A DNA stretch of 64,000 nt. It comes from Candidatus Methylomirabilia bacterium (GTDB lineage Bacteria > Methylomirabilota > Methylomirabilia > Rokubacteriales > CSP1-6). Shown in pieces: positions 1 to 64,000 of this stretch; positions within the stretch are counted from its first letter, which is position 1; the number at the start of each line of letters is the position of its first letter. The translations under genes and the position numbers were made by a program. The notes under the pieces are model-generated. The model did no database searches, was not told where the DNA came from, and saw only the letters and a list, made by a program, of their open reading frames with translations. The stretch is taken from contig JBHIAB010000001.1 in NCBI GenBank assembly GCA_046758385.1, forward strand, positions 2,608 through 66,607, in the 5' to 3' direction.

Positions 1-881
1 GAGCCCGGGATGGTGGTGATCCGGTGGCCGAGAAGCCCGCCCGTGCAGGATTCGGCGAGGCCGAGCGTCAGGTGCCGCTGGGTGAGGAGCCGTCCGACCA
101 CCGCCTCCAGGTTTTCCCACTCGCGGCCGTAGCAATCGGCGCCCAGCGCCGCAGTGATCTCAGCCTCAGCCTCAGTTAGGGCCGCCTCCACGACGGATAG
201 CGAGGGGCCGCGTGCCCGAAGCCGGACCCAGACCTCACCCCCGACCGGCAGGCAATCAACGGCCACCGGGGCCTCGGGGCCGAGCCAGCCGCCGAGGCGC
301 TCCTCCACGGCGGCAAGATCGCACCCCACAGTCCGGAGCGCCCGAGCGAGCGTAACTCCCTTGTCGCCGAAGTGCTCGCGGGCGAACGGAACGAGGTGGA
401 ACCGCACGAGATCGGCCAGGGCCCCAGAACGTGGCGGGAGCACGGCCACGGCAGACTCACGAGCCCCGAGCACCCAGCCGGGCTCACCGTCTTCCACGGG
501 CCAGAGGGTGGCGCCTTGAGGGACCAGCGCTAGCCGGTCGAGCCGCCTGGGCCGCGGCCGATCCTGCCGGGCGTAGGCTGCCTCCAGCGCGGCAAGGAAC
601 CGTTCGTTGAGAACCAGGCGGGTTCCGGTAACGCGCGCGAGCACCCGGCGGACTACCTCGCCGGTTGAGTCGCCGCTAGCGCTCAGGATCACCACCAGCC
701 CGTAGCCCTCGGTCCCCGAGCGAAGCGCAGCCTCCAGGGCTGCCTCCTCGGCCTCCACCACGCCTCGAGACGCCACCGGAATCCCCTCGGCAGAGAGCGC
801 CAGAGCGACCCGATGCCCAGCCTCGTCCAAGGGCGCAATGACGGAGCCTGGGCTCACGGTGAGGATGAGGCTCCCGGTCAT
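1..881 (-). CDS. cinA: CinA-family protein (competence/damage-inducible protein A-like, PncC-type C-terminal domain); 3' end runs off the window start
   Basis: Not in ORF track (no stop inside window). Manual minus-strand translation from ATG 881..879 gives MTGSLILTVSPGSVIAPLDEAGHRVALALSAEGIPV... and reaches position 1 as ...LTLGLAESCTGGLLGHRITTIPGS. LAESCTGG is the CinA C-terminal domain hallmark. ATGA overlap with pgpA stop. Confidence 0.55.
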   Translation of the reverse strand, partial: MTGSLILTVSPGSVIAPLDEAGHRVALALSAEGIPVASRGVVEAEEAALEAALRSGTEGYGLVVILSASGDSTGEVVRRVLARVTGTRLVLNERFLAALEAAYARQDRPRPRRLDRLALVPQGATLWPVEDGEPGWVLGARESAVAVLPPRSGALADLVRFHLVPFAREHFGDKGVTLARALRTVGCDLAAVEERLGGWLGPEAPVAVDCLPVGGEVWVRLRARGPSLSVVEAALTEAEAEITAALGADCYGREWENLEAVVGRLLTQRHLTLGLAESCTGGLLGHRITTIPG

Positions 882-1399
882 GCGCTCCCCCCGACCAGCG
901 CGCGGAGCCCCCAGAGCAGCGCCAGGGTGTAGGCGCCGGCGATGAGATCGTCGAGCATGATACCAAGCCCCCCAGGCAACGACTCGCTCCGGCTGGCTGG
1001 AAACGGCTTCAGGATATCCAGGAGCCTGAAGAGGACGAAGGCCGACAGGAACAGGACGAGCTCACGTGGGAGCGCGATCACGGAGAGAAACATGCCGGCA
1101 ACCTCATCGACCACCACCAGGTTCGGATCCTTCCGGCCGAGCAGCCGCTCGGCGCGGCCCGAGGCCCACCCACCCAAGATGGTCAAGACGAGGAGAGCCA
1201 GAGCAAGCCCGAGTGGCGAGAACGGGACGATCCACAGGATCGCCAGAGCCAGGAGGCTTCCGGCGGTGCCCGGCACGACGGGCACATACCCCACGCCGCC
1301 CGCAGTGGCGATGAAGAGCGCCACCCGGTCTAGTGCCGTTCCAACTATTTGTGACGACTTTCGCGCTGCGCGCAGTCGCGATGGTTGTCGTAAACGCAA
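878..1399 (-). CDS. pgpA: phosphatidylglycerophosphatase A
   Basis: 173 aa; GGVGYVPVVPGTAGSL motif and multi-TM profile typical of PgpA. Confidence 0.7.
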   Translation of the reverse strand: MRLRQPSRLRAARKSSQIVGTALDRVALFIATAGGVGYVPVVPGTAGSLLALAILWIVPFSPLGLALALLVLTILGGWASGRAERLLGRKDPNLVVVDEVAGMFLSVIALPRELVLFLSAFVLFRLLDILKPFPASRSESLPGGLGIMLDDLIAGAYTLALLWGLRALVGGSA

Positions 1400-1434
1400 G
1401 CAGGTAACAGTCGGCCCAACAAGTTGGAACGGCG

Positions 1435-2781
1435 CTAGGAGGCCAATCGCTCAGCTCCGCCCCGAGATTCCGCCACACCGACGAGCTCGTATCCCTCCAC
1501 CTCCACGATCCTGATGCGCGCGAACCTGCCGGGGACCAGGTGCTGATCGCGAAGGTAGACGATCCCGTCTATCTCAGGTGCCTGGCCGGTCGTGCGCCCC
1601 TCCCAGGAAAAGGCCGGATCCTCGCTCGGTCCATCCACCAGCACGGTCTGAACGCTTCCGACGAGTGCCTGCTGCCGCTCCCACAGGATCCGGTCCTGGT
1701 ATTCCTGGACGAGGTGGGCTCGCTCAGCTATCACCTCGGGCGCCACCTGGTCGGCGATCCCGGCGGCAGGCGTCCCTTCTTCCGCGGAGTAGCTGAAGAC
1801 CCCGAGCCGGTCGAAGCGGACCCCCTCGATGAACTCCAGCAGATTCTGAAACGCTTCCTCGCTCTCCCCCGGGAACCCCACCAGCACCGTGGTCCGAAGT
1901 GTGACCCCGACAATGGCTTCGCGAACAGCCTGGACGAGCTCCCGCATGCGCCGAGCCGTGACGCCGCGGCGCATGGCGCTGAGGATCCCATCGTCGGCGT
2001 GCTGGATCGGCATGTCCACGTAGGGGACAAGCCGCGCTTGCCGCCACTTGGCCATGAGCCGATCGTTGATGTGAGCGGGGTGGAGATACATGGGGCGAAT
2101 CCATGCAATCGGTGTGTCCGAGAGCGCCAGCAGCAGATCTCCGATGTCCCCGTTGGCGGGGAGATCCTTGCCATAGGCGAGAGTGTCCTGGGACACCAGG
2201 ATCGCTTCCTGAACTCCTCGCCGCGCCAGCCCCTCCACCTCGTCCACGATGTCCGCCAGCGGGCGGCTCCGATGGCGTCCGCGAAACTGCGGGATCGCGC
2301 AGAACGCGCATTCCATGTCGCACCCTTCGGCAATCTTCACGTAGGCGTACGGGCCCGGCTGGCTGAGAAGACGCGGGGTCTGGGCGTCGTAGAGATAGCC
2401 TGGCGGGGCGTTGGTGGCCCAGTCCTGACGGCCCGCCTCCTGCCGAACCAGATCCACGATCCGCTCGAGCCCGGCGGTGCCCAAGATCCCGTCCACTTCA
2501 GGAATCTCCTCGAGGATCTCTCGCCCGTAGCGTTGCGGGAGGCAGCCGGTCACGATGAGCGAGCGCGCGCGGCCTCGGCCCTTGAGCCGGGCCAGCTCCA
2601 GGATGGTGCCGACCGACTCCTCCCGCGCGCGGTCAATGAAGGCGCAGGTGTTGACGATAAGGCAATCGGCCTCCGTCGCTCGGGCGACGGCGGCGAAGCC
2701 TGCCCGGTTCAGCATTCCGAGCATCAGCTCAGAATCGACTTGGTTCTTGGGACAACCGAGGGTGGTGAGGTGAATCTTCAT
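1435..2781 (-). CDS. rimO: ribosomal protein S12 methylthiotransferase RimO (radical SAM, MTTase N domain + TRAM)
   Basis: 448 aa. N-term KIHLTTLGCPKNQVDSE matches RimO LGCPKNxVDSE. Radical-SAM CxxxCxxC (CAFCAI). C-terminal TRAM-like segment (EGRTTGQAPEIDGIVY). Confidence 0.7.
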   Translation of the reverse strand: MKIHLTTLGCPKNQVDSELMLGMLNRAGFAAVARATEADCLIVNTCAFIDRAREESVGTILELARLKGRGRARSLIVTGCLPQRYGREILEEIPEVDGILGTAGLERIVDLVRQEAGRQDWATNAPPGYLYDAQTPRLLSQPGPYAYVKIAEGCDMECAFCAIPQFRGRHRSRPLADIVDEVEGLARRGVQEAILVSQDTLAYGKDLPANGDIGDLLLALSDTPIAWIRPMYLHPAHINDRLMAKWRQARLVPYVDMPIQHADDGILSAMRRGVTARRMRELVQAVREAIVGVTLRTTVLVGFPGESEEAFQNLLEFIEGVRFDRLGVFSYSAEEGTPAAGIADQVAPEVIAERAHLVQEYQDRILWERQQALVGSVQTVLVDGPSEDPAFSWEGRTTGQAPEIDGIVYLRDQHLVPGRFARIRIVEVEGYELVGVAESRGGAERLAS

Positions 2782-3063
2782 GGCGTCGAACGCCCTCAGC
2801 GGATGAGGACTGCCACGGGCTTCCCCCTGTCAATCACGACGACCCGCTCGCCCTTCCTGATCAGCGCCAGGTAGTGGGTGAGGCGGTTTTTTCAGCTCCC
2901 GAACCCCGATGATACGCATGTGGCCATTATAGCCACATGACCTTTACTATCAAGGCACCCGCTAAACAGGTTAGCCCGGAGTGCTGGTCGACGTTCCACC
3001 GCTCTGGGAGGCAGGCGAGTCTCCTCGGAGGCGTGAGGCGACTGTGCTGTGTCTGATGACTGT

Positions 3064-3828
3064 CTACTGGGCCATGAATCCCCCGTCGACGATCATCTCT
3101 GCTCCGGTCATGAACGACGACTCGTCGGAGGCCAGAAAGAGGGAGGCATACGCGATCTCGCGGGGATGGGCGATGCGGCCCAGGGGAATGGCAGCCTTGA
3201 ACTCCTCCCGGAGCGCTCGGGTGAGGTAGGGGGCCTGCATGGGCGTATCAACGATGCCGGGGTGGATGATGTTCGACCGGATGTTGTCCTTGGCGAACTG
3301 GATCGCGAGTGACTTGTTCAGGGAGATCAACGCGCCCTTGGCGGCGGTGTAGGCGTCCTGAGCCCGGGTGAAGCCGGCCAGGGCCGAGACCGATCCGACG
3401 AGGATGATGGAGCCCCCGCCGGCCTTCTTGAGGTGAGGGATCCCGTACTTGGTCACCCAGAACGCGGACTTCAGGTTGATGCCCATCACCCGGTCCCAGG
3501 CCGCCTCGTCGGTTTCGAGAACTGAGCGGTCGCGGTCTTTCCAGAGCACGCCGGCATTGTTGTAGAGAACATGGAGGGATCGAAAGGCTTGCACGCCTTC
3601 CTCGACCATCCGCTTGACGTCCTCCTCCACTGCCACATCTCCGACCGCGGCCACCGCCTCGCCGCCCGCCCGCTTCACCAGCTCCACGGTCTCATTGGCC
3701 GCGTCCCGGTTGATGTCAGCCACCACCATCCGCGCCCCGTGCTCGGCGAAGAGGAGCGAGGCTTCACGCCCCATTCCCATCCCCGAGCCCGTGATCAGCG
3801 CCACTCTACCCTGAAGCCTTGCCATCAC
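3064..3828 (-). CDS. SDR-family NAD(P)-dependent oxidoreductase
   Basis: 254 aa. TGSGMGMG glycine-rich dinucleotide motif, NNAG, catalytic YxxxK (YTAAK). Confidence 0.75.
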   Translation of the reverse strand: MMARLQGRVALITGSGMGMGREASLLFAEHGARMVVADINRDAANETVELVKRAGGEAVAAVGDVAVEEDVKRMVEEGVQAFRSLHVLYNNAGVLWKDRDRSVLETDEAAWDRVMGINLKSAFWVTKYGIPHLKKAGGGSIILVGSVSALAGFTRAQDAYTAAKGALISLNKSLAIQFAKDNIRSNIIHPGIVDTPMQAPYLTRALREEFKAAIPLGRIAHPREIAYASLFLASDESSFMTGAEMIVDGGFMAQ

Positions 3829-3887
3829 ACCTCTGCGGAGCGACCCGGCGCATCAGTAAGCTCCTTAAATTCGCTCGAAGTTCCGAA

Positions 3888-4217
3888 TCAGCGCTTGTAG
3901 GCGTTCACCGTGGGTGCGTTGAAGTACGCGAACTCGCGTCCCATGGCCACCTGACCCGCGAGCCACTGCTGATGGTGATGGAGCACCCCTGCTGGGCGGA
4001 GCACCCAGCGCGGCGCCTCCTCGATGGGATCTCCCTCCTCGGTGTAGACGTCGCAGAAGACAAGGGCAGTCTTGGGGAGCCAGGGAATCAGGCGGAGCGT
4101 CGAGAGGTCGGGTGAAATCCGCTTGGAACTCGCCGCTCCGAACACACTCCTTGTTGAACGCCCCGAGAGTATGGGCGTGGCTTGAGAACGACAGACCACA
4201 GGATTTTTGGCTGGCAT
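3888..4217 (-). pseudogene. glutamine synthetase remnant (N-terminal beta-grasp domain only, ~109 aa)
   Basis: FGAASSKRISPDLSTLRLIPWLPKTALVFCDVYTEEGDPIEEAPRWVLRPA...GREFAYF matches the GS N-domain pattern (FDGSSI..SDM.L.PD...DPW...lvfCDV...PR.iL; GpEpEFFlF). It ends with NAYKR (cf. GS NSYKRL) then stop. Far too short for a functional GS (~450-470 aa). Confidence 0.4.
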
Positions 4218-4261
4218 GACACAACGAAGTGTACCAGAAGTGCCGCACTTCCAACGAGCCG

Positions 4262-4759
4262 CTAGGTCGAGCGGTAGTTGCCGAACTGGAGCGCGATCCC
4301 CAGGTCCCTCTCCCGAAGCTTGGCAATGACGGCCTGAAGGTCGTCCCGGCTCTTGGCCGTGACGCGCACCTGATCCTGCTGGATCTGAGCCTGCACCCTG
4401 AGCTTCGTATCCTTGATGAGCTTGACGATCTCCCTGGCCTTCTCCCCCGGAATGCCCTGCTGCAGGCCGATCCTCTGGCGGAGGGCCCCGCCAGCCGCGG
4501 CTTCCACTGCTCCGTAGTCCAGGGCCTTGAGCGGGACACCCCGGCGGTGAAGCCGGGACTGGAGGATGTCCACCACGGCCCTGAGCTTCATGTCGTCGTC
4601 GGCCAACACGGTGAGGGCAGTCTTCTCAACCGTGACCTGGCAGCGTGAGCCTTTGAGATCGTAGCGCTGCTGGATTTCCTTGGTGGTCTGGTTGACCGCG
4701 TTGGTCACTTCCTGCATCTCCACCTTGCAGTACACGTCGAAGGAGTTCTCGGCTGCCAC
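4262..4759 (-). CDS. yajQ: YajQ-family cyclic-di-GMP-binding protein (UPF0234)
   Basis: 165 aa. [31 protein letters not shown] matches the YajQ N-terminus. GTG start. Confidence 0.75.
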
Positions 4760-4761
4760 GC

Positions 4762-4908
4762 TTACTTCACACCAAATAACTTCTGATCACGCGAATCAAG
4801 CATGATCTGTTCGATTACGTCCGGCTTCAACGCCTTTCGCTCAATCTTGTTGCGGATCCTATCGCGATACACCTCCAGGATCCTGTCCTCGTCGAACTTG
4901 TTCCTCAT
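4762..4908 (-). CDS. hypothetical small protein (48 aa), first gene of lower-GC island
   Basis: Manual translation [48 protein letters not shown]. No strong RBS. Below ORF-track length cutoff. Confidence 0.2.
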
Positions 4909-5020
4909 CCGCAAAATGGACGCAAGAGTACGCGAAACTGAAACCCGGTACCGCTACGTCCTTTGACCCTTGTACAGACTGAAAAGGTACACCACGTCTT
5001 CGTCTCTGATCGGATCAGCC

Positions 5021-5257
5021 TTAAGGTATCGGTACGAAAAGGGTCCCCTCCTCGTCTGAAGAGTGTCGGTACCGCCAAACGGTCTTTCTTGGACGTATTT
5101 CGGGAGTCGGGATCTGGCCGAGCCAGGCCGTCGCCGAGTGTTCGCTCGGATATCTCTGGACCGACACGCCAAGAACCTTCAACTTTGGACAGGCAGACAT
5201 CCTCCCATATATGAACGCTTTCACGTCCTCCTCGCTCATACTGACGAGTCGACTCAT
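5021..5257 (-). CDS. hypothetical protein (low-GC island)
   Basis: 78-aa ORF immediately downstream of 5262..5483 on the same strand. Competing ORFs on the other strand. No recognisable domain. Confidence 0.2.
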   Translation of the reverse strand: MSRLVSMSEEDVKAFIYGRMSACPKLKVLGVSVQRYPSEHSATAWLGQIPTPEIRPRKTVWRYRHSSDEEGTLFVPIP

Positions 5258-5261
5258 TGCT

Positions 5262-5483
5262 TCACTTCTCTCTCAAGCGCCTTTGGAACAGCCGAATAAG
5301 CTCCTCAGCACGCCGAATGCTTTCCCTAATAATACTCTCGAAGTTCCTAGGATCATACGGGGTCTGGGGGCTTGGTACGGCGTACGGGGAATAGTCAGCT
5401 TCGTCCCTGAGATTGCGTAGCTCTTTCAGCGCATTCCCTGCCCCATGTTCTGCTCGTACTAGCTGGTCTATCTCCCTGGTCAA
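5262..5483 (-). CDS. hypothetical protein (low-GC island)
   Basis: 73-aa ORF, charged/helical (…RRAEELIRLFQRRLREK). No recognisable domain. Confidence 0.25.
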   Translation of the reverse strand: MTREIDQLVRAEHGAGNALKELRNLRDEADYSPYAVPSPQTPYDPRNFESIIRESIRRAEELIRLFQRRLREK

Positions 5484-5597
5484 CGCGCCGTGATTATCCT
5501 GATCCTAGCGCTTGATAGTGGGCTATTTTGAATCACTTGTGCCATAATACTGGCACGGCGCTATATTTAGGAGCCCCGTAGACGCATCACTTTCCAG

Positions 5598-5626
5598 TTG
5601 ACGTGACCTGATGCGTCCTCTACACT
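5598..5626 (+). promoter_or_regulatory. sigma-70-like promoter (TTGACG-17-TACACT) flanked by paired palindromes, upstream of 5652 gene
   Basis: -35 TTGACG 5598-5603, 17-nt spacer, -10 TACACT 5621-5626. RBS AAGGAGG 5635-5641, 10 nt before ATG 5652. Inverted repeats GACGCATCA(5581-5589)/TGATGCGTC(5609-5617) and CGCATCA(5627-5633)/TGATGCG(5642-5648). Confidence 0.4.
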
Positions 5627-5651
5627 CGCATCATAAGGAGGTGATGCGAGC

Positions 5652-6077
5652 ATGGTTAGGGCGACAGAAGGGGAGCGAGAAATCCTGCGCCAAGCCGCTG
5701 AGGGCGCGGCGGCCATCTTGCCCAAGCTAGAGCAGGATCGGGCCGATCTCGATGACCGGATCGCCTCTCTCAGGGCCGCGATAGCGGCTTGGGAGGCTAT
5801 CTCGGGGAAACGACCGAGGAAGTCGCCTACCCCTGCCTCGGCTGAATCAGCTGAAGCGATACCCTCTCATCCGATCAAGCGCGGACAGGTTGCCCAGCAC
5901 ATTGACGCCATCCTAAAAGCGGGTGGTGACTACGACGAACCGGACCTGAGAAAAGCGATCTTTGACAGGTTCAATGTGGTCTATGGGCGCCCCACGATCT
6001 ACTCGGCATTGCGTCGAGGCCGCAAGATCGGGAGATATGAACAAAAAGAGAAGCGCTGGAGGATGAAGGTTGCGTGA
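5652..6077 (+). CDS. hypothetical protein (141 aa), island-borne
   Basis: Strong RBS and promoter upstream. N-terminal coiled-coil-like segment; C-terminal basic region. No recognisable domain. Confidence 0.5.
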   Translation: MVRATEGEREILRQAAEGAAAILPKLEQDRADLDDRIASLRAAIAAWEAISGKRPRKSPTPASAESAEAIPSHPIKRGQVAQHIDAILKAGGDYDEPDLRKAIFDRFNVVYGRPTIYSALRRGRKIGRYEQKEKRWRMKVA

Positions 6078-6120
6078 ACAACAAGAGGCCGTGATCGGCT
6101 TTTCCAGATCACGGCCCCCG

Positions 6121-6207
6121 TGCCCCCGTAGCTCAGCAGCAGGCTCAGCCATAGAGCACCCGCCTACTGAGCGGAAGGTCGCGCGTTCGAGGCCCGCCGG
6201 GGGCACC
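6121..6207 (+). tRNA. tRNA-like element (probable pseudo-tRNA on a tRNA-Arg(ACG)-like scaffold; anticodon loop CUACUGA = ACU; aberrant 19-nt D-loop; encoded CCA)
   Basis: Acceptor stem GCCCCCG/CGGGGGC, discriminator A + CCA. T-arm GCGCG-TTCGAGG-CCCGC. AGGTC variable loop. Anticodon stem CCCGC/GCGGA. The D-loop carries a ~10-12 nt internal duplication (GCTCAGCAG|GCTCAGCC). Confidence 0.4.
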
Positions 6208-6354
6208 AATTTCAACGGGGTATCCGGTGCGTCAACACCGAACACCCCCAACCCCGACACACCCCGCAGAGAGGAGTCGGGATTGGGGCCGCTAAGCCTC
6301 ACTTTTTTATCACTCTTGCGTGGGTGCTTGTCAAGGGTAAAGGCAAGGCCCACC

Positions 6355-7167
6355 ATGAACGTCCTGAACCCCGAAAGGAAGCTGGCTATTCTCTCCGCAT
6401 TGGTAGAAGGCAACTCCATGCGCTCTATTTCCCGCATGACCGGTGTCCACAAAACAACCATCTTGCGCTTGCTCAAGGAAGTGGGCGATAACTGTGTCAG
6501 GATTCTCGATGAGCGGATGCGCAGCCTGACCTGCCGCGTCATCGAGGGTGACGAGGTCTGGAGTTTCGTCAAAAAGAAGCAGCGGCGGCTGACCGCCGAG
6601 GAAAAGCTGAATCCCGAGTTTGGCGACCAGTACGCCTATATCGCCTTGGACCCGGACACGAAGCTCGTCCCGGTGTTCGTCGTCGGCAAGCGGGACGGTG
6701 CGACCACGTTCCGCTTCGTCCAGCAGCTTCGGCATCGGCTCGCCAATCGCATTCAGATAAGTACCGACGCCTTCCGCCCCTATGTGGAGGCCGTGGAGAG
6801 CGCCTTTGGGGCGGACATCGAATACGCGCAGTTGACCAAGGTCTACGAGGCCGAGAACCCAGGCCCTGGGTGCTATAGTCCGCCCAAAGTCACTGGCGTC
6901 CAGGTTACAGAGATCGCCGGCCGACCGGAGCCGAAGAAGACCTGCACGTCCTACGTCGAGCGGAACAACCTCACCATCCGCATGCAGCTTCGGCGCTTCA
7001 CGCGACTGACCAATGGGTTTAGCAAGAAGCTGGAGAACCTGAAGGCAGCTCTCGCTATTCACTTCGCTCATTACAACTTCTGCCGGATTCACGGCTCGCT
7101 CCGCGTGACCCCGGCGATGCCGCCAGGAGTCACGGACCGCATCTGGAAGTTGGAGGAACTGCTATGA
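6355..7167 (+). CDS. IS1-family transposase, single fused ORF (InsA-like HTH + InsB-like catalytic domain)
   Basis: 270 aa. HTH [23 protein letters not shown] resembles IS1 InsA. Catalytic part aligns to E. coli IS1 InsB blocks ([13 protein letters not shown] ~ DEQWGYVGAKSRQRW; YAYIALD...[11 protein letters not shown] ~ [48 protein letters not shown] ~ [33 protein letters not shown] ~ GHYLNIKHY). Terminal inverted repeats not located. Confidence 0.7.
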   Translation: [270 protein letters not shown]

Positions 7168-8228
7168 GGGCGCAGAAGGAGCGCAAGCTTGACGGCACTC
7201 CCAAGCTGGGCGAGAAACTCCGTATCGGCGGCACGATTGTTCATTTTGGTCGTGCTGAGCGCTTGTATCCGCACTGGCCGATCCCGACCTGTATCATTGT
7301 CGATGGACCATACGGGATCAGCGGATTCCCCGGTGACCCGCCCAGTCATCGGGACTTGCCCGACTGGTATGCCCCTCATGTCGCCGCGTGGTCACGGTAC
7401 TCCATGCCACAAACGACCTTATGGTTCTGGGGCACGGAAATCGGCTGGGCGGTTGTTCATCCGCTGCTAGATCGACATGGCTGGGAATATCGCTCGTGCC
7501 ATATCTGGGACAAAGGACTGACCCACATCGCCGGGAACGCCAACTCCCTCACGCTTCGTAAGTTCCCCGTCGTGACCGAAGTCTGCGTCCAATACGTCAA
7601 GGCGGCCCGCTTCTCCGTGAACGGTCGACAGCTGTCAATGCAAGAGTGGCTTCGATACGAATGGGAAAGATCCGGCTTGCCATTGACGCTCACTAATAAA
7701 GCGTGTGGAGTCTTAAACGCGGCGACCCGGAAATACTTCACCAAGTGCCACCTTTGGTACTATCCCCCCGTCGATGCGTTTGTTCGCTTCGTTAAATACG
7801 CCAACAAGCATGGCCGGCCTGAAGGGCGCCCCTACTTCAGCGTGGATGGGACGCGGCCCCTATCGGGCGAAGAATGGGCGAAGATGCGCGCAAAGTTTCA
7901 CTGCGAGGTCGGCGTCAACAATATCTGGCGCGAATCACCTGTCCGTGGCGAAGAGCGGATTAATGGATTCAGGTCGAGCATGCAGTGGAAGTATGCGAGT
8001 CTCCACGGGAGCCAAAAGCCGTTGCGCCTGATCGAGTTAATCGTGCGGGCCAGCACCGATCCCGGAGACGCAGTGTGGGACCCGTTCGGCGGCCTTTGTA
8101 CGACGGCCGTTGCTTGTCTCAGAGCGGGCCGCCGTTGCTTCAGCGCCGAGATCGTTCCCGAGTTCTACCTCGCCGCCAAAGAAAGGGTGGCCGCGTATGG
8201 CAAGGCCGTCAAAACCAGGACGCGTTGA
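7164..8228 (+). CDS. DNA methyltransferase, beta-class N6-adenine/N4-cytosine (PF01555-type; motif IV before motif I)
   Basis: 354 aa. Motif IV variant IIVDGPYG near the N-terminus. Motif I region ELIVRASTDPGDAVWDPFGGLCTTAVACLRAGRRCFSAEI near the C-terminus. Start overlaps transposase stop (ctATGAgg). Confidence 0.7.
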   Translation: MRAQKERKLDGTPKLGEKLRIGGTIVHFGRAERLYPHWPIPTCIIVDGPYGISGFPGDPPSHRDLPDWYAPHVAAWSRYSMPQTTLWFWGTEIGWAVVHPLLDRHGWEYRSCHIWDKGLTHIAGNANSLTLRKFPVVTEVCVQYVKAARFSVNGRQLSMQEWLRYEWERSGLPLTLTNKACGVLNAATRKYFTKCHLWYYPPVDAFVRFVKYANKHGRPEGRPYFSVDGTRPLSGEEWAKMRAKFHCEVGVNNIWRESPVRGEERINGFRSSMQWKYASLHGSQKPLRLIELIVRASTDPGDAVWDPFGGLCTTAVACLRAGRRCFSAEIVPEFYLAAKERVAAYGKAVKTRTR

Positions 8229-8976
8229 GCCGACCAAGTGGGAACATTATGAGTTATGGAGGCGGGTAATCGAAGCCATCCATGCGCTGCCACTTCATTT
8301 CAAGTCAGCGACCGTCATAGAAGGGATGCTCGTCACGGACATATTCACCCTGAACGCTGCACTTGGAGCAACAATAGAAGAGCAGGTCGTGGCCACCCTC
8401 AATGCCCTGCGTCCAGTATGGGATCCGGACAAGAAACTTCAGACTTTTGGCTTCGTGAGGCAAACGCAGACGTTCCCTGATGTGCTGCTTAGAAGAAAGA
8501 CTGACGGGCAATAGATTCTGATGGGGATCGAACTTAAGGGCTGGTATATGCTCGCGAAGGAAGGCGAACCGAGCTTCAGATTCACGGTTAACGCGAACGC
8601 ATGCAATCCCTGGGATTTGATCGTCGTCGTTCCGTGGGTTCTCTCAAATGTTTTGTCCGGCTCGCCCGTCGTCCATCCGGTATTCATTGACCTTACCCGG
8701 TATACTGCTGAGCAGCGGAACTATTATTGGCAATACGAGCGCGAAGCTAAGGGCGACCTCGGCGTAATCCTTGCGGAAGGTGCCACCACCTATCCCGTCA
8801 AGAGCGACAAGATTTCCGACAAGGCCAAGCATGATCCGAGCAGCAACTTTGGCCGACTGGCTCGGTACGGCATCATGGAAGCGTTCGTCAAAGCCACGAT
8901 GAATACGCCTGTTCGAGGCTTGCCAGCCCATCAATGGTTGGCATTTTTCAAGCGCGGGATCAAAGAACCCGATTGA
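8197..8976 (+). pseudogene. PD-(D/E)xK restriction-endonuclease-like gene interrupted by an in-frame TAG (8512-8514); fragments 8197..8514 and 8521..8976
   Basis: Both ORFs are in the same frame. Upstream fragment ends ...QTFPDVLLRRKTDGQ*. Downstream fragment begins (IL)MGIELKGWYM..., so the stop falls exactly between the PD and ExK catalytic elements (PD-x15-ELK). The gene sits directly downstream of the MTase. Confidence 0.5.
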
Positions 8977-9001
8977 AAATAGCCCAGTACCTAGCGCTTT
9001 A

Positions 9002-9295
9002 TCATAAAGACTGTCGCCCGCGCGGCGTGGTAAGCTCCATAGTATGCACGGGATACGGCGCCGCGCCGCGCCGCACCAACGGGTCCTTGCTCTTAGCGAG
9101 GACTCTCGCGGCTTTGATGAAACCCGTGGCCAGGGCGAATCTGTCCCTGACTATGCTGGTAACTGCGCGCTCTAACCACCTTGCATCCAACGTCTCCACA
9201 TCCGTCAGCGAACGCAGCAGGGCACACTGGGACGACGAGAGTTTCTCGAGCAGCTTCTTGGAAGCGTCCGCCGGCATGCCGCGGCCGATTGTCAC
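9002..9295 (-). CDS. hypothetical protein (97 aa), lower-GC, overlaps lolA stop
   Basis: ORF only; no recognisable domain. 4-bp overlap with lolA suggests co-transcription. Confidence 0.3.
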   Translation of the reverse strand: MTIGRGMPADASKKLLEKLSSSQCALLRSLTDVETLDARWLERAVTSIVRDRFALATGFIKAARVLAKSKDPLVRRGAAPYPVHTMELTTPRGRQSL

Positions 9296-9966
9296 CGACC
9301 CGGATCGAGGGGGACCACGGCCACACCTGGCGGCGGTGTGAAGACGAAGAGCTCATCACCCAGTGTCGGGTTGACCCCGATCTCGGTGAACTGCATGGTC
9401 ACGGTGTTGTCGAACTGGTCGTAGAGCACGGCCTTCCGCACCAGGTACTGCTCTCGGTCCACGGAGAGGATGAGGCGCGTGAGCACCGCGGTGGGCACCT
9501 TCGGCCTCAGGTCGATCAGCGGGTTCCCCGCCTGGTCCACCTTGAGCGGGTTCAAGAAGCGGACCGTGAACTCCTCCCGGACGCGCCCCAGTCCCGCCAG
9601 GAAACTTCCCGCGGGACCCGCGAGGGCCCGCGGCGCATCGCCTACGTTCACCTGATTCAGCTCCGGCGTGTACACCCAGATCGAGGTCCCGTCGGAGACA
9701 ATCTGCTGAGGCGAGGGAGTCTGGTACTCCCACCGCATCCTCCCCGGCTTCTTCAAATAGACGACCCCCTCGGCCTCGATGGTCTGCCCGAAGCTCTTGT
9801 TGAAGGCACTCTGGACGAACTCGGCGCGAAGGGTAGTGATCCGCGCATAGGTCGACTCGAGCCTGGCCACCACCCCATCGAGCGTGAGCGCCGAGGCGAG
9901 GCTGGGGAAAAAGATCAGGACGAGACCAATGACAGCTCGGCCAAGAGGTGCACTGGCTCTCCTCAT
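9292..9966 (-). CDS. lolA: outer-membrane lipoprotein carrier protein LolA
   Basis: 224 aa. Signal peptide, then LolA-like core (KKPGRMRWEYQTPSPQQIVSDGTSIWVYTPELNQV). Confidence 0.7.
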   Translation of the reverse strand: MRRASAPLGRAVIGLVLIFFPSLASALTLDGVVARLESTYARITTLRAEFVQSAFNKSFGQTIEAEGVVYLKKPGRMRWEYQTPSPQQIVSDGTSIWVYTPELNQVNVGDAPRALAGPAGSFLAGLGRVREEFTVRFLNPLKVDQAGNPLIDLRPKVPTAVLTRLILSVDREQYLVRKAVLYDQFDNTVTMQFTEIGVNPTLGDELFVFTPPPGVAVVPLDPGR

Positions 9967-9970
9967 ATGC

Positions 9971-12130
9971 CTAGAGACTGCGGCCCTGCCCGAGCCTGTT
10001 GAGATAGTCGACGCCGACCAGCACCTCGCGGGGCTTGGCGCCGTCGCCGGGGCCGATGATGCGGTCCTGCTCCATCATGTCGATAAAGCGCGCCGCCTTG
10101 GGGTAGCCCAGGCGCAGCCGGCGCTGGAGGAAGGAGATGGAGGCCTGCCGCTGCGCGATCACCAGCTGGACGGCATCCCAGTACATCTCGTCTCGCTCCG
10201 TGCCCTCCCCACCTCCGACCCTCCGCTCCTCGCGGCCAAGCTCAACCTCCTCGTACACCGCCGCCCCCTGCGTGCGGAGAAAGTCGCAGACCGACTGGAC
10301 TTCTTCCTCGGAGACCCAGGCGCCGTGGATCCGGAGCTGACGAGTGGCGCCGGGCGGCACGAAGATCATGTCGCCACGCCCCAGGAGCTGCTCGGCGCCG
10401 TTCGAGTCCAGGATGGTGCGAGAGTCCACCTTGGAGACCACCTGAAAGGCGATCCGCGCGGGGAAATTGGCCTTGATGAGGCCGGTGACCACATCGACGG
10501 ACGGCCGCTGGGTCGCGACGATCAAGTGGATTCCCACGGCCCGGGCGATCTGTGCCAGGCGCACCAGAGAGTGCTGCACCTCCCCCGCCGAGGCCATCAT
10601 GAGGTCTGCCAGCTCATCCACGACCACCACCCAATACGGAAGCCGCTCCGGCGGCTCGACCTCTCGGTTGTAGCTCTCGATGCCGCGGGCGCGACGCCCC
10701 GCCAGGAGGCCGTACCGCTCGTCCATCTTGGCCACGATCCAGCGAAGGCGCGCCGAGGCCTCCCGGGCGTCCGTGACCACCGGTGCCATCAGGTGGGGGG
10801 TCCCTTCGTAGACGCCAAGCTCCAGCCGCTTGGGGTCGATCATCAAGAAGCGCACCTCAGCCGGCGTGGCCTTGAAGAGGATCGAGCAGATCATGGCGTT
10901 GATGCTCACCGACTTCCCCGTCCCGGTCGCGCCGGCGATCAGGAGGTGCGGCATTGTCGTGAGGTCCGTCACGTACGGTTGCCCTGTGATGTCTTTCCCC
11001 AGACCCAACGGGAGCCTCCCTCTGGCCTCCACGAACTCGGTCGAGGTCATGACCTCTCGGAGGTAGACCGTGGCCGGCGCCGGGTTCGGAACCTCGACCC
11101 CCACCGTCCCGCGCCGCGGGATGGGCCCGACCACGCGCACGGCCGCAGCTTTCATCCCCAGAGCCAGGTCGTCGGCGAGGTTCACGACCTGGTTCACCTT
11201 GATCCCCGGGGCTGGCTCGAACTCATAGGCCGTGATGACAGGCCCGGGGTTCACCTGGACGATGCGCCCCTCCACGCCGAAGTCTTCGAGCTTCTTCGTG
11301 AGGACCTCGGCGTTCGCCTGTAGCTCCTCCCGGCTCCACTTGAGCTCGGTGAGGACCGGGGCCTTCAACAGCGCCACGGACGGGAGCTGAAAGGCGGATC
11401 CCTGCCCGTCGCCAAACTCGAACGTTTCCTTCCAGGTGAGCTCCCTAGCAGGCGCGGCCCCGTCAGGTCTCACCGGTCCCGCTCCGAGGGCAGGAAGAGG
11501 CTCAGGGGAAGCTGCCGGCTCGGCGATCCGAGCCGGGGCGACAAGGGGGGGCTCCGTCGGGACCGCCTGAGACACTGCCCGGGGCGCTCTCTTTCCGAAC
11601 AGCCGGCCAAGCCTGGCCCTCAGGCTCCGGGAAAGGATCGCGTACGGAACCTGGGTCAAGCAGAGAAGCCCCACGGGGATCAGGGTCACCAGCAGCAAGA
11701 CCGTGCCGACCTCGCCCACCGTGCGGTCCAGAAGCCTCACCAGGCTCCAGCCCACTATGCCTCCGCCCAAGGCGGGAGACTCCTCAACGGCGGGGGCGGC
11801 CCACCCCATGAGCCCGGTGACGCTGGCGAGAAGGAGGACGAAGCCGACGATACCAGAAAGCCCGGTGGCCAGGCGCAGACGGAAGAACGCGGTCAGCCCG
11901 AAGTGGATCAGGCCCAGAGGGAATAGATAGCTGGCGTAGCCGAAGGCCCAGAAGAACGCCCAGCTCAGCCAGATCCCGACCATCCCGACCGGGCTCAACT
12001 GATCGGCTGGGGGAAGGGAGGGATCGAAGGTGGCCAGAGCGAACATCCAGAACCCGGCAAGGGCCAGGGCCAGGATTGCCTTCACCTCCTTCTGCCACCG
12101 GGGGGCTCGTTGTCCGCTCTTCTTCTTCAT
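9971..12130 (-). CDS. ftsK: DNA translocase FtsK/SpoIIIE
   Basis: 719 aa. N-terminal TM helices, Pro-rich linker, motor domain with Walker A GATGTGKS and Walker B VVVVDELADLM, C-terminal gamma winged-helix. Confidence 0.85.
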   Translation of the reverse strand: MKKKSGQRAPRWQKEVKAILALALAGFWMFALATFDPSLPPADQLSPVGMVGIWLSWAFFWAFGYASYLFPLGLIHFGLTAFFRLRLATGLSGIVGFVLLLASVTGLMGWAAPAVEESPALGGGIVGWSLVRLLDRTVGEVGTVLLLVTLIPVGLLCLTQVPYAILSRSLRARLGRLFGKRAPRAVSQAVPTEPPLVAPARIAEPAASPEPLPALGAGPVRPDGAAPARELTWKETFEFGDGQGSAFQLPSVALLKAPVLTELKWSREELQANAEVLTKKLEDFGVEGRIVQVNPGPVITAYEFEPAPGIKVNQVVNLADDLALGMKAAAVRVVGPIPRRGTVGVEVPNPAPATVYLREVMTSTEFVEARGRLPLGLGKDITGQPYVTDLTTMPHLLIAGATGTGKSVSINAMICSILFKATPAEVRFLMIDPKRLELGVYEGTPHLMAPVVTDAREASARLRWIVAKMDERYGLLAGRRARGIESYNREVEPPERLPYWVVVVDELADLMMASAGEVQHSLVRLAQIARAVGIHLIVATQRPSVDVVTGLIKANFPARIAFQVVSKVDSRTILDSNGAEQLLGRGDMIFVPPGATRQLRIHGAWVSEEEVQSVCDFLRTQGAAVYEEVELGREERRVGGGEGTERDEMYWDAVQLVIAQRQASISFLQRRLRLGYPKAARFIDMMEQDRIIGPGDGAKPREVLVGVDYLNRLGQGRSL

Positions 12131-12139
12131 GCCTCCCTA

Positions 12140-13852
12140 TCACACCTCCAAGATAATTGGGAGGACGATGGGCTTGCGCTGAAAACGTTGGTTGATGAAC
12201 CGGCGAACCGTGCTCCTCACCAGCGACCCCAGGAGCGCTCCGTCAACCGGAGCTTCCGGATCGCACTCGGCGAGGGCCCCACGGATCGCCGCCTTGACTT
12301 CCGCCAGGATCTCTTCCGACTCCCTGACATAGACGAAGCCGCGCGAGGCGATCTCAGGGCCGGCCAGGAGCTCCCCACTCTGCCGGTTCACCGTGAGGGC
12401 TACCACCACCATGCCGTCCTGGGCGAGGAGCTGGCGGTCGCGCAGTACCACGGCGCCCACATCCCCAATGCCTTTGCCATCAACAAAGACCCGGCCGGCG
12501 GGGAACCGTCCGAGCAACCGGCCGGAGGTCTTGGTCAACTCCACCCCGAGGCCGTCCTCGATGACGAAGATCCGGTCGCGGAGAAGTCCCACTGACTCGG
12601 CCAAACGGCCGTGGGCGACCAGGTGTCGATACTCCCCGTGAACCGGAATGAAGTATCGCGGCCGCGTCAGATTCAGCATGAGCTTCAGGTCCTCTTGGCA
12701 GGCGTGACCCGACACGTGCACGAAGGCCACATCCTCCCAGAGCACCTCGGCACCCAGGCGAAAGAGCTGATTGATGACCCGGCCCAGCGGCCGCTCGTTG
12801 CCAGGGATGATCCGCGCCGACAGGACCACCAGGTCCCCCTCTTCGACCTGCATGGTCTTGTGCTCCTCGGCAGCCATGAGCGCGATGGCCGAGTTGGGCT
12901 CCCCCTGGCTCCCGGTGGAGAGGAGGACCTGCCGGTGCGGAGGCAGTTCGGCGAGCTCCTCGAGCCCCACCAGCGTGCCTGCCGGTACCCTCAGAGACCC
13001 CAGCTCGGTGGCGATCCGCACGTTCCCCACCATGCTCATGCCGAGCAGGGCGACTTTCCTGCCGAAGCGGGCAGCCAGCTCCAGCACCTGCTGTATCCGG
13101 TGGATGTGGGAAGCGAAGGTCGCGAGGATAATCCGGCGGGGAGCCTTCTCGAAAAGTGTCGCCAGGGATTGCCCCACCTCCGACTCGGAATGGGTGTGAC
13201 CTGGGCGCTCGACGTTGGTGGAATCCGAGAGGAGAGCGAGGACCCCCCGCTCCCCGATCTCAGCGAACTTCTGGTAATCGACAGGCTTGCCGTCGATGGG
13301 TGTGGCGTCGAGCTTGAAATCGCCAGTGTGAACCACCGTCCCCACGGGGGTCTCGATGGCGAGCCCGATGCCGTCCACGATGGAGTGGGTGACGCGGATC
13401 GCCTCGACACGAAAGGAACCCACCTCGATGACCTCGCGCGGCCGGAGGGGGCGGAGGTCAGCCTGCTCCTGGAGCCCGTGCTCGGCGAGCCGATCGGCTA
13501 CGAAGGCCAGCGTCAGGGGAGTCCCATACACGGGGACGTCGACCTGGTGGAGGAGGTAGGGGAGGGCGCCGATGTGGTCCTCGTGCGCGTGGGTGAGGAT
13601 CACGGCGCGAAACGCCCCCTTCTTGCCAATGAGATAGGCGAAGTCAGGGATCACATAGTCGATCCCGAGCATCTCGTCGTCAGGGAACATGAGGCCACAG
13701 TCGAGTGCCAAGAGGTCGTCCTCGAACTCGACGAGCATCATGTTGATCCCGATCTCGCCCAGGCCGCCGAGCGGGATCAGGCGGACCGCAGGCTCGGCGG
13801 GGAACTCCGGGGGGACGAGCTCGGAGCCACTGGTGGCGGTCACGCGGGGCAA
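12140..13852 (-). CDS. rnj: ribonuclease J (metallo-beta-lactamase/beta-CASP RNase)
   Basis: 570 aa. LIPLGGLGEIGINMM...THAHEDHIGALPYL MBL motif. Length and order typical of RNase J. Confidence 0.85.
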   Translation of the reverse strand: MPRVTATSGSELVPPEFPAEPAVRLIPLGGLGEIGINMMLVEFEDDLLALDCGLMFPDDEMLGIDYVIPDFAYLIGKKGAFRAVILTHAHEDHIGALPYLLHQVDVPVYGTPLTLAFVADRLAEHGLQEQADLRPLRPREVIEVGSFRVEAIRVTHSIVDGIGLAIETPVGTVVHTGDFKLDATPIDGKPVDYQKFAEIGERGVLALLSDSTNVERPGHTHSESEVGQSLATLFEKAPRRIILATFASHIHRIQQVLELAARFGRKVALLGMSMVGNVRIATELGSLRVPAGTLVGLEELAELPPHRQVLLSTGSQGEPNSAIALMAAEEHKTMQVEEGDLVVLSARIIPGNERPLGRVINQLFRLGAEVLWEDVAFVHVSGHACQEDLKLMLNLTRPRYFIPVHGEYRHLVAHGRLAESVGLLRDRIFVIEDGLGVELTKTSGRLLGRFPAGRVFVDGKGIGDVGAVVLRDRQLLAQDGMVVVALTVNRQSGELLAGPEIASRGFVYVRESEEILAEVKAAIRGALAECDPEAPVDGALLGSLVRSTVRRFINQRFQRKPIVLPIILEV

Positions 13853-13925
13853 ACTCCTCTCAGAATGGCGATTTTCTTATCTTACCACCGGGGTCGCCGG
13901 GCCCGAGAATTTCGCCTGACAAGGC

Positions 13926-15152
13926 CTAGCCGGGCGCCGGGGGCAGGGGCGCCTCCTGATCCAGGCGCTTGAGAAGGGTGTCTCGCACGCGTACAAACTC
14001 GGCGCGCTGGGGGACGGGGACAGGCTTCCCCGGCACGAACTTCTCCGAGAGCGCATTCACGAACCGCCCGCGCTTCTTGATCCGGTAGTCAAGGTGCGGA
14101 CCGGTCGACAAGCCCGTGGAGCCCACGTAGCCGATGACCTGACCCTGCTTGACGTGCCTCCCCCGCCCGAGCCCCTTCCGCACCCGGGAGAGGTGATTGT
14201 ACATGGTCTCATACCTAGCCCGGTGCTTCATCATCACCGAGATCCCGTAGCCGCCGTTCCAGCCTGCAAACGTGACGACGCCGTCGGCGACGGCGCGGAC
14301 GGGGGTGCCGGCCGGAGCGGCGTAGTCCACGGCGAGGTGCGGCCGGACACCGCCGAGGATCGGGTGGCGGCGTCGAAAGGTGTAGCCCGAAGTGATCCTG
14401 GTGTACTCGAGTGGCGAGCGAAGAAAGCTCTTGCGCATCGAGCGACCCTCGGGGTCGTAGTGGTCAATCCGGCCGTTCTTCGTGGTGAAGGCGAGGCCGC
14501 TCAGCCGCTGGCCCTCGTGCTCGTACTGCGCGATCAAGATATTCCCGTACTCGACGAACGTGTCGTCGGCGTAGCGCTTCTCCACGAGGAGGCGAAAGCG
14601 GTCTCCAGGCCAGGAATCGGCGGCAAAGTCGAAGTCCCAGGAGAAGATCTGAACGAACTTCAAGACCAGCTGGGGGCCTTCTCCGAGCGCATCCATGCTC
14701 TCGAAGAGGGAGGTCTGGATGGTCCCCGTGACCGGCGCCACCCGTACATCCACGGGGATCGAGATCCGGCGGGCGACCCATCGTTCCTGACGCCGCCAGA
14801 CCTCATAGCGATTCCAGGGAGTGGCTTGATACGCGAGACCGAGCACCCTGCCCTGGTCATTCCGGGTGATCTCGATGCTGTCTCCGGGGCGAACCCGAGT
14901 GAAGTCCACGAGGCCCTTGAGCTCGGCAACGACCCGATGGGCCGTGGCGAGATCGAGGCCCTCGCGCAGCAGCACGTCCAGAAACGTGTCACGAGCTTCG
15001 ATCGTCGCCCGGCTGACCGTGGTGGGCGGCAGTGGCGGAGGGTTCACGAGCGGAGAGGGCGAGCCACCGACCAGCAACCCGGACAGGATCGCCAGAAACA
15101 CCGTCCGGGGAAAAATCCGCCGCGAGCGAATCCGCACGAGGTTTTCTAACAC
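13926..15152 (-). CDS. M23-family metallopeptidase (murein DD-endopeptidase-like)
   Basis: 408 aa. N-terminal TM/signal. C-terminal HLAVDYAAPAGTPVRAVADGVV...GSTGLSTGPHLDY M23 motifs. Confidence 0.75.
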   Translation of the reverse strand: MLENLVRIRSRRIFPRTVFLAILSGLLVGGSPSPLVNPPPLPPTTVSRATIEARDTFLDVLLREGLDLATAHRVVAELKGLVDFTRVRPGDSIEITRNDQGRVLGLAYQATPWNRYEVWRRQERWVARRISIPVDVRVAPVTGTIQTSLFESMDALGEGPQLVLKFVQIFSWDFDFAADSWPGDRFRLLVEKRYADDTFVEYGNILIAQYEHEGQRLSGLAFTTKNGRIDHYDPEGRSMRKSFLRSPLEYTRITSGYTFRRRHPILGGVRPHLAVDYAAPAGTPVRAVADGVVTFAGWNGGYGISVMMKHRARYETMYNHLSRVRKGLGRGRHVKQGQVIGYVGSTGLSTGPHLDYRIKKRGRFVNALSEKFVPGKPVPVPQRAEFVRVRDTLLKRLDQEAPLPPAPG

Positions 15153-15157
15153 ACGCC

Positions 15158-15994
15158 CTACTTCCCCACCAAAGTCTTTTCCGCCTCGAACCAGACGGCT
15201 ACTCGGGCGAACTCGTCAAGCGAGAGCGTTTCCGCCCGGCGGCTCGGGTCGATCCCGGCGGCGCCGAGCCCCGTCCGGGCCGCATCCACGGACACGCGAA
15301 GCCCGCCGGCGAGGGCATTGGCCAAGCTTTTCCGACGGTGGCTGAAGGCCGCCTTGACGACCTGATGAAAAAGCGTGTCGTCGGCCAGCGGCACCCGGGG
15401 CGAAGGGAGAACGGTCAGATGGACCACGGCCGACTCGACCTGGGGTGGCGGCCGGAACGCGACCGGGGGGACGATCACGGCCACGCGGACATCGCAGAAG
15501 AGGTGGCAGAAGACCGACAGGGCGGCGTAGCGCTTGGAGCCCGGGCTCGCGGCGATCCGCTCGGCAACCTCCCGCTGAAACATCAGGACCATCTCCGAGA
15601 CGGCCGCCCGAGCATCGAGGAGTCGCGCCAGGATCGGCTTGGCGACGCTGTAGGGGAGGTTGCCCACCACGACGACTCGACCCCTCGGGGCCGGCCGGAG
15701 GGACGGCAACGCGGTGAAGTCGAACCGGCGCACATCGGCACGTCTGAGCTCAACGTGGGAAAACCGCCTGAGCCGCGGGGCCAGGCGGGCGACAAGCGAC
15801 TCGTCGATCTCCAGAGCGAGGAGCCGGCCGGCTCGCGCAGCCAGAAGCTCGGTGAGAGCGCCCTCGCCGGGGCCAATCTCAACGCAGAGGTCATCCTGGC
15901 CGAGACGGGCCAGGTCCACAACGGCCTGGGCAACTTTCCTGTCCCTCAGGAAGTGCTGGCCGAGGGCTCGGCGCCTCCTCACGGGCTCAGGCAT
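15158..15994 (-). CDS. rsmA: 16S rRNA (adenine1518-N6/adenine1519-N6)-dimethyltransferase RsmA/KsgA
   Basis: 278 aa. LGQHFLRD start motif, VEIGPGEGALT SAM motif, VVGNLPY. Confidence 0.85.
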   Translation of the reverse strand: MPEPVRRRRALGQHFLRDRKVAQAVVDLARLGQDDLCVEIGPGEGALTELLAARAGRLLALEIDESLVARLAPRLRRFSHVELRRADVRRFDFTALPSLRPAPRGRVVVVGNLPYSVAKPILARLLDARAAVSEMVLMFQREVAERIAASPGSKRYAALSVFCHLFCDVRVAVIVPPVAFRPPPQVESAVVHLTVLPSPRVPLADDTLFHQVVKAAFSHRRKSLANALAGGLRVSVDAARTGLGAAGIDPSRRAETLSLDEFARVAVWFEAEKTLVGK

Positions 15995-16625
15995 CCCGCT
16001 GCTGCAGGGCCCGGAGGTCGGCCAGCAGCGCCTGGTGCACTTCCTTCACCTGGCGTGCGGTCGCCTCGCGGGAGCCGGAGTTGTCGATGACGTAGTGGGC
16101 CTGCTTCACCTTCTCGGCGAGCGGCATCTGGCTCCGGATCCGGCTCGCCACCTCGTCCTCAGAAACACCGTCTCTCAGGGTCAGCCGTTTCACCTGGGTC
16201 GCCTCGTCACTTACCACGACCACGAGCCGGTCCGTGTTCCTGACACCGCTCGTCTCGACCAGCAACGCCGCATCGAAGATTGCGAGCCCCTCGAACCCTT
16301 CCGCGATCAGCCCCTCCAGAATACCGGCGTAGCGGGCGCGGATCTCGGGGTGGGTGATCTCTTCCAGGCGCTTGCGCTTCCCCGGATCGTCAAACACCAG
16401 GGCGCCCAGCTTCTTCCGGTCGACCAGGCCGTCGGGTTGAAGGATCCCGCGCCCAAACTCGGCCACGATCCGCTCGTACGCAGCCTCGCCCGGCTCCATC
16501 ACTTCCCGCGCCAAGAGGTCGGCATCGATGATCAGACAGCCCAGGTCTCGGAAGAGCCGCGAGACCGTGCTCTTCCCGGTCGCGATCCCCCCCGTCAGGC
16601 CCACCAGAAGGAACTTGCGCTTCAT
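15987..16625 (-). CDS. coaE: dephospho-CoA kinase
   Basis: 212 aa. GLTGGIATGKST P-loop, CoaE-like layout. Confidence 0.8.
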   Translation of the reverse strand: MKRKFLLVGLTGGIATGKSTVSRLFRDLGCLIIDADLLAREVMEPGEAAYERIVAEFGRGILQPDGLVDRKKLGALVFDDPGKRKRLEEITHPEIRARYAGILEGLIAEGFEGLAIFDAALLVETSGVRNTDRLVVVVSDEATQVKRLTLRDGVSEDEVASRIRSQMPLAEKVKQAHYVIDNSGSREATARQVKEVHQALLADLRALQQRDA

Positions 16626-16644
16626 CGGGGCGCCAGAGTTGACC

Positions 16645-17082
16645 TCAATGCTGGGCGTGAGGCTTGCCCTCCTTTCCCTTGGACCGCAAAGACTTCAGCA
16701 TGGGACCAATGTCTCTGAGGAACGCTTCACAGCCTTGAATCTGTTTCTCCACGTACGCCTTGTCGAACTCTGCAAAGGAGACGTAGTCACCTTTCAGGCG
16801 GTCCCGAAAGAGACGGTTATAAAGTTGACCGTGATGTCTGGGCAGTCGGCCCGCTTTGATTATTTCCCGGTTGAAGGCTGCACGAACCCCACTGTGCTTC
16901 TTGAACTTGTGCCCCTCTTCAAGGAGGAGGGCGCTCACAGCATAGAACAAGGCATAGTACGCGCGGTTCACGGCGAGCGCATGATCCCCGGCCGCCAACT
17001 CGCGTCGCGCGGCATTCAGGCTCTCCGCGGCCCTGCTCCACCAATAACGGATCGCCTGCGTTTTGGGGCTTTGGGAGCTCAT
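16645..17082 (-). CDS. HEPN-domain protein (toxin-like partner of MNT)
   Basis: 145 aa. YYALFYAVSALL...KKHSGVRAAF HEPN-type helical core. 4-bp overlap with upstream MNT gene. Confidence 0.65.
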   Translation of the reverse strand: MSSQSPKTQAIRYWWSRAAESLNAARRELAAGDHALAVNRAYYALFYAVSALLLEEGHKFKKHSGVRAAFNREIIKAGRLPRHHGQLYNRLFRDRLKGDYVSFAEFDKAYVEKQIQGCEAFLRDIGPMLKSLRSKGKEGKPHAQH

Positions 17083-17429
17083 AAACGAATGCCCCTCTTT
17101 TCAATTTCCTCGTGAATGGGCATGGCGGAGACCATGCCGTGATCCCAGGTTTGGCGATCGATGATCAGTTCGCTCAGGTTCGCGTCATACTCAAGATTAA
17201 TCTCGAAGATCACCTGCGAGATCTGATCTTCTGTTTGGACGTCAAGACGATCTTTCAGCACGACCAGGATGTCCACATCGGACTCATCATCAGGCCTCCC
17301 CCAGGCAAGGGACCCAAATAGGACGATCCGATCCACCTCAAACCGGGCCTTCAGCCGGTCACGCGCAGCTTCGAGCGCCGCCCGAAGCCCCACATCTAGC
17401 TTCAGGTCCCTGAGACCCTTCCTGGTCAT
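17079..17429 (-). CDS. minimal nucleotidyltransferase (MNT, Pol-beta superfamily; antitoxin-like)
   Basis: 116 aa. LFGSLAWGRPDDESDVDILVV = GS-x9-13-D.D motif. Confidence 0.7.
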   Translation of the reverse strand: MTRKGLRDLKLDVGLRAALEAARDRLKARFEVDRIVLFGSLAWGRPDDESDVDILVVLKDRLDVQTEDQISQVIFEINLEYDANLSELIIDRQTWDHGMVSAMPIHEEIEKRGIRL

Positions 17430-17469
17430 GTTCCCTCCCCTGCGCTATCACGATCACTCTTACTAGGCT

Positions 17470-18366
17470 CTACGCTCTTCCTTCCTGGTCCATCATCCGT
17501 CTCCTTCTTCGTTCTTCCATTTCTTCCACAATATGTTTACCTCTTGCCTCATCTGCCGGGGAGATCGGAAGAAGACTGAGTGTCAGCGCAGCCCGAGCCA
17601 CCTCCGTCGCTAGTTGTCCTCGGCTGAATTCTGAGAGCACACCATTCTCAGTTACCCAGTCAGCCAAGGCCGCACAACAGTTCCATCTACCCAATGATCC
17701 TTCCGTGCAGCGCCTTACAAGCCACAGTACTACGTCGATGATTTGTAGTCCCACCAATAACTTCGATGTCACCTCGATAGGACACCGGTACGTGTCTACT
17801 TCCTGCATATCAGTCATCCATGAAAACGGGCTGGTCGAAAACGAAAACCTTGTATGCACCCCATACATTTCCTCCATGGCCCTGGCGAACTGACTCTGTT
17901 CATCGTGGATGAATCGGGTTACTTGAAGGCCGGTACCCTCGAGCAGTGTGTGAATACCGCCAACTAACAGACTAAACGCTACTGCATTTGGTGCATCGAG
18001 CTCGCTTCTCCTAAACTTCAACTCCGGGAACTCTTCGGTATGGTCCAAGGCCCAGTCCATCGCGTCCAGTAAAAGCTCTTGGACTCTGCGATCCTTAACT
18101 TTGTTCTGGATATTCCATCGCAGCCGCCTCAGAACACGACGAAACCCTTCAACATCCCCTCTTTCGTAAACCGACCAAAACTCTTCCTGACTCCGCTGGC
18201 TCAGGTTCTCTACGATGACGTGCGCCAAAGATAGCCGGAAAAACCGATTACCGTAGTGCACAGGAGAGACAGCTTGGTTGATCCCACTGTCAAGCAAAGT
18301 GTCTACAATTAAATTGTTCCCGGTATTGCCAGATTCATCGGTATACGCAAGGATTGACTCGCTCAT
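17470..18366 (-). CDS. DUF3800-like protein (uncharacterised, predicted RNase-H-like fold family)
   Basis: 298 aa in a distinctly lower-GC ~1 kb patch. N-terminal AYTDESGNTG (cf. DUF3800 Y.DESG). Later LVGLQIIDVVLWLV (cf. DUF3800 llQlADl). Confidence 0.45.
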   Translation of the reverse strand: MSESILAYTDESGNTGNNLIVDTLLDSGINQAVSPVHYGNRFFRLSLAHVIVENLSQRSQEEFWSVYERGDVEGFRRVLRRLRWNIQNKVKDRRVQELLLDAMDWALDHTEEFPELKFRRSELDAPNAVAFSLLVGGIHTLLEGTGLQVTRFIHDEQSQFARAMEEMYGVHTRFSFSTSPFSWMTDMQEVDTYRCPIEVTSKLLVGLQIIDVVLWLVRRCTEGSLGRWNCCAALADWVTENGVLSEFSRGQLATEVARAALTLSLLPISPADEARGKHIVEEMEERRRRRMMDQEGRA

Positions 18367-18475
18367 GCGTTAGCGCTTCCGATCTGGAAACTCTCCTGAA
18401 TTCTGCACGTCGGCATCCAGAAACCCAATCTACGTACTCCCGTGAATCTTTGCGGACAGCCGAGACATGGAAATG

Positions 18476-21058
18476 TCAAACCTCGGACCAGTCGCGCCCG
18501 GTCTTGATGTCCACGGTCAAGGGGACGGAGAGGGTCATGGCGGATTCCATGGTCTTGCGGGCCAGGGACTCGAGCGTGGGGAGCTCATCCTCGGGGACTT
18601 CGAAGAGCAACTCATCGTGCACCTGGAGCAGCATGCGGCTTCGGAGGCCCCGTGAGCCGAGCGCCTCGGCCATGCGCACCATGGCGATCTTGATCAGGTC
18701 GGAGGCGGTGCCCTGGATCGGGGCATTCATGGCCATCCGCTCGGCCGCGCCACGCGCGTTGGGATTGCCGCTGTTCAGCTCGGGGAGGTAGCGGCGCCGC
18801 CCGAGCAGCGTCGTCACGTAGCCCTTCTCTCGCGCCTCGGTCAGGGTCCTGTCGAGATACGCCTTCACCTTCGGGTGCCGCGTGAAGTAGTCGTCCAGAT
18901 ACTTCTGGGCGTTCTTTTGATCGACTCCTGCGGCCTGAGAGAGGCCAAAAGCCGAGATGCCGTAAATGATGCCAAACCCGATCCCCTTCGCCACGCGCCG
19001 CATCTCCGGCGTGACCGCCTCCGGAGTAGCCCCGAACACCTCCCACGCCGTGCGGGCGTGGATGTCCTCCCCTCGGCGGAAGGCCCCGATCAGTGATTCC
19101 TCGCCAGAGCAGTGAGCCAGGACCCTCAAGTCGATCTGGGAGTAGTCGGCGGCGAGGAAGCGCTGGCCGGCTTCAGGGACGAAGGCCTGGCGGATCCGGC
19201 GTCCCAGGCCGGTCCTCACCGGGATGTTCTGGACGTTCGGTTCCGACGACGACAATCTGCCCGTTGCGGTGACGAGCTGGTTGAAGGAAGTGTGAATGCG
19301 GCCGGTCCGCGGGTGGATCAGCCCGGGCAAGGCATCCGCATAGGTGGACTTGAGCTTGGCCAGGGTGCGGTGCTCGAGGAGTTTGGCCGGGAGGGGGTGG
19401 CCCAGGGCCAGCTGCTCGAGCACCTCCGCGTCGGTGGAGTAGCCGGTCTTGGTGCGCTTGACCGGTGGCAGCTTGAGCCTCTCGAAGAGCACCCGAGCGA
19501 GCTGCCTCGGGGAGTTGATATTGAACGGCTCGCCGGCCAAGGTGTGAATCTCTCGGGTGAGCCTGTCCAGATCACGCTCGAGCTCCTTGGCAAAGCCCTG
19601 GAGGCGCTCGGGATCCACCCGGATGCCGTCGAGCTCCATGCGGGCCAGGACCGGCACGAGCGGCCGTTCCACCTCCTCGTACAGTCCGAGGAGCCCGTGC
19701 TCCGCCAGGAGTGCCGAGGCCTCTGACCAGTAGCGCCAGACCCAGCGTGCCCGCTCGCCCGCTCGGGCCGCCACCTCCTCGGCGGGCGCGCCCGCAGACG
19801 GAGCAGCCACGGGCTCCTCCCCGAACTGCTCGAGACAGACCTCCTCGAGCGGGTAGCGAGCACGCGCAGAGTTGACCAGATACGCGGCCACGGCCGAATC
19901 CTCGAAGCGCGGCAGGGGGAGCCCGCGTGCCAGGATCCACTGAAGCGTGAGCTTCAGGTCGTGACCGATGAGCGGGTGCCCGCCCGGATCCGGGAGGGCC
20001 TCGCACACTGGGAGGAAGGCTCGGCCGATGCCCGGGTGAAAGAGGCCCAGGCCGAGAATCACCGGATCCGGCGCCCCTCCCTGCCCCACCCACTCCACCC
20101 CGATGGGGTCTCCGGGGGGGAGCTGGCGGAGGCACTCAACCAGCGCTTCAGGAGAGAGGAGGATTCGCACGGCCTCGGCCGGCAGCTCGATTCGCGGGGC
20201 GGGGAGCTGGCGGAGAAGGCTTGAGAACTCCAGCTCAGTCCAGATGGCGCGGAGCCGGACCACGTCAGGTTCCTGGCGCTTGAAAGCCTCCATCTCTAAG
20301 TCGAGCGGGACCCGCCGACTGATGGTGGCCAGTTCCCGTGAGAGGCTCACCTGCTTTCGGTTGGCGGCCAGAGCCTCCCGAAGCTTGCCGCCGCCCACCA
20401 GGAGGAGGTTCTCGTAGACCCGCTCGATGGTCCCAAACTGCCCCAGGAGCTTTCGGGCAGTGGTCTCGCCGATCCCGGGCACGCCCGGAATGTTGTCGAT
20501 TGCATCCCCCATCAGCGCCAGGAGATCCGGGATCCCGGCCGGCGGTACGCCCCAGCGCTCATGGACCTTGGCCTCGTCGTAGACGACCCGCTCGCCCGTG
20601 CGCCCGACCACCGAGAGGACGCGGACCTTGGGTCCGACGAGCTGGAGCATGTCCTTGTCCGCCGTGACCAGGACCAGCTCGACCGGGAGGTTTCGGACTC
20701 GATCCACGACAGTCCCCAGGATGTCGTCAGCCTCATAGCCGGCCACTTCGAGGACCGGAATCCTGAGCGCCTCGATCACGGCCTTCACGTGCGGGATCTG
20801 GACAGCCAGATCTGCCGGCATCCCCGGGCGGGTCTCCTTGTAGCGCTCGAAGGCTTCGTGCCTGAAGGTCGGGCCCGGCGCGTCCCACGCGACGCCGATG
20901 TACTCCGGCTGCTCTTCCCTGAGGAGCTTCCAGAGCATGGTGCCGATGCCGAAGACGGCGTGGGTGGGGACCCCGCGAGACGTGGAGAGGTAGCCGAGGG
21001 CGTGGTAGGCGCGGTAGAGGTGAGAGGGCCCGTCGATCAGAAAGAAGCGCGGTGTCAT
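18476..21058 (-). CDS. polA: DNA polymerase I
   Basis: Real start MTPRFFLIDGPSHLYRAYHA (5'-3' exo domain) at 21058, not at 21628. C-terminal palm motifs ...LLQVHDELLFEV. 861 aa. ATGA overlap with glnE stop. Confidence 0.9.
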   Translation of the reverse strand: MTPRFFLIDGPSHLYRAYHALGYLSTSRGVPTHAVFGIGTMLWKLLREEQPEYIGVAWDAPGPTFRHEAFERYKETRPGMPADLAVQIPHVKAVIEALRIPVLEVAGYEADDILGTVVDRVRNLPVELVLVTADKDMLQLVGPKVRVLSVVGRTGERVVYDEAKVHERWGVPPAGIPDLLALMGDAIDNIPGVPGIGETTARKLLGQFGTIERVYENLLLVGGGKLREALAANRKQVSLSRELATISRRVPLDLEMEAFKRQEPDVVRLRAIWTELEFSSLLRQLPAPRIELPAEAVRILLSPEALVECLRQLPPGDPIGVEWVGQGGAPDPVILGLGLFHPGIGRAFLPVCEALPDPGGHPLIGHDLKLTLQWILARGLPLPRFEDSAVAAYLVNSARARYPLEEVCLEQFGEEPVAAPSAGAPAEEVAARAGERARWVWRYWSEASALLAEHGLLGLYEEVERPLVPVLARMELDGIRVDPERLQGFAKELERDLDRLTREIHTLAGEPFNINSPRQLARVLFERLKLPPVKRTKTGYSTDAEVLEQLALGHPLPAKLLEHRTLAKLKSTYADALPGLIHPRTGRIHTSFNQLVTATGRLSSSEPNVQNIPVRTGLGRRIRQAFVPEAGQRFLAADYSQIDLRVLAHCSGEESLIGAFRRGEDIHARTAWEVFGATPEAVTPEMRRVAKGIGFGIIYGISAFGLSQAAGVDQKNAQKYLDDYFTRHPKVKAYLDRTLTEAREKGYVTTLLGRRRYLPELNSGNPNARGAAERMAMNAPIQGTASDLIKIAMVRMAEALGSRGLRSRMLLQVHDELLFEVPEDELPTLESLARKTMESAMTLSVPLTVDIKTGRDWSEV

Positions 21059-24000
21059 GGCGAGAACACTCGCTCGAAGATCTCCCGCACCTCGGCGGTG
21101 CACCGCTTGTAGTCGGCCAGGAACTCGGAGCGGCCCGGCAACCCCAGGGCTTTCGCCACTCGCCGAGGCATGGGACCGGCGATCTCGATGCCGTCGGGCG
21201 GACGCCCGCCAAAGAGCCGGAGGGAGGCCGAGACTCTGCGGAGGAAGCGATAATGGTCTGCCAGGACCGAGGCGTCCCGCTCCGAGAGAAGTCCCTGCCT
21301 CTCGATGGCCCGGAGCGCAGCAGGGGTGTTCGCGCGCCGAATCGTCGGGCACCGCTCTCCATGGGAGAGCTGAAGCGTCTGGACAATGAACTCGACGTCC
21401 ACGAGGCCCCCCCGACCATACTTGACGGACAGGCGCCCCGGGCCTTCCTTCCCCAACTCGTGCTCCATGCGCTGGCGGAGGTCGCGGATCTCCTTGAGTT
21501 CCGCGCCAGTGAGCGGCCCACGGTAGACAATCTCCCGGACCAGGCGCTGCACCCGGCGCGCCAGGCGAGGGGCACCCGAGACCACCCGGGCGCGGGTGAG
21601 GGACTGGCGCTCCCAGAGGTCCGCCCACTCGCGATAATAGCTATCCAGAGCGGCCAGGCTCGATGCAAAGCCGCTGCCCCTGCTGCCCGGGCGAAGCCGG
21701 AGATCCACAGGGTAGACCACGCCCGCCGAAGTGATATCGCCCAAGAGGCTCGACAGCCGCTCGACGGCCCGATCGTAGAACTCATGGGCGCGATCGCCAT
21801 CGTCGTAAATGACGAAGAGGTCGAGATCGGACCCCGTGGTGAGCTCCCGGCCGCCGAGCTTCCCGAGCCCAACGACGACCGCCGGCGCCCACCGCCCGTC
21901 GTCCTTGAGGGGTCCCCCACTTTCTTCGCTCAGCAAGAACAGGGCAAGCGCCCAGGCCACATCCACCGCGGCCTCGGCCAGGGCTGTCAGCTCGCGCGAG
22001 AACCCTTCGATGGACGTCACGCCCAGGAGAAAGCGCCAGGTAACCTCCAGCTCCTCGGCTTGCTTCGTACGGCGCAGCCGGTCCTTCCGCTCGCCGAGGC
22101 TCAACCCCCGAGCCAGCGCCGGAGCGAGCGCGCCCTTGAAGGCGGCCCTGGTCTTGGGCTCCGCCAGTCTGAGGGAATCGGCCAGGCGGGTAAGGAGCTC
22201 AGGCTGGAGGGTCAGGAGCTGAGCGAGCGGTTCCCCACGCGCGCAGAGTCGGACCACGTTGCCCATGAGCTCAGGCCGGCGGGCGAGGAGCTCGAGGTAG
22301 GCGGTGCGGGGCCCGACGGCGGCCACGAAGCGCTCGAACTGATTGAGCGCCTCATCCGGGTCCGGGCTCTGCCAGAGCGCATCCAGAAGCGTGGGGAACA
22401 TCCGGTTGAGCGCCTGGGCGGCGGGTGCCGGGTACGGGATCAGGGGCCTGCCCTCCAGGATGAGCTTGAAGTTCTGGCGGGCTCGTTCCGGGTCGGCAAA
22501 GCCGGTGGCCCGAAGGGCCGTCGCCGAGGGGATGCGGAACCGCCTGGGCTCGGCGGGCGGCGCCTCGAAGAAGCGTGCGAACGCCCGGTGCACTTGTTGT
22601 GTGATGCCTCGGTACCGGGCGCCGAAGGCCTGCGCGGCCCGCGCTGGCGGAAGCATGAAGGCCAGGCGCCGGGCCAGGCGACCGAGCGCCTCCGGGTCTC
22701 GAGGGAGCGTGTGGGTCTGGAACTCGTGAAGGATCTGCAACCGGTGCTCGACGGTACGAAGGAAGGTGTAGCCCTCCGTCAGCCTGCGCCCGAGGTCGGG
22801 GAAGAGATAGCCACGCTCCGTCAATCGGAAGATCGCGCGGAGCGTGTTGCGCTCCCTGAGCCAGGGATCGTCTCCTCCGTAGAGGAGCTGGAGCGCCTGC
22901 ACCAGAAACTCCACCTCGCGGATTCCGCCGATTCCCAGCTTGACGTTCAGGCGCTCGTGGCCCTTGGCCCGGAGGGAGAGGTCGATCTCCCCCTTCATGG
23001 CCCGAATCTGGGCCACGATCTCTGGGTCCACAGCCGGGCGGTAGACGAAAGGGCGGATCAAATCCATGAACTCACGCCCCACCCGAGCGTCGCCGGCGCA
23101 CGGGCGCGCCTTGATGAGAGCCTGTCGCTCCCAGAGCTCGGCGCGGTCGGCGAGGTAGGTGCGATAGGTGGCGAGCGAGAGAACCAACGGGCCCATCCGG
23201 CCTTCCGGACGCAGGCGGAGATCGACCCGAAAGGCGTGCCCTTCCTCGGTGGGGGACTCGAGCGCCGCCACGATGGCTTCGGCCACGCGTGTGAAGTGCT
23301 CGACATTGGGCAGGACGCCGTCGGAGCCGCCGCTGGTCTCCCCATCCTCCGAATACACGAACACCAGGTCGATGTCGGAGGAATAGTTCAGCTCCTCGCC
23401 ACCCAGCTTTCCCATGGCGATGATGGCGAGGTTGGCCTCGGCGCCGCCCTCCGCCATGGGCGACCCGTACCGGGCCCGGCCCCGCTCCGAGGCCCAGCGC
23501 CAGGCCGCCTCCAGGCAGACATCCGCCAGTCGCGAAAGCTCTTCGGTGGTGACCGTGAGGTCGGCATCCCCGAGGAGGTCCCGCGCCCCGATCCGGAGCA
23601 GGTGGCGGTACTTGAAGCGCCGGAGGACGTTCCACCAGGCCTCGCGCCGGGAGAACGGAGCGAGGTTTTGCGCCAGCTCGCTCGCCAGCTCGTCGCGAAG
23701 ACGCTGGCGCATCGTGGCTGGCTCCAAAAGCCACGGCAAGAGCACCGGATGGCGGCGGAGCGTGTCCGCCAGAAACTGGCTCCCGCCGCCAAGGGTGGCC
23801 AGCAGCGGAACCGTCCCGGGATGCTCGCGAAGTGTGGCATAAAAGACCGCCCGATCCACCTGACCTGCCAGGCGCTCCAGATTGTTGAGCGCCATGTCGG
23901 GATCGGGGGATTCGGCCAGGGCCCGGAGGAGTCGGGGCAGGACGGGAGTTAGCAGATCCGCCTCGCGTGGGCTCGGCGTCAGGCCCGCGAGGTTCCGGAG

Positions 24001-24108
24001 CGCGCCACGGGGGTTAGCGAAGCCAAGGGCGGCCAGCGCCCGCCGCGCCCGGGCATCTTCGGGAGCCGCCTCGCAGAGCCAACGGCCGTCGCCGATCTCC
24101 GACCCCAC
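21055..24108 (-). CDS. glnE: bifunctional glutamine synthetase adenylyltransferase/adenylyl-removing enzyme
   Basis: 1017 aa. Duplicated nucleotidyltransferase + GlnE domains, PDMALNNLERLAG-type blocks. Confidence 0.85.
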   Translation of the reverse strand: MGSEIGDGRWLCEAAPEDARARRALAALGFANPRGALRNLAGLTPSPREADLLTPVLPRLLRALAESPDPDMALNNLERLAGQVDRAVFYATLREHPGTVPLLATLGGGSQFLADTLRRHPVLLPWLLEPATMRQRLRDELASELAQNLAPFSRREAWWNVLRRFKYRHLLRIGARDLLGDADLTVTTEELSRLADVCLEAAWRWASERGRARYGSPMAEGGAEANLAIIAMGKLGGEELNYSSDIDLVFVYSEDGETSGGSDGVLPNVEHFTRVAEAIVAALESPTEEGHAFRVDLRLRPEGRMGPLVLSLATYRTYLADRAELWERQALIKARPCAGDARVGREFMDLIRPFVYRPAVDPEIVAQIRAMKGEIDLSLRAKGHERLNVKLGIGGIREVEFLVQALQLLYGGDDPWLRERNTLRAIFRLTERGYLFPDLGRRLTEGYTFLRTVEHRLQILHEFQTHTLPRDPEALGRLARRLAFMLPPARAAQAFGARYRGITQQVHRAFARFFEAPPAEPRRFRIPSATALRATGFADPERARQNFKLILEGRPLIPYPAPAAQALNRMFPTLLDALWQSPDPDEALNQFERFVAAVGPRTAYLELLARRPELMGNVVRLCARGEPLAQLLTLQPELLTRLADSLRLAEPKTRAAFKGALAPALARGLSLGERKDRLRRTKQAEELEVTWRFLLGVTSIEGFSRELTALAEAAVDVAWALALFLLSEESGGPLKDDGRWAPAVVVGLGKLGGRELTTGSDLDLFVIYDDGDRAHEFYDRAVERLSSLLGDITSAGVVYPVDLRLRPGSRGSGFASSLAALDSYYREWADLWERQSLTRARVVSGAPRLARRVQRLVREIVYRGPLTGAELKEIRDLRQRMEHELGKEGPGRLSVKYGRGGLVDVEFIVQTLQLSHGERCPTIRRANTPAALRAIERQGLLSERDASVLADHYRFLRRVSASLRLFGGRPPDGIEIAGPMPRRVAKALGLPGRSEFLADYKRCTAEVREIFERVFSP

Positions 24109-24165
24109 CCGTGGGGCCCTCCTGTCACTGCTCGGTCCGGACAGCTCCCGCCCCCGGCGGACCCC

Positions 24166-24516
<351 letters not shown>

Positions 24517-25983
24517 TCAGCGTCCCAGGCGCTTGACCGCTTTCCGATAGAGGGCGACGTACTCCCGCGCCGACGCCTCCCAGGAAAAGTCCTCTGCCAT
24601 CCCGCTGCGGATGAGCTGACGCCACCGCTCCGGCTGACGATAGACGGCCACCGCCCTCCGCACGGCCTCCACGAGCCCTCCCGCGCTGAAGGCGTCGAAC
24701 CCGAAACCGGTTCCGGCACCCGTGGCGGGGTCGAACTCCATCACCGTGTCGGCGAGCCCACCCGTCCGGCGCACCACAGGGACCGTGCCGTAGCGGAGGC
24801 CGATGAGCTGGCCAAGTCCACAGGGCTCGTAGCGAGACGGCATCAGGAAGCAATCGGCTCCGGCGTAAATCCGTCGCGCCAGCACGGAGTCAAACCCGAT
24901 CTCCACGGCCACCTGCCCCCGGTGCCGCGCGGCGGCCTCAGCGAGCGTCTGCTCGACCTCTGGCTCACCGGAGCCGAGAAGCACCAGCTGGCATCCCATC
25001 TCCAGCAGCTCGGGAAGCGCCGCCAGCACCAGATCGAGCCCTTTCTGCTCGGCCAGGCGCGTCACCATCCCGAGCAGTGGGGCGGACTCGTCCTGAAGCC
25101 CCAGCTCTTCCTGGAGCGTGCTCTTGCAGGCCCGCTTGCCCTCCACGTCCTTTGCCGTATAGCACTGGGGTATCTCGGCGTCTGTCGCAGGGTTCCAGAC
25201 CTCGTAGTCGATGCCATTGACGACTCCAGAGAGATCCCGGGTCCGTTCCTGGAGGACTCCCTCGAGCCCACAGCCAGACTCGGGCGTCTGGATCTCGCGG
25301 GCATAGGTGGGACTCACCGCGTTCAGGAGGTCGGAGAACACCAGGCCGCCCTTGAGGAAGCTGATCTTGCCGTAAAACTCGATCCCAGCCGGCGTGAAAA
25401 GATCCCAACCCAGCCCGGTCATGGGCATGTCGTAGTGCCAGAACAACCCCTGGTAGGCAAGATTGTGAACGGTGAAGAGCGTGGCCACCGGAGCCAGAAC
25501 GGGGTCATCCCGGTAGAGGGTCTCCAGGTAGACGGGAATCAGTCCCGTCTGCCAGTCGTTGACATGAATCACATGGGGCGCCCAACCCAACGCGCGGACC
25601 GCCTCCACCGCGCCCCGGCAGAAGAAGAGGAAGCGCTCGCAGTTGTCCCAGTAATCGCCATCGGGGGTCGTGTAGAGCCCGTCACGGTCGTAGTAGTGGT
25701 CATTCACGAGGAAGTAGACGGGAATCTTCCGCCCCATCCGCCCCTCGAGCAGCGCGCCCTCCACCTGCCGGTCGGCGATCGGCACCTGGACCCTGGAGAG
25801 GACGGGAGTCAAGGTGGGCGCGTGCCGTTCGATCCCGCGGTGCTTCGGCATCAGCACCCGGACATCGTGCCCCAGCACCTCCAGGGCTTTGGGAAGCGCG
25901 CCCGCCACATCGCCGAGTCCCCCGGTTTTGGCAAAGGGCTCCACTTCAGAGGCAATCAAGAGAATGCGCAAACGCTGAGGCAC
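24517..25983 (-). CDS. glgA: glycogen synthase (ADP-glucose type)
   Basis: 488 aa. N-terminal IASEVEPFAKTGGLGDV (KTGGL motif). GT-B fold length. Confidence 0.85.
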   Translation of the reverse strand: MPQRLRILLIASEVEPFAKTGGLGDVAGALPKALEVLGHDVRVLMPKHRGIERHAPTLTPVLSRVQVPIADRQVEGALLEGRMGRKIPVYFLVNDHYYDRDGLYTTPDGDYWDNCERFLFFCRGAVEAVRALGWAPHVIHVNDWQTGLIPVYLETLYRDDPVLAPVATLFTVHNLAYQGLFWHYDMPMTGLGWDLFTPAGIEFYGKISFLKGGLVFSDLLNAVSPTYAREIQTPESGCGLEGVLQERTRDLSGVVNGIDYEVWNPATDAEIPQCYTAKDVEGKRACKSTLQEELGLQDESAPLLGMVTRLAEQKGLDLVLAALPELLEMGCQLVLLGSGEPEVEQTLAEAAARHRGQVAVEIGFDSVLARRIYAGADCFLMPSRYEPCGLGQLIGLRYGTVPVVRRTGGLADTVMEFDPATGAGTGFGFDAFSAGGLVEAVRRAVAVYRQPERWRQLIRSGMAEDFSWEASAREYVALYRKAVKRLGR

Positions 25984-26074
25984 TGGATCCCCCCGGCGGG
26001 ATTAACACCAGCATTATCCCCGCCCCCCCGCGGCTTTGTCAACGCCGCGCGGGACTCCCACAACGAGCGGTTTT

Positions 26075-27745
26075 TTAAACCTGCTCGAGAATGGGGAAGA
26101 CGAGCGCAGTGATGTGGGAGCTGATCCGCTTGAGGTTCGTCAACACGTCGAGGTGGATCTCGGAGGTCTCCATCGACTCGGCCAGTCCCGCCCGGAGGCG
26201 GGCCAGGTGGGATTCCCGTAGTTCACGCTCCCGCTGGCGCACGATCGGCCGCTGATCCAGCACCTCCTGGGCCAGGCCCCGGTCGTTGGCCGCGAAGGTC
26301 GCGATGGCGCGCTCCAGGTTCTTGGCGACCATGGCGTGAAAGTCCACGATCTCGGCCTCCCCGGCTTCCGAGAACCGCCGCCCCTGATAGAGCTTCTTTC
26401 GGGCCAGCTCCATCAGGTTCTTGTCGATGATGTCGCCGATGTTTTCCAAGTTTCCGATGAACGAGATCAACGCAATCTCCCGACTCGACAGATCGGGGGA
26501 CATGGTCTCCCGGCTGAGGCGCGTCAGGAAGAGCTTGATCTCCCGCTCCAGGTAGTCCACCTGGTCGTCCCGCCGCTCTACGTCCTCCAGGAGCTCCTGG
26601 CTGTTGGTACGGAAGACCGGGATGACGTCGCGGAGCATCCCCTGCACGACGTCGGCTATTCGAAGAGCTTCGCGCGTGGCCTGGCCGAGGGCCAGGGACG
26701 GCTGGTCCTGGGAGCGCTCGTCCAAGTAACGAGTCTTGAAGGGGTTCTCGCCCTGCTCCTGGTCGGGGACCAGCACCGTGATCAGGCGCGCCGCGAGGGC
26801 GGCGAACGGCAGAAAGAAGGCGCTGATCCCCACGTTGAAGAGGGTGTGGGCGTTGGCGATCTGCCGGGCCGGGGCCGCCGCGCTCCAGGTGACCCACTCG
26901 CTGAAGGGACCGATGAAGGGAAAGATGAGCGCCACCCCCAGCACTTTGAAGGCGATGTGGGCCGCGGCGACCCGTTTGGCATCGGTGGTGGTGCCGACGG
27001 AGGCGGTCAGGGCCGTTACGCAGGTGCCGATGTTGGCGCCCAGCACGATGGCTACTGCGCCAACAGTCGGGAGAAGCCCCTGGCTGGCCAGCGTGATGGC
27101 GAGCCCGATGGTCGCCGCTGACGAGTGCACCAGGGCGCTGAACCCCGCTGCGGCCAGCACGCCGAGCACGGGGCTGTCCCCCAGCGCCATGAAGAGTTGT
27201 TGAGCCAGCGGGTTGTCGCGGAGCGGGGCCATGCCTTCCAGCATCACCTTGAGGCCTAGAAAGATGAGCCCGAATCCCAGGAGCGCTTGGCCCATGTCCC
27301 GCACCGGACGGCGCCGCGCGAAGAAGATCACCGAGAATCCGGCCCCCACGAGGAGGAGGGCGTAGTCGGTGATCTTGAAGGCGATGAGCTGAACCGTGAA
27401 GGTGGTGCCGATGTCGGCCCCCAGGATCACCCCCAGGGTGTGGGCGAAGGGCATGAGCCCCGCGGAGACGAAGCCGATGAGCATGACCGTGGTGGCGGAG
27501 GAGGACTGGATGATGGCCGTCGCCAGGGCGCCGGAGAGGACCGCCATGAGACGGCTGCGCGTCAGGCCGGTCAGGAGGGTGTGAAGGCGGCCCCCCGCAG
27601 CCCGCTGGAGCCCCTCCCCCGTGAGCTGAATGCCGTAGAGAAGCAGCGCCATCCCGCCGAACAGCGCCAGCAGCACCACGGCTAAAGCCTCGGAGGGGGG
27701 CTCACGCCCCCCTTCCGAACCTCCCCCCATCGGCTGCGCGGGCAA
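26075..27745 (-). CDS. Na+/phosphate cotransporter family protein (NptA-like with C-terminal PhoU-like domains)
   Basis: 556 aa. Duplicated Na_Pi_cotrans membrane repeats (QSSSATT), C-terminal soluble PhoU-like helices. N-terminal start uncertain; 44-nt overlap with next gene. Confidence 0.7.
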   Translation of the reverse strand: MPAQPMGGGSEGGREPPSEALAVVLLALFGGMALLLYGIQLTGEGLQRAAGGRLHTLLTGLTRSRLMAVLSGALATAIIQSSSATTVMLIGFVSAGLMPFAHTLGVILGADIGTTFTVQLIAFKITDYALLLVGAGFSVIFFARRRPVRDMGQALLGFGLIFLGLKVMLEGMAPLRDNPLAQQLFMALGDSPVLGVLAAAGFSALVHSSAATIGLAITLASQGLLPTVGAVAIVLGANIGTCVTALTASVGTTTDAKRVAAAHIAFKVLGVALIFPFIGPFSEWVTWSAAAPARQIANAHTLFNVGISAFFLPFAALAARLITVLVPDQEQGENPFKTRYLDERSQDQPSLALGQATREALRIADVVQGMLRDVIPVFRTNSQELLEDVERRDDQVDYLEREIKLFLTRLSRETMSPDLSSREIALISFIGNLENIGDIIDKNLMELARKKLYQGRRFSEAGEAEIVDFHAMVAKNLERAIATFAANDRGLAQEVLDQRPIVRQRERELRESHLARLRAGLAESMETSEIHLDVLTNLKRISSHITALVFPILEQV

Positions 27746-28358
27746 AGCCCGCGCTCGGAGACGCGTGAGCCAGATGGGCGGTCTCGTTCAAGGTGATCAG
27801 TCGGGGTGGGCGCACGACGGTGAGCGAGGCGTTGTCGACCCTGAGGCGCCAGAGCCTGTTGAGCGAAAGACCCAGGAGGTGGCAGAGGTAGGTGCTAATG
27901 ACGCCCCCGTGTGAGACCACCAGCACCTCGCCCCCATCCGGATGATTGGCGACAATCTGCTCGACCACAGCCAGCACCCGCGTCGCGACCTCAGCCAGCC
28001 GCTCCGAGGCGGGAGGCGGGCAGTCCAACGGAGCCAGAAGCCACTGGAGGTAAGGATCCCCGTCTCCCGCTCGGACCTCCTCCACCGTTCGTCCCTCCCA
28101 GGCGCCGAGCGACAGCTCACGGAGGTCATCCAGCACGCTCAGGGGGACGCCGAGCCCTTCTACAGCGATCTCCGCTGTCTCCACGGCGCGCCTGAGGGGG
28201 CTCACATAGGCCGTGGCCAGACGCCGGCCGCGGAGCGCCCGACCCAGGGCCAGCGCCTGGCTGCGCCCAAGTTCTGAAAGGCCGACGTCGATGCTTCCCT
28301 GAAAGCGCCGGGCGGCGTTCCACACACTCTGCCCGTGACGGGCCAAGAGCAGGGTCAT
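27702..28358 (-). CDS. histidine phosphatase family protein (phosphoglycerate mutase-like)
   Basis: 218 aa. LLLARHGQSVWN (RHG catalytic motif), later SHGG. Confidence 0.7.
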   Translation of the reverse strand: MTLLLARHGQSVWNAARRFQGSIDVGLSELGRSQALALGRALRGRRLATAYVSPLRRAVETAEIAVEGLGVPLSVLDDLRELSLGAWEGRTVEEVRAGDGDPYLQWLLAPLDCPPPASERLAEVATRVLAVVEQIVANHPDGGEVLVVSHGGVISTYLCHLLGLSLNRLWRLRVDNASLTVVRPPRLITLNETAHLAHASPSAGFARAADGGRFGRGA

Positions 28359-29782
28359 CGCGCGACCTGCCGTTCGATCGCCGCCTGGGCCACCCTCAAG
28401 CGGGCCAGGGTCCTGTCCTTTCCCAGGAGCGCCATCACCTGAAAGATGGGGGGGCTGACCGTCTTCCCCGTCAGCGCAAGGCGTGTGGGCTGGGCGAGGT
28501 CCACCAACTTGAGCTCCAACTCCCCGGCCAAGCCGCGGTAGAGCGTCTCCAGAACCTCCGGCTCGAACCGCTCCTGGCCCTCGAGGCGCTTCACGAGCAC
28601 TCTCAGGCGCGGCAGCACCTCCGGGGTGAAGAACTTGCCAACGGCCCGAGGGTCATAGCCTTCCGGCTCGGCAAAGTAGAAGCGCCCATGGTCCACCATG
28701 TCGACGTAGGTGGAGGCCCGCTCCCTGAGGCTCGCGGCGACGCGGGTCAGCCATCGCCGATCCTCCGGGACCGGAACCCCGGCGCGCTCCAGAAACGGGA
28801 CCAACTCCTCCGCCAGCCGCTCAGCCACGGCTTGCTTCATCCAGTGATTGGAGAGCCATTCGAGCTTGGCGCGGTCGAAGACCGCTCCCGCGGCACCCAC
28901 GTGGGCGAGGTCGAAGTGCTCGATCAGCTCATCCTGAGAGAAGATCTCCTGATCGCCGTGAGACCAACCGAGCCGTGCGAGGTAGTTCACCATGGCTTCG
29001 GGAAGGATCCCCGCCTCGCGGAACGCCAGCACCGACGTGGCGCCGTGCCGCTTGGAGAGGCGGCTGCGGTCCGGGCCCAGGATCATGGGGATGTGGCCGA
29101 AGGCCGGCGAGGGGTATCCCAGGGCCTGGTAGCAGAGGATCTGCTTGGGAGTGTTGGAGAGGTGGTCGTTGCCGCGGATGACGTGGGTGATCTTCATGGT
29201 CACGTCGTCCACCACCACGCAGAAATTGTAGGTGGGGGTCCCGTCCGTGCGGACCAGAATCCAGTCGTCGAGCTGGGCATGATCGAAGCTGACCTCGCCG
29301 TGGATCAGGTCCTGAACGACGGTCTGTCCGGCCAGCGGAATCCGGAGGCGGAGGGCGTGGGGGACAGAGGCCGACACCCCTCGGTCCCGGCAGCGCCCGG
29401 AATACCGGAACGTCGCGCCGCGGGCCTGCGTGGCCCGGCGCTCGGCTTCTAGCTCATCCGGTGCGCACTCACAGCGATAGGCTTTGCCCTCGGCGAGGAG
29501 GCGCTCGGCATGGGCCCGGTAGATCTCCATGCGCTCGGTCTGGCGGTAGCCGGGGGTCGGGGGCCCCTCATCCCAGTCCAGGCCGAGCCACCTGAGCGCG
29601 TCGAGGATGGAGGCGATGAACTCCTCCGTGGAGCGTGAGCGATCGGTGTCCTCGATCCGGAGAATGAAGGTGCCCTTGTGGCGGCGCGCGAAAAGCCAGT
29701 TGAAGAGCGCCGTGCGTGCGCCACCGACATGGAGGTGTCCGGTGGGGCTGGGAGCGAAGCGGACACGAACCGGCTCAGCCAT
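28355..29782 (-). CDS. gltX: glutamate--tRNA ligase
   Basis: Start taken at MAEPVRVRFAPSPTGHLHVGGARTALFNW (HIGH motif). KMSKS-region LSKR present. Confidence 0.85.
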   Translation of the reverse strand: MAEPVRVRFAPSPTGHLHVGGARTALFNWLFARRHKGTFILRIEDTDRSRSTEEFIASILDALRWLGLDWDEGPPTPGYRQTERMEIYRAHAERLLAEGKAYRCECAPDELEAERRATQARGATFRYSGRCRDRGVSASVPHALRLRIPLAGQTVVQDLIHGEVSFDHAQLDDWILVRTDGTPTYNFCVVVDDVTMKITHVIRGNDHLSNTPKQILCYQALGYPSPAFGHIPMILGPDRSRLSKRHGATSVLAFREAGILPEAMVNYLARLGWSHGDQEIFSQDELIEHFDLAHVGAAGAVFDRAKLEWLSNHWMKQAVAERLAEELVPFLERAGVPVPEDRRWLTRVAASLRERASTYVDMVDHGRFYFAEPEGYDPRAVGKFFTPEVLPRLRVLVKRLEGQERFEPEVLETLYRGLAGELELKLVDLAQPTRLALTGKTVSPPIFQVMALLGKDRTLARLRVAQAAIERQVAR

Positions 29783-29843
29783 ACACCTCAGCCCCTTTCG
29801 CATCAGGCTCAATCTCGTATCTTAACATTGCACGCCGAACGAC

Positions 29844-30953
29844 TCAGTGGAGCCGCGTTACGACCTCGCGCACGGCGCGCCCGACGGTTTCGACCTCGCG
29901 CTCGGTGAGCTCGGGGAAGCACGGCAAGGAGAGAACCTCCCGCGAGGCCTGCCAGGCCCCGGGAAAGGCGCGCTCCCCGCCCGGGGACACGCGCTGGAAC
30001 AGGCGCTGGGCGGAAAGAGGCAGGGGGTAATGATGCGCAGTTCCGACCCCGAGGTCAGCCAGTCCCTTCGCCAGGGCATCGCGCTCGGGCGAGCGAACCG
30101 TATAGAGGTGGTAGACATGGCTCGCCGGGGGCCGCTCGATCGGCAATGCCAGGGGCAGCCCCTCGAAGAGGGCGGTGTAGCGGGCGGCGAGCTGGCGCCG
30201 GGCCTCGATCCAGCCATCGAGGCGGTCCAGCTTGACCCGGAGGATGGCGGCCTGGAGCTCGTCCAGCCGGCTGGACCAGCCCAGCTCAAGGTGGTGGTAC
30301 TTCTCCCGTGCGCCGTGATCGCGCAGGAGCCTCACGCGCTCAGCCAGCTCGTCCCGGTCGGTCACTACCATGCCCGCATCCCCGCACGCGCCGAGGTTCT
30401 TCGTTGGGAAGAACGAGAAGCAGGCCAAGTCTCCCCAGCTCCCGATGGGCCGTCCCGCATAGGCCGCCCCGACAGCCTGAGCCGCGTCCTCGACGACGGC
30501 GACCCGGCGCTCCCGAGCGACCTCGGTGAGCCGGTCCATCGCGGCCGGATGGCCGTAGAGGTGGACGGCCACGATCGCCCGCGTGCGGGGAGTCAGGACG
30601 CGCACCACCTGGGCAGGATCGAGAGTGAAGGTGTCGAGGTCGATGTCGACGAAGACGGGGGTGGCGCCAACGTGAAGAATGGTGGAGGCAGAGGCGACGA
30701 AGGAGAAGGCCGGCGTGATCACCTCATCCCCAGGGCCGACGCCGAGAGCCCGAAGGGAGAGCGCCAGGGCATCGGTCCCCGAAGCCACCCCAACGCCGTG
30801 GCCGACGGCGCACCGGACGGCAACCTCGGCCTCCAGCGCTGCCCCCTCCGGGCCCTTGATGAAGCGCCCGGAGCTCAGCACGCGACCGGCGGCTTCGAGC
30901 AGCTCCTCTCGGAGCTGGGCATGCTGGCGGATGAGATCGACGGTCGGAATCAT
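29844..30953 (-). CDS. DegT/DnrJ/EryC1/StrS-family PLP-dependent aminotransferase (sugar aminotransferase)
   Basis: 369 aa. Family-typical blocks (FSFFPTKNLGACGDAGMVVT, HLYG...). Confidence 0.75.
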   Translation of the reverse strand: MIPTVDLIRQHAQLREELLEAAGRVLSSGRFIKGPEGAALEAEVAVRCAVGHGVGVASGTDALALSLRALGVGPGDEVITPAFSFVASASTILHVGATPVFVDIDLDTFTLDPAQVVRVLTPRTRAIVAVHLYGHPAAMDRLTEVARERRVAVVEDAAQAVGAAYAGRPIGSWGDLACFSFFPTKNLGACGDAGMVVTDRDELAERVRLLRDHGAREKYHHLELGWSSRLDELQAAILRVKLDRLDGWIEARRQLAARYTALFEGLPLALPIERPPASHVYHLYTVRSPERDALAKGLADLGVGTAHHYPLPLSAQRLFQRVSPGGERAFPGAWQASREVLSLPCFPELTEREVETVGRAVREVVTRLH

Positions 30954-33097
30954 CGGAGCCCTACCGCCCCGGCCCCCCTGCCGAGCTGACCAAGCCCCAG
31001 GAGGTTCACCATGAACCGGATCTCGTCATCATCGTCCTCGCGGTCGATGTACTCCACCGCGACGTCGAAACACTGGCAGTGGTAGTTCAGGCCGAAGCGG
31101 TTCTCCACGATCGTGTCGGTCCGGATGTCCCAGTTGGTCCCGAAGCGGAAGCTGATGGCACGGGTGAGGCCGGCCGTGAGTTCTCCCCGGATGAACTCGA
31201 TTCGATCCGGGTCGCTGAAGCGGCTCCCCACGGTGGCGGTGATGTTCCGGATGGTGGTCGTGAGGTCGCTGTTGATGGTCTGGACCCCGTCGCCGTAGAC
31301 GTCGAAGCTCGCGTCCCCCCGGAACCTCAAGATCCGGTTGGGCTCCACGATCAGCTCGCCCTGAAGATCCCTCAGCGGTCTCTTGTCCTCAAGGAAGTCC
31401 AGGGTCTGGTTGAGCTGGAAACGGAGCAGCTCCCACCGCACCGCTTCCTGTCCAGCGTTCGCCACCGTCTTGGCATTGAGCCGGTTAGTGAGCGAATAGG
31501 TGATCTGGCCGATCTTCGGAATGTTATCCACTCCGAGGTCGGCCTGCGGAAGTCCGGTGGGGTTCACGACGCCCTGGCCGGCATCGTACTGGGGAATCTT
31601 GCTCTGGTTCACGCCCTGGATCAGTGAGTAGTTCACCCGGGGCTCGATCACGTGCTGAAGGAGTGCTATGCCGCCGACCCCGCCCACATCGAAGATCCGG
31701 GAGGCGCGGGCCGCCGCATCAGCGCCGAGCTCGCCCAGGAGCCGGGCGCGCGCCTCGTCCTCAGTCACCTCCACGCCGCCGCCGCCTCGGGTAACCCGCT
31801 GACCAACCACGGTCTTGTCGTAGATGGTTGCCCGCCCGCCCGCGAACGGGGTGATCGTGAAGAGCCCGCCCAGCGGGAGCGGGAGCAGGACCCGGGGGTG
31901 AAGGTCGGCCCGGAGACCGTCAGAGCCCACGTCTCGGACGAAGTTCACGAAGCTCGACTCCACTTCGTAGAGCAGTCCGGGCACCCCCGGCACCGGCTGA
32001 GGCATGGCGTCCAGACGCAGCTCGGGGAGCCGCTGGAGCTCCACGGGACGGTTGGTGGTCAGATCCTGATACCAGAGCGCGCTGCCGGCGAAGTTCCAGG
32101 ACTCCCAACGCCGGGTCAGGGAGAGGGTGGATTCCATGCGCTGCAGGCTGCGCTCGCCGAGCCGATCGCCGAACACGCGGAAGAACTCGTCGCTCGACAC
32201 CGCGTTGATATCGGCCGCGAACGACAGGCCCGGCGAGATGTCCCAGCCGTGTCTCAGGAAGAAGTTCCCGCGGTCATCGTCGTCCTTGAAGGTCTCCCGG
32301 ATGAAGAAGCCGCCGGCCGAGCCTCTGCTCGACTCTGAGAGGACGTAGCGGTACTCGCCTGAGGCGCCCACACCGAGGCTGCTGAAGGTCTCCAGTGAGA
32401 GGGTGAGGTCCTCGCTGTCCGAGATAGCCCAGTAGAACGGCACCTGGGTGAACACCCCCTTGCGCGAGGAGTTCCCGATGGTAGGGAACAGAAAGCCGGT
32501 CTGGCGTTCGCGGCGGAGGGCCGCGGCGAAGTAAGGGAACCAGGGGATCAAGGGGATGTTCCGAACCCAGAACGAGCCACCGCGGCCCCAGAGGTAGTCG
32601 TCGAGATACGCCGTGGCCTCCCGGGCGTGGATGGACCACGGGGGTGGGTCAGCCTCGCAAGTCGTGAAGACCCCGTCCTGGATCTTGTAGACGCGCTCCG
32701 CAACCCGCGCCATCCGCTTGCCCGAAAGTCGGTAGTAGGGTGGAAAGAAGGCCGACCCGTTGTGGACGACGCCGGTGCGGGTCTTCACGTTGTACTCGAT
32801 CCGCTCTCCGCGCAGGCGGTCCTCCTCATCGATGAACTCCGCATTTCCGAGCGCCACGGCCTCACCGGTTTCTCGGTTGAGCTCCACCCGGTCGGCGGTG
32901 AGCCGGCTCTTTCCCTGGATGATGTCGACGTTGCCCGTCGCGATCAGCAACCCGTCCTCGCCTACCTGCTCGAGCCGATCGGCCTGGATCCTCACCTCGC
33001 CGCTAGGTTCCCGAAGGGTCAGGGGCTCCTGGGCAAAGGCGGGAAGTGCCGAGACCAGCCAGACAGTGGCGAGTGCCAGGGTGTTGGGTCGCATCAT
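30950..33097 (-). CDS. lptD: LPS-assembly protein LptD (OstA family)
   Basis: 715 aa. Signal peptide, OstA N-domain, large beta-barrel with aromatic-rich strands. Confidence 0.75.
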   Translation of the reverse strand: MMRPNTLALATVWLVSALPAFAQEPLTLREPSGEVRIQADRLEQVGEDGLLIATGNVDIIQGKSRLTADRVELNRETGEAVALGNAEFIDEEDRLRGERIEYNVKTRTGVVHNGSAFFPPYYRLSGKRMARVAERVYKIQDGVFTTCEADPPPWSIHAREATAYLDDYLWGRGGSFWVRNIPLIPWFPYFAAALRRERQTGFLFPTIGNSSRKGVFTQVPFYWAISDSEDLTLSLETFSSLGVGASGEYRYVLSESSRGSAGGFFIRETFKDDDDRGNFFLRHGWDISPGLSFAADINAVSSDEFFRVFGDRLGERSLQRMESTLSLTRRWESWNFAGSALWYQDLTTNRPVELQRLPELRLDAMPQPVPGVPGLLYEVESSFVNFVRDVGSDGLRADLHPRVLLPLPLGGLFTITPFAGGRATIYDKTVVGQRVTRGGGGVEVTEDEARARLLGELGADAAARASRIFDVGGVGGIALLQHVIEPRVNYSLIQGVNQSKIPQYDAGQGVVNPTGLPQADLGVDNIPKIGQITYSLTNRLNAKTVANAGQEAVRWELLRFQLNQTLDFLEDKRPLRDLQGELIVEPNRILRFRGDASFDVYGDGVQTINSDLTTTIRNITATVGSRFSDPDRIEFIRGELTAGLTRAISFRFGTNWDIRTDTIVENRFGLNYHCQCFDVAVEYIDREDDDDEIRFMVNLLGLGQLGRGAGAVGLR

Positions 33098-33129
33098 CGC
33101 AAGTGCTTGAGAGTTCTACAAAAAAGGGA

Positions 33130-34449
33130 TTACATGCTATCAGCGCCTCTCTCGATTCCGCAAGGAATATCCCGGCTTCCCCCGGAGAGAGCCAGCACAT
33201 CGGCCACGCAGAAGAGCGAGCCACAAACACAAACGACAGGGGTCGTGGGCGGCGCGAGGGCCAGGGATAGGGCTTCAGCGACGGTGTCGGCCACCTCCAC
33301 CCCCGCCTCGGTGGGGGGCAGGAGGCCCTGAAGTTCCCTGGGCTGGGTGGCCCGGGGGTTGGAGGATGCCGTGAGGATCAGCCGACTCGCCAGCGGCGTG
33401 AGGGCCTTCAGAATCCCGGCCTTGTCCTTGTCGGCCGAGATGCCGACGACCAGGGTCGTCGGCACTCCGCCGAAGAAGTCCCGAAGGGAGGTTGCCAGCG
33501 CCTGGGCGCCTCCGGGGTTGTGGGCCCCGTCCAGGACCACCCAGGGGTCTCGCCCCGTTAGCTGGAATCGCCCAGGCCAGCGCACTCCGGCAAGCCCTTG
33601 GCGAATCGCCTCCTCCTTCACCTCGATCCCTGAGGACGACAGCGCCCTGACCGCCTGGACGGCGAGCAGGGCATTCCCGGGCTGAAAGCTCCCGAGGAGC
33701 GGCAGGAAGATCTCGCCGAGTCGCCAACCTGGGCCGGAGAGGGTCAGTTGCTGGCCCGAGAGGTCGCGCGCCTCCACCGAAGCGGACAGTTCGCGCCCGT
33801 CCAGGAGGAGTGGGACGCCCGCCGCCTGGGCCTGCCCGATGACCAGAGGGGTCACCTCGGCGGCCTGGGTCGCCGAGACTGCCATCCCGCTCCGGATGAT
33901 GGCGATCTTCTCCCGGGCAATGTCCTCGATCCGCCAGCCGAGGTAAACCTGGTGATCGTAGTCGATTCGCGTGACCACCTCCACGAGCGGCGTCCCGACG
34001 GTGGTCGCATCGAGGCGACCACCCAGCCCCACCTCCAGGACCGCGACCTCCACGTCCTGCCGCGCGAAGTGATCGAGCGCCAGCGCCGTGGCAGCTTCGA
34101 ACATGGTGACGTTGAGGCGCGCGATCAGGGTTCCCAGAGCCTCCACCCCGTCAGCAACGTCCTCCTCGGGAATAGCCGCTCCATCCACTCGGATCCGCTC
34201 GCGAAAGGAGCAAAGGTGGGGCGAGCTGTAGAGGCCGACTCGGAGGCCTAGAGCCTTGAGAATGGCGGCAATCATCACCGCCACCGAGCCTTTGCCGTTG
34301 GTGCCTCCGACTTGGACGATCTGGAAACGCCCTTCAGGGCGACCCAGGGCCTCCAGCATGGTCTCGATCCGCTCCCGGCCCGGTCGCATGCCAGCCTGCT
34401 CTCCTCCCCTGAGGCCGAGGAGGCGAGAGACAGCTTCCCGGTAGGTCAT
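33130..34449 (-). CDS. folC: bifunctional folylpolyglutamate synthase/dihydrofolate synthase
   Basis: 439 aa. VGGTNGKGS P-loop, Mur-ligase-like architecture. Confidence 0.8.
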   Translation of the reverse strand: MTYREAVSRLLGLRGGEQAGMRPGRERIETMLEALGRPEGRFQIVQVGGTNGKGSVAVMIAAILKALGLRVGLYSSPHLCSFRERIRVDGAAIPEEDVADGVEALGTLIARLNVTMFEAATALALDHFARQDVEVAVLEVGLGGRLDATTVGTPLVEVVTRIDYDHQVYLGWRIEDIAREKIAIIRSGMAVSATQAAEVTPLVIGQAQAAGVPLLLDGRELSASVEARDLSGQQLTLSGPGWRLGEIFLPLLGSFQPGNALLAVQAVRALSSSGIEVKEEAIRQGLAGVRWPGRFQLTGRDPWVVLDGAHNPGGAQALATSLRDFFGGVPTTLVVGISADKDKAGILKALTPLASRLILTASSNPRATQPRELQGLLPPTEAGVEVADTVAEALSLALAPPTTPVVCVCGSLFCVADVLALSGGSRDIPCGIERGADSM

Positions 34450-35306
34450 GGAAGCGGAAAGGCGGGACGATCGGCGAAGAAGGCGAGAATTCGGCAGAGG
34501 AGGTCCCTGAGCTCCCGGCGCTCCACCACCCGATCCACCTGGCCGTGATCCAGGAGGAACTCGGAGCGCTGGAAGCCCTCGGGGAGCGGCTGGCGAATGG
34601 TCTCGGAGATGACCCGCGGGCCGGCGAACCCGATGAGGGCCCGCGGCTCGGCCAGGATCAGGTCCCCGAGCATGGCCAAGCTCGCGGTCACGCCTCCGGT
34701 GGTCGGGTCGGTCAGGATGGAGATGTAGGGCACACGCTCCTCGCCCAGCCGCTGGAGCGCCGCGGACGTTTTCGCCATCTGCATGAGCGAAAGGATTCCC
34801 TCCTGCATCCGGGCCCCGCCCGAAGCGCAGATCACGACGAGCGGCGTTCGCTTCTGGATGGCCAGCTCGATGGCCCGGGTCACCTTCTCCCCCACTACCG
34901 AGGCCATGCTCCCGCCCAAGAAGTCGAAATCGAAGACGCAGAGCACCACCGAGAAGTCTCCGATCCGGCCAATCCCAGAGACCACTGCTTCCTCGAGCCC
35001 GGTTTTCTCGCTGGCGGCACGCAGGCGGTCGCGGTAGCGCTTGGTGTCGCGGAAACCGAGTGGGTCCTGAGAGCGGAGGCCCTGGTCGCGCTCTTCGAAC
35101 GAGCCGGGGTCGACCAAGAGCGCGATCCGCTCACGGCTCCCGATGCGGAAAGGGTAGCGGCACTTGGGGCAGATCCGCCCGGCACGCTCTACCTCGGCAC
35201 GGTAGACGATCTCCTTGCACGAGTTGCACTTGATCCAGAGCCCCTCGGGCATGACGACCCTGCGGGGCCCTGCCTCACCCTCTCTCCGCTTCCAAAACCA
35301 CGCCAT
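34446..35306 (-). CDS. accD: acetyl-CoA carboxylase carboxyltransferase subunit beta
   Basis: 286 aa. N-terminal Zn-ribbon CNSCKEIVY...CPKCRY. CT-beta core. Confidence 0.85.
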   Translation of the reverse strand: MAWFWKRREGEAGPRRVVMPEGLWIKCNSCKEIVYRAEVERAGRICPKCRYPFRIGSRERIALLVDPGSFEERDQGLRSQDPLGFRDTKRYRDRLRAASEKTGLEEAVVSGIGRIGDFSVVLCVFDFDFLGGSMASVVGEKVTRAIELAIQKRTPLVVICASGGARMQEGILSLMQMAKTSAALQRLGEERVPYISILTDPTTGGVTASLAMLGDLILAEPRALIGFAGPRVISETIRQPLPEGFQRSEFLLDHGQVDRVVERRELRDLLCRILAFFADRPAFPLP

Positions 35307-35477
35307 ATGCCTCGGAGGGGGGCTACGCCCCCCTACCCTCGATCATCGGAGGGGGCCTCGACGGCCCCCTCCGAGGCCTCCCCCATGGATTGCGCGGGCC
35401 AAGCCCGCGCTCGAAGGCAGCCAACTCATGCTCCCGAGGAGGACCAAGCGAGGCGGGCTGCCCGCGGCGCACGGCCG

Positions 35478-36284
35478 TCACCGCGCGGTCTTCCTCAGGG
35501 GGGCTTTGAGAGAGGCGATGAAGCGGCCGACCTCGGGCACGAGGGCCTCGCTTCCCGCGTGGGCTTCCACCTCCCTGACGATGGCGGAGCCCACGATGAT
35601 GCCGTCGACGTACGGGGCCAGCGCGCTCACCTGCTCGGGAGTGGAGATTCCGAAACCGACGCAGAGGGGCTTGGTGGTGATGGCCCTCAGGTCGGCGAGA
35701 TAACGGGCCAGATCGGGAGGCAGTTCAGCGCGCGCCCCGGTCACCCCCGTGAGCGAGACCGCATAGATGAAGCCCCGGCTCCTTCTGGCGATCATCCGCA
35801 TGCGCTCGGGCGACGAGGTAGGAGCCACCAGGTGGATCAGGTCGAGACCGACCACGCGCGCCTCGGCGGACAGCTCACCAGCCTCCTCCGGCGGCAGGTC
35901 GGCGACAATCACGCCGTCCACTCCAGCGTCAGCGGCGGCCCGGGCAAAAGCCTTGAGGCCGAAGGAAAAGAGCGGGTTGGCGTAAGTGAGAAGTGCCACG
36001 GGGACCGCCACCCCACCCCGTACCTCTCTGAGCAGCTCCAGGACCCGGAGCAGCGTTGTGCCGCCTGCGAGGGCGCGCTGAGACGCGCGCTGAATCACCG
36101 TCCCGTCAGCCAGCGGATCCGAGAAAGGGACACCCAGCTCGATGAGATCGGCCCCCTGACGGGTTGCTTCCTGGAGGAGCCGCCGGGTGATCGCAAGGGA
36201 CGGGTCCCCGGCGGAGAAGTACGGGATCAGCGCCCGCTCCCCCCTGGCGCGCAGCCGGGCAAAGGCTCGTTCAATGCGGCTCAC
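35478..36284 (-). CDS. trpA: tryptophan synthase alpha chain
   Basis: 268 aa. ALIPYFSAGDP...ADLIELGVPFSDPLADG. Confidence 0.85.
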   Translation of the reverse strand: MSRIERAFARLRARGERALIPYFSAGDPSLAITRRLLQEATRQGADLIELGVPFSDPLADGTVIQRASQRALAGGTTLLRVLELLREVRGGVAVPVALLTYANPLFSFGLKAFARAAADAGVDGVIVADLPPEEAGELSAEARVVGLDLIHLVAPTSSPERMRMIARRSRGFIYAVSLTGVTGARAELPPDLARYLADLRAITTKPLCVGFGISTPEQVSALAPYVDGIIVGSAIVREVEAHAGSEALVPEVGRFIASLKAPLRKTAR

Positions 36285-36287
36285 GGA

Positions 36288-37498
<1,211 letters not shown>

Positions 37499-37502
<4 letters not shown>

Positions 37503-38116
37503 CGGGCAGCTCTAGCGCGCGTGATGAAGCGATGAAGCTTCTCGGGATCTTTTTTGCCCGGGCGCGCCTCCACGCCCGAGTTCACGTCCACCGCATAGGG
37601 GTGACCGATCTCGATGGCTTGGGCGACGTTCTCTGGTGTGAGGCCGGCAGACAGGATGATCCGCCCCTTGAGAGCGGCCTGGCTGGCCAGCTCCCACTGG
37701 ATCGGTGTTCGGCGCTCCCCATCGCTCCACCGGGCCGGGCTGTCCAGGAGGAAGGCCGAGACCCGGTAGCCCGCGAGCCGATCGAGGTCGGCAGCGCTCC
37801 CCAGCTTGATCGTCTTGATGACCGGAAGGCGGTAGTCGGTGAGCGACTCGGGCGGCTCCTCGCCGTGGAACTGAAGGGCGGCGAGGTGTGCCATCTCAGC
37901 CACGGCCTTGACGTGGCCCGCCGGGTGGTCCCAAAAGACGCCAACGGGCGTGACGAAGGGTGGCAAGGCCTCGACAATGGCCGCTGCGGCAGCAGGGGTG
38001 ATGTAGCGGGGAGTCCCTTCGACGAAGATGAAGCCCAGTGCATCCGCGCCCACGTCCACGGCAAGCCGCGCATCCTCGAGGTCCGTGATCCCGCAAATCT
38101 TCACCTTAGTCCTCAT
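37499..38116 (-). CDS. trpF: phosphoribosylanthranilate isomerase
   Basis: 205 aa. [28 protein letters not shown]. Confidence 0.8.
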
Positions 38117-38920
38117 GGGAGGTCCTCCACCAGCGCGAGCTCGCGGACCTTGGCGGCAAGGTCGGGCGCCTTCACCAGCGCCTCGCCCACCAGGACCGCG
38201 TGAGCCCCGGCGGCAACCACGCGCTCCACGTCTCTCCGCGTGAAGAAACCGCTCTCGCTCACCACCACCGGCCCCGGCGGAACCAGCGGAAGCAGTGAGA
38301 GCGAAGTTTCGAGCCGCGTCTCGAAGGTGTGGAGGTTCCGGTTGTTGATCCCGATGATCGACGCCCCGGCCGACAGCGCGAGGTCCAGCTCCCCCTGCGT
38401 GTGAACCTCCACCAGCGCCCCGAGACCCAGCCCTTTGGCGACGTGGAGGAGCTCGCCGAGCCGGGAAGGGTCGAGTGCCGCGACGATGAGCAGCACGGCG
38501 TCGGCGCCCGAGGCGCGTGCCTCCCAGAGCTGATACTCATCGAGGATGAAGTCCTTTCGGAGGAGCGGCACGGCGACGACCGATCGCACCTCGCCGAGGA
38601 GCTCGATCCGTCCCCGAAAGTACCGCTCGTCGGTCAGGACCGAGAGGGCGGCAGCACCGCTGGTCGCCGCGGTCTCGGCGTAGGTGAGAGGGTCGAGGCC
38701 CTCCGCCAGCACGCCACGGGACGGCGATGCGGTCTTGAGCTCGGCGATGAGCCTCACCTGGCGGGGGCCTGCCGGGTGAAGGGCCGCCTCGAAGTCGCGG
38801 GGAGGCGAGAGGGAGCGACACCGGGCCTCGATGTCGGCCAGTGGCCGATCTCGCTTCTGCCGAGCAAGTTCCTCGCGCTTGTAGCGAAGGATCTCGTCCA
38901 GAACACCCACGGCCAGGCTC
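38113..38920 (-). CDS. trpC: indole-3-glycerol phosphate synthase
   Basis: ORF-track N-terminal extension rejected; probable GTG start at 38920 (…VGVLDEILRYKREE). IAELKTASPSRG and IGINNRNL blocks. Confidence 0.8.
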
Positions 38921-40202
38921 AGTAATCGGCGCGGTGGCGCTCCCCGACCCGGGGGGGGCGGAGCTCGACCCGGCGGAGTTGCTCTAGGACGTGCTCGCGG
39001 ATGGTACGGGGCGGCGGCAGGTCGCGCACCACCTTGCCCTGTCTCATCAACGGCTTGATGAGCGGCTCCACCAGACCACCGCACTCGCACCGCTCGACAG
39101 GCTTGTGCGCCGGCACCACGACGCTCCGGAAACAGGCCCGGCAGCGATAGACCTGCTTGGACCCCGAGCGCTTGCCGCGCTTGGCCATGGGCTTGCCGTC
39201 AATTTCCATGATGTCCAGCGCGAAGTTCAGCGCCGGGGCGTTGGCAATGGAGGTCCCCACGCCGTAGGCATCCACCAGAGGATTGAGCCTCAGAACCTCT
39301 TCCTCGTCGATCCCCCCGGAGGCAATGAGCTTCACGTGCTCGAAGCCACGGGAGTCCAGCTCCCAGCGGACCTCCTCCAGAAGCCGGAAGAAGTCCCCGC
39401 GGCGGGACGAAGGCGTGTCCAGGCGCACAGCGTAGAGGTCCTTGCCCAGCGCCTCGGCGACCCGGATGGCTTCGAACTTCTCGTCCTGCAGGGTGTCGAT
39501 GAGGGCCACGCGGCGCACTTTGGGTTCGATGATCTCGTGAAACGCCTTCAGCGCCTCTGTTGTGTCTCCCACCATGAGGACCAGGGCGTGGGGGATCGTG
39601 CCCATGGGGTCGGCCTCGATCAGCTCCGCCGACTTGGTGACGGCCACGCCATCGCACCCCCCGATGAAGGCGTTCCGCTCGATCATCGGGGCGAGGGCCG
39701 GGTGCATACGACGAGCCCCGAAGGAGATCACCTGGCGCTCGCCGGCGGCCTTCTTGCACCGCGCGGCCTTGGTGGCGATGCCAGAGGCCTGGCAGAGGAG
39801 GCCCAGAAGAGCGGTCTCGTAGTGCGCCCATTCCACGTACGCGCCTTCAACAGCCAGCACCGGTTCGTAGGCGCCAAAGAGCGTACCCTCGTCCATGCTC
39901 CACACGTCCACCGCCAACCCTTCGAGGAGGGCCGCGACCTCTTCGACGCCGGCCAGGATGCCCCACTGCCAGCTACCGGGAAGGCCCTTCAGGCGGACCT
40001 CGGCCTTGGCGCGCTTGCGGTCGCCCAGGTGGCGGAGAATCTCCACCGTCCGGCCGAAGTAAATGTCGTGCACCCGGCCCGACTTGATGTCCGCGTCAGT
40101 AGCGAGGTGGAAGGTCCGATTGGGGGGCCGATTCGGCACAGGGCCGTCCTCCTGGGAGACAGAGGTGCCCTTCATTCTTCCAGACCCCCAACTAAAAGTC
40201 AA
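38919..40202 (-). CDS. nicotinate phosphoribosyltransferase-family protein with C-terminal Zn-ribbon
   Basis: 427 aa. NAPRTase-family layout. C-terminal CRACFRSVV...CECGG. Confidence 0.65.
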   Translation of the reverse strand: MTFSWGSGRMKGTSVSQEDGPVPNRPPNRTFHLATDADIKSGRVHDIYFGRTVEILRHLGDRKRAKAEVRLKGLPGSWQWGILAGVEEVAALLEGLAVDVWSMDEGTLFGAYEPVLAVEGAYVEWAHYETALLGLLCQASGIATKAARCKKAAGERQVISFGARRMHPALAPMIERNAFIGGCDGVAVTKSAELIEADPMGTIPHALVLMVGDTTEALKAFHEIIEPKVRRVALIDTLQDEKFEAIRVAEALGKDLYAVRLDTPSSRRGDFFRLLEEVRWELDSRGFEHVKLIASGGIDEEEVLRLNPLVDAYGVGTSIANAPALNFALDIMEIDGKPMAKRGKRSGSKQVYRCRACFRSVVVPAHKPVERCECGGLVEPLIKPLMRQGKVVRDLPPPRTIREHVLEQLRRVELRPPRVGERHRADY

Positions 40203-40247
40203 CGAAACTCGGGTGTTTGGGGATGGAGAGGGCCGGATCGAGGCCGA

Positions 40248-41114
40248 TCAGTCAAGCTTGAGACCGCGGAGGTGCGCCCTTAAGGCTTCGGCAAGGTCCG
40301 GGCGGGCCAGGGAGAGCTCCACCGTGGCCGTGACGAACCCGAGCTTGTCCCCGGTGTCGTAGCGCTTGCCTTCGAAGGCCACGGCGTAGAGCGGGCGGTG
40401 TGAGCGGAGGGCTCTCAGGCCATTGGTCACCTGAATCTCACCCCGGGAATCCGGTGGCGTCTGGGCGAGAATAGGGAAAATGTCCGGGGTGAGGACATAC
40501 CGTCCGATGATCGCCAGGTCTGACGGCGCCTCTTCAGGCGCCGGCTTCTCCACCAGATCCAAGACTTCGTAGACGTTTGTGGCGAGCGGCTTGGGCTGGA
40601 TCACCCCGTACCGGTGGATCTGGTCCCGGGGGATATGCTCGACCGCAACGACCGGACCCTGGCACTGCCCGTAGACGTCGAGCAGTTGACGCATGCAAGG
40701 GGTTTCGGCCACGACGATGTCGTCGCTCAAGAGGACGGCGAAGGGCTCCTCGCCAACCAGGGACCGGGCGGATAGGATGGCATGTCCGAGCCCGAGCGGC
40801 TCCTTCTGGCGCACGTAGGAGACCGAGGCCAGATCCGAGATTGTCCTGATCTGGGCCAGTTCCTTGGCCTTGCCCCGGTGCTGGAGGTAGTGTTCCAGCT
40901 CGAATGCCAAATCGAAGTGGTCCTCGATGGCCCGTTTCCCCCGCCCCGTGACGATGACGATCTCGTCAAGCCCCGAGGCCACGGCTTCCTCCACCACGTA
41001 CTGGATGGTGGGTTTGTCCACCAGCGGGAGCATCTCCTTGGGCAGGGCCTTCGTGGCCGGGAGGAACCGGGTGCCCAGCCCGGCAGCGGGGAACACGGCC
41101 TTCCGAATCCTCAC
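40248..41114 (-). CDS. galU: UTP--glucose-1-phosphate uridylyltransferase
   Basis: 288 aa. KAVFPAAGLGTRFLPATKALPKEMLPLVDKP N-terminal signature. Confidence 0.85.
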   Translation of the reverse strand: MRIRKAVFPAAGLGTRFLPATKALPKEMLPLVDKPTIQYVVEEAVASGLDEIVIVTGRGKRAIEDHFDLAFELEHYLQHRGKAKELAQIRTISDLASVSYVRQKEPLGLGHAILSARSLVGEEPFAVLLSDDIVVAETPCMRQLLDVYGQCQGPVVAVEHIPRDQIHRYGVIQPKPLATNVYEVLDLVEKPAPEEAPSDLAIIGRYVLTPDIFPILAQTPPDSRGEIQVTNGLRALRSHRPLYAVAFEGKRYDTGDKLGFVTATVELSLARPDLAEALRAHLRGLKLD

Positions 41115-41306
41115 AGAGAGCCTCCTCGGTCAGGCATCTCGGGCCGAAGATATACGACGCGCGCGAGAAAGGGAAGGTGGGGGCCAACCGGTCGTCGGTC
41201 AGGCTGCCGGCGCCTTTTTTTATGGGTTACACCGGACAGCGTTCTATGATGCTCGCAGGCGACCACCCGGCTCGTCCGGGCAGCCGAAGGCACGAAGGTC
41301 ACGAGG

Positions 41307-42020
41307 GTGAAAGGGTACTCACACATCCGGCTGGGCGTGGGCCTGCTGGGCGGCCTCATCGCCGTGCTTCTCGCGATGCTTCCCTCCCGAGGTACTCTCC
41401 TTAGCAGCAAGTTTCGCAACGCGAGTCCACCCCCTGTCACATGGACGGAGCTCCCGGTCTCAGGCCCGGAGAAGAAAGCAAGATCAGAAGAGTCGGCCTC
41501 CGTTGATCGGCGAGAGCCAGTCGTCTTACCCACGCCTAAGGCTACGTATACGCTTCATCTCGGCCCCTTCGTGATCGCGAGGGAGGCCGATGACGCCGAG
41601 GCCAGGCTGAACGAGCTCGGCATGTCCACTATGCGGTACCGTCAGCCTTCGAGCAGCGCCCTCTACGCCGTGAAAGTGGGCGAGTTCAGGACGCTTGCCC
41701 GAGCCATAGAGACCACGAAGCACCTCGCGCTCCGCCATCCCGCCCTGCGGCTAGGTAAGCTGGAGACTACGGCCGGGGGAGCATTGACCATCGTGGCGGA
41801 CAGCCTCTATCCCCTTCGGGAAGCCGTGGCCCTAGCCGTGGAGCTGCGAAAGGAAGGGTTTGCGGCTCAGGTCAAGACCGCGGAGGGAGCGGCCCCAGTG
41901 TTTGTCGTGCGGCCCAAGCAGACCTATGATCTCCAGACCGCCCAGGAGATGAGCCGGCAGTTCCACGCCCAACGCTTGCCGAACGCCGTCGTACTGGTGA
42001 AGCCCAGCCCGTCACGCTGA
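41307..42020 (+). CDS. membrane protein with SPOR-like domain(s)
   Basis: 237 aa. N-terminal TM helix. YAVKVGEFRTLARAIETTKHL... SPOR-like repeat. Confidence 0.5.
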   Translation: MKGYSHIRLGVGLLGGLIAVLLAMLPSRGTLLSSKFRNASPPPVTWTELPVSGPEKKARSEESASVDRREPVVLPTPKATYTLHLGPFVIAREADDAEARLNELGMSTMRYRQPSSSALYAVKVGEFRTLARAIETTKHLALRHPALRLGKLETTAGGALTIVADSLYPLREAVALAVELRKEGFAAQVKTAEGAAPVFVVRPKQTYDLQTAQEMSRQFHAQRLPNAVVLVKPSPSR

Positions 42021-42587
42021 GTCGCGAGGTTCATCTTTGAGCTGATGCCGCCAGATCGCCTGACGGATGGTGGCGAGAAACGGCTCGGCGTGGAAGGGTT
42101 TTTCGATAAAGGCGGAGGCCCCTTTATTCAGAGCCTCCTGAGCGAACTCTCGGGTCGCATAGGCCGTGATCATCACCACGTGCACCGCCGGGTTGGCACG
42201 CTTTGCAACCTCCAGGACCTGAAGCCCGCTCAGATGGGGCATCACGATGTCGCACACGATGACGTCAAAGGCACTGCTCTCTAGAACCCTCGCGGCCTCC
42301 CGGCTGTCACTGGTGGACTGGGGAGCATAGCCCGCCTGCTCGAGCAGATCCACCATGACCTCGAGGGTCTTGGGCTCGTCGTCAATCACCAGAATTCGGG
42401 GATTCTCCACCTTCTTCCCCCTGGCGTGATGCCTCCACCGCCATACTAACGTGACCCCGTCTCTGGGACAAAAAAACTCTTGAGGGATCCCGATCCTCAT
42501 CGTCCTGCCTTCCCAAACCCTGGAGCAGCTCACGACGCTCGTCGTCCTCTTCAAGTTCCTCCGGTAGCAAGCTCCCCCACCCCTCAT
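42012..42587 (-). CDS. response-regulator receiver-domain protein (CheY-like, stand-alone)
   Basis: RILVIDDEPKT...DVIVCDIVMP receiver motifs. True start probably downstream of the ORF-track M. Confidence 0.6.
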   Translation of the reverse strand: MRGGGACYRRNLKRTTSVVSCSRVWEGRTMRIGIPQEFFCPRDGVTLVWRWRHHARGKKVENPRILVIDDEPKTLEVMVDLLEQAGYAPQSTSDSREAARVLESSAFDVIVCDIVMPHLSGLQVLEVAKRANPAVHVVMITAYATREFAQEALNKGASAFIEKPFHAEPFLATIRQAIWRHQLKDEPRDSA

Positions 42588-43018
42588 CTTCCCGCCTCTC
42601 CCAAACCCCGAAGTAGCTCACGGCAGCGATCGAGGACGGAGCCCGCTTCCTCGACGGCGACGCGCGCCTCATCCTCCGTATACAGCCTTTGCGGAGGGGC
42701 CCCCGTTTCCTCGTCCCCGTAAAAGCTCACCTCCCGCTCGCGCCGAAGCCGACGGGAGATAGACGCGACCCGGTCGATCTCCTTCCCGAAGGGTTCTGGG
42801 AACTTCTCCCGGTGATCCTTCAGGATGATCCCCACATCGTGGATCCGGGGGACCTCGACGCCCGCGATCCTCAAAGCAGCTTTCAAGGCCAGCTCCACGA
42901 CCTCCTGCGACCTTCGGACGACCAGGTTCCACACTCCCCGCCGGTGAAGACCCTCCGCCTCCAGGAGAATGTCCCCTGCCTGGGTGAGAAGGCCCTCCGC
43001 CATCTCACGGTTCGTCAT
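42584..43018 (-). CDS. HEPN-domain protein (module 2)
   Basis: 144 aa helical. 4-bp overlap with upstream MNT. Paralogous in layout to 51664..52089. Confidence 0.65.
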   Translation of the reverse strand: MTNREMAEGLLTQAGDILLEAEGLHRRGVWNLVVRRSQEVVELALKAALRIAGVEVPRIHDVGIILKDHREKFPEPFGKEIDRVASISRRLRREREVSFYGDEETGAPPQRLYTEDEARVAVEEAGSVLDRCRELLRGLGEAGR

Positions 43019-43551
43019 AGCTCGAAGATCTCCCCGGGCACGTAGTCCGGTTTCAGCTCCCAGTAGCGGATCCTCCCCCGTTTCAAGCGTCGGGCCCCGA
43101 GGCGATCGAGGGAGCTCCGGAGATGCGCCAATATCGCCGAAAAGAACCCCTCACGGTCGAAGAGGATCACGGCATCCTCGACCAGGTCCAAGTAGAGAGG
43201 TGTGAGCCGCTCAGCCTCTTCGGGGCTCTTCAGAACAGGACTGAAGTCCGTGAGGACCCCTTGTTTGCGCAGCGCCGCTAACCGAGGGGCTAAAAGGTCA
43301 TCAGCTGCGCTCAGCCGCTCCTGCCGCGCAAGTCGTCCTCTGGGCAAATCCCTTGCGATGATGAGGAGGTCGATGTCAGACACGGAGGTCGCCTCCCGCC
43401 GGGCCACGGAGCCGAAGAGAACAACCGCGACGAGGGATTCCCCAAGGAGCCCCTTCAAAGCGTCGGTGTAATCAACGGCGAGCTCCCGGAGAGCCCGGTT
43501 GTGTTCCGCTGTCTCCATCCCGCTCTTCCCCTGGTCCAAGAGTTCCCTCAC
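43015..43551 (-). CDS. MNT nucleotidyltransferase (module 2)
   Basis: 178 aa. LFGSVARREATSVSDIDLLII motif. C-terminus YWELKPDYVPGEIFEL nearly identical to the 52086..52604 paralog (YWVLKPDLRPGEIIEL). Confidence 0.7.
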   Translation of the reverse strand: MRELLDQGKSGMETAEHNRALRELAVDYTDALKGLLGESLVAVVLFGSVARREATSVSDIDLLIIARDLPRGRLARQERLSAADDLLAPRLAALRKQGVLTDFSPVLKSPEEAERLTPLYLDLVEDAVILFDREGFFSAILAHLRSSLDRLGARRLKRGRIRYWELKPDYVPGEIFEL

Positions 43552-43583
43552 AGCTGCCCATCAGCCTCACGATAACCTGGATG

Positions 43584-43870
43584 TCAGATAGGCCTTACGA
43601 AAGCGAAGTGTTTGAACGGGGGAAGCGGCGGCTCGACAAGCGTGGCCAGTTCGACCAGGCTCAAGGCTCCTTGCCGCGGCTCTGCCTCGTAAAGCACCCG
43701 GGCATCGCGCAGGATCTCAAAAGCCAGCGTTGGCTTCAGGCGCGGTGAAAACAGGTGAATATCAGGCTTACACGCCGGGACCAAGGCCTGAACCTCTCGT
43801 AGGGCGAGGAGGGGATCATCTGGACCCGCGGCGAACACGAGAAGATCGAGATCGGAGATTGCCGTCCCTT
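43584..43870 (-). pseudogene. N-terminally truncated MNT nucleotidyltransferase remnant
   Basis: Frame open from TAA at ~43871. Reads SFIPCQGTAISDLDLLVFAAGPDDP... The SD.DLLV half of the MNT motif is present, but the GSxxRG half and any ATG are missing. Confidence 0.4.
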
Positions 43871-43994
43871 GACACGGAATGAACGATTATTCGCTGGATG
43901 GCTTCAGTTGACCCCCGGCTAAAGACGCTTCCTCCATCTCTTCCTTCACGCCGGTCATGGCGAGGCCCGAGGGTGTAGCTGCCGAGACAGAGGA

Positions 43995-44435
43995 TCAGCG
44001 GACACGCTCGTCGATCCGGCCCAGGATCTCCGTGATCCCCTGGAGAATCGGCCGGGTGGCCTCCTGGGTTTCCCGGATGAGCTGGCGGGTGGCCTCAGTC
44101 TCACGAGTGATCAGCTCCTGGGTCTCCCGGCTCATCTGCTGGAGAAGCTGGCGATTGCCTTCGGCCTCACGAACGATCAACTCCTGGGTCTCCCGGATGA
44201 GCTGGCGGCTGGCCTCCGTCTCACGAGTGATCAGCTCCTGGATCTCCCGGCTCATCTGCTGGAGAAGCTGGCGATTGCCTTCGGCCTCACGAACGATTAG
44301 CTCCTGGGTCTCCCGAATGAGGCCGCCGATCTCTCGCCGGGTCAGGCGGCCATTGTAGACCGAGAAGACGCCGACAATGAGCCCGAAGATGGTGATGCCG
44401 GACGCGAAGAGGGTGAAGATCTCAACAAAACTCAT
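43995..44435 (-). CDS. membrane-anchored coiled-coil protein with two 40-aa tandem repeats
   Basis: Start taken at MSFVEIFTLFASGITIFGLIVGVF (TM helix). Then LIRETQELIVREAEGNRQLLQQMSRE(I/T)QELITRETEA(S/T)RQ appears twice. Encoded by a near-perfect 120-bp tandem DNA repeat. Confidence 0.5.
   Translation of the reverse strand: MSFVEIFTLFASGITIFGLIVGVFSVYNGRLTRREIGGLIRETQELIVREAEGNRQLLQQMSREIQELITRETEASRQLIRETQELIVREAEGNRQLLQQMSRETQELITRETEATRQLIRETQEATRPILQGITEILGRIDERVR
44062..44330. repeat. 120-bp tandem direct repeat (~2.2 copies, ~1 mismatch between full copies) inside CDS 43995..44435
   Basis: 44101-44160 vs 44221-44280 differ at one base. 44062-44100 vs 44182-44220 and 44161-44181 vs 44281-44301 extend the period. 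Confidence 0.85.
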
Positions 44436-44458
44436 GGGTCTTCGCCCCTTCGCACATT

Positions 44459-44710
44459 CTAGGGCGAGCAAGGGTGCCAAGCAAGTTCATGGAGGAAGCC
44501 TTTCCCGAACCCGACACGTTCCGTCTCCACCAAGGGAGAGAACTCAAACATTCGATCGATCAGGCGCTTCTCATCCTCCCCTCGCAAGCCGACGAAGATG
44601 TCGTAATCGCTCCCCCGGGACCAATCCCCTCTGGCCATCGAGCCGAAGAGGACCACAAACTCCAGCTCCTCGCCACGCCTGTCCAGCAGATGCCGCAGAA
44701 AGCGCTCCAA
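44459..44710 (-). CDS. MNT nucleotidyltransferase (solo, TTG start)
   Basis: LFGSMARGDWSRGSDYDIFV motif. No ATG in frame upstream up to TAA. No HEPN partner directly downstream. Confidence 0.55.
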   Translation of the reverse strand: MERFLRHLLDRRGEELEFVVLFGSMARGDWSRGSDYDIFVGLRGEDEKRLIDRMFEFSPLVETERVGFGKGFLHELAWHPCSP

Positions 44711-44916
44711 TTTTTCAACCTCAGGGCGATCCGATAACGCCCGCAGCGGCGAAGGCCACTGTTCGTCGAGCTTCGGCCCCGTGCGCCCTCGAATCTTAGC
44801 ATAAAGCGCAAGGCCAGAGATCAGCCAGGCTGCGGCAGCGCGTATTTAGAACTACTCAGAATGTCGGAGAAAGGCCCGCCCCAGAACGTCACCGTCTTCA
44901 AGCAGGCCGAGGATGC

Positions 44917-45780
44917 TCACATGGCGACTCTGGCTGAGGTCTTCAGGATGATCTGCCGAGAGACCTGAGTGCCTGGGACGACCGGAATAGTGACCACGCG
45001 GGTGACTGTCGTGGCCCCGGACGTGTGAGTGGCGCTCACCACGTCGACTCCGCCGGGGATTGTAAATCTAAAGGGCGCGTTGCCGTCGGTGGCCGTCTCT
45101 TTCGTATCGTTCAGGACTTGCTCGCCGTCTTGTGCCGAGAAGATTTCGACGGTCAGGCCATTCGGCTGGGGGATGTCGTTGACGATGACGGTCACGATCA
45201 GCGTGCTGGTAACCTGGACCGGTGACTGAGAGTTAGCCAGGCCGGGAGGTCTGACCGGGAATTCGATGTCGTCCCCCGTACCCAGCGCGCCGTCCGGCCC
45301 TGCGCTAATGATCTGCCCGGCCTGGTTTGTCTGCCCCTGGGTAGGGTCAGCCGTGTAGGAATATGGCCGACCCCAAGCGTCCACAAAGAGTTCGTTCGGG
45401 TCAAATTGGCCAAGGAGGTACGGGCCGCGCCACCCGGTGCCGACCCCGCCCACATGCTCGTTGGTACCGTCGGCCGTGTGGAAGGCCGGTTGGTTCCCCT
45501 GGACCAAAAGCTCGGATAAGGTCGTAGGCAGCCGTCCCATGTCCCCCAGGTAGCCGAACTTCCCTCTCTCCGGATTCCCCACGATCGCTCTGAAAATCTC
45601 TTCGATCTCGGTCCGGGTCGCCTCCTCGTTGGAGGACTGAAAGGCCTGGAACGCCAGCGGAGTGATGAGGGCAGCCAAGATGGCCACGACGGCGAGCCCG
45701 ATCACTATCTCGATCAGGGTGAAACCATGCCTTCGCCAGAAGGGGAAACCTCTCAACCACAAGATGGGCAAACGCATCAT
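44917..45780 (-). CDS. type II secretion/type IV filament pseudopilin, GspG-like (paralog 1)
   Basis: Prepilin N-terminus ...RRHG|FTLIEIVIGLAVVAILAALITP (Glu+5). GspG-domain motifs WRGPYL, DAWGRPYSY, SAGPDGALGTGDDIEF. Confidence 0.7.
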   Translation of the reverse strand: MMRLPILWLRGFPFWRRHGFTLIEIVIGLAVVAILAALITPLAFQAFQSSNEEATRTEIEEIFRAIVGNPERGKFGYLGDMGRLPTTLSELLVQGNQPAFHTADGTNEHVGGVGTGWRGPYLLGQFDPNELFVDAWGRPYSYTADPTQGQTNQAGQIISAGPDGALGTGDDIEFPVRPPGLANSQSPVQVTSTLIVTVIVNDIPQPNGLTVEIFSAQDGEQVLNDTKETATDGNAPFRFTIPGGVDVVSATHTSGATTVTRVVTIPVVPGTQVSRQIILKTSARVAM

Positions 45781-45785
45781 TCCCT

Positions 45786-46622
45786 TCAATCCGGAATTGC
45801 GCACGGGTTCGCGGTGACCGAGACAACGGCACCGGTCAACATCCGGACCTCCTTGAGGACCGACTGTCCAGCGTGGACCGGCACGATGACGGTGCGGGCG
45901 ACGGTGCTGCACGGCCCACCCCCGCCGCCCCCCTGTCCGGTGTGGGCGACCACGAGGGCGTGTAGCCCATGGGTCACGTTCTCGAACACGAAGCCGTCAA
46001 ACCTCAAACCACCCGGCAGGTGCTTCCGGGTGGGAGTGACAGCCTGCTCTCCGTCAAGCGGCGAGTAAAGTTTCGCCGTAGCGCCCAGCGGGCCTGGGAT
46101 CTGATTTCCGAGGACTGAGACGAACAGCCTCCCCGTGGTGGGCGGCGCGTGAAGGGGGAACACGATGTCATCCGTCGTTCCCGAGACGCCGTCCGGCCCC
46201 AGGCTGATGATCTGGCCATTTTGAAAATCGAAGGGCCGACCCCAGGAGTCCAGGAAGAGGTCGGCGGTGGAGAAGAAGCTTTTCAGATATGGGCCTCGCC
46301 AGCCGGTCCCGAGCTTCCCGACGTGCTCGATGCCGCCGTCGGCCGTGTGGAAGGCGAGTTGATTGCCCTGTTCGACGAGCTCGGAAAGGCTCGTGGGCAG
46401 CCGCCCCATGTCCCCCAGGTAGCCGAACTCGCCCTGGGCGGGATTCCCAAAGATGGCCCGGAAGATCTCTTCTGCCTTCTCTTGCGTCTCTCGCTCCCTG
46501 TCGGCTTCGACGAGGCCGAAGAGGTTCGGGGCCATGAGCCCTATCACGGCGGCCAACACAGCAAGAACGATGACCACCTCGATGAGGGTGAACCCCTGAG
46601 AACGATCTCTTGGCTGCTTCAT
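45786..46622 (-). CDS. pseudopilin, GspG-like (paralog 2)
   Basis: MKQPRDRSQG|FTLIEVVIVLAVLA; WRGPYL, DSWGRPFDF, SLGPDGVSGTTDDIVFP. Gly-rich C-terminus. Confidence 0.7.
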   Translation of the reverse strand: MKQPRDRSQGFTLIEVVIVLAVLAAVIGLMAPNLFGLVEADRERETQEKAEEIFRAIFGNPAQGEFGYLGDMGRLPTSLSELVEQGNQLAFHTADGGIEHVGKLGTGWRGPYLKSFFSTADLFLDSWGRPFDFQNGQIISLGPDGVSGTTDDIVFPLHAPPTTGRLFVSVLGNQIPGPLGATAKLYSPLDGEQAVTPTRKHLPGGLRFDGFVFENVTHGLHALVVAHTGQGGGGGGPCSTVARTVIVPVHAGQSVLKEVRMLTGAVVSVTANPCAIPD

Positions 46623-48364
46623 GGCTGGAGAGGCGGATTCAGAACGCATGAGAACGTGATGGTTGGGCGCCCGCTGATCCTGTTCGGCTTGGGCTTCTTC
46701 GGCTTCTTGCCCTTCTTATGGTCGTCATCATCGTCGTCGTCGTGTCCTTTCCCATGCCCACCACTCGAGGACGCGTTTTCCGCTAGGACGACGCCGGTGA
46801 TGGTGGGGCGGCCGCTGATACGGATCCGCCCATGCGCGGCGACGAGTCCGGTGAGAGGTTTGCTGGAGCTGATCTTGATCTCGTCGCCGGCCACCAACAG
46901 CGTATCGGTGAGGTGGGCGGTCATTGTGGGGCGTCCCGAGACTTTGATGTCTCCTGTGGCGAGTACAGTGACCCTCCACGATAACGCGCCGCTCCCCGCG
47001 CGACCCGAAATCTTGGCGTCCCCCTCGAAGAAATAGGTTCCATCGACGGCGGTCTTGCCGCTGAACGTCCACTTGGCAGGGTGCCCCGGCCGATATTTCC
47101 AGCCCTGGAACTTCTGTCCTTTGTGCAACGTTGCGAGGTGCTTCGGCGGGTCGTCGCCGTCGAAGACCTCCCCATTGGATTTCAGGTGAAACACCTGCCC
47201 GACGGGAAGATCGACCTTGGCGGCGGTCAGGAAGTCAGCCGGGTCGATCGCGGGGATGTCTTTTGGATCGAATCCTCCTCCGACACCGGGCCCGCCTATA
47301 TCTACCTTCTTTGAAGCCGAGAACTTCCCGCTGGCAGTAGCGTCCCCGGCGATCGACACGCGATCACGAATCTTGAGATCTCCATTCGCGTGGACGTTCC
47401 CACACTGTCCATTGATCGTTGCCCGGTCGTCGATCTTGAGATCCCCGTTCACCAGTATGGCGTCGGTCACGTTGAAGGCAATTAGCCCCACCGGGATCTT
47501 GACGTCGAGCCGGTTGACGATGTTCGACTTCAGGGCCACGTGCAAGGCTTCTGTCAGGGGGCGCCCGCCGAACTCGATCTCGGCGAACCTGACCCCCGCG
47601 GGCACAGAATCGAAGACGATGGTGACTTCGGATCCGTCGGGCCCCACCACCGTGGTCGGCTGACTGACGAGACTCACCTGCTGGCCGTCCTCCGGGAAGA
47701 AGAGGGTCGCGGTGACGTTCTTCGCGGGGTTCTTGCTCCTGCCCACAGTGACGGTCAAGAAGAGATGCCCTGCGTCCTGAAATGGTTCGGAGCTGATGTC
47801 GTCGCCGGTATCGAACAGGCCGTCTGGCCCAGCGCTGGTGATCTGACCGATCCGCACGGTCAGGGAGACGCCTCCGGAGGTCGGATCGGTGGACGGTACC
47901 GTGACCTCGGGGCAGGTGTAGCGAAAGCGGTTGCCCCAGCCGTCCTCCAGATGCTCATTCGTGAAAATCATCTCCTTGAAGTACGGCCCCTGCCACCCCA
48001 TCCCGAGCCCGCCCCGATTCGCGGTGTCGAAAAGCGCGGTCGAAGGGTTGAAACTGGAATCGCAGAGGGTGTGAGGCCCTTGGAGATTGTTCAGTTCTTC
48101 CAGGCTCTTCGGGACCCGGCCCACGTCGCCGATGAAGCCGAAGGTTGCCTCCCCGGGGATCCCGGCGATCACCTCCACTAGCTTGGCCAGCTTGCGGCGG
48201 GTCGCTTCTTCGTTTGAGACCGTGATGTCGAGAACCAGCGGGAGCGCCAGGGCGGCCCCCGTCGCAGCGAGGGCGAGGAGCACCAGCAGCCCGAGGAGCG
48301 TGAAGCCCCTGGTCCCTACGCTTCCTCCCACCTCATCGGTCACCCGTCGAGAGCCAAGTTCCAC
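46619..48364 (-). CDS. giant pseudopilin-like protein (581 aa) with beta-helix-like repeat domain and acidic/basic tail
   Basis: N-term ...VGTRG|FTLLGLLVLLALAATGA (Gly not Glu at +5). WQGPYF, DGWGNRFRY, SAGPDGLFDTGDDIS GspG motifs. Then repeated GDLKI/ISGRPTIT units. Tail GHGKGHDDDDDDDHKKGKKPKKPKPN. Confidence 0.6.
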   Translation of the reverse strand: MELGSRRVTDEVGGSVGTRGFTLLGLLVLLALAATGAALALPLVLDITVSNEEATRRKLAKLVEVIAGIPGEATFGFIGDVGRVPKSLEELNNLQGPHTLCDSSFNPSTALFDTANRGGLGMGWQGPYFKEMIFTNEHLEDGWGNRFRYTCPEVTVPSTDPTSGGVSLTVRIGQITSAGPDGLFDTGDDISSEPFQDAGHLFLTVTVGRSKNPAKNVTATLFFPEDGQQVSLVSQPTTVVGPDGSEVTIVFDSVPAGVRFAEIEFGGRPLTEALHVALKSNIVNRLDVKIPVGLIAFNVTDAILVNGDLKIDDRATINGQCGNVHANGDLKIRDRVSIAGDATASGKFSASKKVDIGGPGVGGGFDPKDIPAIDPADFLTAAKVDLPVGQVFHLKSNGEVFDGDDPPKHLATLHKGQKFQGWKYRPGHPAKWTFSGKTAVDGTYFFEGDAKISGRAGSGALSWRVTVLATGDIKVSGRPTMTAHLTDTLLVAGDEIKISSSKPLTGLVAAHGRIRISGRPTITGVVLAENASSSGGHGKGHDDDDDDDHKKGKKPKKPKPNRISGRPTITFSCVLNPPLQP

Positions 48365-48432
48365 CGCGCATCTACGATCTTTCGCTGGCAGGCCCTATCT
48401 CCCCTGACCTTATCCTCTCCCCCGGTCTATCG

Positions 48433-49059
48433 CTATTTGAGCCGGCTGCAGATGTCATCTCCGCCTGGAGCCGGCCCCGAATCCGCCGGGGAGTCGGGAT
48501 CGGTGTCGATGGTCCCATCCGGCCCCGCCGAGCAGGTCCACACCACCTTCGCCGGAGAGTCTGCGGGATTCGCATTGCCGATGTTTACCAGATAGCGGTT
48601 CCCCCAGGGGTCCTCAGTGATTTTCTCCAGGTACGGCCCCCGCCAACGAAACCGACCGTTCGAGGAGTATGGGGTGGTCCCGGGGGCGTTCTTGATCAGA
48701 TGATCCTCAAGATCGTCGGCCTTTCCCGGTGTGAACCATTTGTTGTTACCGGGGGGGTTGTCGATAGGATCGTTGCCCGGCCCTTGGAGGATGTCGAAGT
48801 CAGGGGTTCCTGTGGTCCGCGTGCCATCCGTATAGATCGGGAAATGGCCCACGTCTCGGGTGAGGCGGATGATGCTCGCCCCGATGACCTTGACATCTCC
48901 CTCGGCCTTTTCTCTCTTGGCATCTTCCACGTAGCTGATCACCATAGGAGTGATCGCCCCCAGGAGCAGGCCGATCACCGCCAGGACGACGATCATCTCC
49001 AAGAGGCTGATTCCCAACTCCCCTCCGAACTTCCGTCTCCTCATGCTTATCAGCTCCAT
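48433..49059 (-). CDS. gspG: pseudopilin, closest to canonical GspG
   Basis: G|ISLLEMIVVLAVIGLLLGAITP; WRGPYLEKITEDPWGNRYLV; SAGPDGTIDTDPD. Confidence 0.7.
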   Translation of the reverse strand: MELISMRRRKFGGELGISLLEMIVVLAVIGLLLGAITPMVISYVEDAKREKAEGDVKVIGASIIRLTRDVGHFPIYTDGTRTTGTPDFDILQGPGNDPIDNPPGNNKWFTPGKADDLEDHLIKNAPGTTPYSSNGRFRWRGPYLEKITEDPWGNRYLVNIGNANPADSPAKVVWTCSAGPDGTIDTDPDSPADSGPAPGGDDICSRLK

Positions 49060-49094
49060 TCCTTCAAGGATTGGAAAGTCTCGCGGGCTCCCGA

Positions 49095-49832
49095 TCAGGC
49101 TCCGGGCAAGATCGCGCTCGCCCTTCCCAGGTTCTTCCCTATATCATCAGATCCGGCGGCGACACTTTCCCGGTTCAGAGGCGTCTCGAGCAAACGGTCT
49201 GGGCCAACGGAGAGGATCCAGCCGTTGCCCAACACCCGCATGATCTCTGATAATCCCGCCTGACCCCGAATCGCGACCTCGCCGCCAAAGATCAGGGGTA
49301 GAACATTGATGATGTAGGCCCGGTCCCATGGGTCACTGATGACGGGTTCCATGTAGGGGCCCTGCCAGTCGGGAAAGTCGACCACACTCGGCCTTCTGAC
49401 CAGGTAGTCGTTGATGTCCAGGGCAGTGCTCGGAGAAAAATTCACGCAGCTCCGGCCGATAAAAACGGTGGCATCGAAGAAGCCGATGTTCAAGAAGTCC
49501 GGGAGGGGCGTGCCGAGCGTCGGATCTATAGATGTCGGCACCCCAGATTGGAGGAAGCACGGTCCGGCCCCCCCGACCACCCCGATCTTTTCCTCCCCGG
49601 GCCACTGGCGCGTGTCCTGGCGGAACTTCATCATGGCGTTGGCAAGGGTCAACAGCTCTCTGGCAGCCTTGGTCTCCTTCGCCTCCTCGATCCGATCCAT
49701 CGTCATGGGAATGGCTACGGACGCGACGATCGTGGTCATCGCGACGACCGCCGTAGTCTCGTAGAGGGTCACCCCGCGGCAATCCCTGAAGCGGGCGAGA
49801 AGGAATCTGAGCGTTCTGACGATGCGTCTCAT
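49095..49832 (-). CDS. pseudopilin, GspG-like (paralog 5)
   Basis: ...DCRG|VTLYETTAVVAMTTIVASVAIP; WQGPYMEPVISDPWDRAYIINV; SVGPDRLL. Confidence 0.7.
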   Translation of the reverse strand: MRRIVRTLRFLLARFRDCRGVTLYETTAVVAMTTIVASVAIPMTMDRIEEAKETKAARELLTLANAMMKFRQDTRQWPGEEKIGVVGGAGPCFLQSGVPTSIDPTLGTPLPDFLNIGFFDATVFIGRSCVNFSPSTALDINDYLVRRPSVVDFPDWQGPYMEPVISDPWDRAYIINVLPLIFGGEVAIRGQAGLSEIMRVLGNGWILSVGPDRLLETPLNRESVAAGSDDIGKNLGRASAILPGA

Positions 49833-50029
49833 GGCGTTGTCTTCTCGACATCTCTAACTGAGAGCGCACTCAAATGCGTCACGATTATAGCTGCACCCAA
49901 AGAATGGGGCCGGGGGGAGAGGAAGCGATGCCGCTCCCCCCGGTAAAGTCCCCCAAACGCCTTCTTCCAAGAAGTACTGGCGCGGCGCTGCTAAGACCCG
50001 CCTCGTGTCTTATGCGCTACTACTTGTCC

Positions 50030-50701
50030 CTAGTTTTGGACGATCTTCTTGCCGAGGCTCCGGCCGATGTCGTTACCATTCGGATCCAAGTCCGAATCTA
50101 CAAAGTCGGTGGTCAGGGTCTGGTCGGATCCACCCGAGATGACCCACCCGTAGCCCAAGTAATTGTGGGCACCCAAGTCCTCGGCGTCAAACAACGGGCG
50201 GGGGTTAAAGATATAGGCACGGCCCCAGGGATCCGCGGTGATCGGATCCATGTAGGGTCCATTCCAGTTGGAATAGCCTGAGGGCCCAGTGCTCGCCGAC
50301 AAGTAGGTGTTGAGGTCCACGGGCGGAGCGCAGGTATTATTGCCAAGGCAGGTGTTGGGAGTCAGGGTGAGGTCTGTCAGAGCGGGCAGTGGGGCGCTGC
50401 CGCTAACGAGGAAGATTGTTTGGTCTGGGATCCCATCGTTGCCGCTGGTATCCATCTCGAGTTCCCCAGGCCACTTTCCCGTGTCGTTGAAGAAGCTAAA
50501 GGCAGCCTTGAAGATGGTTTCCGTCTCCTGCTTCGCGGCAGTGCCCTCGGCGCTCTGAATCTGCTGGAGGGCCACAGGCACCGCGACGGCGGCGATAATC
50601 CCCGCCATGGCGACCGCCGCCGTGATCTCGTAGAGGCTGATGCCTCGTGAATCCCTGAGGTGCCTCAGCAACGCCTTGAACATTCTGGCCATCCGTCCCA
50701 T
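50030..50701 (-). CDS. pseudopilin, GspG-like (paralog 6)
   Basis: ...DSRG|ISLYEITAAVAMAGIIAAVAVP; WNGPYMDPITADPWGRAYIF. RBS GGAGGG 7 nt upstream of ATG 50701. Confidence 0.7.
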   Translation of the reverse strand: MGRMARMFKALLRHLRDSRGISLYEITAAVAMAGIIAAVAVPVALQQIQSAEGTAAKQETETIFKAAFSFFNDTGKWPGELEMDTSGNDGIPDQTIFLVSGSAPLPALTDLTLTPNTCLGNNTCAPPVDLNTYLSASTGPSGYSNWNGPYMDPITADPWGRAYIFNPRPLFDAEDLGAHNYLGYGWVISGGSDQTLTTDFVDSDLDPNGNDIGRSLGKKIVQN

Positions 50702-50753
50702 CTTCTCACCCTCCTTGTCTCGAGAGCTTCTCTCGAGATGTTATGGGTTTGCG

Positions 50754-51524
50754 TTAACTGACGCCAGACTGAACCTTCTCAATCCGCTTGCCAAGATTTT
50801 GCCCGACATCGTCTGTCGCAGGTGCGAGCACGGAGTCGGTCAGCCTTGTCTGGAGCAGCCGATCCGGCCCCACACTGAGGACCCAGGCATATCCCAGATC
50901 CCCCCCGGTCTCGATGGCCCCGGTAACGGCGTCCGGCGTGCCCGCGGCCCCGACACCGGCTGTGATCGCCTCGGCGAACATCAAGGGGAGGACATTGATG
51001 ACGTACGCCTGATTCCAGGGGTCAGCCGTAATGGGCTCCATGTAGGGACCCTGCCAGCTGGGGTAATCCACCGGGTTAGGCTTTCTGACCAGGTAGTCGT
51101 TGATGTTCAGGGCATTGGTGTGGCTGAAGGTCGCGCAGAGAGATGCCTGAGGCAGAAAGTCGCCGGTATCGATCGTTCCGATCTCAGCGCGCGTCAGCGT
51201 GGGAAGAAGCGCGCTCGTCTGTGGATCACTTCCTGGCCTCCCCGTCTGGAGGAAGCACGATGTGCCATCGGTCCTGATCTCCACCTCGCCGGGCATCCGG
51301 CCTGTGTCCTCGAAGAAGCTCGCGATAGCTTTGGTGATGATGGTCACTTCCTGGGCGGCCTTGGCACTCTTGGCTGCCTCTATCTTGTCCAGCGCCACCG
51401 GCAGAGCCACCGCCGCGAGGATGGCGGTCATGGCGACGACCGCCGTGGTCTCGTAAAGCGTGACCCCGCGGACATCCTTGAGGTGTCGGATAAGACCCCT
51501 GAGCAATCTCGTTACGGGCTTCAT
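50754..51524 (-). CDS. pseudopilin, GspG-like (paralog 7, promoter-proximal)
   Basis: Start chosen at MKPVTRLL (51524), preceded by GGAGG and the sigma-54 promoter. ...DVRG|VTLYETTAVVAMTAILAAVALP; WQGPYMEPITADPWNQAYVINV; SVGPDRLL. Confidence 0.7.
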   Translation of the reverse strand: MKPVTRLLRGLIRHLKDVRGVTLYETTAVVAMTAILAAVALPVALDKIEAAKSAKAAQEVTIITKAIASFFEDTGRMPGEVEIRTDGTSCFLQTGRPGSDPQTSALLPTLTRAEIGTIDTGDFLPQASLCATFSHTNALNINDYLVRKPNPVDYPSWQGPYMEPITADPWNQAYVINVLPLMFAEAITAGVGAAGTPDAVTGAIETGGDLGYAWVLSVGPDRLLQTRLTDSVLAPATDDVGQNLGKRIEKVQSGVS

Positions 51525-51555
51525 GTCCTTTGTCCTCCGCCGGTTGAGGCAGATA

Positions 51556-51571
51556 GCAATCATCGGGCCAG
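51556..51571 (-). promoter_or_regulatory. sigma-54 (RpoN) -24/-12 promoter
   Basis: Minus-strand reading CTGGCCCGATGATTGCT against consensus TGGCACG-N4-TTGCW. GG..GC spacing exactly 12. About 20-nt leader with GGAGG before ATG 51524. Confidence 0.5.
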
Positions 51572-51663
51572 CGTTAAGTGCTTGATTTCTTGGGGAAAAC
51601 GCCTCGAACAATAAGAGGAGAAAGCTACAAAATTTGGGAGTTCCCTACAAATCTTGAGGATCA

Positions 51664-52089
51664 TTAATCAGGGCCGTATCGATCGATAGCGGCCCGGACG
51701 GTGTCCAACACCCGCCTTGCCTTTGCCAGGGCGTCTCCCCCGTCTTCCGCATCGAAGAGCTGGCTAGCCGGGACCCCATCCGGTGACCCATAAAAGGCAG
51801 GCTCCCGGTCTAACGCCAAGCTGTCAGAGTCATAGGCCAGCCGGTCCGCCGCCTTCCGGTCAAGGACTTTCCTGCGGGCCAGCTCTTTTTTGATCAGCCG
51901 TCCAAGCAGGTGAGATTTCGGATACTCGATGCCCCACAGACGGAACAGGCCCTTGATCGCCAGCTCTGCGGCCTCCTGACACTTGCGTACCACTCGATGA
52001 TAATGTTCTGCCCGCTGAGACCCCTCGGCTTCTCTCAGGATGATCTCAGCGTCCGCCAGATACGATCGAGCGGCTCTGTCGTTCCTCAT
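51664..52089 (-). CDS. HEPN-domain protein (module 3)
   Basis: 141 aa helical. 4-bp overlap with MNT. Paralogous layout to 42584..43018. Confidence 0.65.
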   Translation of the reverse strand: MRNDRAARSYLADAEIILREAEGSQRAEHYHRVVRKCQEAAELAIKGLFRLWGIEYPKSHLLGRLIKKELARRKVLDRKAADRLAYDSDSLALDREPAFYGSPDGVPASQLFDAEDGGDALAKARRVLDTVRAAIDRYGPD

Positions 52090-52604
52090 AGCTCGATGAT
52101 CTCGCCGGGCCTGAGATCAGGCTTCAGCACCCAATACCAGCTCCCGTCGGGGAGAGACTTCTTTCGGGATCCCAGGGCACGCAATCGTTCGCGGACGACC
52201 TCCAATTCCTTGCGGAATTGTTCTCTGGGGTCGTAAAGAATCACCGCTTCTTCCACCATGTCGAGGAAGATGAGGGGGTGCGCCCTTGCTTCCTCCTCTG
52301 AAAGGGCAAGGAAGGCGGGTTCAAGGGGTCGGCCGCACGCCTCTAGGTCGCGATACTCTCTGCTTTCCCGAACCTCAGCCAGTAAGGGAAGAAAGCTCTT
52401 GGTCCTCTTGGCATAGCTCTTGGGAGGGTTCTGAAGGATAACCAAGATGTCTAAATCGCTACCCGGCCGATCAGTCCCTCTGGCGGCAGAGCCGAAGAGC
52501 GCCACCGCAATGAGCTGTTCCCCCAGGGCGTGCTTCAACGCGGCGCTGACCTTCCTCGCCAGAGCCATCACCTTCTCGGTATGACCCGGGAACTTTGTGC
52601 TCAT
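52086..52604 (-). CDS. MNT nucleotidyltransferase (module 3)
   Basis: Start at MSTKFPGHTEK (52604). LFGSAARGTDRPGSDLDILVIL. C-term YWVLKPDLRPGEIIEL. The ORF-track N-terminal extension (…GEGEGEGEG…) is translation of the palindromic repeat and is rejected. Confidence 0.7.
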   Translation of the reverse strand: MSTKFPGHTEKVMALARKVSAALKHALGEQLIAVALFGSAARGTDRPGSDLDILVILQNPPKSYAKRTKSFLPLLAEVRESREYRDLEACGRPLEPAFLALSEEEARAHPLIFLDMVEEAVILYDPREQFRKELEVVRERLRALGSRKKSLPDGSWYWVLKPDLRPGEIIEL

Positions 52605-52638
52605 GTTTGGATTCTTCCGGGTTCGACGTGGCTGCTGT

Positions 52639-52689
52639 CCTTCCCCCTCACCCTCGCCCTCTCCCCCAAAGGACCCAAAGGGGAGAGGG
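52639..52689. repeat. GC-rich palindromic intergenic repeat, copy 1 (CCCTCACCC..GCCCTCTCCCC-loop-GGGGAGAGGG)
   Basis: Perfect 10-bp inverted repeat with 13-nt loop, preceded by conserved CCCCTCACCCTCGCCCTCTCCC. Confidence 0.6.
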
Positions 52690-52705
52690 AACTCTGTCGA
52701 GGAGG

Positions 52706-54106
52706 TCAGCCGCCCTTGAAGCGCTCGGGGTCGATCCCATACTTTTTGACCCGGTACCACAGGCTCCGCTCGTTGATCCCGAGCCGCTTGGCGGCAACGG
52801 CCTGGACCCCTCGCGCTTCCCGGAGGGCTTCGATAATCCGTTCCCGCTCTAATGCGGCAAGGCGCTCGTCCAGGGAGCCTGCCGCCGCGGAACTCTCGGT
52901 CGCCGGCGCGGAGGGGTGGAGGTGCAGGGGGAGGTCTTCCTTCTGGATAAGCTCTCCCTCGGCCATGATCGCCGCGCGCTCGATGCAGTTTCGAAGCTCG
53001 CGGACGTTTCCCGGCCAGAAGTAGGCCATGAGCCGCTCCATCGCCTCACCGGACAGTCCCCTCACGTTCCTGTCCTCGGTGTCGGCGATCTCCTGGAGGA
53101 AACGCTCCACGAGGAGCGGGATGTCCCCCACCCGCTCTCGGAGCGGCGGAAGGACGATGGCGAAGACATTGAGGCGGTAGTAGAGGTCCTCCCTGAACTC
53201 CTTCCGTCGGACCGAGTCCGCCAGATCCTTGTTGGTGGCCGCGATGACGCGGACATCCACCCGAATCGGCTTGGTGCCCCCGACGCGGTAGATCTCCTGG
53301 TTCTCGATGGCCCGGAGGATCTTGGCCTGGGTCGTGAGGGCCATGTCTCCCACCTCGTCCAGGAAGAGGGTGCCCCCGTGGGCGAGCTCAAATTTGCCCG
53401 GCCTTTGCGCCGTGGCCCCGGTGAAGGCTCCCCGCTCGTGGCCGAAGAGCTCCGACTCGAGGAGACCGTCCGGGATGGCGGCGCAGTTGACCTTCACCAG
53501 CGGAGCCTCTCGTCTCGGGCCGTTTCGATGGACCAACTCGGCCACCAGCTCCTTCCCCGTCCCCGACTCCCCCTGGATGAGGACTGTCGCCTGGCTCCGG
53601 ACCACCTTCTCCAGGAGCACGAAGACCTCTTGCATCCGGCCGCTCTGCCCGATGATGCCGGGGAAGTCATACCGCCGCTGGAGGCGCTCACGGAGCTCTC
53701 GGACCTCGCGCTGCAGTAGCCGCTTCTCCAGCGCTCGAGCGATCACCACTTCCAACTCGTTCACCCTGAACGGTTTGGTGAAGAAATCGTAGGCCCCCCG
53801 AGCCAGGGCTTCCATGGCCTGCTGTTTAGTGGCTACCCCCGACATCACGATAACGATCAGATCCGGCGCGAAGGCCTTGGCCCGGCTTACGAACTCGATC
53901 CCGGAGAGTCCGGGAAGCTTCACGTCGGTCACGGCGATGTCGATAGTTTGAGAGCGCAGGCACTCGAGGGCCTTTTCGGCGGTCGAGGAAACCTCCACCG
54001 CATAGCCTTGCTTTGTCAGGGCTTCTTGAAGGGCGAAACGGACAGACTCCTCATCCTCCACCACGAGGATGGCGATGGACTCCGGCGCCACGCTACGCTC
54101 GGTCAT
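52706..54106 (-). CDS. sigma-54-dependent response regulator (NtrC/PilR family: REC + AAA+ + HTH)
   Basis: 466 aa. REC (LVVEDEESVRFAL...DIAVTDVKLPG). AAA+ with GESGTGKE Walker A and GAFTGA sigma-54 contact motif. C-terminal Fis-type HTH. Confidence 0.85.
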   Translation of the reverse strand: MTERSVAPESIAILVVEDEESVRFALQEALTKQGYAVEVSSTAEKALECLRSQTIDIAVTDVKLPGLSGIEFVSRAKAFAPDLIVIVMSGVATKQQAMEALARGAYDFFTKPFRVNELEVVIARALEKRLLQREVRELRERLQRRYDFPGIIGQSGRMQEVFVLLEKVVRSQATVLIQGESGTGKELVAELVHRNGPRREAPLVKVNCAAIPDGLLESELFGHERGAFTGATAQRPGKFELAHGGTLFLDEVGDMALTTQAKILRAIENQEIYRVGGTKPIRVDVRVIAATNKDLADSVRRKEFREDLYYRLNVFAIVLPPLRERVGDIPLLVERFLQEIADTEDRNVRGLSGEAMERLMAYFWPGNVRELRNCIERAAIMAEGELIQKEDLPLHLHPSAPATESSAAAGSLDERLAALERERIIEALREARGVQAVAAKRLGINERSLWYRVKKYGIDPERFKGG

Positions 54107-54143
54107 CGTGGGTCGCTCTCCGACCGTGTTAGCCTTGATCCGC

Positions 54144-54190
54144 CCTGCACCCTCACCCCAGCCCTCTCCCTGAAAGGGAGAGGGAGAGGA
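54144..54190. repeat. GC-rich palindromic intergenic repeat, copy 2
   Basis: CCTGCACCCTCACCCCAGCCCTCTCCC TGAAA GGGAGAGGG; 9-bp IR. Confidence 0.6.
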
Positions 54191-55708
54191 TCAAGAGGCC
54201 GTCGTGCCCTTAACGGGCAGGAGTATGGCGAACTCTGTGCCATGATCATGCGAGCTCCTTGCCTTGATCTCCCCCCCGTGATCGGCGACGGCACGATAGG
54301 CGATGGGGAGGCCAAGGCCGGACCCCTCCTTCTTCGTCGTGTAGAAGAGGGTGAAGATCCGGTCCAGATCCTCGGCCGGGATGTAGGAGCCGCTGTTGAT
54401 GACACGCACGGCGATGACCTGCCCGGGTTCTATGTCGGCCGGGGCTTCCTCCTGGCTTACGGCCACCGCAATCCGGCCACCCGCCGGGGTGGCCTCGAAG
54501 GCATTGATAATGATGTTCACGAACGCCTGGCTCAGACGATCCGGATTGCCCGAGATGGGAGGAAGGGAGGAGGGGATGAGCTTCTCCAGCTCCACCCCCT
54601 TCTCCCAAAAGCGCATCTCGCTCCATACCGTCGACACAGCGTCCGCCACGAGACTCTCGACCTGGCAGAGGACCGGTTCCCGGACCTGCACCTGGGCCAG
54701 CGTCCTGATCTCGTCGGTGAGGCGCCGGACCCGCTCCAGCTCCGCTTCGATTCGTTCCACGTAACGACGGTCGGGGCTATCCGGAGCAATAGTGTCGCCA
54801 ATAAGGTCGGTGAGGGTCTGAACCGCAAGGACGCTGCCGCCGATCTCATGGACGATGCTGGCCCCCAGCGCCCCCAACGCGGCCAGTTGATCCACGCGAC
54901 GGATCTCTCTCTCAATGGCCTGAACCTGAGCGAGATCCTGAATGGCGAGGATCGCCGCCCGGCTCTCTCCTATGTGCGAGTCTACCGGGCCAATGGTTCC
55001 CCTCACCATCACGCGTCTGCCATCCCGCAAGGCCAGAATGAGATGAGGGAGCGTCGTCGGCGTCTCGGCCGTGAAAGCCTCGCGCAACGCCCGAAGGAGC
55101 TGGGCCTGTCCCTCGCTCGGTTCCAGGACTTCCCACATTGTCTTCCCCACCAACTGCTCTGGCGCCAGACCGAGTATCCGACGGGCTTCGGCGTTGGCAT
55201 CCAGGATCTCCCCGGCGGGGCTGAGGGTGATGATTCCCTCCGGGAGGCGGTCGAGGATGTCTGTAGCCCTGGCGTACTTCTCAAAGGAGAGGAGGAGGTA
55301 GTTCAGGCGGTTGGTAAGCCCGGAGATTTCATCGGTTTCGCGCGCCGGCGGGCGCTCGGCCGAAGAAGGCATCGTCTGCTCCAGCCGGCCAAGCATCTGG
55401 CGGATGGGGTGAACGATGGCGACCGCGATGGCAATCCCGAGGAGAAGAGCCAGCCCTCCCCCGACACCGATCACCCATAAGGTGGTTTCCCGAAGCGCCT
55501 GGGCCTCAGCAATGGGGAGAAGCGCAAAAACGCCGGCGCCCAGCGACTGAGTCGTGAGGCGGATGGCCCACAACCCCACGGCCATGGCAAGTCCCATGAG
55601 GACCAGGGGGAGGAACACGATCAGACGGATGCCGGTCAGCCGTCTGGCCCGTCCAATGACGCGGCGAAGGGTAAGCCCCTGCCGCCTGTCAGCTACCTGC
55701 GATTTCAT
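54191..55708 (-). CDS. sensor histidine kinase with PAS domain (PilS/NtrB-like partner of the sigma-54 regulator)
   Basis: 505 aa. Two TM helices, PAS-like segment, H-box LAALGALGASIVHEIGGSV. ATP-binding N/G1/G2 boxes (INAFEAT, GSGLGL). Confidence 0.8.
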   Translation of the reverse strand: MKSQVADRRQGLTLRRVIGRARRLTGIRLIVFLPLVLMGLAMAVGLWAIRLTTQSLGAGVFALLPIAEAQALRETTLWVIGVGGGLALLLGIAIAVAIVHPIRQMLGRLEQTMPSSAERPPARETDEISGLTNRLNYLLLSFEKYARATDILDRLPEGIITLSPAGEILDANAEARRILGLAPEQLVGKTMWEVLEPSEGQAQLLRALREAFTAETPTTLPHLILALRDGRRVMVRGTIGPVDSHIGESRAAILAIQDLAQVQAIEREIRRVDQLAALGALGASIVHEIGGSVLAVQTLTDLIGDTIAPDSPDRRYVERIEAELERVRRLTDEIRTLAQVQVREPVLCQVESLVADAVSTVWSEMRFWEKGVELEKLIPSSLPPISGNPDRLSQAFVNIIINAFEATPAGGRIAVAVSQEEAPADIEPGQVIAVRVINSGSYIPAEDLDRIFTLFYTTKKEGSGLGLPIAYRAVADHGGEIKARSSHDHGTEFAILLPVKGTTAS

Positions 55709-55732
55709 GCCGGGTGGAGGTGATTTTCCCCC

Positions 55733-55775
55733 TCACCCCGCCCTCTCCCCCAGTGGGGGCGAGCGACAATGGGCC
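55733..55775. repeat. GC-rich palindromic intergenic repeat, copy 3 (degenerate stem)
   Basis: TTTTCCCCCTCACCCCGCCCTCTCCCCC AGT GGGGGCGAG. Confidence 0.5.
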
Positions 55776-55825
55776 AGTGGGGGCCGGATTCCTTCGGATC
55801 AGGGTTAAAAGACTGCTCAGAATAT

Positions 55826-55993
55826 GAGAGAGGTCACGACGCCAAACCACGTGACAGTCACGGAGGTCACCACGATGGCGACCAGCCATTTGAAACTCTT
55901 GTCGATCCGGCCCTCCACCTCCCGCTGCGATTCCGCTATCGCCTTTCGCAGCTCGCCGATCTCGGAAATGACGCGCTCAAAGCCCTGCTCCAT
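55826..55993 (-). CDS. small membrane protein (55 aa), unannotated in ORF track
   Basis: GGAGG 7 nt upstream of ATG 55993. MEQGFERVISEIGELRKAIAESQREVEGRIDKSFKWLVAIVVTSVTVTWFGVVTSLIF: amphipathic helix + C-terminal TM. Confidence 0.35.
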
Positions 55994-56071
55994 GTCTTAT
56001 CCTCCTGTTCCATGTTCGCTTCGCTCTATCCAACCATCTGGCTTCAGCGGGAAGCCGCGCTTCGGCTCCTT

Positions 56072-56638
56072 TCAACGCTCGGCCTCGAAGATGGGAATGG
56101 CCTCTCCCTCGAGCTCGATTCGACGGCGCCGGCCAGCCCGTTCCAGCACCACCCCGTCGGGACGGATCTCCACGACCCGCTCCTCCCCGAGCCGCTCTCC
56201 CTCGCTCAAGAGACGGCCATCGATGGAGGCCACTTTCTCTGAGCCCGAGATGATGACAGCCTTCACGGTGTAGGAAGGAAGCGGGGCGGGCGGAGGCGGG
56301 GGAGGCAACGGCTTGGCGACGGGACTCTTGGCACTCTTGGGGGCACGGAGGGCCCGCTCCTCCTCAGCCGTCAGGAACGGATCTCGTCCCCAAGTCCCCT
56401 CGAACCGCTTGAGCCACAATGCGTAGTCATCCCTGGCAAGGATGGCGACCGCAGTGCGAGAGGGAGTGGAGCTAGGTCCGGGCTCGTCAAGCCTTGCCGG
56501 TGCTTGAGCAACTGGCCGCCGGGCCGGAGACCGCCCCCTGAACCTTTTTGTGAGGGGCGAGGTGAAGAAGGCCCACACCATCGTTGCCAGCAGCAGGACC
56601 GTAATGACGATGCGCCGGATCTCCACTACTTCCCCCAC
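56072..56638 (-). CDS. PilP/GspC-like secretin-interacting protein
   Basis: 188 aa. N-terminal TM, Pro-rich linker (PPPPPPAP). C-terminal beta-domain YTVKAVIISGSEKVASIDGRLLSEGERLGEERVVEIRPDGVVL. Confidence 0.45.
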   Translation of the reverse strand: MGEVVEIRRIVITVLLLATMVWAFFTSPLTKRFRGRSPARRPVAQAPARLDEPGPSSTPSRTAVAILARDDYALWLKRFEGTWGRDPFLTAEEERALRAPKSAKSPVAKPLPPPPPPAPLPSYTVKAVIISGSEKVASIDGRLLSEGERLGEERVVEIRPDGVVLERAGRRRRIELEGEAIPIFEAER

Positions 56639-57270
56639 CGGAAGGTCCTGAGTTGCATCTCCGTACCGAGCTGGCCGTCTTCGTGCTGCACCTGCACGGA
56701 TTCCACTGCCACATACATGGAAAGGCTGCGGAGGCCTTCGAGAAACCGTACGAGATGGCGATAGCGATGAACCGCCCTCAGCCGGATGATCAAGGGGCTG
56801 GCCGTGAGTCCACGGGGCACTCTGAAGGATGAAGATCGTGGACGTTCAGAGCGTGAGGGACCCCGGGACCGACGCCCGCGAGATGCTTCCCCATCGCTTG
56901 GGGGGCTTTGAAGGTTGAGGCTGACGAGTTGCATGCCGGCCGAGCGAGCCAGATCTGCCACGGCCTCCAGAGCGCTGGGGAGAGCCTGCTCGGGAGGGAA
57001 GCGATCTCGCAGGCGGGCCTCCAACTGCTTCCAGAGCTTCCGCTCCTCCTCACCGACGGGTGGCACCGAACGTTGCTGCTCACGCACCACTCGGCGCTCT
57101 GTCTCCCCACGGGCTAATTGGGCCTTGAGCATCCTGATCTCTCGATACTTTGGGGCCACGAGTCCCAGGTATCCCCCGACCGCAAGGAGGCCGAGAAGCC
57201 CCATCACCATCGCGGCCTGTGCCTTGAAGGGCAAGCGCTGGAAATTGGGAAGCTGGGGTAGCTGAGGCAC
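56626..57270 (-). CDS. PilO/GspM-like inner-membrane assembly protein
   Basis: 214 aa. Single N-terminal TM, coiled coil, periplasmic domain. Position between PilMN-like and PilP-like genes. Confidence 0.45.
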   Translation of the reverse strand: MPQLPQLPNFQRLPFKAQAAMVMGLLGLLAVGGYLGLVAPKYREIRMLKAQLARGETERRVVREQQRSVPPVGEEERKLWKQLEARLRDRFPPEQALPSALEAVADLARSAGMQLVSLNLQSPPSDGEASRGRRSRGPSRSERPRSSSFRVPRGLTASPLIIRLRAVHRYRHLVRFLEGLRSLSMYVAVESVQVQHEDGQLGTEMQLRTFRWGK

Positions 57271-58830
57271 TTACCGCAGCTCTTTCAAGTGAAGTGTCAG
57301 TTCGAAGGCGAGGCGGTCCTCCTCGGCCGTGACCATCTCTTGGGTCGATTGGGGTGGCTGGGCCTTGCGCCGGAGGTCTCTCGCCCGCCTCCCCTCTTTG
57401 CTCCGGCGCTGGCTCGTCTGGACCTCGGGCCTCAGTGCCCCGTACCTCACCTCGAAAAAGAACGGCGAATCCCCGAGGCCGAAGTAGAAGCGGTTGAACT
57501 CTGATTGAGCCCTGGCGATATCGGCGAACTCCACGGCCCCTGTGAGCCTCATACGAGTGCCAGCTTTATCCCTGGACAGGGCCAGCTCTTCCAGGCGCAG
57601 ATGATCCGGGGCCAGGCGGCTTATCTCCTTCAGGACATCGGCCAGCGGCGGCCCCCCCAAGGGGTCTTGGGTGAGCAGGTGGATTCGCTGGCGCTGGATC
57701 TCCCGCTCCCGCAGGATCCGTTCAACCCCCCTGACCCTGGCCAGATGTGTCTGTTTCGCCGCGGTCCTGACTGCCAGGGCCCGGCGATAACTCGCCACCT
57801 CCCAAGCAGCACCCCAGAAGGAATAGCCCAAAGAAAGGACAAGCAGCGCCGCAACGACCCCGCCTACCGTCTTCAACAGCCGTGACTGCCGCGCTTCGAC
57901 AATGGATCGAGGCAGGAGGTTAGCGGTCTCGCGAGAGGACAGCATCGCCACCCCCAGAGGGAGGAGAAAGGCCCCTGCGGGAACACCCGCCAGCTCCTCG
58001 GTCTCCGGCGGAAGGACTCCCCGAATCGCCTCGTTGAGGTTGAACACCGACACTCCGGGGAGACGGGCTTCGACCTCGGGAAGGACCCGCTCGAAATTGG
58101 CGTCTACGCTCCCCACCACCACGGCGCCGACGGGCTCTCCCTTCGAGGCGACCGTGTATTGGCGGACTGTTCGCTGAAATTCGGTCACGAACCACTCGCT
58201 GAGCTGGAGACCGGGAACCGCGAGCTGAGGGATCTCTCGCGTCAGCCGGATCGTCCCCCTTTCGACCACGGTGACGGTAAGCGCGCGGAACCCCCAGTGA
58301 ACGACCGCCGTGGGGCGGTCCAACGAGAATGGCGAGAGAGAGCGCGCCACCTCCAGTGAAGCCAACGGTGCCGTGGTCACCAAGTGAGGGATGAGACGGG
58401 CGTCCAGCAGGGCGGACAGGGGTTGGTCCACCTCCTTCCGCGGGACCGCAACCACCAGCACCTCATCCTTCCGGACCGCGTCCTCGGTCTGCCCGAGTGT
58501 CTGGTGCCCCACGAGCAGATTCCCCCCGAGCTCCCGAGCCAGCCCTCGTTCCAGGTAGAGCTGTCGCTCCCTCCCGGTCATGGAGGGAAGGACCTCGATG
58601 CGGTGGGTCGAGTCAGGAGGAGACAAAACCAGATGGGCCTGCCGCCCCGTGATCCCTCCCTCGACCATCAGGGACTTGAGGAGGGCTCCGTCCAAGGTCC
58701 CCGCGGGGACCGCTCTGGCCGTGGCCTTGAGGATGGTGGGTGGATCAGTGCTGCGATCCACCTCCACGGCGATCAACCGCGTGGCGGCGATCTCCAGCCC
58801 GATGGTTCGGTGTGAGGTCAGCACCGCCAT
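57271..58830 (-). CDS. PilM-PilN-like fusion (GspL-like) assembly protein
   Basis: 519 aa. N-terminal actin-like PilM segment (IGLEIAATRLIAVEV). Internal TM (VGGVVAALLVLSLGYSFWGAAW). PilN-like C-terminus. Confidence 0.55.
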   Translation of the reverse strand: MAVLTSHRTIGLEIAATRLIAVEVDRSTDPPTILKATARAVPAGTLDGALLKSLMVEGGITGRQAHLVLSPPDSTHRIEVLPSMTGRERQLYLERGLARELGGNLLVGHQTLGQTEDAVRKDEVLVVAVPRKEVDQPLSALLDARLIPHLVTTAPLASLEVARSLSPFSLDRPTAVVHWGFRALTVTVVERGTIRLTREIPQLAVPGLQLSEWFVTEFQRTVRQYTVASKGEPVGAVVVGSVDANFERVLPEVEARLPGVSVFNLNEAIRGVLPPETEELAGVPAGAFLLPLGVAMLSSRETANLLPRSIVEARQSRLLKTVGGVVAALLVLSLGYSFWGAAWEVASYRRALAVRTAAKQTHLARVRGVERILREREIQRQRIHLLTQDPLGGPPLADVLKEISRLAPDHLRLEELALSRDKAGTRMRLTGAVEFADIARAQSEFNRFYFGLGDSPFFFEVRYGALRPEVQTSQRRSKEGRRARDLRRKAQPPQSTQEMVTAEEDRLAFELTLHLKELR

Positions 58831-58840
58831 TACCTCAGTC

Positions 58841-60058
58841 TCATCGGCCCGTGTATCTCATTTTCCCCAGGATTGAATAGATGGGGAGGTAGACGGACAG
58901 GATGGAGCCCAAGACGACGACGGCCATGACGGCAATGACGGCGGGCTCGATGAGGGCAAAGAGCCGTCGAACGGTGTCGGGTACTTCACGGTCGTAGTAC
59001 TGAGAGATCTTGGCCAGACTGTCGCCCAGGTTGCCGGACATCTCCCCGGTGGAGACCATTCTGACCACGAGGGGCGGAAACTCTCCGGAGAGCCGGAGGG
59101 CGTCGGTAAAGGACATCCCTGCCACCACTCGCTCACGTACCCGGGCCACCCCTCGGGCGATCACTGCGTTCCCCACGACCCGCTCCAGGACCATCAGGGT
59201 TAGCGCGAACTCCACTCCCGCTCGGTGAAGGGTTTCCAGGAAGTGCGCAAAGCGGCTCATGGCAATCTTCTGAAGGAGACCCCCGACGACTGGCACCTGC
59301 AGTTTGACGCGATCGACGAGAAGCCGGCCAGCCGGCACCCTCACCGCCAGTCGGACGGCCACGACAAGTCCGAAGATCCCGAGGAAGACAAGCATCCAGT
59401 TGGCTGCCATGAAATCGCCAATCGCCAGGACGATCTTGGTGGGAAGAGGCATGGGGGCCCCGGTCTTGGCGAGGAGCCCCTTGAATTTTGGCAGGACGAA
59501 CGTAAAGAGGACCGTCGCCAGGATCCCCAGGGCCGTCATGAGAAGGGCGGGGTAGATGCTGGCCTGGCGGAGCTGGCTCGCCAACCCCTCCTGCCACTCC
59601 AGGGAGGCCACCAGCTCCATGAGCACCGCGTCGAGCTTTCCAGAGGCCTCGCCAGCACGGACGGTGGCCACATAGACCTCTGAGAATACCTTGGGCAGGC
59701 TCGCCATGGCCTCCGAGAGCATGACCCCTCTCTCCAGCTTCTGAACGAGGATCTCCGTGACGGTCCTGACGCGCGGGCTAGCCTCTCTGGCGTACTCCTT
59801 GAGAGCAGGGAGCAGCGGGACCCCGGCGGACAAGATGGTGCCCAGATGTACGGTGAAGAGAATGAGCTCCCTGCGGGAGATTCGACCCACGGACTCTCGA
59901 GGCTGCCGCGTCGCTCTCGGGGCCCGCTCCTGGACGGAGATGACGTAGAGCCCCCTGTCCGAAAGCATGGAATCCACCTGATCTTCGGTGGGGGCGTCCA
60001 TCACCCCGGTCACGGTCTTCCCCATCTCATCCTTGGCTCTGTAAGCAAACTGCGGCAT
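58841..60058 (-). CDS. gspF: type II secretion/type IV pilus platform protein GspF/PilC
   Basis: Start at MPQFAYRAKDEMGK (60058). Duplicated T2SSF domains, three TM segments. Confidence 0.85.
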   Translation of the reverse strand: MPQFAYRAKDEMGKTVTGVMDAPTEDQVDSMLSDRGLYVISVQERAPRATRQPRESVGRISRRELILFTVHLGTILSAGVPLLPALKEYAREASPRVRTVTEILVQKLERGVMLSEAMASLPKVFSEVYVATVRAGEASGKLDAVLMELVASLEWQEGLASQLRQASIYPALLMTALGILATVLFTFVLPKFKGLLAKTGAPMPLPTKIVLAIGDFMAANWMLVFLGIFGLVVAVRLAVRVPAGRLLVDRVKLQVPVVGGLLQKIAMSRFAHFLETLHRAGVEFALTLMVLERVVGNAVIARGVARVRERVVAGMSFTDALRLSGEFPPLVVRMVSTGEMSGNLGDSLAKISQYYDREVPDTVRRLFALIEPAVIAVMAVVVLGSILSVYLPIYSILGKMRYTGR

Positions 60059-60069
60059 CTTCCGGATTC

Positions 60070-61737
60070 CTACTCGATGGAATGCGTGACCCGGATGATC
60101 TCGTCCAGGGTCGTGATCCCGGCCGCCACCTTTTTCATGCCGTCCTCGAGCATGGTCTCCATCCCTTGCTCCCGGGCGACTTTCAGGAGAAGTCCCGGCT
60201 CGGCTTTTTGGGTAATGAGCTGACCGACCTGCGGGCTCGCCAGGAGAATCTCGAAGATCGCAATCCGGCCCCGGTATCCGGTGAAGTTGCATGCCCCACA
60301 CCCCTTGCCCTCGTAGAAGGTCGCAATCGCCTGGGCCGTCGGTCCCGCTCGGGCCAACAGCTCATCGTCGGGAGTGACCTCGGCCTTGCAGTTCCGGCAG
60401 ATGACCCGGACTAGACGCTGGGCAAGAACGGCGAGGAGGGAGGATGCCACGAGGAAGGGCTCGACTCCCATCTCCAGCATGCGGGGAATCGTTCCGACGG
60501 CATCGTTGGTGTGAAACGTGCTGAAGACGAGGTGTCCGGTCAGGGCAGCCCGCACCGTGGTCTCGACCGTTTCCAGATCTCGCATCTCCCCCACGAGGAT
60601 GATGTCCGGGTCGTGGCGAAGAACCGAGCGAAGTCCCGACGCGAAGGTCAGCCCCGCCCGCGGGTTGATCTGAGATTGCCGGATCAGCGGGATCTCGTAC
60701 TCCACTGGATCCTCGAGGGTGATGATGTTGACCTCCAGCGAGTTGATGTGCGAGAGGGCCGAGTAGAGGGTGGTGGTTTTCCCCGAGCCGGTCGGCCCAG
60801 TCACAAGGATCAAGCCATAGGGCTTTTGAATAAGCCGCTTGAAGATGGCCAGGTGCTCCTGTGAAAACCCGAGCTGCTCGAGGCCAAAGCTTCGGCTCTT
60901 ATCGAGGACACGGATGACCAGGTTTTCCCCGTGGATGGTGGGAAACGTCGAGACTCTCAGGTCCAACCGATGGGGACCCTCGTAGTACTGAATGCGGCCA
61001 TCCTGAGGGACGCGGCTCTCGGAGATGTTCAGATTGGCAAGGATTTTCACGCGGGTGACGATCCCCGAGTGAAGAGAGCTGGGAATGGTCGGACCCGAAT
61101 AGAGGATCCCGTCGAGTCGGAATCGCGTGCGAACCGTCCTCTCGTCGGGTTCGATATGGATATCGGTGGCACCGTCCTGGGCGGCCTTCCTGAATAGGTC
61201 GTCAACGACTTGAACAATGGGAGTCTCGACGCTCACGCTGCCCGCTGCTCCCGCCGCGCGACCCTCCGCCTGCTGGATTTCCTCTTCCGTGGCCCCCTTG
61301 CGTCCCGCCTGCCCGGAATAGAATTTGTTGATCACCTGACGAATCTGGCTTTCCTTGGCAGACACCACCTTGATGAAGCGCTGGGTAGTCCGCTGAAGCT
61401 CGTCGATCGCGGCCACATCAAAAATATTGGCCATGGCCACCGTCAGGGAGAACTCCTCCTGGGAGATCGGGACCAACGTGTGTTTCTTTGCGAAGGTGTC
61501 TGGGACGAGCGCAAACAGGTCGGGGTCAAAGTCATGTTTGTCGAGGTCGATATGGGGAATGCCGGCCTGCTCGGCCAGGGCCTGGGAGAGGTCGTCGGCC
61601 GTGGCAAAGCCCATGCGGATCAGCACCTCTCCGAACAGCTCACCCGAGGTCCGCGCCTCACGCAGGGTCGCGTCACGCTGCTCTTTCGTTATCACCCCGG
61701 TCTCGACCAGGTACTCCCCAAGCGGCTTCCGAGCCAT
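60070..61737 (-). CDS. gspE: type II secretion/MSHA-type assembly ATPase GspE/MshE with N-terminal MshEN (c-di-GMP-binding) domain
   Basis: 555 aa. Walker A GPTGSGKTTTLY, Asp box, Walker B, tetracysteine CRNCKAEV...GKGCGAC. N-term has two MshEN-type motifs (PLGEYLVETGVITKEQRDATLREA and LFGEVLIRMGFATADDLSQALAEQ). Confidence 0.9.
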   Translation of the reverse strand: MARKPLGEYLVETGVITKEQRDATLREARTSGELFGEVLIRMGFATADDLSQALAEQAGIPHIDLDKHDFDPDLFALVPDTFAKKHTLVPISQEEFSLTVAMANIFDVAAIDELQRTTQRFIKVVSAKESQIRQVINKFYSGQAGRKGATEEEIQQAEGRAAGAAGSVSVETPIVQVVDDLFRKAAQDGATDIHIEPDERTVRTRFRLDGILYSGPTIPSSLHSGIVTRVKILANLNISESRVPQDGRIQYYEGPHRLDLRVSTFPTIHGENLVIRVLDKSRSFGLEQLGFSQEHLAIFKRLIQKPYGLILVTGPTGSGKTTTLYSALSHINSLEVNIITLEDPVEYEIPLIRQSQINPRAGLTFASGLRSVLRHDPDIILVGEMRDLETVETTVRAALTGHLVFSTFHTNDAVGTIPRMLEMGVEPFLVASSLLAVLAQRLVRVICRNCKAEVTPDDELLARAGPTAQAIATFYEGKGCGACNFTGYRGRIAIFEILLASPQVGQLITQKAEPGLLLKVAREQGMETMLEDGMKKVAAGITTLDEIIRVTHSIE

Positions 61738-61840
61738 CTGGACCGTTCCTCTCTGTCACGTCGGTTAGGAGGGGTTCTGCGTTCAAACACACCATTATAC
61801 CAGGAATTTTAGCAACTTGAGCGATCCAGAACCCGGCGCC

Positions 61841-63007
61841 TCAGCGGCCGCGGGCGAGAAACCGAAGGCGCTCTCTCACTTTCGCGACCAGGGGGGCATG
61901 GCGCTCAGAGGCCAACTCGACGAACTTCTGGTAGTGCCGCTCTGCTTTCTCCCTGTGCCCGCGACGTTCCCAGAGGAGCGCGACGTTGTAATGGGCCTCG
62001 GCCAGCGTGGGATCGTACCGGAGCGCCTCCCCGAACGCCTCCAGCGCATCGTTGTGGCGTTCGGCCAGCAAGAAGATGATCCCGAGGTTGGTGTGGCTCT
62101 CCACGTTGGCGGGGTTGATCCGAAGGGCCTGCTTGAAGAGGTCGATGGCCTCCCGATACTGTCCCTTGCGGTAACGAATCACGCCCAGGTTGTTCAGGGC
62201 CTTCTCGTACTTCGGGTCCAGGGCGAGAGCTTGCTCAAAGGCCTCGATGGCCTGATCCAGCCGCCCGCTCTCTTTCAACGCCACCCCCAGGTTATTGAAT
62301 GCCGCAGGGTTGCGAGGATCCGCCGCAATCGACTTCTGGTACTCCTCGACCGCCCGGTCGAGCTGGCCCGTCCGCTGAGAGCGGAGTGCGGCCGCAAAGA
62401 ACTTGGTAGCCCCCTTCTCCTCATCGGGTCGAATCTCCACGATGGTCGGCGAGGACGGCTTCCTGGCCGGGCGCGGACGAGCCATGGGAGGAGGCGGCGG
62501 AGGTGCCTCGACTTTCGCCGGGCTGGGAGCGGGAGGCGGGGCCTTCTCGGCCTCCTTGGCCTCCGGGAGCGCCGCCTTCACTCGGCTAAGGGCGACCTCC
62601 CGGCGAGGGTCGGTGCGGGGGGTCGACCTGGCAGGTGGTTGCTTGACCGGGGGCCGTGGTTTCTCCGCCAGTGCGGCCTCGAGAGCCGCCCGAACCTCGG
62701 GGATCGTGGTGCCCTCCTCCGACTTCGGGGCCGGGGCAGGGGCCTGTGCCAGCGGTGTCTTTGATTCGACGATCAGGAAAGGCTGCGCGGGAGCCCTCAC
62801 GCGCGCGGGCTTCGGTCGAATCAGATAAAGCCCGCCGATCAGGAGCAGGCCGACCAGACCCATGCTGCCTACCAGGAGGACGAGCCTCCGCGCGGATGCT
62901 CCGCCCCAGCCCGGGAGCGCCGACAATGGCCGCTTGACAGAGAATGGAGGCAGTCTCCGAACGGCTCCCTGCTGCGCCCTCTTCAGCGCCTCGGTGATCA
63001 GGCTCAC
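61841..63007 (-). CDS. TPR-repeat membrane protein (MshN/PilF-like)
   Basis: 388 aa. N-terminal TM, Pro/Ala-rich linker. At least 5 TPR units (AAFNNLGVALKESGRLDQAIEAFEQALALDP...). Confidence 0.65.
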   Translation of the reverse strand: MSLITEALKRAQQGAVRRLPPFSVKRPLSALPGWGGASARRLVLLVGSMGLVGLLLIGGLYLIRPKPARVRAPAQPFLIVESKTPLAQAPAPAPKSEEGTTIPEVRAALEAALAEKPRPPVKQPPARSTPRTDPRREVALSRVKAALPEAKEAEKAPPPAPSPAKVEAPPPPPPMARPRPARKPSSPTIVEIRPDEEKGATKFFAAALRSQRTGQLDRAVEEYQKSIAADPRNPAAFNNLGVALKESGRLDQAIEAFEQALALDPKYEKALNNLGVIRYRKGQYREAIDLFKQALRINPANVESHTNLGIIFLLAERHNDALEAFGEALRYDPTLAEAHYNVALLWERRGHREKAERHYQKFVELASERHAPLVAKVRERLRFLARGR

Positions 63008-64000
63008 GGCCGGTGGGCGTTTCCGGGGCTGTCGACGACCCGTACGACCCTGACCGCTTCAAACCCCATCTCTGCCGTGAGCCGATCCCGGGTCTCGTTG
63101 GCCTCAGCCAGCTCCAGGAAGCGCCCCACGAGAACCCCGTAGTTCGGCTCGCCACGCTCACCAGCCCTGACGGCGACGAACGGACGATAGCCACGCACGG
63201 AGAGCCGCTGCTCCACCTCCCGTGCCTGGTCCTCGGTGGGATATGCCCCGACCAGGAGCGTAAACGGTTGGTCACCCTTGCCCCGCTCTGCATCGGACGA
63301 GGGCTCGACGCCCGGCGAAGACGTGGAGGAGGCAGGGCCCCAATCCCACCCCTTGGATGCCAGCCACCCGGCCGCGAACGCAAGGACGACCATGCCCGCG
63401 ATCCAAAGGGGGAGGGCCCGCCGCGGCACCGGGCCGGCCGGCCCCACACTGACCTCGTGGCTCAGGCTCTTGATGGCCTTGTGCGCCCGTCCCCGGGTGA
63501 TGTGGGTGGAGTGGTCCACGAACCCTTGAAGGAGGGCCCGATCGCAGGCCAGGTTGATCAGGCGAGGGACGCCACGCGAGAAGCGGTAGATAGCCTCAAG
63601 GGCTCCCGACGAGAGCGTCACCTCCCCGCTCCCGCCGGCCACCATTAGCCGATGATAGATGTACTGGCAGGTCTCCTGGAATGGGAGCGGCCGAAGCTGG
63701 CAGCGGACGGACACCCGCTGGTTGAGCTGCTTGAGCTCGGGCGTGGCCAAGAGATCCAGGAGGCCCAGCTGGCCCACCAGGATGATCTGGATGAGCTTCT
63801 CCCGCTCGGTCTCCAGGTTGGAGAGGAGCCGGATCTGTTCCAGGAGCGTCGGCGAGAGGTCCTGGGATTCGTCGATGATGAGGACCGCGTTCTGGCCTTC
63901 CGTGAGTGACCGAATGAGGAAATCATTGAGCTCGTCGATCAGCTCCTTCTTCGTGCTGCCGCTGCCAGTGAGGCCGAAGTCATGAAGCACGGCGCGAAGC
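63004..64000 (-). CDS. ExeA/GspA/MshM-like AAA ATPase with C-terminal SPOR domain; 5' (N-terminal) part beyond window end
   Basis: LIIDESQDLSPTLLEQIRLLSNLETEREKLIQIILVGQLGL...RGVPRLINLACDRALL ExeA blocks (Walker B onward). Walker A not in window. TM, then SPOR-like LLVGAYPTEDQAREVEQRLSVRGYRPFVAV. Confidence 0.7.
   Translation of the reverse strand, partial: LRAVLHDFGLTGSGSTKKELIDELNDFLIRSLTEGQNAVLIIDESQDLSPTLLEQIRLLSNLETEREKLIQIILVGQLGLLDLLATPELKQLNQRVSVRCQLRPLPFQETCQYIYHRLMVAGGSGEVTLSSGALEAIYRFSRGVPRLINLACDRALLQGFVDHSTHITRGRAHKAIKSLSHEVSVGPAGPVPRRALPLWIAGMVVLAFAAGWLASKGWDWGPASSTSSPGVEPSSDAERGKGDQPFTLLVGAYPTEDQAREVEQRLSVRGYRPFVAVRAGERGEPNYGVLVGRFLELAEANETRDRLTAEMGFEAVRVVRVVDSPGNAHRP

Follow-up and report, generated by a model that had tools for sequence, protein, structure and literature searches.

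The low-GC stretch that separates yajQ from lolA in the DNA analysed here (a single stretch of 64 kb, called the window, parts of which were compared with loci and contigs of relatives, given L-numbers below) is, judging from sequence comparison, built of two layers: an old, dead module composed of a HEPN gene and its partner, and a younger 3.5-kb IS1-family transposon lodged within it. We assign a probability of roughly 0.85 to the whole two-step account, in which the old module later received a transporter IS (tIS) that carries restriction-modification (R-M) cargo and a tRNA-like sequence serving as a cis element of its leader.

Sliding GC and tetranucleotide analyses confirmed the low GC that an earlier note on this DNA had reported at 4760-9300. 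The GC content of positions 4760-9291 is 57.1% compared to 64.7% for the rest of the window, and this value of 0.571 is to be set against a lowest value of 0.601 (mean 0.647, sd 0.025) for 4.5-kb windows elsewhere in the 64 kb; GC drops to 0.52-0.62 over ~4600-9200 while the flanks are at 0.64-0.70. The tetranucleotide distance of 4760-9291 to the rest is 0.0277, with a maximum of 0.0193 elsewhere. Both flanks are minus-strand backbone genes, yajQ (DUF520) on the left (4262-4759; Pfam DUF520, 3.4e-62) and lolA on the right (9292-9966; Pfam LolA, 1.5e-29, and synteny). In 11 related Rokubacteria/Methylomirabilota MAG loci (L001-L011), ftsK, lolA and yajQ are contiguous, the lolA-yajQ gap measures 7-142 bp and island genes were found in that gap in 0 of the 11, in agreement with an insertion between the two genes as compared with most relatives.

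The inner layer is an IS1-family tIS of 3,478 bp (5514-8991, plus strand) that sits in the HEPN pseudogene. Its borders are inverted repeats of 21 bp whose ends are of the IS1 type GGTAnTG, GATAGTGGGCTATTTTGAATC on the left (5514-5534, plus strand), in which position 2 is mutated (GA for GG), and the reverse complement GGTACTGGGCTATTTTCAATC on the right (8971-8991, minus strand). An identical 8-mer, TAGCGCTT, abuts the left repeat at 5506-5513 and the right repeat at 8992-8999; this is the true target-site duplication, the direct repeats sought previously at ~4760 and ~9300 being absent. The 28-nt inverted match is confined to these two places of the window, against 0 expected by chance, and the window contains one copy of the transposon. 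The same ends are present in L033, L041, L049 and L127, and perfect 8-bp duplications were found in three independent elements, TAGCGCTT in the window, CGGCGTCG in L033 and CACCGCCG in L041. Moreover, L121 provides an empty site, since it aligns continuously across the insertion point with a single target copy. Inverted repeats, target duplication and empty site together show that the 3,478-bp tIS transposed, as a recent step, into the HEPN gene, probably dead by then; its DDE transposase recognised the GGTAnTG-type repeats, and an 8-bp staggered cut left TAGCGCTT.

The element forms a single plus-strand unit in which a promoter, the winged-helix gene ORF141, a hairpin, a tRNA-like sequence, a structured leader, the transposase, a methyltransferase and a restriction enzyme follow one another, the last three genes overlapping in series. 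The plus-strand orientation attributed earlier to the island applies to this 3.5-kb transposon, whereas the remaining low-GC stretch is minus-strand pseudogene debris. The putative promoter/operator region of ORF141 (5583-5648, plus strand; -35 TTGACG at 5598 and -10 TACACT in a promoter scan) contains four alternating copies of TGATGCG/CGCATCA, as read from the sequence. The earlier note had listed a strong sigma-70 promoter in the island; promoter-like sites are found at chance frequency (2 seen, 1.7 expected), although the -35 TTGACG is conserved in L033. ORF141 (5652-6077, plus strand), for which 85 cluster representatives were obtained and which has a 60% identical counterpart at the same position in L033, is predicted to consist of a long N-terminal helix and a C-terminal winged-helix domain (AlphaFold2 pLDDT 90.6; the matches to winged-helix folds are weak), making it a putative DNA-binding regulator of the element.

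The transposase (6355-7167, plus strand) is a single ORF of 270 aa, and its earlier assignment to the IS1 family was upheld. It matches the NCBIfam IS1 model at 7.8e-21, a score under that model's cut-off, its plasmid relatives (43-46% identity) are named 'IS1 family transposase' by PGAP, and it has the DE.W..V and ER.NL..R motifs in common with E. coli InsB. The residues that we assign to catalysis, D66, D138 and E202, are intact, and the protein departs from its relatives at 2 of 65 near-invariant positions, none of them catalytic. With the classical E. coli IS1 the element shares ends of the form GGT(A/G)NTG (GGTAGTG, GGTACTG and GGTGATG here, matching GGTAATG and GGTGATG of IS1A), a short target duplication (8 bp as measured in three elements here) and the DDE motifs DE.W..V, TD....Y and ER.NL..R. 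By contrast, its transposase is encoded in one ORF of 270 aa whose N-terminus is an HTH, whereas insA and insB' of IS1 are joined by a programmed frameshift; it measures 3.5 kb and not 768 bp; it contains cargo genes, a separate 5' winged-helix gene and a tRNA-like leader; and its similarity to IS1 family models stays under the curated cut-offs. Among the IS1-family subgroups of ISfinder are some whose members have one ORF and reach ~4.6 kb. The nearest class would be the tIS together with the single-ORF / ISMhu11-type IS1 subgroups. Our literature search found no description of R-M cargo or of a tRNA-like leader for the IS1 family.

Between ORF141 and the transposase lies a series of structured RNA segments, all on the plus strand. 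A GC-rich hairpin devoid of a U-tract (6087-6116; -20.3 kcal/mol, z = -3.65), conserved in the subclade alignment, is located just 5' of a tRNA-like cloverleaf with encoded CCA (6122-6208) whose anticodon loop reads CUACUGA (anticodon ACU). Rfam RF00005 recognises it at 6122-6205 with 41.7 bits compared to a gathering score of 29, and ARAGORN, run on the window, called no tRNA there. The copy is degenerate: its D-loop has a 12-nt insertion, the T stem and the anticodon stem each contain one mismatch, and its folding z is -1.3 compared to -5.9 for the copy of L033. It is followed by the structured transposase leader (6209-6354; folding z = -3.07), which folds into a long hairpin, one formed by CCCGAC/GTCGGG, a further small one and one in which the Shine-Dalgarno region is paired.

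In the 10 closest relatives (L033-L041 and L049), a tRNA-like sequence precedes the transposase. For L033-L039, L041 and L049 it stands 143-149 nt 5' of the transposase ATG and shares its strand; in L040 it is partial. RNAalifold predicted 50-52 pairs, 29 of which show compensatory changes; 90.1% of cells are paired compared to 34-52% in slid controls, and 0 of 500 shuffles attain such values. Pairing amounts to 96-97% in the acceptor, D and T stems and to 82% in the anticodon stem. These comparisons indicate that, throughout this IS lineage, the transposase leader has conserved the tRNA-like sequence as a cis element. The pseudo-tRNA of the earlier note is present as a tRNA-like sequence, but not as the trace of a decayed tRNA-targeting element, being inside the transposon and a conserved part of its leader.

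One may ask whether the element supplies a working tRNA, either of Arg type for AGY codons or as a spare or decoy against anticodon nucleases. The copies of L033, L038, L037 and L049 (53-60 bits) do combine a canonical cloverleaf, T-loop, G18G19, U33, purine-37 and encoded CCA, the anticodon is RCU in 8 of the 10 copies, and A20, C35, U36 and A73 resemble the ArgRS identity set, and the lack of a long variable arm excludes a bacterial tRNA-Ser. However, the anticodon shifts between lineages (ACU, GCU, CGU, UGG), no helix is less conserved than the anticodon stem, the tRNA-likes of L034, L035 and L039 score under the Rfam gathering threshold and the window copy is clearly degenerate. In addition, an Arg-tRNA decoding Ser codons would harm the cell, and a role in cis is favoured by the fixed place within an mRNA leader that covaries. 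We consider a working tRNA unlikely.

Conserved stems and a changing anticodon fit a processing signal better than a decoder, because the anticodon stem is less paired and the anticodon varies by lineage. Our preferred reading, a tentative one held at somewhat short of even odds, is that the tRNA-like sequence is a 'punctuation' site for RNase P and 3' processing. Cleavage there would sever the transposase mRNA from ORF141 or read-through transcripts and, together with the hairpin occluding the Shine-Dalgarno region, would hold transposase expression at a low level and uncouple it from transcription coming from outside. It is known that tRNAs punctuate polycistronic transcripts and that tRNA genes are co-transcribed with mRNAs, as in the E. 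coli tufB operon. As in these systems, a cloverleaf with stabilising hairpins beside it separates two coding regions within a single transcription unit, and the acceptor and T arms are the best conserved parts. Our literature search retrieved no report of a tRNA-like processing element in a bacterial IS leader; ISPpu9 is a case of transposase expression controlled by 5'-UTR structure (PMC8450116). It should be noted that the anticodon loop retains U33 and purine-37 which, with RCU in 8 of the 10 copies, exceeds the constraint that recognition by RNase P would impose.

Downstream of the transposase, the 'R-M remnant' described previously proved to be a nearly intact R-M pair, with a whole methylase and a nuclease gene affected by one polymorphic nonsense mutation. 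The type II DNA methyltransferase of the N6/N4 class (7164-8228, plus strand; Pfam N6_N4_Mtase 1.3e-19, PADLOC MTase_II 5.9e-17) starts within the stop of the transposase (ATGA) and is 50% identical to a methylase of L113 that precedes a homologue of the restriction gene. The latter, encoding a PD-ExK type II restriction endonuclease (8197-8976, plus strand; PADLOC REase_II 1.5e-6), contains an amber TAG at 8512-8514 (codon 106), between D95 and E112-x-K114.

Homology between the DNA of the window and of L033 spans 5584-7163 only and stops at the transposase stop, as fits a cargo slot beyond it. An alternative is that the mobile unit is a short IS made of the transposase and its leader, the R-M genes and ORF141 being separately acquired neighbours and the repeat at 5514/8991 coincidental or part of something else. 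In its favour, most relatives of the transposase lack these cargo genes, ORF141 homologues are also found apart from any such transposase, and the right end lies ~115-240 bp after the transposase in L049 and L036. Nevertheless, the 4-nt overlap of transposase and methylase leaves no room for an IS end, the repeat pattern is found exactly twice in 64 kb where 0 are expected, the perfect 8-bp duplication abuts these very ends and the entire block is absent at the empty site of L121. Furthermore, the same repeats enclose 5.8 kb in L033, where this ORF141-tRNA-transposase backbone is combined with another R-M cargo (Dcm, ORF394 and Vsr). A short IS is thus very improbable.

In the 3,478-bp element, the type II R-M pair rides as cargo in a slot 3' of the transposase that is occupied by other R-M systems in relatives. 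L034 has an Eco29kI-like nuclease and Vsr-Dcm, whose membership in its element is putative as the right end is off the contig. In L127, a methylase (61% identity) and a restriction gene (83%) lie alone between the same ends, without transposase, which suggests that cargo may be captured or swapped as cassettes bounded by inverted repeats. Simple cassette transposition does not explain L127, because the left copy of its 8-bp repeat is 14 nt outside the inverted repeat. The L127 pair resembles MICs and MITEs, non-autonomous elements bounded by IS ends, as do the 0.4-0.7-kb pairs of the same repeats in L140 and L150; the window element differs in being autonomous in design, with a transposase present. 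Cassette and tIS may be linked through capture of the cassette by loss of the inner ends. Type II R-M systems are known for post-segregational killing, and by analogy the pair probably stabilises the element in this way. The PluTI element of Photorhabdus, a mobile R-M unit, is likewise a type II R-M pair transferred horizontally as a unit with IS-derived termini, whereas here the R-M genes are within a complete IS and translationally linked to its transposase, and the same IS backbone is found with three different R-M systems. A putative mobile element that bears an R-M system has been described in which the terminal repeats show full identity with a portion of an IS (PMC2875022).

The amber codon is the sole stop in the nuclease gene, whose ORF is otherwise intact and shares 83% identity with full-length homologues, and a tRNA-like gene is nearby, features that would suit a still active system in which the codon is read through by suppression or recoding. 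This is hardly credible, as the tRNA-like anticodon is ACU and not CUA in a degenerate copy, the 2,568 homologues of ~260 aa that span the site have an ordinary E/D/Q/H there, and all other long ORFs of the window end normally, with no sign of TAG reassignment. Moreover, the sibling metagenome contig L123 differs by 1 nt in 2,722, at window position 8512 (G in place of T), and since it reads GAG there, the amber is a simple G-to-T nonsense substitution; L122 and L124 match the window at 100% identity. The nuclease has recently been knocked out in this population, which leaves a solitary methylase. With a mutated left repeat (position 2), a degenerate tRNA-like and an amber nuclease, the window copy appears partly decayed and may no longer be mobile.

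The outer layer, ~1.05 kb on the minus strand, consists of HEPN (UPF0332) and ORF182, both pseudogenes in the window, so that what had been listed as unrelated small ORFs are pieces of two known genes. The HEPN gene is split by the IS into a C-terminal part (5262-5513), which ends at the left copy of the target duplication, and an N-terminal part (8992-9277) with an internal frameshift, delineated by three-frame translation and alignment to 175-aa homologues; the annotated 97-aa ORF (9002-9295) is an out-of-frame read-through of the latter. When rebuilt across both flanks of the IS, the HEPN ORF reaches 23.6 bits with Pfam HEPN, for which the cut-off is 22, and is 80% identical to 175-aa HEPN proteins over 100% coverage. 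The ORF182 pseudogene (4762-5257, minus strand), its HEPN partner, is 71% identical in two frames to ORF182 of L121, and contains a frameshift as well as an in-frame stop at a position that is Tyr in relatives (tblastn); its 78-aa ORF, taken alone, gave no homologue, and intact ORF182 of relatives matched no Pfam family. The order lolA-HEPN(175)-ORF182-yajQ is intact and free of the IS in L121, L125 and L126, where the module is low-GC too. It would have settled between lolA and yajQ long ago, in one Rokubacteria sublineage and in the orientation of the backbone, both genes decaying later here via frameshifts and stop codons. The HEPN gene was probably dead before the IS arrived, because in the HEPN frame the target as it stood before insertion gives TAG, a codon that is CAT/CAG in relatives.

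That the whole of 4760-9300 arrived together as a decayed integrative element with a tRNA gene as attachment site, as low GC throughout, a tRNA-like sequence and no other mobility gene recognised at first sight might suggest, is the least probable reading of all and is rejected as far as sequence can do so by the intermediate state of L121, L125 and L126, which hold the outer 1.05 kb only with both genes intact, while ORF, Pfam and NCBIfam searches of the window detected no integrase (as reported before), 600 bp separate the internal tRNA-like from the nearest border, it recurs in 10 unrelated contexts at a fixed distance 5' of the transposase, the inverted repeats, target duplication and empty site belong to the inner 3.48 kb itself, and the outer borders are without repeats. 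Of the single island proposed in the earlier note the foreign composition stands, but not the unity; IS mobilisation accounts for 3,478 of ~4,530 bp only, an integrative element is unsupported, and the gene content that relatives share at this locus is confined to the outer HEPN and ORF182 part. This part resembles the HEPN (UPF0332) toxin-antitoxin-like modules in pairing a 175-aa HEPN protein (Pfam PF05168) with a small adjacent gene, and differs from them in that ORF182 is no recognisable MNT nucleotidyltransferase and in that several relatives have the pair fixed in the place between lolA and yajQ, both genes being dead in the window.

The DNA between yajQ (DUF520; 4262-4759, minus strand) on the left and lolA (9292-9966, minus strand, with FtsK beyond it) on the right differs in composition from the rest of the window. 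Sliding GC is 0.52-0.62 at about 4600-9200 compared to 0.64-0.70 in the flanks. The interval 4760-9291 has a GC content of 0.571, the 201 other 4.5-kb windows having a minimum of 0.601 and a mean of 0.647 (standard deviation 0.025), and it lies at a tetranucleotide distance of 0.0277 from the remaining sequence, a distance that reaches 0.0193 at most for other parts of the window. A LolA query against one genome per species brought up MAGs of Rokubacteria/Methylomirabilota. Each of the 11 close loci (L001-L011) has ftsK, lolA and yajQ contiguous, with a lolA-yajQ gap of 7-142 bp, and lacks the island genes. The anomalous composition and the adjacency of lolA and yajQ in these relatives demonstrate that an insertion is present at 4760-9300, as an earlier note on this DNA had proposed from its GC drop. 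Exact-protein look-ups of the window YajQ and transposase gave no record, and that of LolA returned the same insertion allele alone, the empty site not being found in the same population. It should be noted that 2782-4261, between rimO and yajQ, is a second variable spot carrying a short-chain dehydrogenase gene (3064-3828, minus strand) and further ORFs; the rimO-yajQ gap is about 100 bp in L001 and L006 and 0.5-3.7 kb in other relatives.

The earlier note had taken the region for a single island. Its mobilisation by an IS and its lack of an integrase (none was detected in any frame of the region by ORF, Pfam and NCBIfam scans) stood, but the region is a composite of two layers: a lineage-conserved and compositionally odd two-gene module of about 1.05 kb, decayed here, and a recent IS of 3.48 kb. 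The hint of a decayed integrative element fell, as the region has no integrase, border tRNA or repeated att site and its tRNA-like sequence is internal; near ~4760 and ~9300, where direct repeats had been predicted, the search retrieved just a 19-nt, 79% match within coding sequence, which was judged to be chance.

The longest inverted repeat of the region is a 28-nt inverted match (5507-5534/8971-8998), the pattern of which is confined to these two sites of the window (chance expectation 0). Part of this match is accounted for by the AGCGCT palindrome of the duplicated target, and the true termini were fixed by means of the transposase relatives (80 metagenome loci). The ends of the related elements L033, L041 and L049 consist of GGTGATG, GGTACTG or GGTAGTG (GGTGATG and GGTACTG in L033, GGTAGTG in L041 and L049) followed by GGCTATTTT; those of the window element are GGTACTG on the right and, with one mutation, GATAGTG on the left. 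Such terminal inverted repeats starting with GGnnnTG are those of the IS1 family, and the ends of E. coli IS1A, read directly, are alike (GGTAATG and GGTGATG). A perfect 8-bp direct repeat, TAGCGCTT, flanks the window element at 5506-5513 and 8992-8999, and perfect 8-bp repeats also flank the elements of L033 (CGGCGTCG) and L041 (CACCGCCG), in line with the 8-9 bp target duplication of the IS1 family. The ends of the relatives and the abutting duplication thus delimit the window element as 5514-8991 (plus strand), 3,478 bp. The alignment of L121, a relative with the lolA-yajQ locus, is unbroken across the insertion point with one target copy (AAGCGTCA, compared to AAGCGCTA in the window), and L121 is therefore an empty site. 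Two other candidate duplications, TTATC[C/A]T and CCTAGCGCTT, and a 'precise IR-IR excision' gave way to the 8-bp TAGCGCTT when the terminus was fixed from the L033 and L041 ends. As in a transporter IS, ORF141, the methylase gene and the restriction gene all lie within 5514-8991, with the duplication outside. The inner layer is a recent IS1-family transporter IS of 3.48 kb with a restriction-modification cargo.

The transposase (6355-7167, plus strand) is encoded by a single ORF of 270 aa. Its matches to the IS1 family have significant E-values with scores under the curated thresholds (NCBIfam transpos_IS1, 7.8e-21 and 74.9 bits for a cut-off of 100; Pfam DDE_Tnp_IS1, 24.0 bits for a cut-off of 24.1), and the relationship is distant. 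BLASTP against E. coli InsB gave 3e-05 over the E-motif, the first-D motif aligning too, and the two proteins have the DE.W..V and ER.NL..R motifs in common. Plasmid proteins 43-46% identical to the transposase are labelled 'IS1 family transposase' by PGAP; their genes have divergent HTH genes upstream and a mere 90-125 bp or so ahead of the transposase ORF, and were therefore uninformative on the leader. Relatives of the transposase number at least 514. Compared to 77 relatives, the window protein deviates at 2 of 65 near-invariant positions, none of them in the inferred D66/D138/E202 triad. The classical IS1 group, including that of E. coli, makes its transposase from insA and insB' through a programmed -1 frameshift, whereas the ORF is single and uninterrupted in the window and in 77 relatives; this excludes the classical group and leaves the single-ORF subgroups of the family. 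The contigs L122 and L123, from independent short-read assemblies, both break at exactly window position 6987, inside the transposase gene, which hints that the community in question contains the transposase and leader part in several copies.

The IS interrupts a HEPN gene. On the minus strand, translations on either side of the element contain HEPN-like helices in different frames; after removal of the IS and correction of one frameshift, Pfam HEPN is matched with 23.6 bits (cut-off 22) over profile positions 8-114 of 117, across the junction. The reconstructed protein is 80% identical over 100% coverage to 175-aa UPF0332/HEPN proteins, including P0206, which carries PF05168. The profile is matched after reconstruction only, and the window gene as it stands is a pseudogene. 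In the HEPN frame, the TA present in each copy of the target duplication belongs to a TAG, and the gene had therefore probably been broken before the IS inserted. Three 175-aa homologues lie in lolA-HEPN-ORF182/183-yajQ arrays (L121, L125 and L126), where the HEPN-ORF182 pair is also low in GC (0.48-0.59 vs 0.62-0.70). The window remnant of ORF182, 71% identical to it, occupies 4762-5257 over two frames with one stop codon. This split explains the 'unrelated small ORFs' of the earlier note, which are pseudogene pieces, and the absence of a homologue for one of them: the small ORFs matched no Pfam or NCBIfam family, and ORF78 (5021-5257), for which no homologue was found, turned out to be an ORF182 fragment and not a gene of its own. 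The module of the outer layer is old and is now defunct. ORF182/183 (L121:1375-1923, L125:4552-5100 and L126:4548-5099) is a conserved HEPN partner between lolA and yajQ. Intact ORF182 has no Pfam match and, unlike the usual MNT nucleotidyltransferase antitoxin of HEPN, does not resemble a nucleotidyltransferase of that type; it may be an undescribed HEPN-associated partner.

The cargo of the window element is a predicted type II restriction-modification pair with its nuclease inactivated by a nonsense codon. The methyltransferase gene (7164-8228, plus strand) starts on the transposase stop codon (ATGA), and its product has a type II methyltransferase catalytic domain (Pfam N6_N4_Mtase, 1.3e-19 and 71.4 bits for a cut-off of 26.7; PADLOC MTase_II, 5.9e-17). 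Methyltransferase motif IV is usually DPPY or SPPY. The window enzyme has DGPY (7290-7320, residues 43-50), and the motif is kept in the partner family, with DGAY in the partner at the related locus L113. The restriction gene (8197-8976, plus strand) starts inside the methylase gene and is one frame with a single TAG at 8512-8514. With the stop masked, 2,568 proteins of about 260 aa match it end to end and have E, D, Q or H at the stop position; D95 and E112-L-K114 are invariant among them, a PD-ExK pattern that the window stop splits, and PADLOC REase_II matches weakly over the PD-ExK core. A PDB sequence search returned no match for the family. Homologues lie directly 3' of an N6_N4 methylase gene in L113 (methylase 50% identical to that of the window), L127 and L128. 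The TAG, at codon 106, truncates the window protein ahead of E112-x-K114, leaving a solitary methylase and a nonsense pseudogene, whereas the gene is intact in L123. This contig, from a sibling run, differs from the window at one of 2,722 positions, T in the window and G in L123 at 8512, which yields GAG (Glu) and an intact 259-aa restriction gene. The Logan contigs L122 and L124 match window 10411-6987 and 10411-8775, respectively, at 100% identity. The one-base difference between L123 and the window indicates that the knockout is recent and polymorphic.

Taken together, these results make the region a clean, base-resolved case of a small island built in layers: a fixed defence or toxin-like module decayed, the IS landed in it, and the restriction gene of the IS was then knocked out, this last step showing as a polymorphism of one base between sibling samples. 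As a locus the region is unremarkable, and the interest lies in the IS lineage.

The transposases of the window and L033 are 87% identical, and DNA homology between the two elements is limited to 5584-7163, comprising the promoter, ORF141, the leader and the transposase gene, and stops at the transposase stop codon. Downstream, L033 carries a C5 methylase, a 394-aa ORF and Vsr, all within its inverted repeats, and the relative L034 (left end at 354, right end off the contig) an Eco29kI-like nuclease and a Vsr-Dcm fusion. The more distant L042, L048 and L050 are repeat-bounded elements of 3.0-4.1 kb with other passengers. In L127 (425-2416), the closest methylase (61%) and restriction gene (83%) lie alone between GGTACTGGGCTATTTTCA and AGTAGTGGGCCATTTTCA without a transposase, and this locus is thus a mobile insertion cassette. 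It is placed at the 3' end of a CaiB-like CoA-transferase gene and flanked by an exact 8-bp repeat, CCTGAACG, whose left copy stands 14 nt beyond the inverted repeat. The same ends also form MITE-like pairs, 0.4-0.7 kb apart, on two viral-collection contigs (L140:1640-2343 and L150:1492-1891) with terminal repeats GGTAGTGGGCTA(C/T)TTT; a scan of viral contigs with the inverted repeat found such pairs only, and no transposase relative. The cargo slot downstream of the transposase is, we infer, filled by repeat-flanked cassettes. The mobility of restriction-modification genes is already known; here three different systems travel as IS1-type transposon cargo on the same backbone, and one of them is also seen as a transposase-less cassette, a concrete route for this mobility. 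A literature search found no description of IS1 with restriction-modification passengers in this arrangement.

Upstream in the element, ORF141 (5652-6077, plus strand; 85 cluster representatives overall) is matched in L033 by a gene of 60% identity in the corresponding position. Its AlphaFold2 model (pLDDT 90.6) consists of a 46-residue helix, a linker and a winged helix, with weak fold matches to PadR, MecI, Fur and Z-alpha type domains; PADLOC gave no match. ORF141 does not accompany the IS consistently, since L034, L036 and L041 have unrelated upstream ORFs, nor is it confined to the IS, as homologues occur without a tRNA or transposase nearby. As for the strong promoter of the earlier note, promoter-like sites are no commoner than chance, although the -35 box TTGACG is kept in L033. 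Four copies of the 7-mer TGATGCG/CGCATCA in alternating orientation surround the ORF141 promoter and ribosome-binding site (5583-5648). This arrangement suggests autoregulation, and the 7-mers could be an operator for the winged-helix protein.

Between ORF141 and the transposase gene lies a tRNA-like sequence (6122-6205) scoring 41.7 bits with the Rfam tRNA model (gathering score 29), compared to 53-60 bits in relatives. A working tRNA needs canonical D- and T-loop elements and unbroken stems. The window copy has a 12-nt insertion in the D loop with no G18G19, a C-C mismatch in the T stem and a C-A mismatch in the anticodon stem; it thus lacks both the uninterrupted stems and the canonical loop elements, and ARAGORN rejects it. 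Its folding z is -1.3, that of the L033 copy -5.9. The window copy is degenerate.

In L033, L034, L035/L036 (the same locus), L037, L038, L039, L041 and L049, a tRNA-like sequence on the same strand precedes the transposase ATG by 143-149 nt; it is partly present in the truncated L040. Its bearers are the transposase relatives at >=59% identity (at least 59%), the more distant ones being without it. Their anticodons are ACU (L033, L034 and L049), GCU (L035/L036, L038 and L039), CGU (L037) and UGG (L041). The whole leader, about 270 nt, is alignable across this subclade and comprises, in order, a GC hairpin, a cloverleaf with encoded CCA, a long hairpin, a CCCGAC/GTCGGG hairpin, a small hairpin and a hairpin in which the Shine-Dalgarno region is paired. 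RNAalifold predicted 52 pairs, 29 of them with compensatory changes. In a count over a 50-pair structure, 90.1% of cells pair, compared to 34-52% with the partners slid, and 0 of 500 shuffles reached the observed values. Pairing is 96-97% in the acceptor, D and T stems and 82% in the anticodon stem.

This pattern of stem pairing and the shifting anticodon favour a cis-acting function, structural or in processing, over one in decoding. Decoding or a decoy function nevertheless stays a live idea on account of the conserved U33, purine-37 and RCU anticodon: acting in trans on the host, the RNA could divert anticodon nucleases as a decoy, or read AGY codons as an Arg-type tRNA. An ACU or GCU anticodon without a long variable arm is not known to fit any standard bacterial isoacceptor. 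The earlier note had called the sequence a pseudo-tRNA; that it is the relic of a host tRNA is contradicted by its fixed position upstream of the transposase in relatives, and suppression of the amber codon in the restriction gene was rejected on the anticodon ACU. We give a probability of about 0.2 to the combined reading that the tRNA-shaped RNA would be an obligatory module of this IS1 sublineage and not a passive processing site, matured to a stable RNA of tRNA size that regulates, or is required for, transposase expression or transposition, or else a decoy or Arg-type tRNA in trans, and that the family would be a vehicle for restriction-modification cassettes, which it may pick up and swap through modules flanked by its own inverted repeats. 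A strongly covarying leader with a tRNA-like part before a DDE transposase might provide IS elements with a novel means of insulating or tuning the expression of their transposase; a literature search, including ISMhu11, found no description of a tRNA-like sequence in IS1 or a transposase leader, nor of one with RNase P.

Two further RNA features were observed near more distant relatives. At L051:5675-5750 and L052:1563-1638, about 250 nt ahead of a more distant transposase relative, is a tRNA-Val(TAC); it is not alignable to the leader of the tRNA-like subclade and is thus probably a host tRNA gene beside the insertion. Acido-Lenti-1 RNA motifs (Rfam RF01687) occur near the more distant elements L048 (5132-5176) and L050 (791-836 and 10077-10122).

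Follow-up and report, generated by a model that had tools for sequence, protein, structure and literature searches.

The window analyzed here, a single stretch of 64,000 nucleotides, contains an open reading frame (ORF) for an IS1-like transposase whose last nucleotides are also the first nucleotides of a DNA methyltransferase gene. This arrangement raises the question of whether the methyltransferase, together with the restriction endonuclease gene downstream of it, travels with the mobile element as a passenger or represents host DNA beside which an insertion sequence (IS) came to lie.

The transposase gene (6355 to 7167, + strand) is a single ORF of 270 codons. Its product has an N-terminal helix-turn-helix (HTH), matched at residues 10 to 42, and the catalytic residues D66, D138, and E202 of a DDE transposase, which are invariant among 15 homologs. 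The start codon at 6355 is assigned on the basis of more than 8,000 homologs of ~270 residues that align from residue 1 and of a start context, ATGAA, that is invariant. Against the NCBIfam model transpos_IS1, the protein scores 74.9 bits (E value, 7.8e-21; curated cutoff, 100), with residues 4 to 149 aligned to model positions 40 to 169 and the N-terminal zinc finger part of the model unmatched, and against Pfam DDE_Tnp_IS1 it scores 25.4 bits over 34 residues only (cutoff, 24.1). Close homologs are named "IS1 family transposase" by both NCBI and JGI. The Pfam models for IS1595 transposases and zinc ribbons gave no match at an E value of 0.01 or better, and the IS6 family was rejected, the NCBIfam IS6 model reaching only 25.8 bits against a cutoff of 125. 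Judged from the protein sequence, the family placement is IS1-family-like, that is, IS1 or a sister family. The preliminary description of this DNA had seen a peculiarity of this copy in the fused single ORF that lacks the InsA zinc finger; the arrangement is present, but it is the norm among the more than 8,000 proteins. What does set the window copy apart is C173 and P257, at positions where nearly all other homologs have R and A (R173C and A257P).

The type II DNA methyltransferase of the N6/N4 class encoded by the next gene (7164 to 8228, + strand; 354 residues) matches PF01555 with 71.4 bits (cutoff, 26.7) and PADLOC MTase_II. It carries both the catalytic and the AdoMet-binding motifs expected of such an enzyme, DGPY near the N terminus and FGG near the C terminus, and the corresponding residues (D47, G48, P49, Y50, F308, G309, and G310) are invariant among 5,874 homologs. 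No start other than the ATG at 7164 would work, since the next one in frame lies inside the conserved domain. Positions 7160 to 7169 read GCTATGAGGG, so that, as had been described, the TGA stop of the transposase and the ATG of the methyltransferase overlap as ATGA. The coupling junction as a whole (7152 to 7167, + strand; GGAGGAACTGCTATGA) consists of a Shine-Dalgarno sequence, GGAGG, at 7152 to 7156, a 7-nt spacer, and the ATG. A CTATGA junction is common to the related loci L001, L002, L003, and L083 in other genomes, and the ATG of the junction is used by three different, unrelated methyltransferase genes among the relatives. This geometry suggests that synthesis of the methyltransferase depends on ribosomes that complete the transposase, or at any rate on a shared mRNA; the good Shine-Dalgarno sequence could also allow independent initiation. 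The earlier proposal that the insertion supplied the start of the methyltransferase is thus true in part, in that the last codons of the transposase gene provide both the Shine-Dalgarno sequence and the ATG.

The methyltransferase gene is overlapped by 32 nt by a gene for a type II restriction endonuclease of the PD-(D/E)xK class (8197 to 8976, + strand; PADLOC REase_II, E value of 2e-6), which is interrupted by an in-frame TAG at 8512 to 8514. When joined across this codon, the translation covers 96 to 100% of homologs of 255 to 283 residues. P94, D95, E112, and K114 are invariant, and the TAG falls between D95 and E112 at a site occupied by E, D, or Q in the homologs. The same TAG is seen in an independent Logan assembly. 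A type II restriction-modification (R-M) system calls for an intact endonuclease gene adjacent to the methyltransferase gene, and the gene found here is broken; the methyltransferase should therefore be a functional orphan at this locus, unless the TAG is read through. The closest homologs of the methyltransferase-endonuclease pair (81% and 66% identity) stand by themselves as operons, with neither a transposase nor an end motif in their vicinity, which indicates that the pair was captured by the element.

The boundaries of the element were located with a consensus for the ends, GGTAGTGGGCTATTTTG, built from other loci without the window copy. This consensus has two matches in the 64-kb window, where 0.02 would be expected by chance, and the two are in inverted orientation. 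The left terminal inverted repeat (IRL; 5514 to 5534, + strand) reads GATAGTGGGCTATTTTGAATC and differs from the consensus at one position; the right one (IRR; 8971 to 8991, - strand) reads GGTACTGGGCTATTTTCAATC as its reverse complement, and the two are identical at 18 of 21 positions. Directly outside each repeat lies the same octamer, TAGCGCTT, at 5506 to 5513 on the left and at 8992 to 8999 on the right, as expected of a target site duplication of the 8 to 9 bp typical of IS1. The tips are likewise of the IS1 type GGnnnTG, with the family consensus GGTAGTG represented in the window copy by GATAGTG on the left and GGTACTG on the right. The mobile unit thus delimited (5514 to 8991; 3,478 bp) has a GC content of 57.7%, against 64 to 66% (~65%) in its flanks, and comprises a winged-helix gene, a structured leader of ~270 nt, the transposase gene, the methyltransferase gene, and the interrupted PD-ExK endonuclease gene. 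Terminal inverted repeats thus exist, contrary to the preliminary description, which had identified none by eye; the search that it proposed, across 6208 to 9300, takes in the right repeat and misses the left one. No second copy of the element was found in the 64-kb window. Nor was an empty site found: the only other assemblies of the locus, located through its LolA neighbor, carry the element, and exact-protein lookups with the transposase and with the DUF520 neighbor returned no match. Had positions 5514 to 8991 never been inserted, the junction would be expected to read CTGATCCTAGCGCTTTATCATAAAG.

We conclude, with a probability of about 85%, that positions 5514 to 8991 constitute one transposable unit, an IS1-family-like IS enlarged by passengers (a tIS, or small unit transposon). 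IRL and IRR enclose one transposase gene together with the winged-helix, methyltransferase, and endonuclease genes. The suggested status of the R-M genes as passengers of the IS is borne out by the position of both genes between the transposase gene and IRR, by the match of IRR to IRL and to the family consensus, and by the 8-bp duplication that flanks the whole unit.

Relatives in other genomes have the same organization. Nine of them (L001, L088, L004, L005, L007, L085, L130, L139, and L089, the last being Mesorhizobium loti plasmid CP050295) have ends that match the consensus, with cargo inside, and are flanked by duplications of 8 bp, or of 9 bp in L130. Their cargo is variable and often consists of R-M genes, which belong to differing families in the window, in L001 to L003, in L083, and in L085; at least four different R-M systems occur on the same backbone across the relatives examined. 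Among close relatives, the ends are perfect and the 8-bp duplications fresh, and one genome contains identical copies, which argues for recent transposition. The juxtaposition with the methyltransferase had been said to be coincidental should other copies end right after the transposase stop. Relatives with ~54% identity in the transposase do so, their right end lying 9 nt past the stop codon, but all those with at least 59% identity and readable ends carry cargo within the repeats. Two further candidates for ends were discarded: one for the right end of L083, at 6947, shows just 7 nt of the repeat and lacks a matching duplication, and a stretch of 38 nt past the ATGA that is common to L001, L003, and L083 resembles the right repeat too weakly to be its degenerate ancestral form.

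The element has two slots for variable genes, one downstream of the transposase gene, occupied here by the captured methyltransferase-endonuclease pair, and one upstream of the leader. The latter holds a gene (5652 to 6077, + strand) for a 141-residue protein with a long N-terminal helix, a linker, and a predicted C-terminal winged-helix DNA-binding domain. The protein has no match in Pfam, NCBIfam, or PADLOC; proteins 55 to 61% identical are encoded at the equivalent position in L083 and L085, and the family is small (85 cluster representatives among 1.84 billion). Its AlphaFold2 model (pLDDT, 90.3) has a helix at residues 6 to 51, helices at 79 to 125, and a beta hairpin, and the C-terminal domain gave weak Foldseek matches to the winged helices of PadR, MecI, Fur, and Z-alpha proteins (best E value, 1e-2). 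Upstream of this first gene lies a promoter-like site (5598 to 5626, + strand; TTGACG, a 17-nt spacer, and TACACT; 9 of 12 positions), and a terminator-like hairpin with a T-run (8921 to 8953, + strand) lies just inside the right end; both are weak matches from a consensus scan only. The genes of the element all read in one direction and may be expressed as an operon, in which the last codons of the transposase gene would supply the Shine-Dalgarno sequence and ATG for the methyltransferase and the endonuclease gene overlaps that of the methyltransferase by 32 nt. The benefit would likely be mutual, as the transposon would lend the R-M genes mobility and an active R-M pair would penalize loss of the element.

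Between the winged-helix gene and the transposase gene lies the structured leader. It begins with a palindromic hairpin, HP1 (6087 to 6116, + strand; GGCCGTGATC, a 10-nt loop, and GATCACGGCC), whose arms are conserved in sequence in seven of nine relatives and whose loop varies. There follows a tRNA-like element (6122 to 6208, + strand) with a body resembling tRNA-Arg(ACG), ACU at the anticodon position, an encoded CCA, and a 16-nt insertion in the D-loop. The remainder (6209 to 6354, + strand) contains a second hairpin, HP2 (6217 to 6248), a two-tier helix, and the ribosome-binding region of the transposase gene. The leader is conserved over its full length, HP1 through ATG, in all relatives with at least 59% transposase identity for which upstream sequence is available (nhmmer E values, 2e-80 to 4e-15). 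Its helices 6 to 8 each have three or four pairs with double changes, and G-U pairs assign the RNA to the + strand. Overall, 88.3% of cells are paired, versus 37 to 50% in slid controls, and 30 pairs have double changes, versus 11 to 18. A candidate sigma-70 promoter inside the leader (TTGAGG, a 17-nt spacer, and a TATAAC-like hexamer) was rejected, as the stretch forms these covarying + strand helices with G-U pairs. Rfam contains no family matching the leader beyond tRNA, a search of plasmid DNA with the leader returned ordinary tRNA genes only, and a metagenome scan with the leader motif gave mostly chance matches, the real ones being L130/L197, L139/L179, L142, and L188 only.

The tRNA-like element of the window scores 41.7 bits against the Rfam tRNA model (RF00005; gathering score, 29) and is missed by ARAGORN at default settings; the intact copies of L001 and L083 reach 65.7 and 67.6 bits. 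Its acceptor, anticodon, and T stems are kept among the relatives through compensatory changes and are 94 to 99% paired. The window copy does not look like a functional decoder, given its D-loop insertion and the mispaired positions of its anticodon and T stems. The type of module depends on the subclade, being Arg-like, class II Tyr/Ser-like, or mini-tmRNA-like, the last retaining the acceptor and T arms only. Its distance to the start codon of the transposase gene is fixed within each subclade. No module was detected in the largest Acidobacteriaceae clade or in the alphaproteobacterial plasmids. Two functions were considered and dropped. Codon supplementation finds no support in the codon counts of the element. 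A role of the leader or its anticodon loop as a guide RNA is unlikely, since by eye only a 4-nt match to ends or targets was seen and ten target duplications have no common consensus.

Could the R-M genes nevertheless be host genes? A short IS of about 6085 to 7167 could have landed upstream of a resident R-M operon and replaced the start of its methyltransferase, as might be read from the nucleotide homology between the window and L001, which spans only 6085 to 7167 and ends at the transposase stop codon, and from the relatives of ~54% identity that end shortly past that codon. This account is already disfavored, and we regard it as very unlikely: the end consensus is matched only at 5514 and 8991, next to the duplicated octamer, with no match at 6085 or just past 7167; the GC content of the R-M genes is as low as that of the element; and in three other elements the ATGA belongs to a different methyltransferase gene, which, wherever the two ends can be read, lies within the element's own repeats. 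Less probable still is a genomic island integrated at a tRNA gene by a site-specific recombinase, the tRNA-like sequence being the attachment tRNA of the host. The tRNA-like gene does lie within the low-GC segment, and R-M islands at tRNA genes are well documented, for example in PMC2853133. However, the segment has no integrase, and its boundaries are inverted repeats with an 8-bp duplication rather than the directly repeated 3' end of a tRNA gene. The tRNA-like element lies inside the unit and, across unrelated genomes and phyla, accompanies the transposase gene at a fixed distance of 173 to 179 nt; to our knowledge, the anticodon ACU is not standard in bacterial decoding. It is likewise very unlikely that the transposase homolog has been domesticated and now serves, instead of as a transposase, as an HTH regulator of the coupled R-M genes akin to a controller protein. 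Conservation of the methyltransferase coupling in a sublineage would fit, as would the two substitutions at near-invariant positions and the degraded ends of the window copy, but the catalytic triad is invariant across the family and close relatives bear the marks of recent movement.

The role of the leader within this passenger-carrying element is less certain. The tRNA-like element may be a decaying passenger, a host tRNA gene acquired with upstream cargo and functionless in the element; we consider this somewhat unlikely, though a serious alternative. It would account for the variation of the module by subclade, its apparent absence from some clades, the D-loop insertions in the window copy and L084, and a codon usage that gives the element no need for a tRNA. 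Against it stand the many compensatory changes that keep the stems across transposases 59 to 88% identical, the fixed distance to the start codon, and the mini-tmRNA-like versions, whose retention of just the acceptor and T arms suggests selection for shape. A further reading, to which we give less than even odds, is a joint one in which the leader and its tRNA-shaped RNA are a functional part of an undescribed, widespread IS1-like branch, whose backbone also serves as a socket for cassettes. On this reading, different lineages would have installed a tRNA-Arg-like, class II tRNA-like, or mini-tmRNA-like module at one place, and the Shine-Dalgarno sequence and ATG in the transposase stop would be an expression socket for varied methyltransferase or R-M cassettes. 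Our best guess for the tRNA-shaped RNA is a processing signal, cut by RNase P and 3' tRNA nucleases, that would split the transposase message from upstream transcripts. The window copy itself looks to be in decay, with a nonsense codon in the endonuclease gene, damage to the ends and the tRNA-like fold, two substitutions in the transposase, and the methyltransferase intact; it is probably no longer mobile.

Members of the IS1 family have GGnnnTG ends, duplications of 8 to 9 bp, two ORFs (insA and insB') fused by a -1 frameshift, and lengths of 740 to 1,180 bp (PMC10425158, Table 8). The window element shares with them an HTH-DDE transposase similar to the IS1 models, the type of ends, and the length of the duplication, and in its simple relatives no more than 9 nt separate the transposase gene from the right end. 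It differs in having one continuous ORF of 270 codons that requires no -1 frameshift and lacks the InsA zinc finger, in a length of 3,478 bp, which is due to passenger genes flanking the transposase gene on either side, in its structured leader with a tRNA-like fold, and in an NCBIfam IS1 score that falls short of the curated cutoff. The IS1 family of ISfinder includes a single-ORF subgroup, and the window element fits only a subgroup of this kind that carries passengers. The IS1595 family, a relative of IS1, likewise encodes its transposase in one ORF, generates 8-bp duplications, and often carries passengers; the window transposase has no match to the IS1595 models, and the end sequences differ. 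Siguier et al. in 2009 reportedly placed that family at the "frontier between IS and transposons."

Insertion sequences with passenger genes are termed tIS in ISfinder usage (PMC7986276). As in those elements, one pair of repeats here encloses only one transposase gene along with genes unrelated to transposition, and the duplications indicate that the whole moves together; unlike them, the passenger is an R-M pair that appears to be joined translationally to the transposase, and the family has two cargo slots and an RNA module. Transposon-like R-M units with inverted repeats and 8-bp duplications were described by Furuta et al. in 2010 (PMC2853133). These likewise hold type II R-M genes inside the repeats; as the units are presented there, no transposase is listed among their contents and the repeats are unique to the unit, whereas the window element has its own transposase and the ends of a widespread family.

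The module of the leader keeps the cloverleaf, T-loop, and CCA of tRNA-Arg(ACG) and of the tRNA-like domain of tmRNA. The L001 copy is identical to a host tRNA-Arg(ACG) at 55 of 78 positions, with an anticodon loop one base off (CTACTAA versus CTACGAA), and the versions from Marinacidobacterales match both ends of the tmRNA model and have G3-U70. The module departs from these RNAs in placing an ACU, GCU, or CGU anticodon on an Arg-like body, in tolerating D-loop insertions, and in lying always inside the element, upstream of the transposase gene; it is tRNA-like by sequence and fold alone. The literature searched contained no description of a tRNA-like element in IS1-type elements and no entry for ISMhu11. 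A passenger-carrying IS is thus an already known kind of element, and the tRNA-shaped leader supported by covariation is the part for which no description was found.

This element offers a concrete, sequence-defined example of how R-M genes travel, as passengers in a small DDE transposon to whose transposase they appear to be translationally joined. In annotation, such elements are easily broken up by mistake, yielding an "IS1 transposase," a solitary pseudo-tRNA, and an R-M operon with no relation to either. The backbone may recurrently serve as a vehicle for defense genes in bacteria of soils and sediments, Methylomirabilota and Acidobacteriota among them. If the leader is functional, for example as an RNase P "punctuation" signal or as a tRNA mimic controlling expression of the transposase or transposition, the biology of a classical family of DDE insertion sequences would come to include an RNA element.

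A repeat search of the window returned 28-nt inverted repeats at 5507-5534 and 8971-8998. The end sequence common to transposase relatives from other genomes, GGTAGTGGGCTAKTTTG, was derived independently of that search, and with up to 3 mismatches allowed it matches the window exactly twice, at 5514-5530 (forward strand) and 8975-8991 (reverse strand), where 0.02 matches are expected by chance. The two arms, GATAGTGGGCTATTTTGAATC and GGTACTGGGCTATTTTCAATC, are identical at 18 of 21 positions, and the octamer TAGCGCTT adjoins both ends (5506-5513 and 8992-8999). The element so delimited, 5514-8991, is 3478 bp long with a GC content of 57.7%, and its flanks have 64-66%. The preliminary description, made by eye, had recognized no inverted repeats; this did not hold, and the pair found here encloses far more than the 6355-8228 considered there. 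A stretch of still lower GC content (52.7%, 4761-5513), with small ORFs that gave no Pfam match, adjoins the left side of the element, between a DUF520 (YajQ-like) gene and the left repeat, and may be older foreign DNA that was the target of the transposon insertion.

The transposase gene (6355-7167, forward strand) is an ORF of 270 aa. Its product scores 74.9 bits (E value of 7.8e-21) against NCBIfam transpos_IS1, whose curated cut-off is 100, and 25.4 bits against Pfam DDE_Tnp_IS1, whose cut-off is 24.1. Residues 4-149 align to positions 40-169 of the NCBIfam model; the first 39 model positions, which we take to be the InsA zinc finger, are without a counterpart, the N-terminus has no CxxC pairs, and helix-turn-helix matches cover residues 10-42. 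The view that an InsA-like helix-turn-helix and an InsB-like catalytic domain are joined here with neither zinc finger nor frameshift was thus right. None of 15 homologues differs at D66, D138, or E202. A protein search gave at least 8000 homologues at an E value of 0.001 or better, and among the matches listed nearly all are 270-280 aa long and aligned from residue 1. Several sources label homologues "IS1 family transposase," and one entry, from a Candidatus Methylomirabilia metagenome-assembled genome (MAG), is 100% identical. Judged by these entries, the single-ORF form without a zinc finger is not peculiar to the window copy. The tips of the element are of the GGnnnTG type and the target duplication is 8 bp, both among the features tabulated for the IS1 family (PMC10425158, Table 8). 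With respect to the IS1 family proper, the ends, the duplication length, and the HMM similarity therefore speak for membership, whereas the NCBIfam cut-off, the two-ORF organization, and the size do not support it.

Three further genes lie within the repeats. The first (5652-6077) encodes a 141-aa protein with no match to a known family in Pfam, NCBIfam, or PADLOC. Its AlphaFold2 model (pLDDT of 90.3) predicts a long helix and a C-terminal winged-helix DNA-binding domain, for which structure matches are weak (best Foldseek E value of 1e-2); homologues with 55-61% identity occupy the equivalent position in two relatives and form a small family. The second (7164-8228, forward strand) encodes a 354-aa protein (PF01555, 71.4 bits; PADLOC MTase_II) that is predicted to be a type II N6/N4 DNA methyltransferase. 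As had been described, the transposase stop and the methyltransferase start share an ATGA (7164-7167); the ATG at 7164 is the sole workable start, and a GGAGG at 7152-7156, 7 nt 5' of it, lies within the final transposase codons. The third (8197-8976; PADLOC REase_II) overlaps the methyltransferase gene by 32 nt. Its translation has full-length alignments to about 2500 proteins, which among the matches listed are 236-327 aa long (mostly 255-283 aa), and P94, D95, E112, and K114, invariant in the homologues, constitute a PD-(D/E)xK nuclease motif. Codon 106, between the PD and ExK halves, is an in-frame TAG (8512-8514); the corresponding residue in homologues is E, D, or Q. An independent Logan assembly of the locus (L202) also reads TAG here, which argues against a MAG-specific assembly error, with the reservation that the two read sets may share one study.

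The methyltransferase-endonuclease pair has its closest homologues (81% and 66% identity) in free-standing operons that show the same gene overlap and have no transposase or convincing end motif nearby, which indicates that the pair was captured by the transposon. Together with the position of these genes inside the repeats and duplication and with the existence of whole-unit relatives, this supports the suggestion that the insertion sequence carries restriction-modification genes as passengers.

Relatives from several phyla could be delimited by the same end consensus and flanking duplications of 8 bp (9 bp in L130): L001 (3596 bp), L004 (2977 bp), L005 (2749 bp), L007 (3309 bp), L085 (3915 bp), L088 (2770 bp), L130 (4112 bp), L139 (2343 bp), and L089, on a Mesorhizobium loti plasmid (3370 bp). 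The unit moves as a whole, and its cargo varies between relatives. Each of these elements has variable genes 5' of the leader, the structured stretch that precedes the transposase gene, and most have a further set on the 3' side of the transposase gene, before the right repeat; the exception is L130, in which almost nothing separates the transposase gene from the right repeat. Restriction-modification genes are a recurrent part of the cargo: where the window carries an N6/N4 methyltransferase and a PD-ExK endonuclease, L001-L003 carry a 231-240-aa type II methyltransferase (L001 also a short ORF read as an endonuclease remnant), L083 an N6/N4 methyltransferase and a BglII-like endonuclease, and L085 a C5 methyltransferase and an HNH nuclease, these in the upstream slot on the opposite strand. 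In further elements, the cargo encodes an HNH protein, a P63C-domain protein, or membrane proteins. Marinacidobacterales relatives (about 54% identity) terminate 9 nt past the transposase stop, at ...CACTACC, suggesting that the ancestral state was probably a simple insertion sequence.

Other observations concern individual relatives. In L005 (3809-4564), L084 (2533-3135), and L088 (2091-2810), the downstream slot holds, on the opposite strand, genes for 200-250-aa proteins with N-terminal membrane segments apparent by eye (the L088 protein has no Pfam match), which may be a recurrent cargo type. A second right-end motif (CACTACC) in L084, at 564-578, 8 bp left of the element's left repeat, suggests two family members back to back, so that a clean 8-bp duplication is missing there. 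The L089 element (1296-4665 on plasmid CP050295 of the cultured strain M. loti 582) has perfect 22-bp ends and an 8-bp duplication (CGCTGGTG) and contains a histone-H1-like gene, an HTH gene, and a hypothetical gene, with no tRNA-like element detected; it is a possible experimental model.

The ATGA junction is a trait of the sub-lineage whose transposase ends in ...ELL* (GAA CTG CTA TGA), comprising the window, L001/L002, L003, and L083. In every member the methyltransferase ORF begins on the junction ATG, with three different methyltransferase genes overall; in L083 the gene caller picked a later TTG, and the junction ATG is in frame with no stop between. About 38 nt after the ATG are common to L001 (5810-5850), L003 (820-860), and L083 (5078-5118), encoding the peptide MxRRxxEQLxLYG (13 codons), even though the L083 methyltransferase belongs to a different family. 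In these three, the methyltransferase ORF thus begins with about 38 nt that precede the cargo junction. The window diverges from them right at the stop codon, and its nucleotide homology to L001 ends at 7167. Since the junction is conserved with different methyltransferases, any methyltransferase that fills the slot receives its Shine-Dalgarno sequence and start codon from the backbone. The proposal that the insertion supplied the methyltransferase start therefore stands in part: ribosome binding site and ATG come from the backbone, but the methyltransferase is itself cargo inside the repeats.

Some 270 nt between the stop of the upstream gene and the transposase ATG are common to relatives with at least 59% transposase identity (nhmmer, E values of 2e-80 to 4e-15). 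This leader (window 6085-6354, forward strand; L001 4735-5006, L083 4002-4271, L084 1417-1711, L085 3821-4097, L088 787-1057, and L004 2724-3006) consists of a palindromic hairpin (GGCCGTGAYC, 8-10 nt, GRTCACGGCC), a tRNA-like cloverleaf, a second GC-rich hairpin, and a two-tier helix. Across nine sequences, 88.3% of cells are paired, against 37-50% with slid partners, and 30 pairs have changes on both sides, against 11-18 in slid controls; values this high did not occur in any of 500 shuffles. Pairing in the four tRNA helices is 94-99%, and G-U pairs assign the RNA to the forward strand. Covariation in this alignment thus lends the predicted structure strong support. The tRNA part scores 41.7 bits against the Rfam tRNA model in the window, 65.7 in L001, and 67.6 in L083, and the rest of the leader has no Rfam match. 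In the literature searched, no account of this feature was found.

In other subclades the tRNA-shaped module is of a different kind and lies at a fixed distance from the transposase start that is specific to each. The W clade module lies 173-179 nt upstream of the start codon. In Marinacidobacterales, a 74-nt module about 40-63 nt upstream (L022 2887-2960, L027 2891-2964, and L061 2892-2965) matches both ends of the tmRNA model (E values of 5e-13 and 5e-10, below the gathering score), has G3-U70 and ACCA, and resembles a mini tRNA-like domain of tmRNA. Bryobacterales/Terriglobia have class II Tyr/Ser-like modules (L057 2651-2739, L059 2658-2746, and L066 403-498; about 280 nt upstream in Bryobacterales) with a long variable arm and anticodon UAU or GUA; in L057/L058, two copies in one genome, the module lies within a 100% identical segment. 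In neither the largest Acidobacteriaceae clade nor the alphaproteobacterial plasmid relatives did we detect such a module.

The tRNA-like body of the leader resembles tRNA-Arg(ACG): the L001 copy is identical to a host tRNA-Arg gene at 55 of 78 positions, with an anticodon loop of CTACTAA against CTACGAA. The main rival explanation is a captured tRNA in decay, against which the compensatory changes in the stems argue. The anticodon is ACU in six of nine sequences, CGU in two, and GCU in one, and we saw in the codon usage of the element no reason for a decoding role. What all module types conserve is the acceptor arm, the T arm, and, mostly, CCA, features recognized by RNase P and tRNA 3' nucleases. 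We therefore prefer, as a guess, that the module may serve in transcript processing 5' of the transposase gene.

The window copy itself is degenerate in several respects. In the left tip, position 2 is A instead of G, the right arm shows two departures from the consensus, and the tRNA-like fold contains 16 nt inserted in the D-loop as well as mismatched pairs in the anticodon and T stems. Residues 173 and 257 of the transposase (codons at 6871-6873 and 7123-7125) are C and P instead of the R and A of nearly all aligned homologues, which would fit relaxed selection; the methyltransferase keeps every invariant residue. The simplest reading of the sequence is that the element is an old insertion, probably immobile, with an inactivated endonuclease and the methyltransferase as a surviving orphan.

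Insertion sequences with passenger genes are a recognized class, tIS (PMC7986276), and restriction-modification units that resemble transposons, bounded by inverted repeats and 8-bp duplications, are likewise on record (PMC2853133). The window element belongs to both kinds. Beyond them, it has a resident single-ORF transposase of the IS1-like type, a translational junction that different methyltransferase genes have reused, two slots for cargo, and a conserved tRNA-shaped leader. Its interest rests mostly on the RNA module and on its apparent role as a vehicle for restriction-modification genes.

Follow-up and report, generated by a model that had tools for sequence, protein, structure and literature searches.

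A Type II restriction endonuclease gene on an IS1-like element of a Methylomirabilia bacterium, probably knocked out recently by a single nonsense mutation beside an apparently intact methyltransferase

In a 64,000-nucleotide stretch of DNA from a Candidatus Methylomirabilia bacterium, here called the window, a restriction endonuclease-like gene is divided in two by an in-frame amber codon. The locus raises the question whether the nuclease gene (R) has been inactivated next to its methyltransferase (M), or whether the stop codon is part of the way in which the enzyme is made. Both answers had been put forward in the initial annotation of the window.

The gene occupies a single reading frame, which runs from ATG 8197 to TAG 8512-8514, continues with ATT and CTG to ATG 8521 and ends with TGA 8974-8976. 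The sequence itself and the list of open reading frames thus bear out the initial description of two in-frame ORFs (8197-8514 and 8521-8976) separated by TAG-ATT-CTG. The stop was also correctly placed within the nuclease core, as it lies between the PD and the ExK elements, and the peptide around it reads FPDVLLRRKTDGQ before the stop and ILMGIELKGW after it. When the stop position is counted, the spacing from PD to ExK is 16 residues, as in the homologs, and 15 when it is not. The features of the gene pair are as follows.

7164..8228, plus strand: M gene, beta-class N6A/N4C DNA methyltransferase, 354 aa, apparently intact (PF01555, E = 1.3e-19)
8197..8976, plus strand: R gene, 259 codons, Type II PD-ExK restriction endonuclease, probable pseudogene by way of the internal TAG
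8197..8511, plus strand: N-terminal fragment of R, 105 aa, with Glu61 and Pro94-Asp95
8512..8514, plus strand: premature amber TAG, ancestral GAG (Glu106) according to the G at 8512 in contig L002 and the homolog column
8521..8973, plus strand: C-terminal fragment of R, 151 aa, with Glu112-x-Lys114 and the remaining fold

Joined across the stop, the 259-aa R product gave 2,568 protein matches at E <= 0.001, and the best of them (E = 1.8e-147) is 83% identical at 99% coverage. Nearly all of the best 120 of the 2,568 matches are 255-285 aa long, and the alignments continue unbroken across the stop position. Since the fused product aligns full-length, end to end, with proteins of about 260 aa, the two halves are one gene and not chance neighbours, nor pieces of unrelated proteins, a possibility that the initial annotation had kept in view. 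The residues Glu61, Pro94-Asp95 and Glu112-x-Lys114 are invariant in all 80 homolog loci that were compared as well as in a 115-sequence alignment. In the column of the stop, the 80 loci have Glu (29), Asp (26) or other residues, and none has a stop. As a stand-in for the intact R protein, the structure of the 83%-identical homolog (P0001) was modelled. The protein has a restriction-endonuclease-like alpha/beta fold, and in the model the stop position corresponds to the turn between the strand following PD (97-101) and the ExK strand (108-118).

Sequence searches with the fused R in Pfam, NCBIfam and PDB returned no significant match, and every homolog in the database is named "hypothetical protein", including the tblastn matches on plasmids. 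A weak and partial match was obtained to the PADLOC profile PDLC03583 REase_II (R residues 86-174, E = 1.5e-6), and the matching region is the catalytic core that spans the stop. The R family is a Type II restriction enzyme of the PD-(D/E)XK superfamily, from the EcoRV/SwaI-like structural branch. It resembles the enzymes of that branch (SwaI, NlaIV, EcoRV, HincII), yet the sequence identity is only 10-15% and, unlike them, R has no sequence-level match to a solved structure or to a Pfam family. The intact R is a member of a large restriction enzyme family, with more than 2,500 members in many phyla and also on plasmids, which is unnamed in Pfam and NCBIfam and has no solved structure.

The gene immediately upstream had been called a beta-class MTase, and this is confirmed by the match to Pfam N6_N4_Mtase (PF01555), to which PADLOC adds MTase_II, and by the order of the motifs, with motif IV (DGPYG, residue 47) preceding motif I (DPFGG, residue 306). 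The end of M overlaps the start of R by 32 nt. Sequence relatives of M in PDB include the CcrM, DpnA, MboIIA, PvuII and RsrI methylases. The classical motif IV of the beta class is DPPY or SPPY, whereas this family has DGPY (69 of the 78 readable loci) or DGAY (9 of 78); in the window M, residues 47-51 correspond to positions 7302-7316. Motif I of the window M starts with DPFGG, and the homologs have EPFGG (79 of 79).

An ortholog of M (54-66% identity) is located immediately upstream of R, in the same orientation, in every one of the 80 loci, which come from Dehalococcoidia, Gemmatimonadota, Latescibacterota, Acidobacteriota, Verrucomicrobiota, Planctomycetota, Proteobacteria, Nitrospirota and others. 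The pair is also found on plasmids, among them a Cupriavidus plasmid of 12 kb whose annotation gives the upstream gene as a DNA methyltransferase. This constant linkage and the REase_II profile match are among the independent lines that identify R as a restriction enzyme. It is most improbable that the PD-ExK nuclease serves a non-restriction role and that the stop is irrelevant to any restriction-modification (R-M) system. In one of the loci (L070, Dehalococcoidia chromosome OZ240214.1) it is the MTase that is split, by an insertion of about 1.2 kb at 4283-5519 with two ORFs (175 and 212 aa) read as a putative transposase pair. The R homolog downstream of that broken MTase reads through intact; decay would here have run in reverse, in the order supposed to be lethal.

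Where the stop comes from can be seen by comparing alleles. Exact look-ups with the MTase and with the C-terminal ORF led to two Logan contigs from adjacent runs. The first (L001, run SRR29324603) is identical to the window over 6987-10411 and carries the split R gene; this contig and the window may share source reads. The second (L002, run SRR29324601) matches the 2,722 bp of window 6987-9708 at every base but 8512, where it has G and not T, giving GAG (Glu) and an uninterrupted R gene of 259 codons. The M sequence is the same in both. In the left part of the locus, the contig from SRR29324603 (L085) is again identical to the window, and the one from SRR29324601 (L084) differs from it at 5572 only, with G against A in the window. 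Taken together, these comparisons give two haplotypes for the two runs, with two differing sites in approximately 5.3 kb. As GAG matches both the family consensus and the closest homolog, TAG is the derived state. The stop at 8512 is best read, from the sequences compared, as a very recent G-to-T point mutation that would still be polymorphic. The ATG at 8521 is, on the same comparisons, an ancestral internal codon and not a new start, being an internal Met/Leu codon of the conserved family segment ILMGIELKGW and present also in the intact allele. The other variable site, 5572, is located just inside the left repeat of the mobile element described below, upstream of a 141-aa ORF, and a hexamer resembling a promoter -10 element, TATATT (5562-5567), precedes it by 5 nt.

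Very probably, the locus is a Type II R-M module that has recently lost R to a G-to-T transversion and has kept M intact. In such a module M (7164-8228) would protect the host copies of the recognition site and R (8197-8976) would cut unmethylated sites. One transversion at 8512 would have changed Glu106 (GAG) to amber (TAG), and translation of R from its native start, which is expected to yield the 8197..8511 fragment only, would end after 105 residues. Of the active site the product would keep the PD half; Glu112-x-Lys114 would be missing from it, as would the C-terminal 60% of the fold, and restriction activity has therefore presumably been lost, even if some C-terminal fragment could be made by re-initiation at the ATG 6 nt past the stop. 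The activity of M would presumably continue, whatever selective reason there may have been for the loss of R. To our knowledge, an addictive R-M pair can decay safely, without killing its host, only if R is lost before M. Orphan MTases derive from R-M systems through loss of the restriction enzyme (PMC9465063), and the window resembles such cases in that an intact M adjoins an R with a disabling mutation. Unlike in old decayed remnants of R, however, the difference here is one SNP and the intact allele persists in the sister sample.

Premature stops in R have arisen independently in other genomes. In a Planctomycetaceae locus (L080; 6307) a TAG replaces Arg99, between PD and ExK, in an otherwise intact R; this stop falls in the same hairpin as that of the window and has no ATG downstream. 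In Arenicellales (L059; 6013) there is a TGA at residue 19 of an otherwise intact gene, and in Albidovulum (L018; 6049) a TGA at Trp21 of another otherwise intact gene, where the MTase match is in two pieces. A nonsense-disabled R gene is thereby found in about 4% of the representative genomes. The variety of the affected codons and of the stop codons themselves points to random loss of function rather than recoding, and loss of R recurs within this restriction enzyme family. Together with the GAG allele, these stops support the inactivated R gene beside an MTase that the initial annotation had offered as one of its two readings.

The second of those readings, nonsense suppression or regulated readthrough, is not supported. 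On this reading a suppressor tRNA or programmed readthrough would let some ribosomes pass the amber codon, with attenuated or regulated restriction as the outcome. Low-level natural readthrough of UAG is known in bacteria, but the stop in question is not conserved: it is absent from 80 of 80 homologs and replaced by GAG in the sister sample, and the other stops in the R family are at different codons and include TGA. In addition, TAG normally terminates housekeeping genes in the window; in a crude composition-filtered set it ends about 10 of 45 genes, including those for FtsK, YajQ, an SDR and a radical-SAM methylthiotransferase. ARAGORN detected no tRNA within the 64 kb window, and no stimulatory RNA structure was found around the stop (the fold of 8470-8570 has z = -0.43 against shuffles). 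Decoding of the stop is accordingly considered highly unlikely. Pyrrolysine or another reassignment of TAG was rejected, as TAG ends ordinary genes of the window. Phase variation of R was rejected as well, since there is no tandem repeat in 7000-9050 and the sole array, at 9058-9074, is outside the gene.

An artefact of sequencing or assembly, behind which the real R gene would be intact, deserves attention because a single base separates the window from the sister contig, because oxidative damage typically leaves G-to-T changes and because L001 and the window possibly come from common reads. The T was, however, obtained by two assemblers for sequence of the SRR29324603 type, in the contig of the metagenome-assembled genome (the window) and in Logan L001. 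Damage errors stay at a low allele fraction and do not reach the consensus, and a second, linked SNP at 5572 separates the samples, consistent with two real haplotypes; there is thus very little room for an error. Also very hard to credit is a split enzyme, made by ribosomes that stop at TAG and start again at ATG 8521, whose two fragments (105 and 151 aa) would reassemble into an active nuclease. The ATG does lie only 6 nt past the stop, and according to the model the break would fall in a structurally tolerant hairpin turn between two strands. Yet this ATG is ancestral, common to the intact allele and to many homologs, no Shine-Dalgarno motif was seen upstream of it when the sequence was read by eye, and a two-gene arrangement occurs in none of the 80 loci. 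Moreover, the stop in the same hairpin of the Planctomycetaceae gene lacks the ATG, and the event in the window is a single SNP rather than an evolved architecture. The knock-out of R by one transversion thus remains the preferred reading.

The R-M pair does not stand alone in the window. It is contained, with a transposase and the 141-aa ORF, in an IS1-like element of 3,478 bp (5514-8991), whose parts are listed below.

5506..5513, no strand: target-site duplication, left copy, TAGCGCTT
5514..5534, plus strand: left terminal inverted repeat, GATAGTGGGCTATTTTGAATC; its core also adjoins transposase homologs in contigs L105, L133 and L093
5652..6077, plus strand: 141-aa ORF upstream of the transposase, also a predicted gene in Logan contigs L084 and L085
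6355..7167, plus strand: IS1-like DDE transposase, about 270 aa from the start MNVLNPERK; below the NCBIfam and Pfam cut-offs, with a homolog in L105
8971..8991, minus strand: right terminal inverted repeat, reverse complement GGTACTGGGCTATTTTCAATC, matching the left one at 18 of 21 positions
8992..8999, no strand: target-site duplication, right copy, TAGCGCTT

The duplication is a perfect 8-bp direct repeat flanking the element, and the repeat finder's 28-nt inverted repeat (2 matches, where 0.04 are expected) consists of the 21-bp terminal repeats together with the 8-bp direct repeats. The ends fit the GGnnnTG pattern which we take to be that of IS1. The transposase scored E = 3.8e-21 and 75.9 bits with NCBIfam transpos_IS1, below the cut-off of 100, and 24.0 bits with Pfam DDE_Tnp_IS1, for which the cut-off is 24.1; the 141-aa ORF had no match in Pfam. 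The genes are tightly packed, as the stop of the transposase overlaps the start of M (ATGA) and the terminal stop codon of R is within the right terminal repeat.

When metagenome contigs were scanned for the core of the repeat, 61 matches came up, most of them at chance level by a rough estimate; three adjoin transposase homologs of 42-56% identity. One of these contigs (L105, Ga0187893_10036836, 405-4112) carries a complete related element, about 3.7 kb long and bounded by the same ends, with the inverted-repeat core GGTAGTGGGCTATTTTGAATC and a 9-bp target duplication GCGCGGGTG. Its transposase, starting with MNILKPEKK, is 56% identical to that of the window, and its cargo differs, comprising five ORFs (98-220 aa). 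The two elements together suggest a lineage of ISs that moves changing sets of passenger genes about. The palindrome AGCGCT in the window's target duplication was considered as a recognition site and dropped, as it is not depleted in the host part (31 observed, 35.5 expected); the unrelated target duplication of L105 weakens it further.

Similar arrangements have been described. A Type II R-M unit of X. oryzae is transposon-like, with inverted repeats and an 8-bp duplication (Furuta et al. 2010, PMC2853133), and the window element likewise has R-M genes between inverted repeats and an 8-bp duplication. Transporter ISs carry passenger genes beside the transposase within the repeats (PMC3129680), which is also the arrangement in the window. 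The difference from known R-M units is that the window element encodes its own IS1-like transposase, the stop of which is overlapped by the start of M. It is conceivable, but very unlikely, that selection has favoured the amber allele as an attenuated form of an R-M system carried by a transposon, with occasional readthrough, or re-initiation at the ATG 6 nt past the stop, preserving a trace of restriction or addiction activity. If so, the element could persist or move with less self-killing.

The surroundings indicate an insertion. The FtsK encoded in the window is 100% identical to a protein at NCBI from a metagenome-assembled Candidatus Methylomirabilia genome. In a related genome (GCA_030157145.1) the gene order is RNase J, FtsK, LolA, YajQ, radical-SAM methylthiotransferase and PgpA, and YajQ begins 5 bp after LolA with no insert, i.e., the site is empty. 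In the window, LolA (9966-9292) and YajQ (4759-4262) are approximately 4.5 kb apart, and the G+C content of the insert between them is 0.53-0.62, against 0.63-0.72 in the flanks. The insert (4760-9291) exceeds the IS-like element in size, and a small island may already have been there when the element inserted. Outside the element (4760-5505 and 9000-9291), the insert includes a 73-aa ORF on the minus strand (5262-5483), with a weak HEPN match (E = 0.028), and there is a 97-aa ORF of no family on the same strand (9002-9295). Elsewhere in the window, a second patch of low G+C (16500-18500) has values of 0.51-0.58 between flanks of about 0.65-0.70, and it too may be an acquired segment. In the host part (1-4760 and 9292-64000), the palindromes CAGCTG and ATCGAT occur 8 times each, fewer than the 24.2 and 18.5 occurrences, respectively, expected under a maximal-order Markov model, and these depletions may reflect other R-M systems in the lineage.

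A nonsense-disabled R gene beside an intact methyltransferase is in itself a routine case, an ordinary way in which bacteria disarm R-M systems. What the window adds is that the probable loss of R has been caught one mutation in, with both alleles in sister metagenomes, and with this natural allele pair one could test what restriction costs an uncultured Methylomirabilia population and what it brings. An autonomous IS1-like element whose target duplication is intact carries the R-M pair, and this makes the element a further clean example of the already known link between R-M systems and transposons. Finally, the M-R module is widespread and its nuclease has neither a Pfam or NCBIfam family nor a solved relative, making it a candidate for a new specificity.

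Follow-up and report, generated by a model that had tools for sequence, protein, structure and literature searches.

Between two MNT genes of the window, by which we mean the whole 64,000-nucleotide stretch of DNA analysed here, lies a short minus-strand reading frame that contains a 120-bp tandem repeat. Is this a genuine gene, what might its protein do, and does it take the place of the HEPN partner that would usually be found downstream of an MNT gene? The coding sequence (43995..44435, minus strand) begins with an ATG at 44433-44435 and ends with a TGA at 43995-43997, and specifies a protein of 146 aa made of a membrane helix, repeats and a conserved tip. Its translation is exactly that given in the original prediction, which read the minus strand as encoding a membrane helix followed by a repeat protein. 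Homologues and an AlphaFold2 helix support that reading, and we conclude that 43995-44435 is a real gene, belonging to a family of small membrane proteins that cross the membrane once and had not been described before.

Members, conserved parts and tandem repeat

A search of 5.8 billion proteins returned 47 homologues of 80-158 aa, with E values down to 1e-39 and the window protein aligned over 100% of its length. Nearly all of them are metagenomic, and those that carry a name are mostly called 'hypothetical protein', a few bearing unrelated automatic names. They have in common a start of the form MSF(L/V)E(I/L)F and an end ...RIDERVR. An exhaustive profile search of 1.84 billion representatives retrieved 134 clusters at E <= 1e-3. 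All except one of these clusters (133/134) comprise small proteins of 35-206 aa, the exception being a 634-aa protein that was matched in the repeat region only. The same plan recurs in those of the 134 clusters that were read, and family members from low-GC organisms are Lys-rich in place of Arg-rich. Among GTDB representative genomes there were only three matches, namely an Acidobacteria MAG, a Rokuibacteriota MAG (a fragment) and an unclassified MAG. The family belongs to uncultured groundwater and subsurface bacteria. No relatives were found on viral contigs, and there is therefore no sign of a phage origin.

Members of the family are built from three parts: an N-terminal membrane helix (GxxxG, YNGRxTRR), a variable stretch of 7- and 11-residue units (consensus RETQELIAREAEATRQLI) and a C-terminal tip, ILGRIDERVR. 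In the window protein, the predicted transmembrane helix comprises residues 3-27 (FVEIFTLFASGITIFGLIVGVFSVY; 44355..44429, minus strand), with a mean hydrophobicity of 1.02 over its 25 residues and a near-invariant G18xxxG22. The homologues likewise have 25 hydrophobic residues, followed by YNGRxTRRE. In alignment A1, S12 and F17 of this helix are invariant, and T15, I16, G18, I20, V21, G22, F24, S25 and Y27 are conserved in at least 90% of sequences. The juxtamembrane motif NGRLTRR follows (residues 28-34; 44334..44354, minus strand); its N28, G29, R30 and T32 are invariant in the same alignment, and distant members retain it as NGRxTR(R/K). The conserved tip, ILQGITEILGRIDERVR, forms residues 130-146 (43998..44048, minus strand), with its hydrophobic residues in heptad spacing. 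L131 and R144 of the tip are invariant, whilst I130, E136, I137, L138, R140, I141, D142, E143, V145 and R146 reach at least 90%, and the homologues share the C-terminus ...ILxRITEILGRIDERVR. The window protein carries both conserved ends, with an in-phase repeat region between them, which are the features that define the family.

Tandem Repeats Finder reports the 120-bp period at 44061-44321 (2.2 copies, 95% matches, 0 indels, score 473), by far the strongest tandem array in the 64-kb window. Read on the minus strand, 44061..44321 encodes two 40-aa units, each composed of 11+11+11+7 residues, which form residues 39-78 and 79-118 of the 146-aa protein. A repeat search places the full copies at 44061-44180 and 44181-44300 (95% identity), with a 21-nt partial third copy, and resolves a sub-period inside the repeat that alternates between 54 and 66 nt, that is, between 18 and 22 aa. 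The period and its two 40-aa units inside the minus-strand frame had been predicted, and both Tandem Repeats Finder and the translation bear them out. The accompanying estimate of about one mismatch between the full copies was too optimistic: in their best register the two 120-nt copies agree at 115 of 120 nt, and the codon-level comparison counts 6 different nt, spread over 5 codons. The repeat is real and recent. One homologue (P0005) has exactly one copy of the 40-aa unit, and the window allele is therefore a duplication derivative. It arose by recent in-frame duplication of this unit, which spans 11 helical turns, and is among the longest alleles.

Length variation, helix geometry and role

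We examined how the length of the repeat region varies between relatives. Among 53 distinct sequences, we find 20 different distances from NGR to ILGRIDERVR, the shortest being 43 and the longest 121 aa. Counted from the shortest at 3.64 aa per turn, the distances fall at 1.10, 2.20, 3.02, 4.12, 5.22, 6.04, 7.14 and 7.97 turns and so on up to 18.13 and 20.05; the window protein, with 109 aa from NGR to tip, stands at 18.13 turns above the shortest class. The distances have a phase concentration of R = 0.80, the best period being 3.65 aa per turn. For random length sets the 95th percentile of R is 0.33, rising to 0.43 if every period from 3.4 to 3.9 is tried, and none of 5000 such sets reached 0.80 even with that scan. 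From junction to tip, the net length change between relatives is a whole number of helical turns.

Single changes are visible in near-identical pairs of sequences, which differ by indels of 4, 7, 11, 18, 22 and 36 aa, with the caveat that length differences between short-read contigs could partly be assembly collapse. Outside the indel, identity is 100% for a pair that differs by 22 aa (P0008 and P0012) and for one that differs by 36 aa (P0014 and L012), 99% for a pair that differs by 11 aa (P0024 and L013) and 95% for one that differs by 4 aa (P0026 and P0027). Duplications are also seen at the DNA level: 54 nt in four copies of 92-97% identity in L012, 33 nt in L013 (98% identity), L019 (93%) and L022 (90%), and 21 nt in L010 (86%). 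The recent duplications of the homologues are independent of one another, with unit sizes of 7, 11, 18 and 40 aa. Two loci from different sources, L012 (a JGI sample) and L028 (an ENA sample), show 100% identity in the 357 nt that lead up to the repeat, beyond which a clean indel of 108 nt (2 x 54) separates them; this difference is a copy-number polymorphism at one locus, with the reservation that repeats can be collapsed in short-read assembly. Between relatives, changes in unit number are frequent and independent. The original prediction that the tandem duplication marks a hotspot of copy-number change thus holds across the family, as the indels, the independent duplications and the L012/L028 pair attest.

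What structure would be subject to such a rule? AlphaFold2, run with the family alignment on the monomer, gives one continuous helix over residues 3-145, with a mean pLDDT of 94.6. Beyond the membrane helix, the prediction shows no break in the alpha-helix, whose hydrophobic stripe repeats every 3.64 residues, whether measured on the window protein or on the sum over the family. Spectral power of the family sum is 79.8 at 3.64 vs 14.5 at the heptad value of 3.5. The peak at 3.64 departs from the period of a canonical heptad coiled coil, and heptad spacing is limited to the last ~17 residues. Over the whole helix we find a period within the ~3.6-3.67 range of a hendecad-type (7/11) pattern, at 3.64, with length classes quantised at 3.65. 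The repeat unit had been called heptad-like; it is a mix of 7- and 11-residue elements of hendecad type. The 40-aa unit of the window protein (11+11+11+7) makes 11 turns, and the commonest unit of the family, 18 aa (7+11), makes 5 turns. Ahead of the membrane helix there is no basic residue, and on its other side come R30, R33 and R34; by the positive-inside rule, the topology is probably N-out/C-in. The 116-residue helix, ~17 nm long here, would then be cytoplasmic.

The role that we consider most likely, at roughly an even chance, is that of a cytoplasmic homo-oligomeric stalk of tunable length. Parallel chains would be held together by the membrane helix with its GxxxG, by the nearly straight 7/11 stripe and by the heptad-like tip, and may form an oligomeric coiled coil. 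The rod would keep the conserved tip at a fixed distance from the membrane and at a fixed azimuth, and could serve as a tether or scaffold for a partner. By analogy, it may work like the tetrameric handle of ZapG/YhcB and the hendecad coiled coil of subunit b. Slippage or unequal recombination between the DNA repeats would alter the length of the rod, and selection would remove products that are out of phase and keep whole-turn changes. Two observations speak against the stalk. There is no conserved gene neighbour that points to a partner, and the helical wheel also fits an amphipathic helix of class-A type: the centre of the apolar face is 36% Thr and 10% Glu, Arg lies on both polar/apolar borders, and Glu and Gln lie at the back.

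We also considered whether the long helix instead rests in the plane of the membrane, on its cytoplasmic face, as a tethered amphipathic helix that covers or stabilises the membrane and whose repeat number sets the area covered. Periods of 3.64-3.67 are typical of 11-mer surface-binding helices, and the measured 3.64 agrees with this, as does the class-A-like wheel with its Arg borders, Glu/Gln back and Thr in the middle of the apolar face. Furthermore, one JGI record names a homologue 'gas vesicle protein', and at locus L031 the next gene but one encodes an 11-mer repeat protein that is tail-anchored and matches Apolipoprotein below threshold. The composition of the helix fits less well. Mean hydrophobicity of the helix windows is low (0.02-0.39), and the lipid-binding discriminant D stays below 0.68 in 16 of 17 windows. 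All 18-residue windows but one have a net charge of zero or below, and about a tenth of the apolar-face centre is Glu, the inner membrane of bacteria being anionic. The low D and the net charge of -3 therefore argue against a helix lying on the membrane, and the conserved GxxxG and heptad-like tip suggest helix-helix contacts. We regard the flat helix as unlikely, and favour the stalk over it, holding the stalk about as probable as not.

A further reading shares the rod with the stalk and adds that length itself is selected: the protein would be a cytoplasmic 'molecular ruler' encoded at a contingency-type locus, in which slippage provides populations with whole-turn length variants. If it were true, the distance between the inner membrane and the cytoplasmic partner of the tip would be set by a junction-tip span of ~6.5 to 18 nm. 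We consider this reading improbable.

Reading frame, repeat copies and neighbouring genes

Could the feature have been misread altogether, with the real gene on the opposite strand, or with a second 120-nt copy created during assembly (for example, by placing two strain variants one after the other)? A mirror ORF of 133 aa, rich in W, S and R, does run along the plus strand at 43957-44358. The choice between it and the sense frame by GC3 or codon-position statistics was rejected, because the two share third codon positions and GC3 or codon periodicity cannot separate the strands. The family genes are informative on this point. The sense (minus-strand) frame is the only frame open in all 18 of those compared, and the mirror frame is broken in every one of them by 1-4 stops at varying positions. 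The mirror ORF also fails to span the most conserved segment, the membrane helix, and the sense protein has its start, its stop and both of its ends conserved. The plus-strand ORF had been dismissed from the start as a mirror artefact, rightly so given the stops in 18/18 family genes.

As to the second copy, exact look-ups of the window protein (in 146-aa and 161-aa versions), of the MNT protein and of a pseudopilin found no match in other assemblies, and the HEPN protein was the only one to match independent contigs. The same locus is present in SRR29324603 and SRR29324601. The exact window protein is thus on record nowhere else, a point in favour of an artefact. An independent Logan contig, L029, has the same HEPN/MNT/response-regulator neighbourhood and reproduces exactly the junction from copy 2 to the C-terminus. 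It starts inside the stretch that is identical in both copies, and this can be taken as a sign that assemblers struggle here; such a start point is also the expected effect of a true repeat on a short-read assembler, and is no proof of two copies. Support for two copies in the source strain comes from this one assembly. Against an artefact, the five codons that differ between the copies include three that are synonymous when read in the sense frame (ATT/ATC, CTA/TTG and ACG/ACT), the other two being conservative replacements (I65/T105 and S76/T116). Several relatives have similar in-frame duplications that arose independently, and the length of the protein is in helical phase with either one copy or two. 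A misreading of either kind is highly improbable.

We next turn to the surroundings of the gene. A putative sigma-70-type promoter lies at 44456..44484 of the minus strand, with a -35 box TTGCTT (44479-44484), a 17-nt spacer and a -10 box TAGAAT (44456-44461) 20 nt ahead of the ATG. A consensus scan called no promoter here, since it required 9 matching positions out of 12 and the site has 8. When the upstream DNA of six loci (window, L010, L012, L016, L018 and L023) is compared, TTGC and TAnnAT stand out as invariant columns with a 17-nt spacer, and ~75 nt ahead of the ATG are conserved despite different upstream genes, which include MNT, an unrelated 191-aa gene, PIN and an unrelated ORF (L018). 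The gene appears to have its own conserved promoter-like region. The consensus scan found no terminator, and the 3' region folds no better than shuffled sequences (z = 0.12).

MNT genes flank the gene as originally described. Upstream, the MNT ORF (44459-44710, minus strand) ends 23 nt before the gene. It terminates in the TAG of the -10 box, and the conserved 5' region of the repeat-protein gene supplies its last ~19 codons (GFGKGFLHELAWHPCSP); the GFGKGFLHELAWHPCSP peptide is also found in a spurious intergenic ORF of L010. The MNT is therefore probably truncated at its 3' end, and its HEPN partner has probably been lost. Downstream lies an MNT remnant (43584-43889) with an in-frame TAA, and beyond it a canonical MNT/HEPN pair; the true HEPN, at 42584-43018, scores 69.2 bits in Pfam. 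The window protein has no match to HEPN (PF05168), contains no histidine and lacks the Rx4-6H motif.

The neighbourhoods of related loci are diverse. In five loci the gene begins 2-4 nt past the stop codon of alaS, and in several an rlmI-like gene is convergent downstream. Elsewhere it follows PIN (L012 and L028) or HicAB (L019), lies near a PIN pair (L025), adjoins metabolic genes, serine/threonine kinases or a pseudopilin cluster, or stands alone. Among the related loci examined that extend past the gene, none has an adjoining MNT. Pseudopilin clusters lie beside the gene both in the window and in L001; they are non-homologous and on opposite sides, and we discard the link as coincidence.

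The original prediction had hinted that the gene fills the slot of a HEPN partner. Its own promoter and its unrelated neighbourhoods indicate that the gene is not a HEPN substitute, and the truncation of the MNT and the want of MNT pairing in relatives agree with this. That the protein nevertheless works together with the upstream MNT, as its target or as a toxin that acts on membranes in place of HEPN, is scarcely credible: its location 23 nt downstream on the same strand, in the usual HEPN place, and the toxin-antitoxin genes beside several homologues (PIN in L012/L028, HicAB in L019, a PIN pair in L025) are outweighed by related loci that follow alaS or adjoin metabolic genes with no MNT next to them, by a conserved promoter that overlaps the end of an apparently truncated MNT ORF whose last ~19 codons come from the conserved region, and by the lack of any match in the defence library (PADLOC) and in viral contigs. 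The neighbouring MNT genes are probably unrelated cargo of a rearranged region rich in toxin-antitoxin genes.

No new toxin-antitoxin partner is revealed by the locus. What it adds is an uncatalogued family of small membrane proteins, with 134 clusters of which none is in Pfam or NCBIfam. It also offers an unusually clean natural data set in which helix geometry filters the gain and loss of tandem repeats: the surviving changes, in units of 7, 11, 18, 22 and 40 residues, keep whole turns at 3.65 residues per turn. Such data may be of use for design rules of coiled coils and for the annotation of small ORFs in GC-rich metagenomes, where mirror ORFs share the wobble positions. To a specialist, whole-turn length variation is neat and not very surprising.

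Comparison with known systems

Comparison with known families gave few leads. The window protein has no Pfam family above threshold, the best being ZapG-like (16.4 bits vs 33.5), nothing near the cut-offs of NCBIfam, and no significant match in PADLOC or PHROGs; what these libraries gave below threshold was coiled-coil noise. The PDB had no match by sequence profile, nor by fold (Foldseek with the AlphaFold2 model), a lone helix not being searchable by fold. No RNA family of Rfam lies near the locus, and a literature word search for comparable repeat proteins returned nothing relevant. Among 65 distant members, weak Pfam matches were seen to DUF948 (7), ZapG-like (6), ATP-synt_B (3), EzrA (2) and RNase_Y_N (2), with E no better than about 1e-4. 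All of these families consist of N-terminally anchored cytoplasmic helical proteins. Judged from such profiles, the architecture appears familiar and the family uncatalogued.

The nearest likeness is to ZapG/YhcB of gamma-proteobacteria (PF06295, DUF1043), a protein of ~130 aa in which the N-terminal membrane helix leads directly into a long, unbroken helix in the cytoplasm. In the crystal, ZapG/YhcB is a tetrameric coiled coil, and this has been proposed to make up a handle of ~120 A on the inner side of the membrane (PMC8163987). The window protein has the same succession of an N-terminal membrane helix and one long helix, the latter probably cytoplasmic. ZapG/YhcB self-associates, as the window protein may do. 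The profile match covers window residues 18-119 and, at 16.4 bits (E = 0.0097), stays below the gathering score of 33.5; six of the 65 distant members match weakly, the best at E = 2.9e-4, and none is reported to pass. ZapG/YhcB differs in that it lacks tandem repeats and the motifs YNGRxTRR and ILGRIDERVR, is not reported to vary in length, and occurs in other taxa.

Likewise, subunit b of the F-type ATP synthase and related peripheral stalks (PF00430) join an N-terminal membrane helix to a long helix with an 11-residue pattern, and in subunit b a near-straight right-handed dimeric coiled coil forms a rigid stalk. Substitutions leave its function intact only where they preserve the hendecad pattern (PMC6131620). 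Unlike subunit b, the window protein is encoded outside an atp operon and has no delta-binding C-terminal domain, and the members of its family are assembled from recent tandem repeats in the DNA and differ far more in length. The window protein does not match PF00430, and no atp genes lie in its neighbourhood; three weak matches were found among the 65 distant members (best E = 0.0016). DUF948 (PF06103), YtxH-like proteins and the N-terminal regions of EzrA and RNase Y resemble the window protein in having an N-terminal anchor and a cytoplasmic helical region in a small protein. The commonest weak match is to DUF948, in 7 of the 65 distant members (best E = 1.3e-4; 16.2 bits for P0098, against a gathering score of 37.2 bits), and the window protein itself has no match to it. 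All matches to this group fall short of the gathering scores, and the likeness may be one of composition and architecture only.

The 11-mer amphipathic helices of exchangeable apolipoproteins, alpha-synuclein, perilipins and group 3 LEA proteins share with the window protein a periodicity of ~11/3 and a repeat number that can grow or shrink, and in both Arg and Glu are arranged around the helix in a class-A-like manner. Unlike it, they have no transmembrane anchor, and their binding face is more hydrophobic or more basic. The window protein has no profile match to Apolipoprotein (PF01442), a low D and a charge of -3, although its wheel is still class-A-like. Streptococcal M proteins, the stalks of trimeric autotransporters, Lpp and YscP/FliK are helical rods or rulers whose length changes through gain and loss of tandem repeats, and in some of them length is itself the functional variable. 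These are extracellular, periplasmic or secreted, whereas the window protein is far smaller and predicted to be cytoplasmic. The family described here is itself new, and its kind is already known, that of the N-terminally anchored cytoplasmic proteins of coiled-coil type.

MNT and HEPN genes around the coiled-coil gene

Upstream of the coiled-coil gene (43995-44435, minus strand) lies an 83-aa MNT (nucleotidyltransferase antitoxin) ORF (44459-44710, minus strand) that seems truncated, its 3' end missing. This ORF takes its final ~19 codons from the coiled-coil gene's conserved 5' region and stops at the TAG within that gene's -10 box (TAGAAT, 44456-44461). The ORF lacks a HEPN (toxin) partner. 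A degraded MNT lies at 43584-43889 (minus strand), in which an in-frame TAA (43887-43889) immediately precedes a recognisable nucleotidyltransferase motif (...GTAISDLDLLVF); the 84-aa ORF that remains has no family match.

The genes for a further MNT (178 aa), a HEPN (144 aa) and a response regulator (191 aa) at 42012-43551 (minus strand) are joined by 4-nt overlaps, as if they formed one operon, and the same chain is found in two independent Logan contigs (L029 and L030). L029, an independent short-read contig from the same organism, starts (positions 1-60) within a stretch identical between both 120-nt copies inside the coiled-coil gene, indicating that assemblers break at this repeat.

Pseudopilin-like array and a tRNA gene

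Seven paralogous pseudopilin-like genes form a tandem array at 44917-51611 (minus strand), encoding proteins with prepilin-type N-termini and 24-52% mutual identity. Close to the C-terminus of the 581-aa member is a low-complexity stretch (46690-46745, minus strand; TRF: GTC x7.7), poly-Asp and then Lys/Pro-rich (HDDDDDDDHKKGKKPKKPKPN). A pseudopilin cluster likewise adjoins the family gene in another locus, L001, but it is not homologous to that of the window and lies on the opposite side of the family gene. Across the 64-kb window, Rfam matched a single tRNA gene (6122-6205, plus strand) and nothing else.

Family members in related loci

Locus L010 holds the sole tandem pair of family genes seen: 16 nt past its family gene starts a much shorter paralogue (6346-6522, plus strand; 58 aa), consisting of a membrane helix and a short tail. 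In locus L031, ~260 nt downstream of the family member P0005, a gene (1727-2026, plus strand) encodes a 99-aa protein in which four 11-aa repeats (EDMNQRFAELR) precede a membrane helix at the C-terminus; this mirrors the architecture of the family, with the helix at the other end. Its Pfam Apolipoprotein match is sub-threshold, and it has no counterpart in the window.

The L001/L020 sub-lineage carries a TTGACA/TAAGCT promoter-like pair (L001 5967-6003; L020 upstream of 119). As the pair ends just 6 nt before the ATG, it suggests a leaderless mRNA in this sub-lineage, unlike the window's family gene, which has a 20-nt leader.
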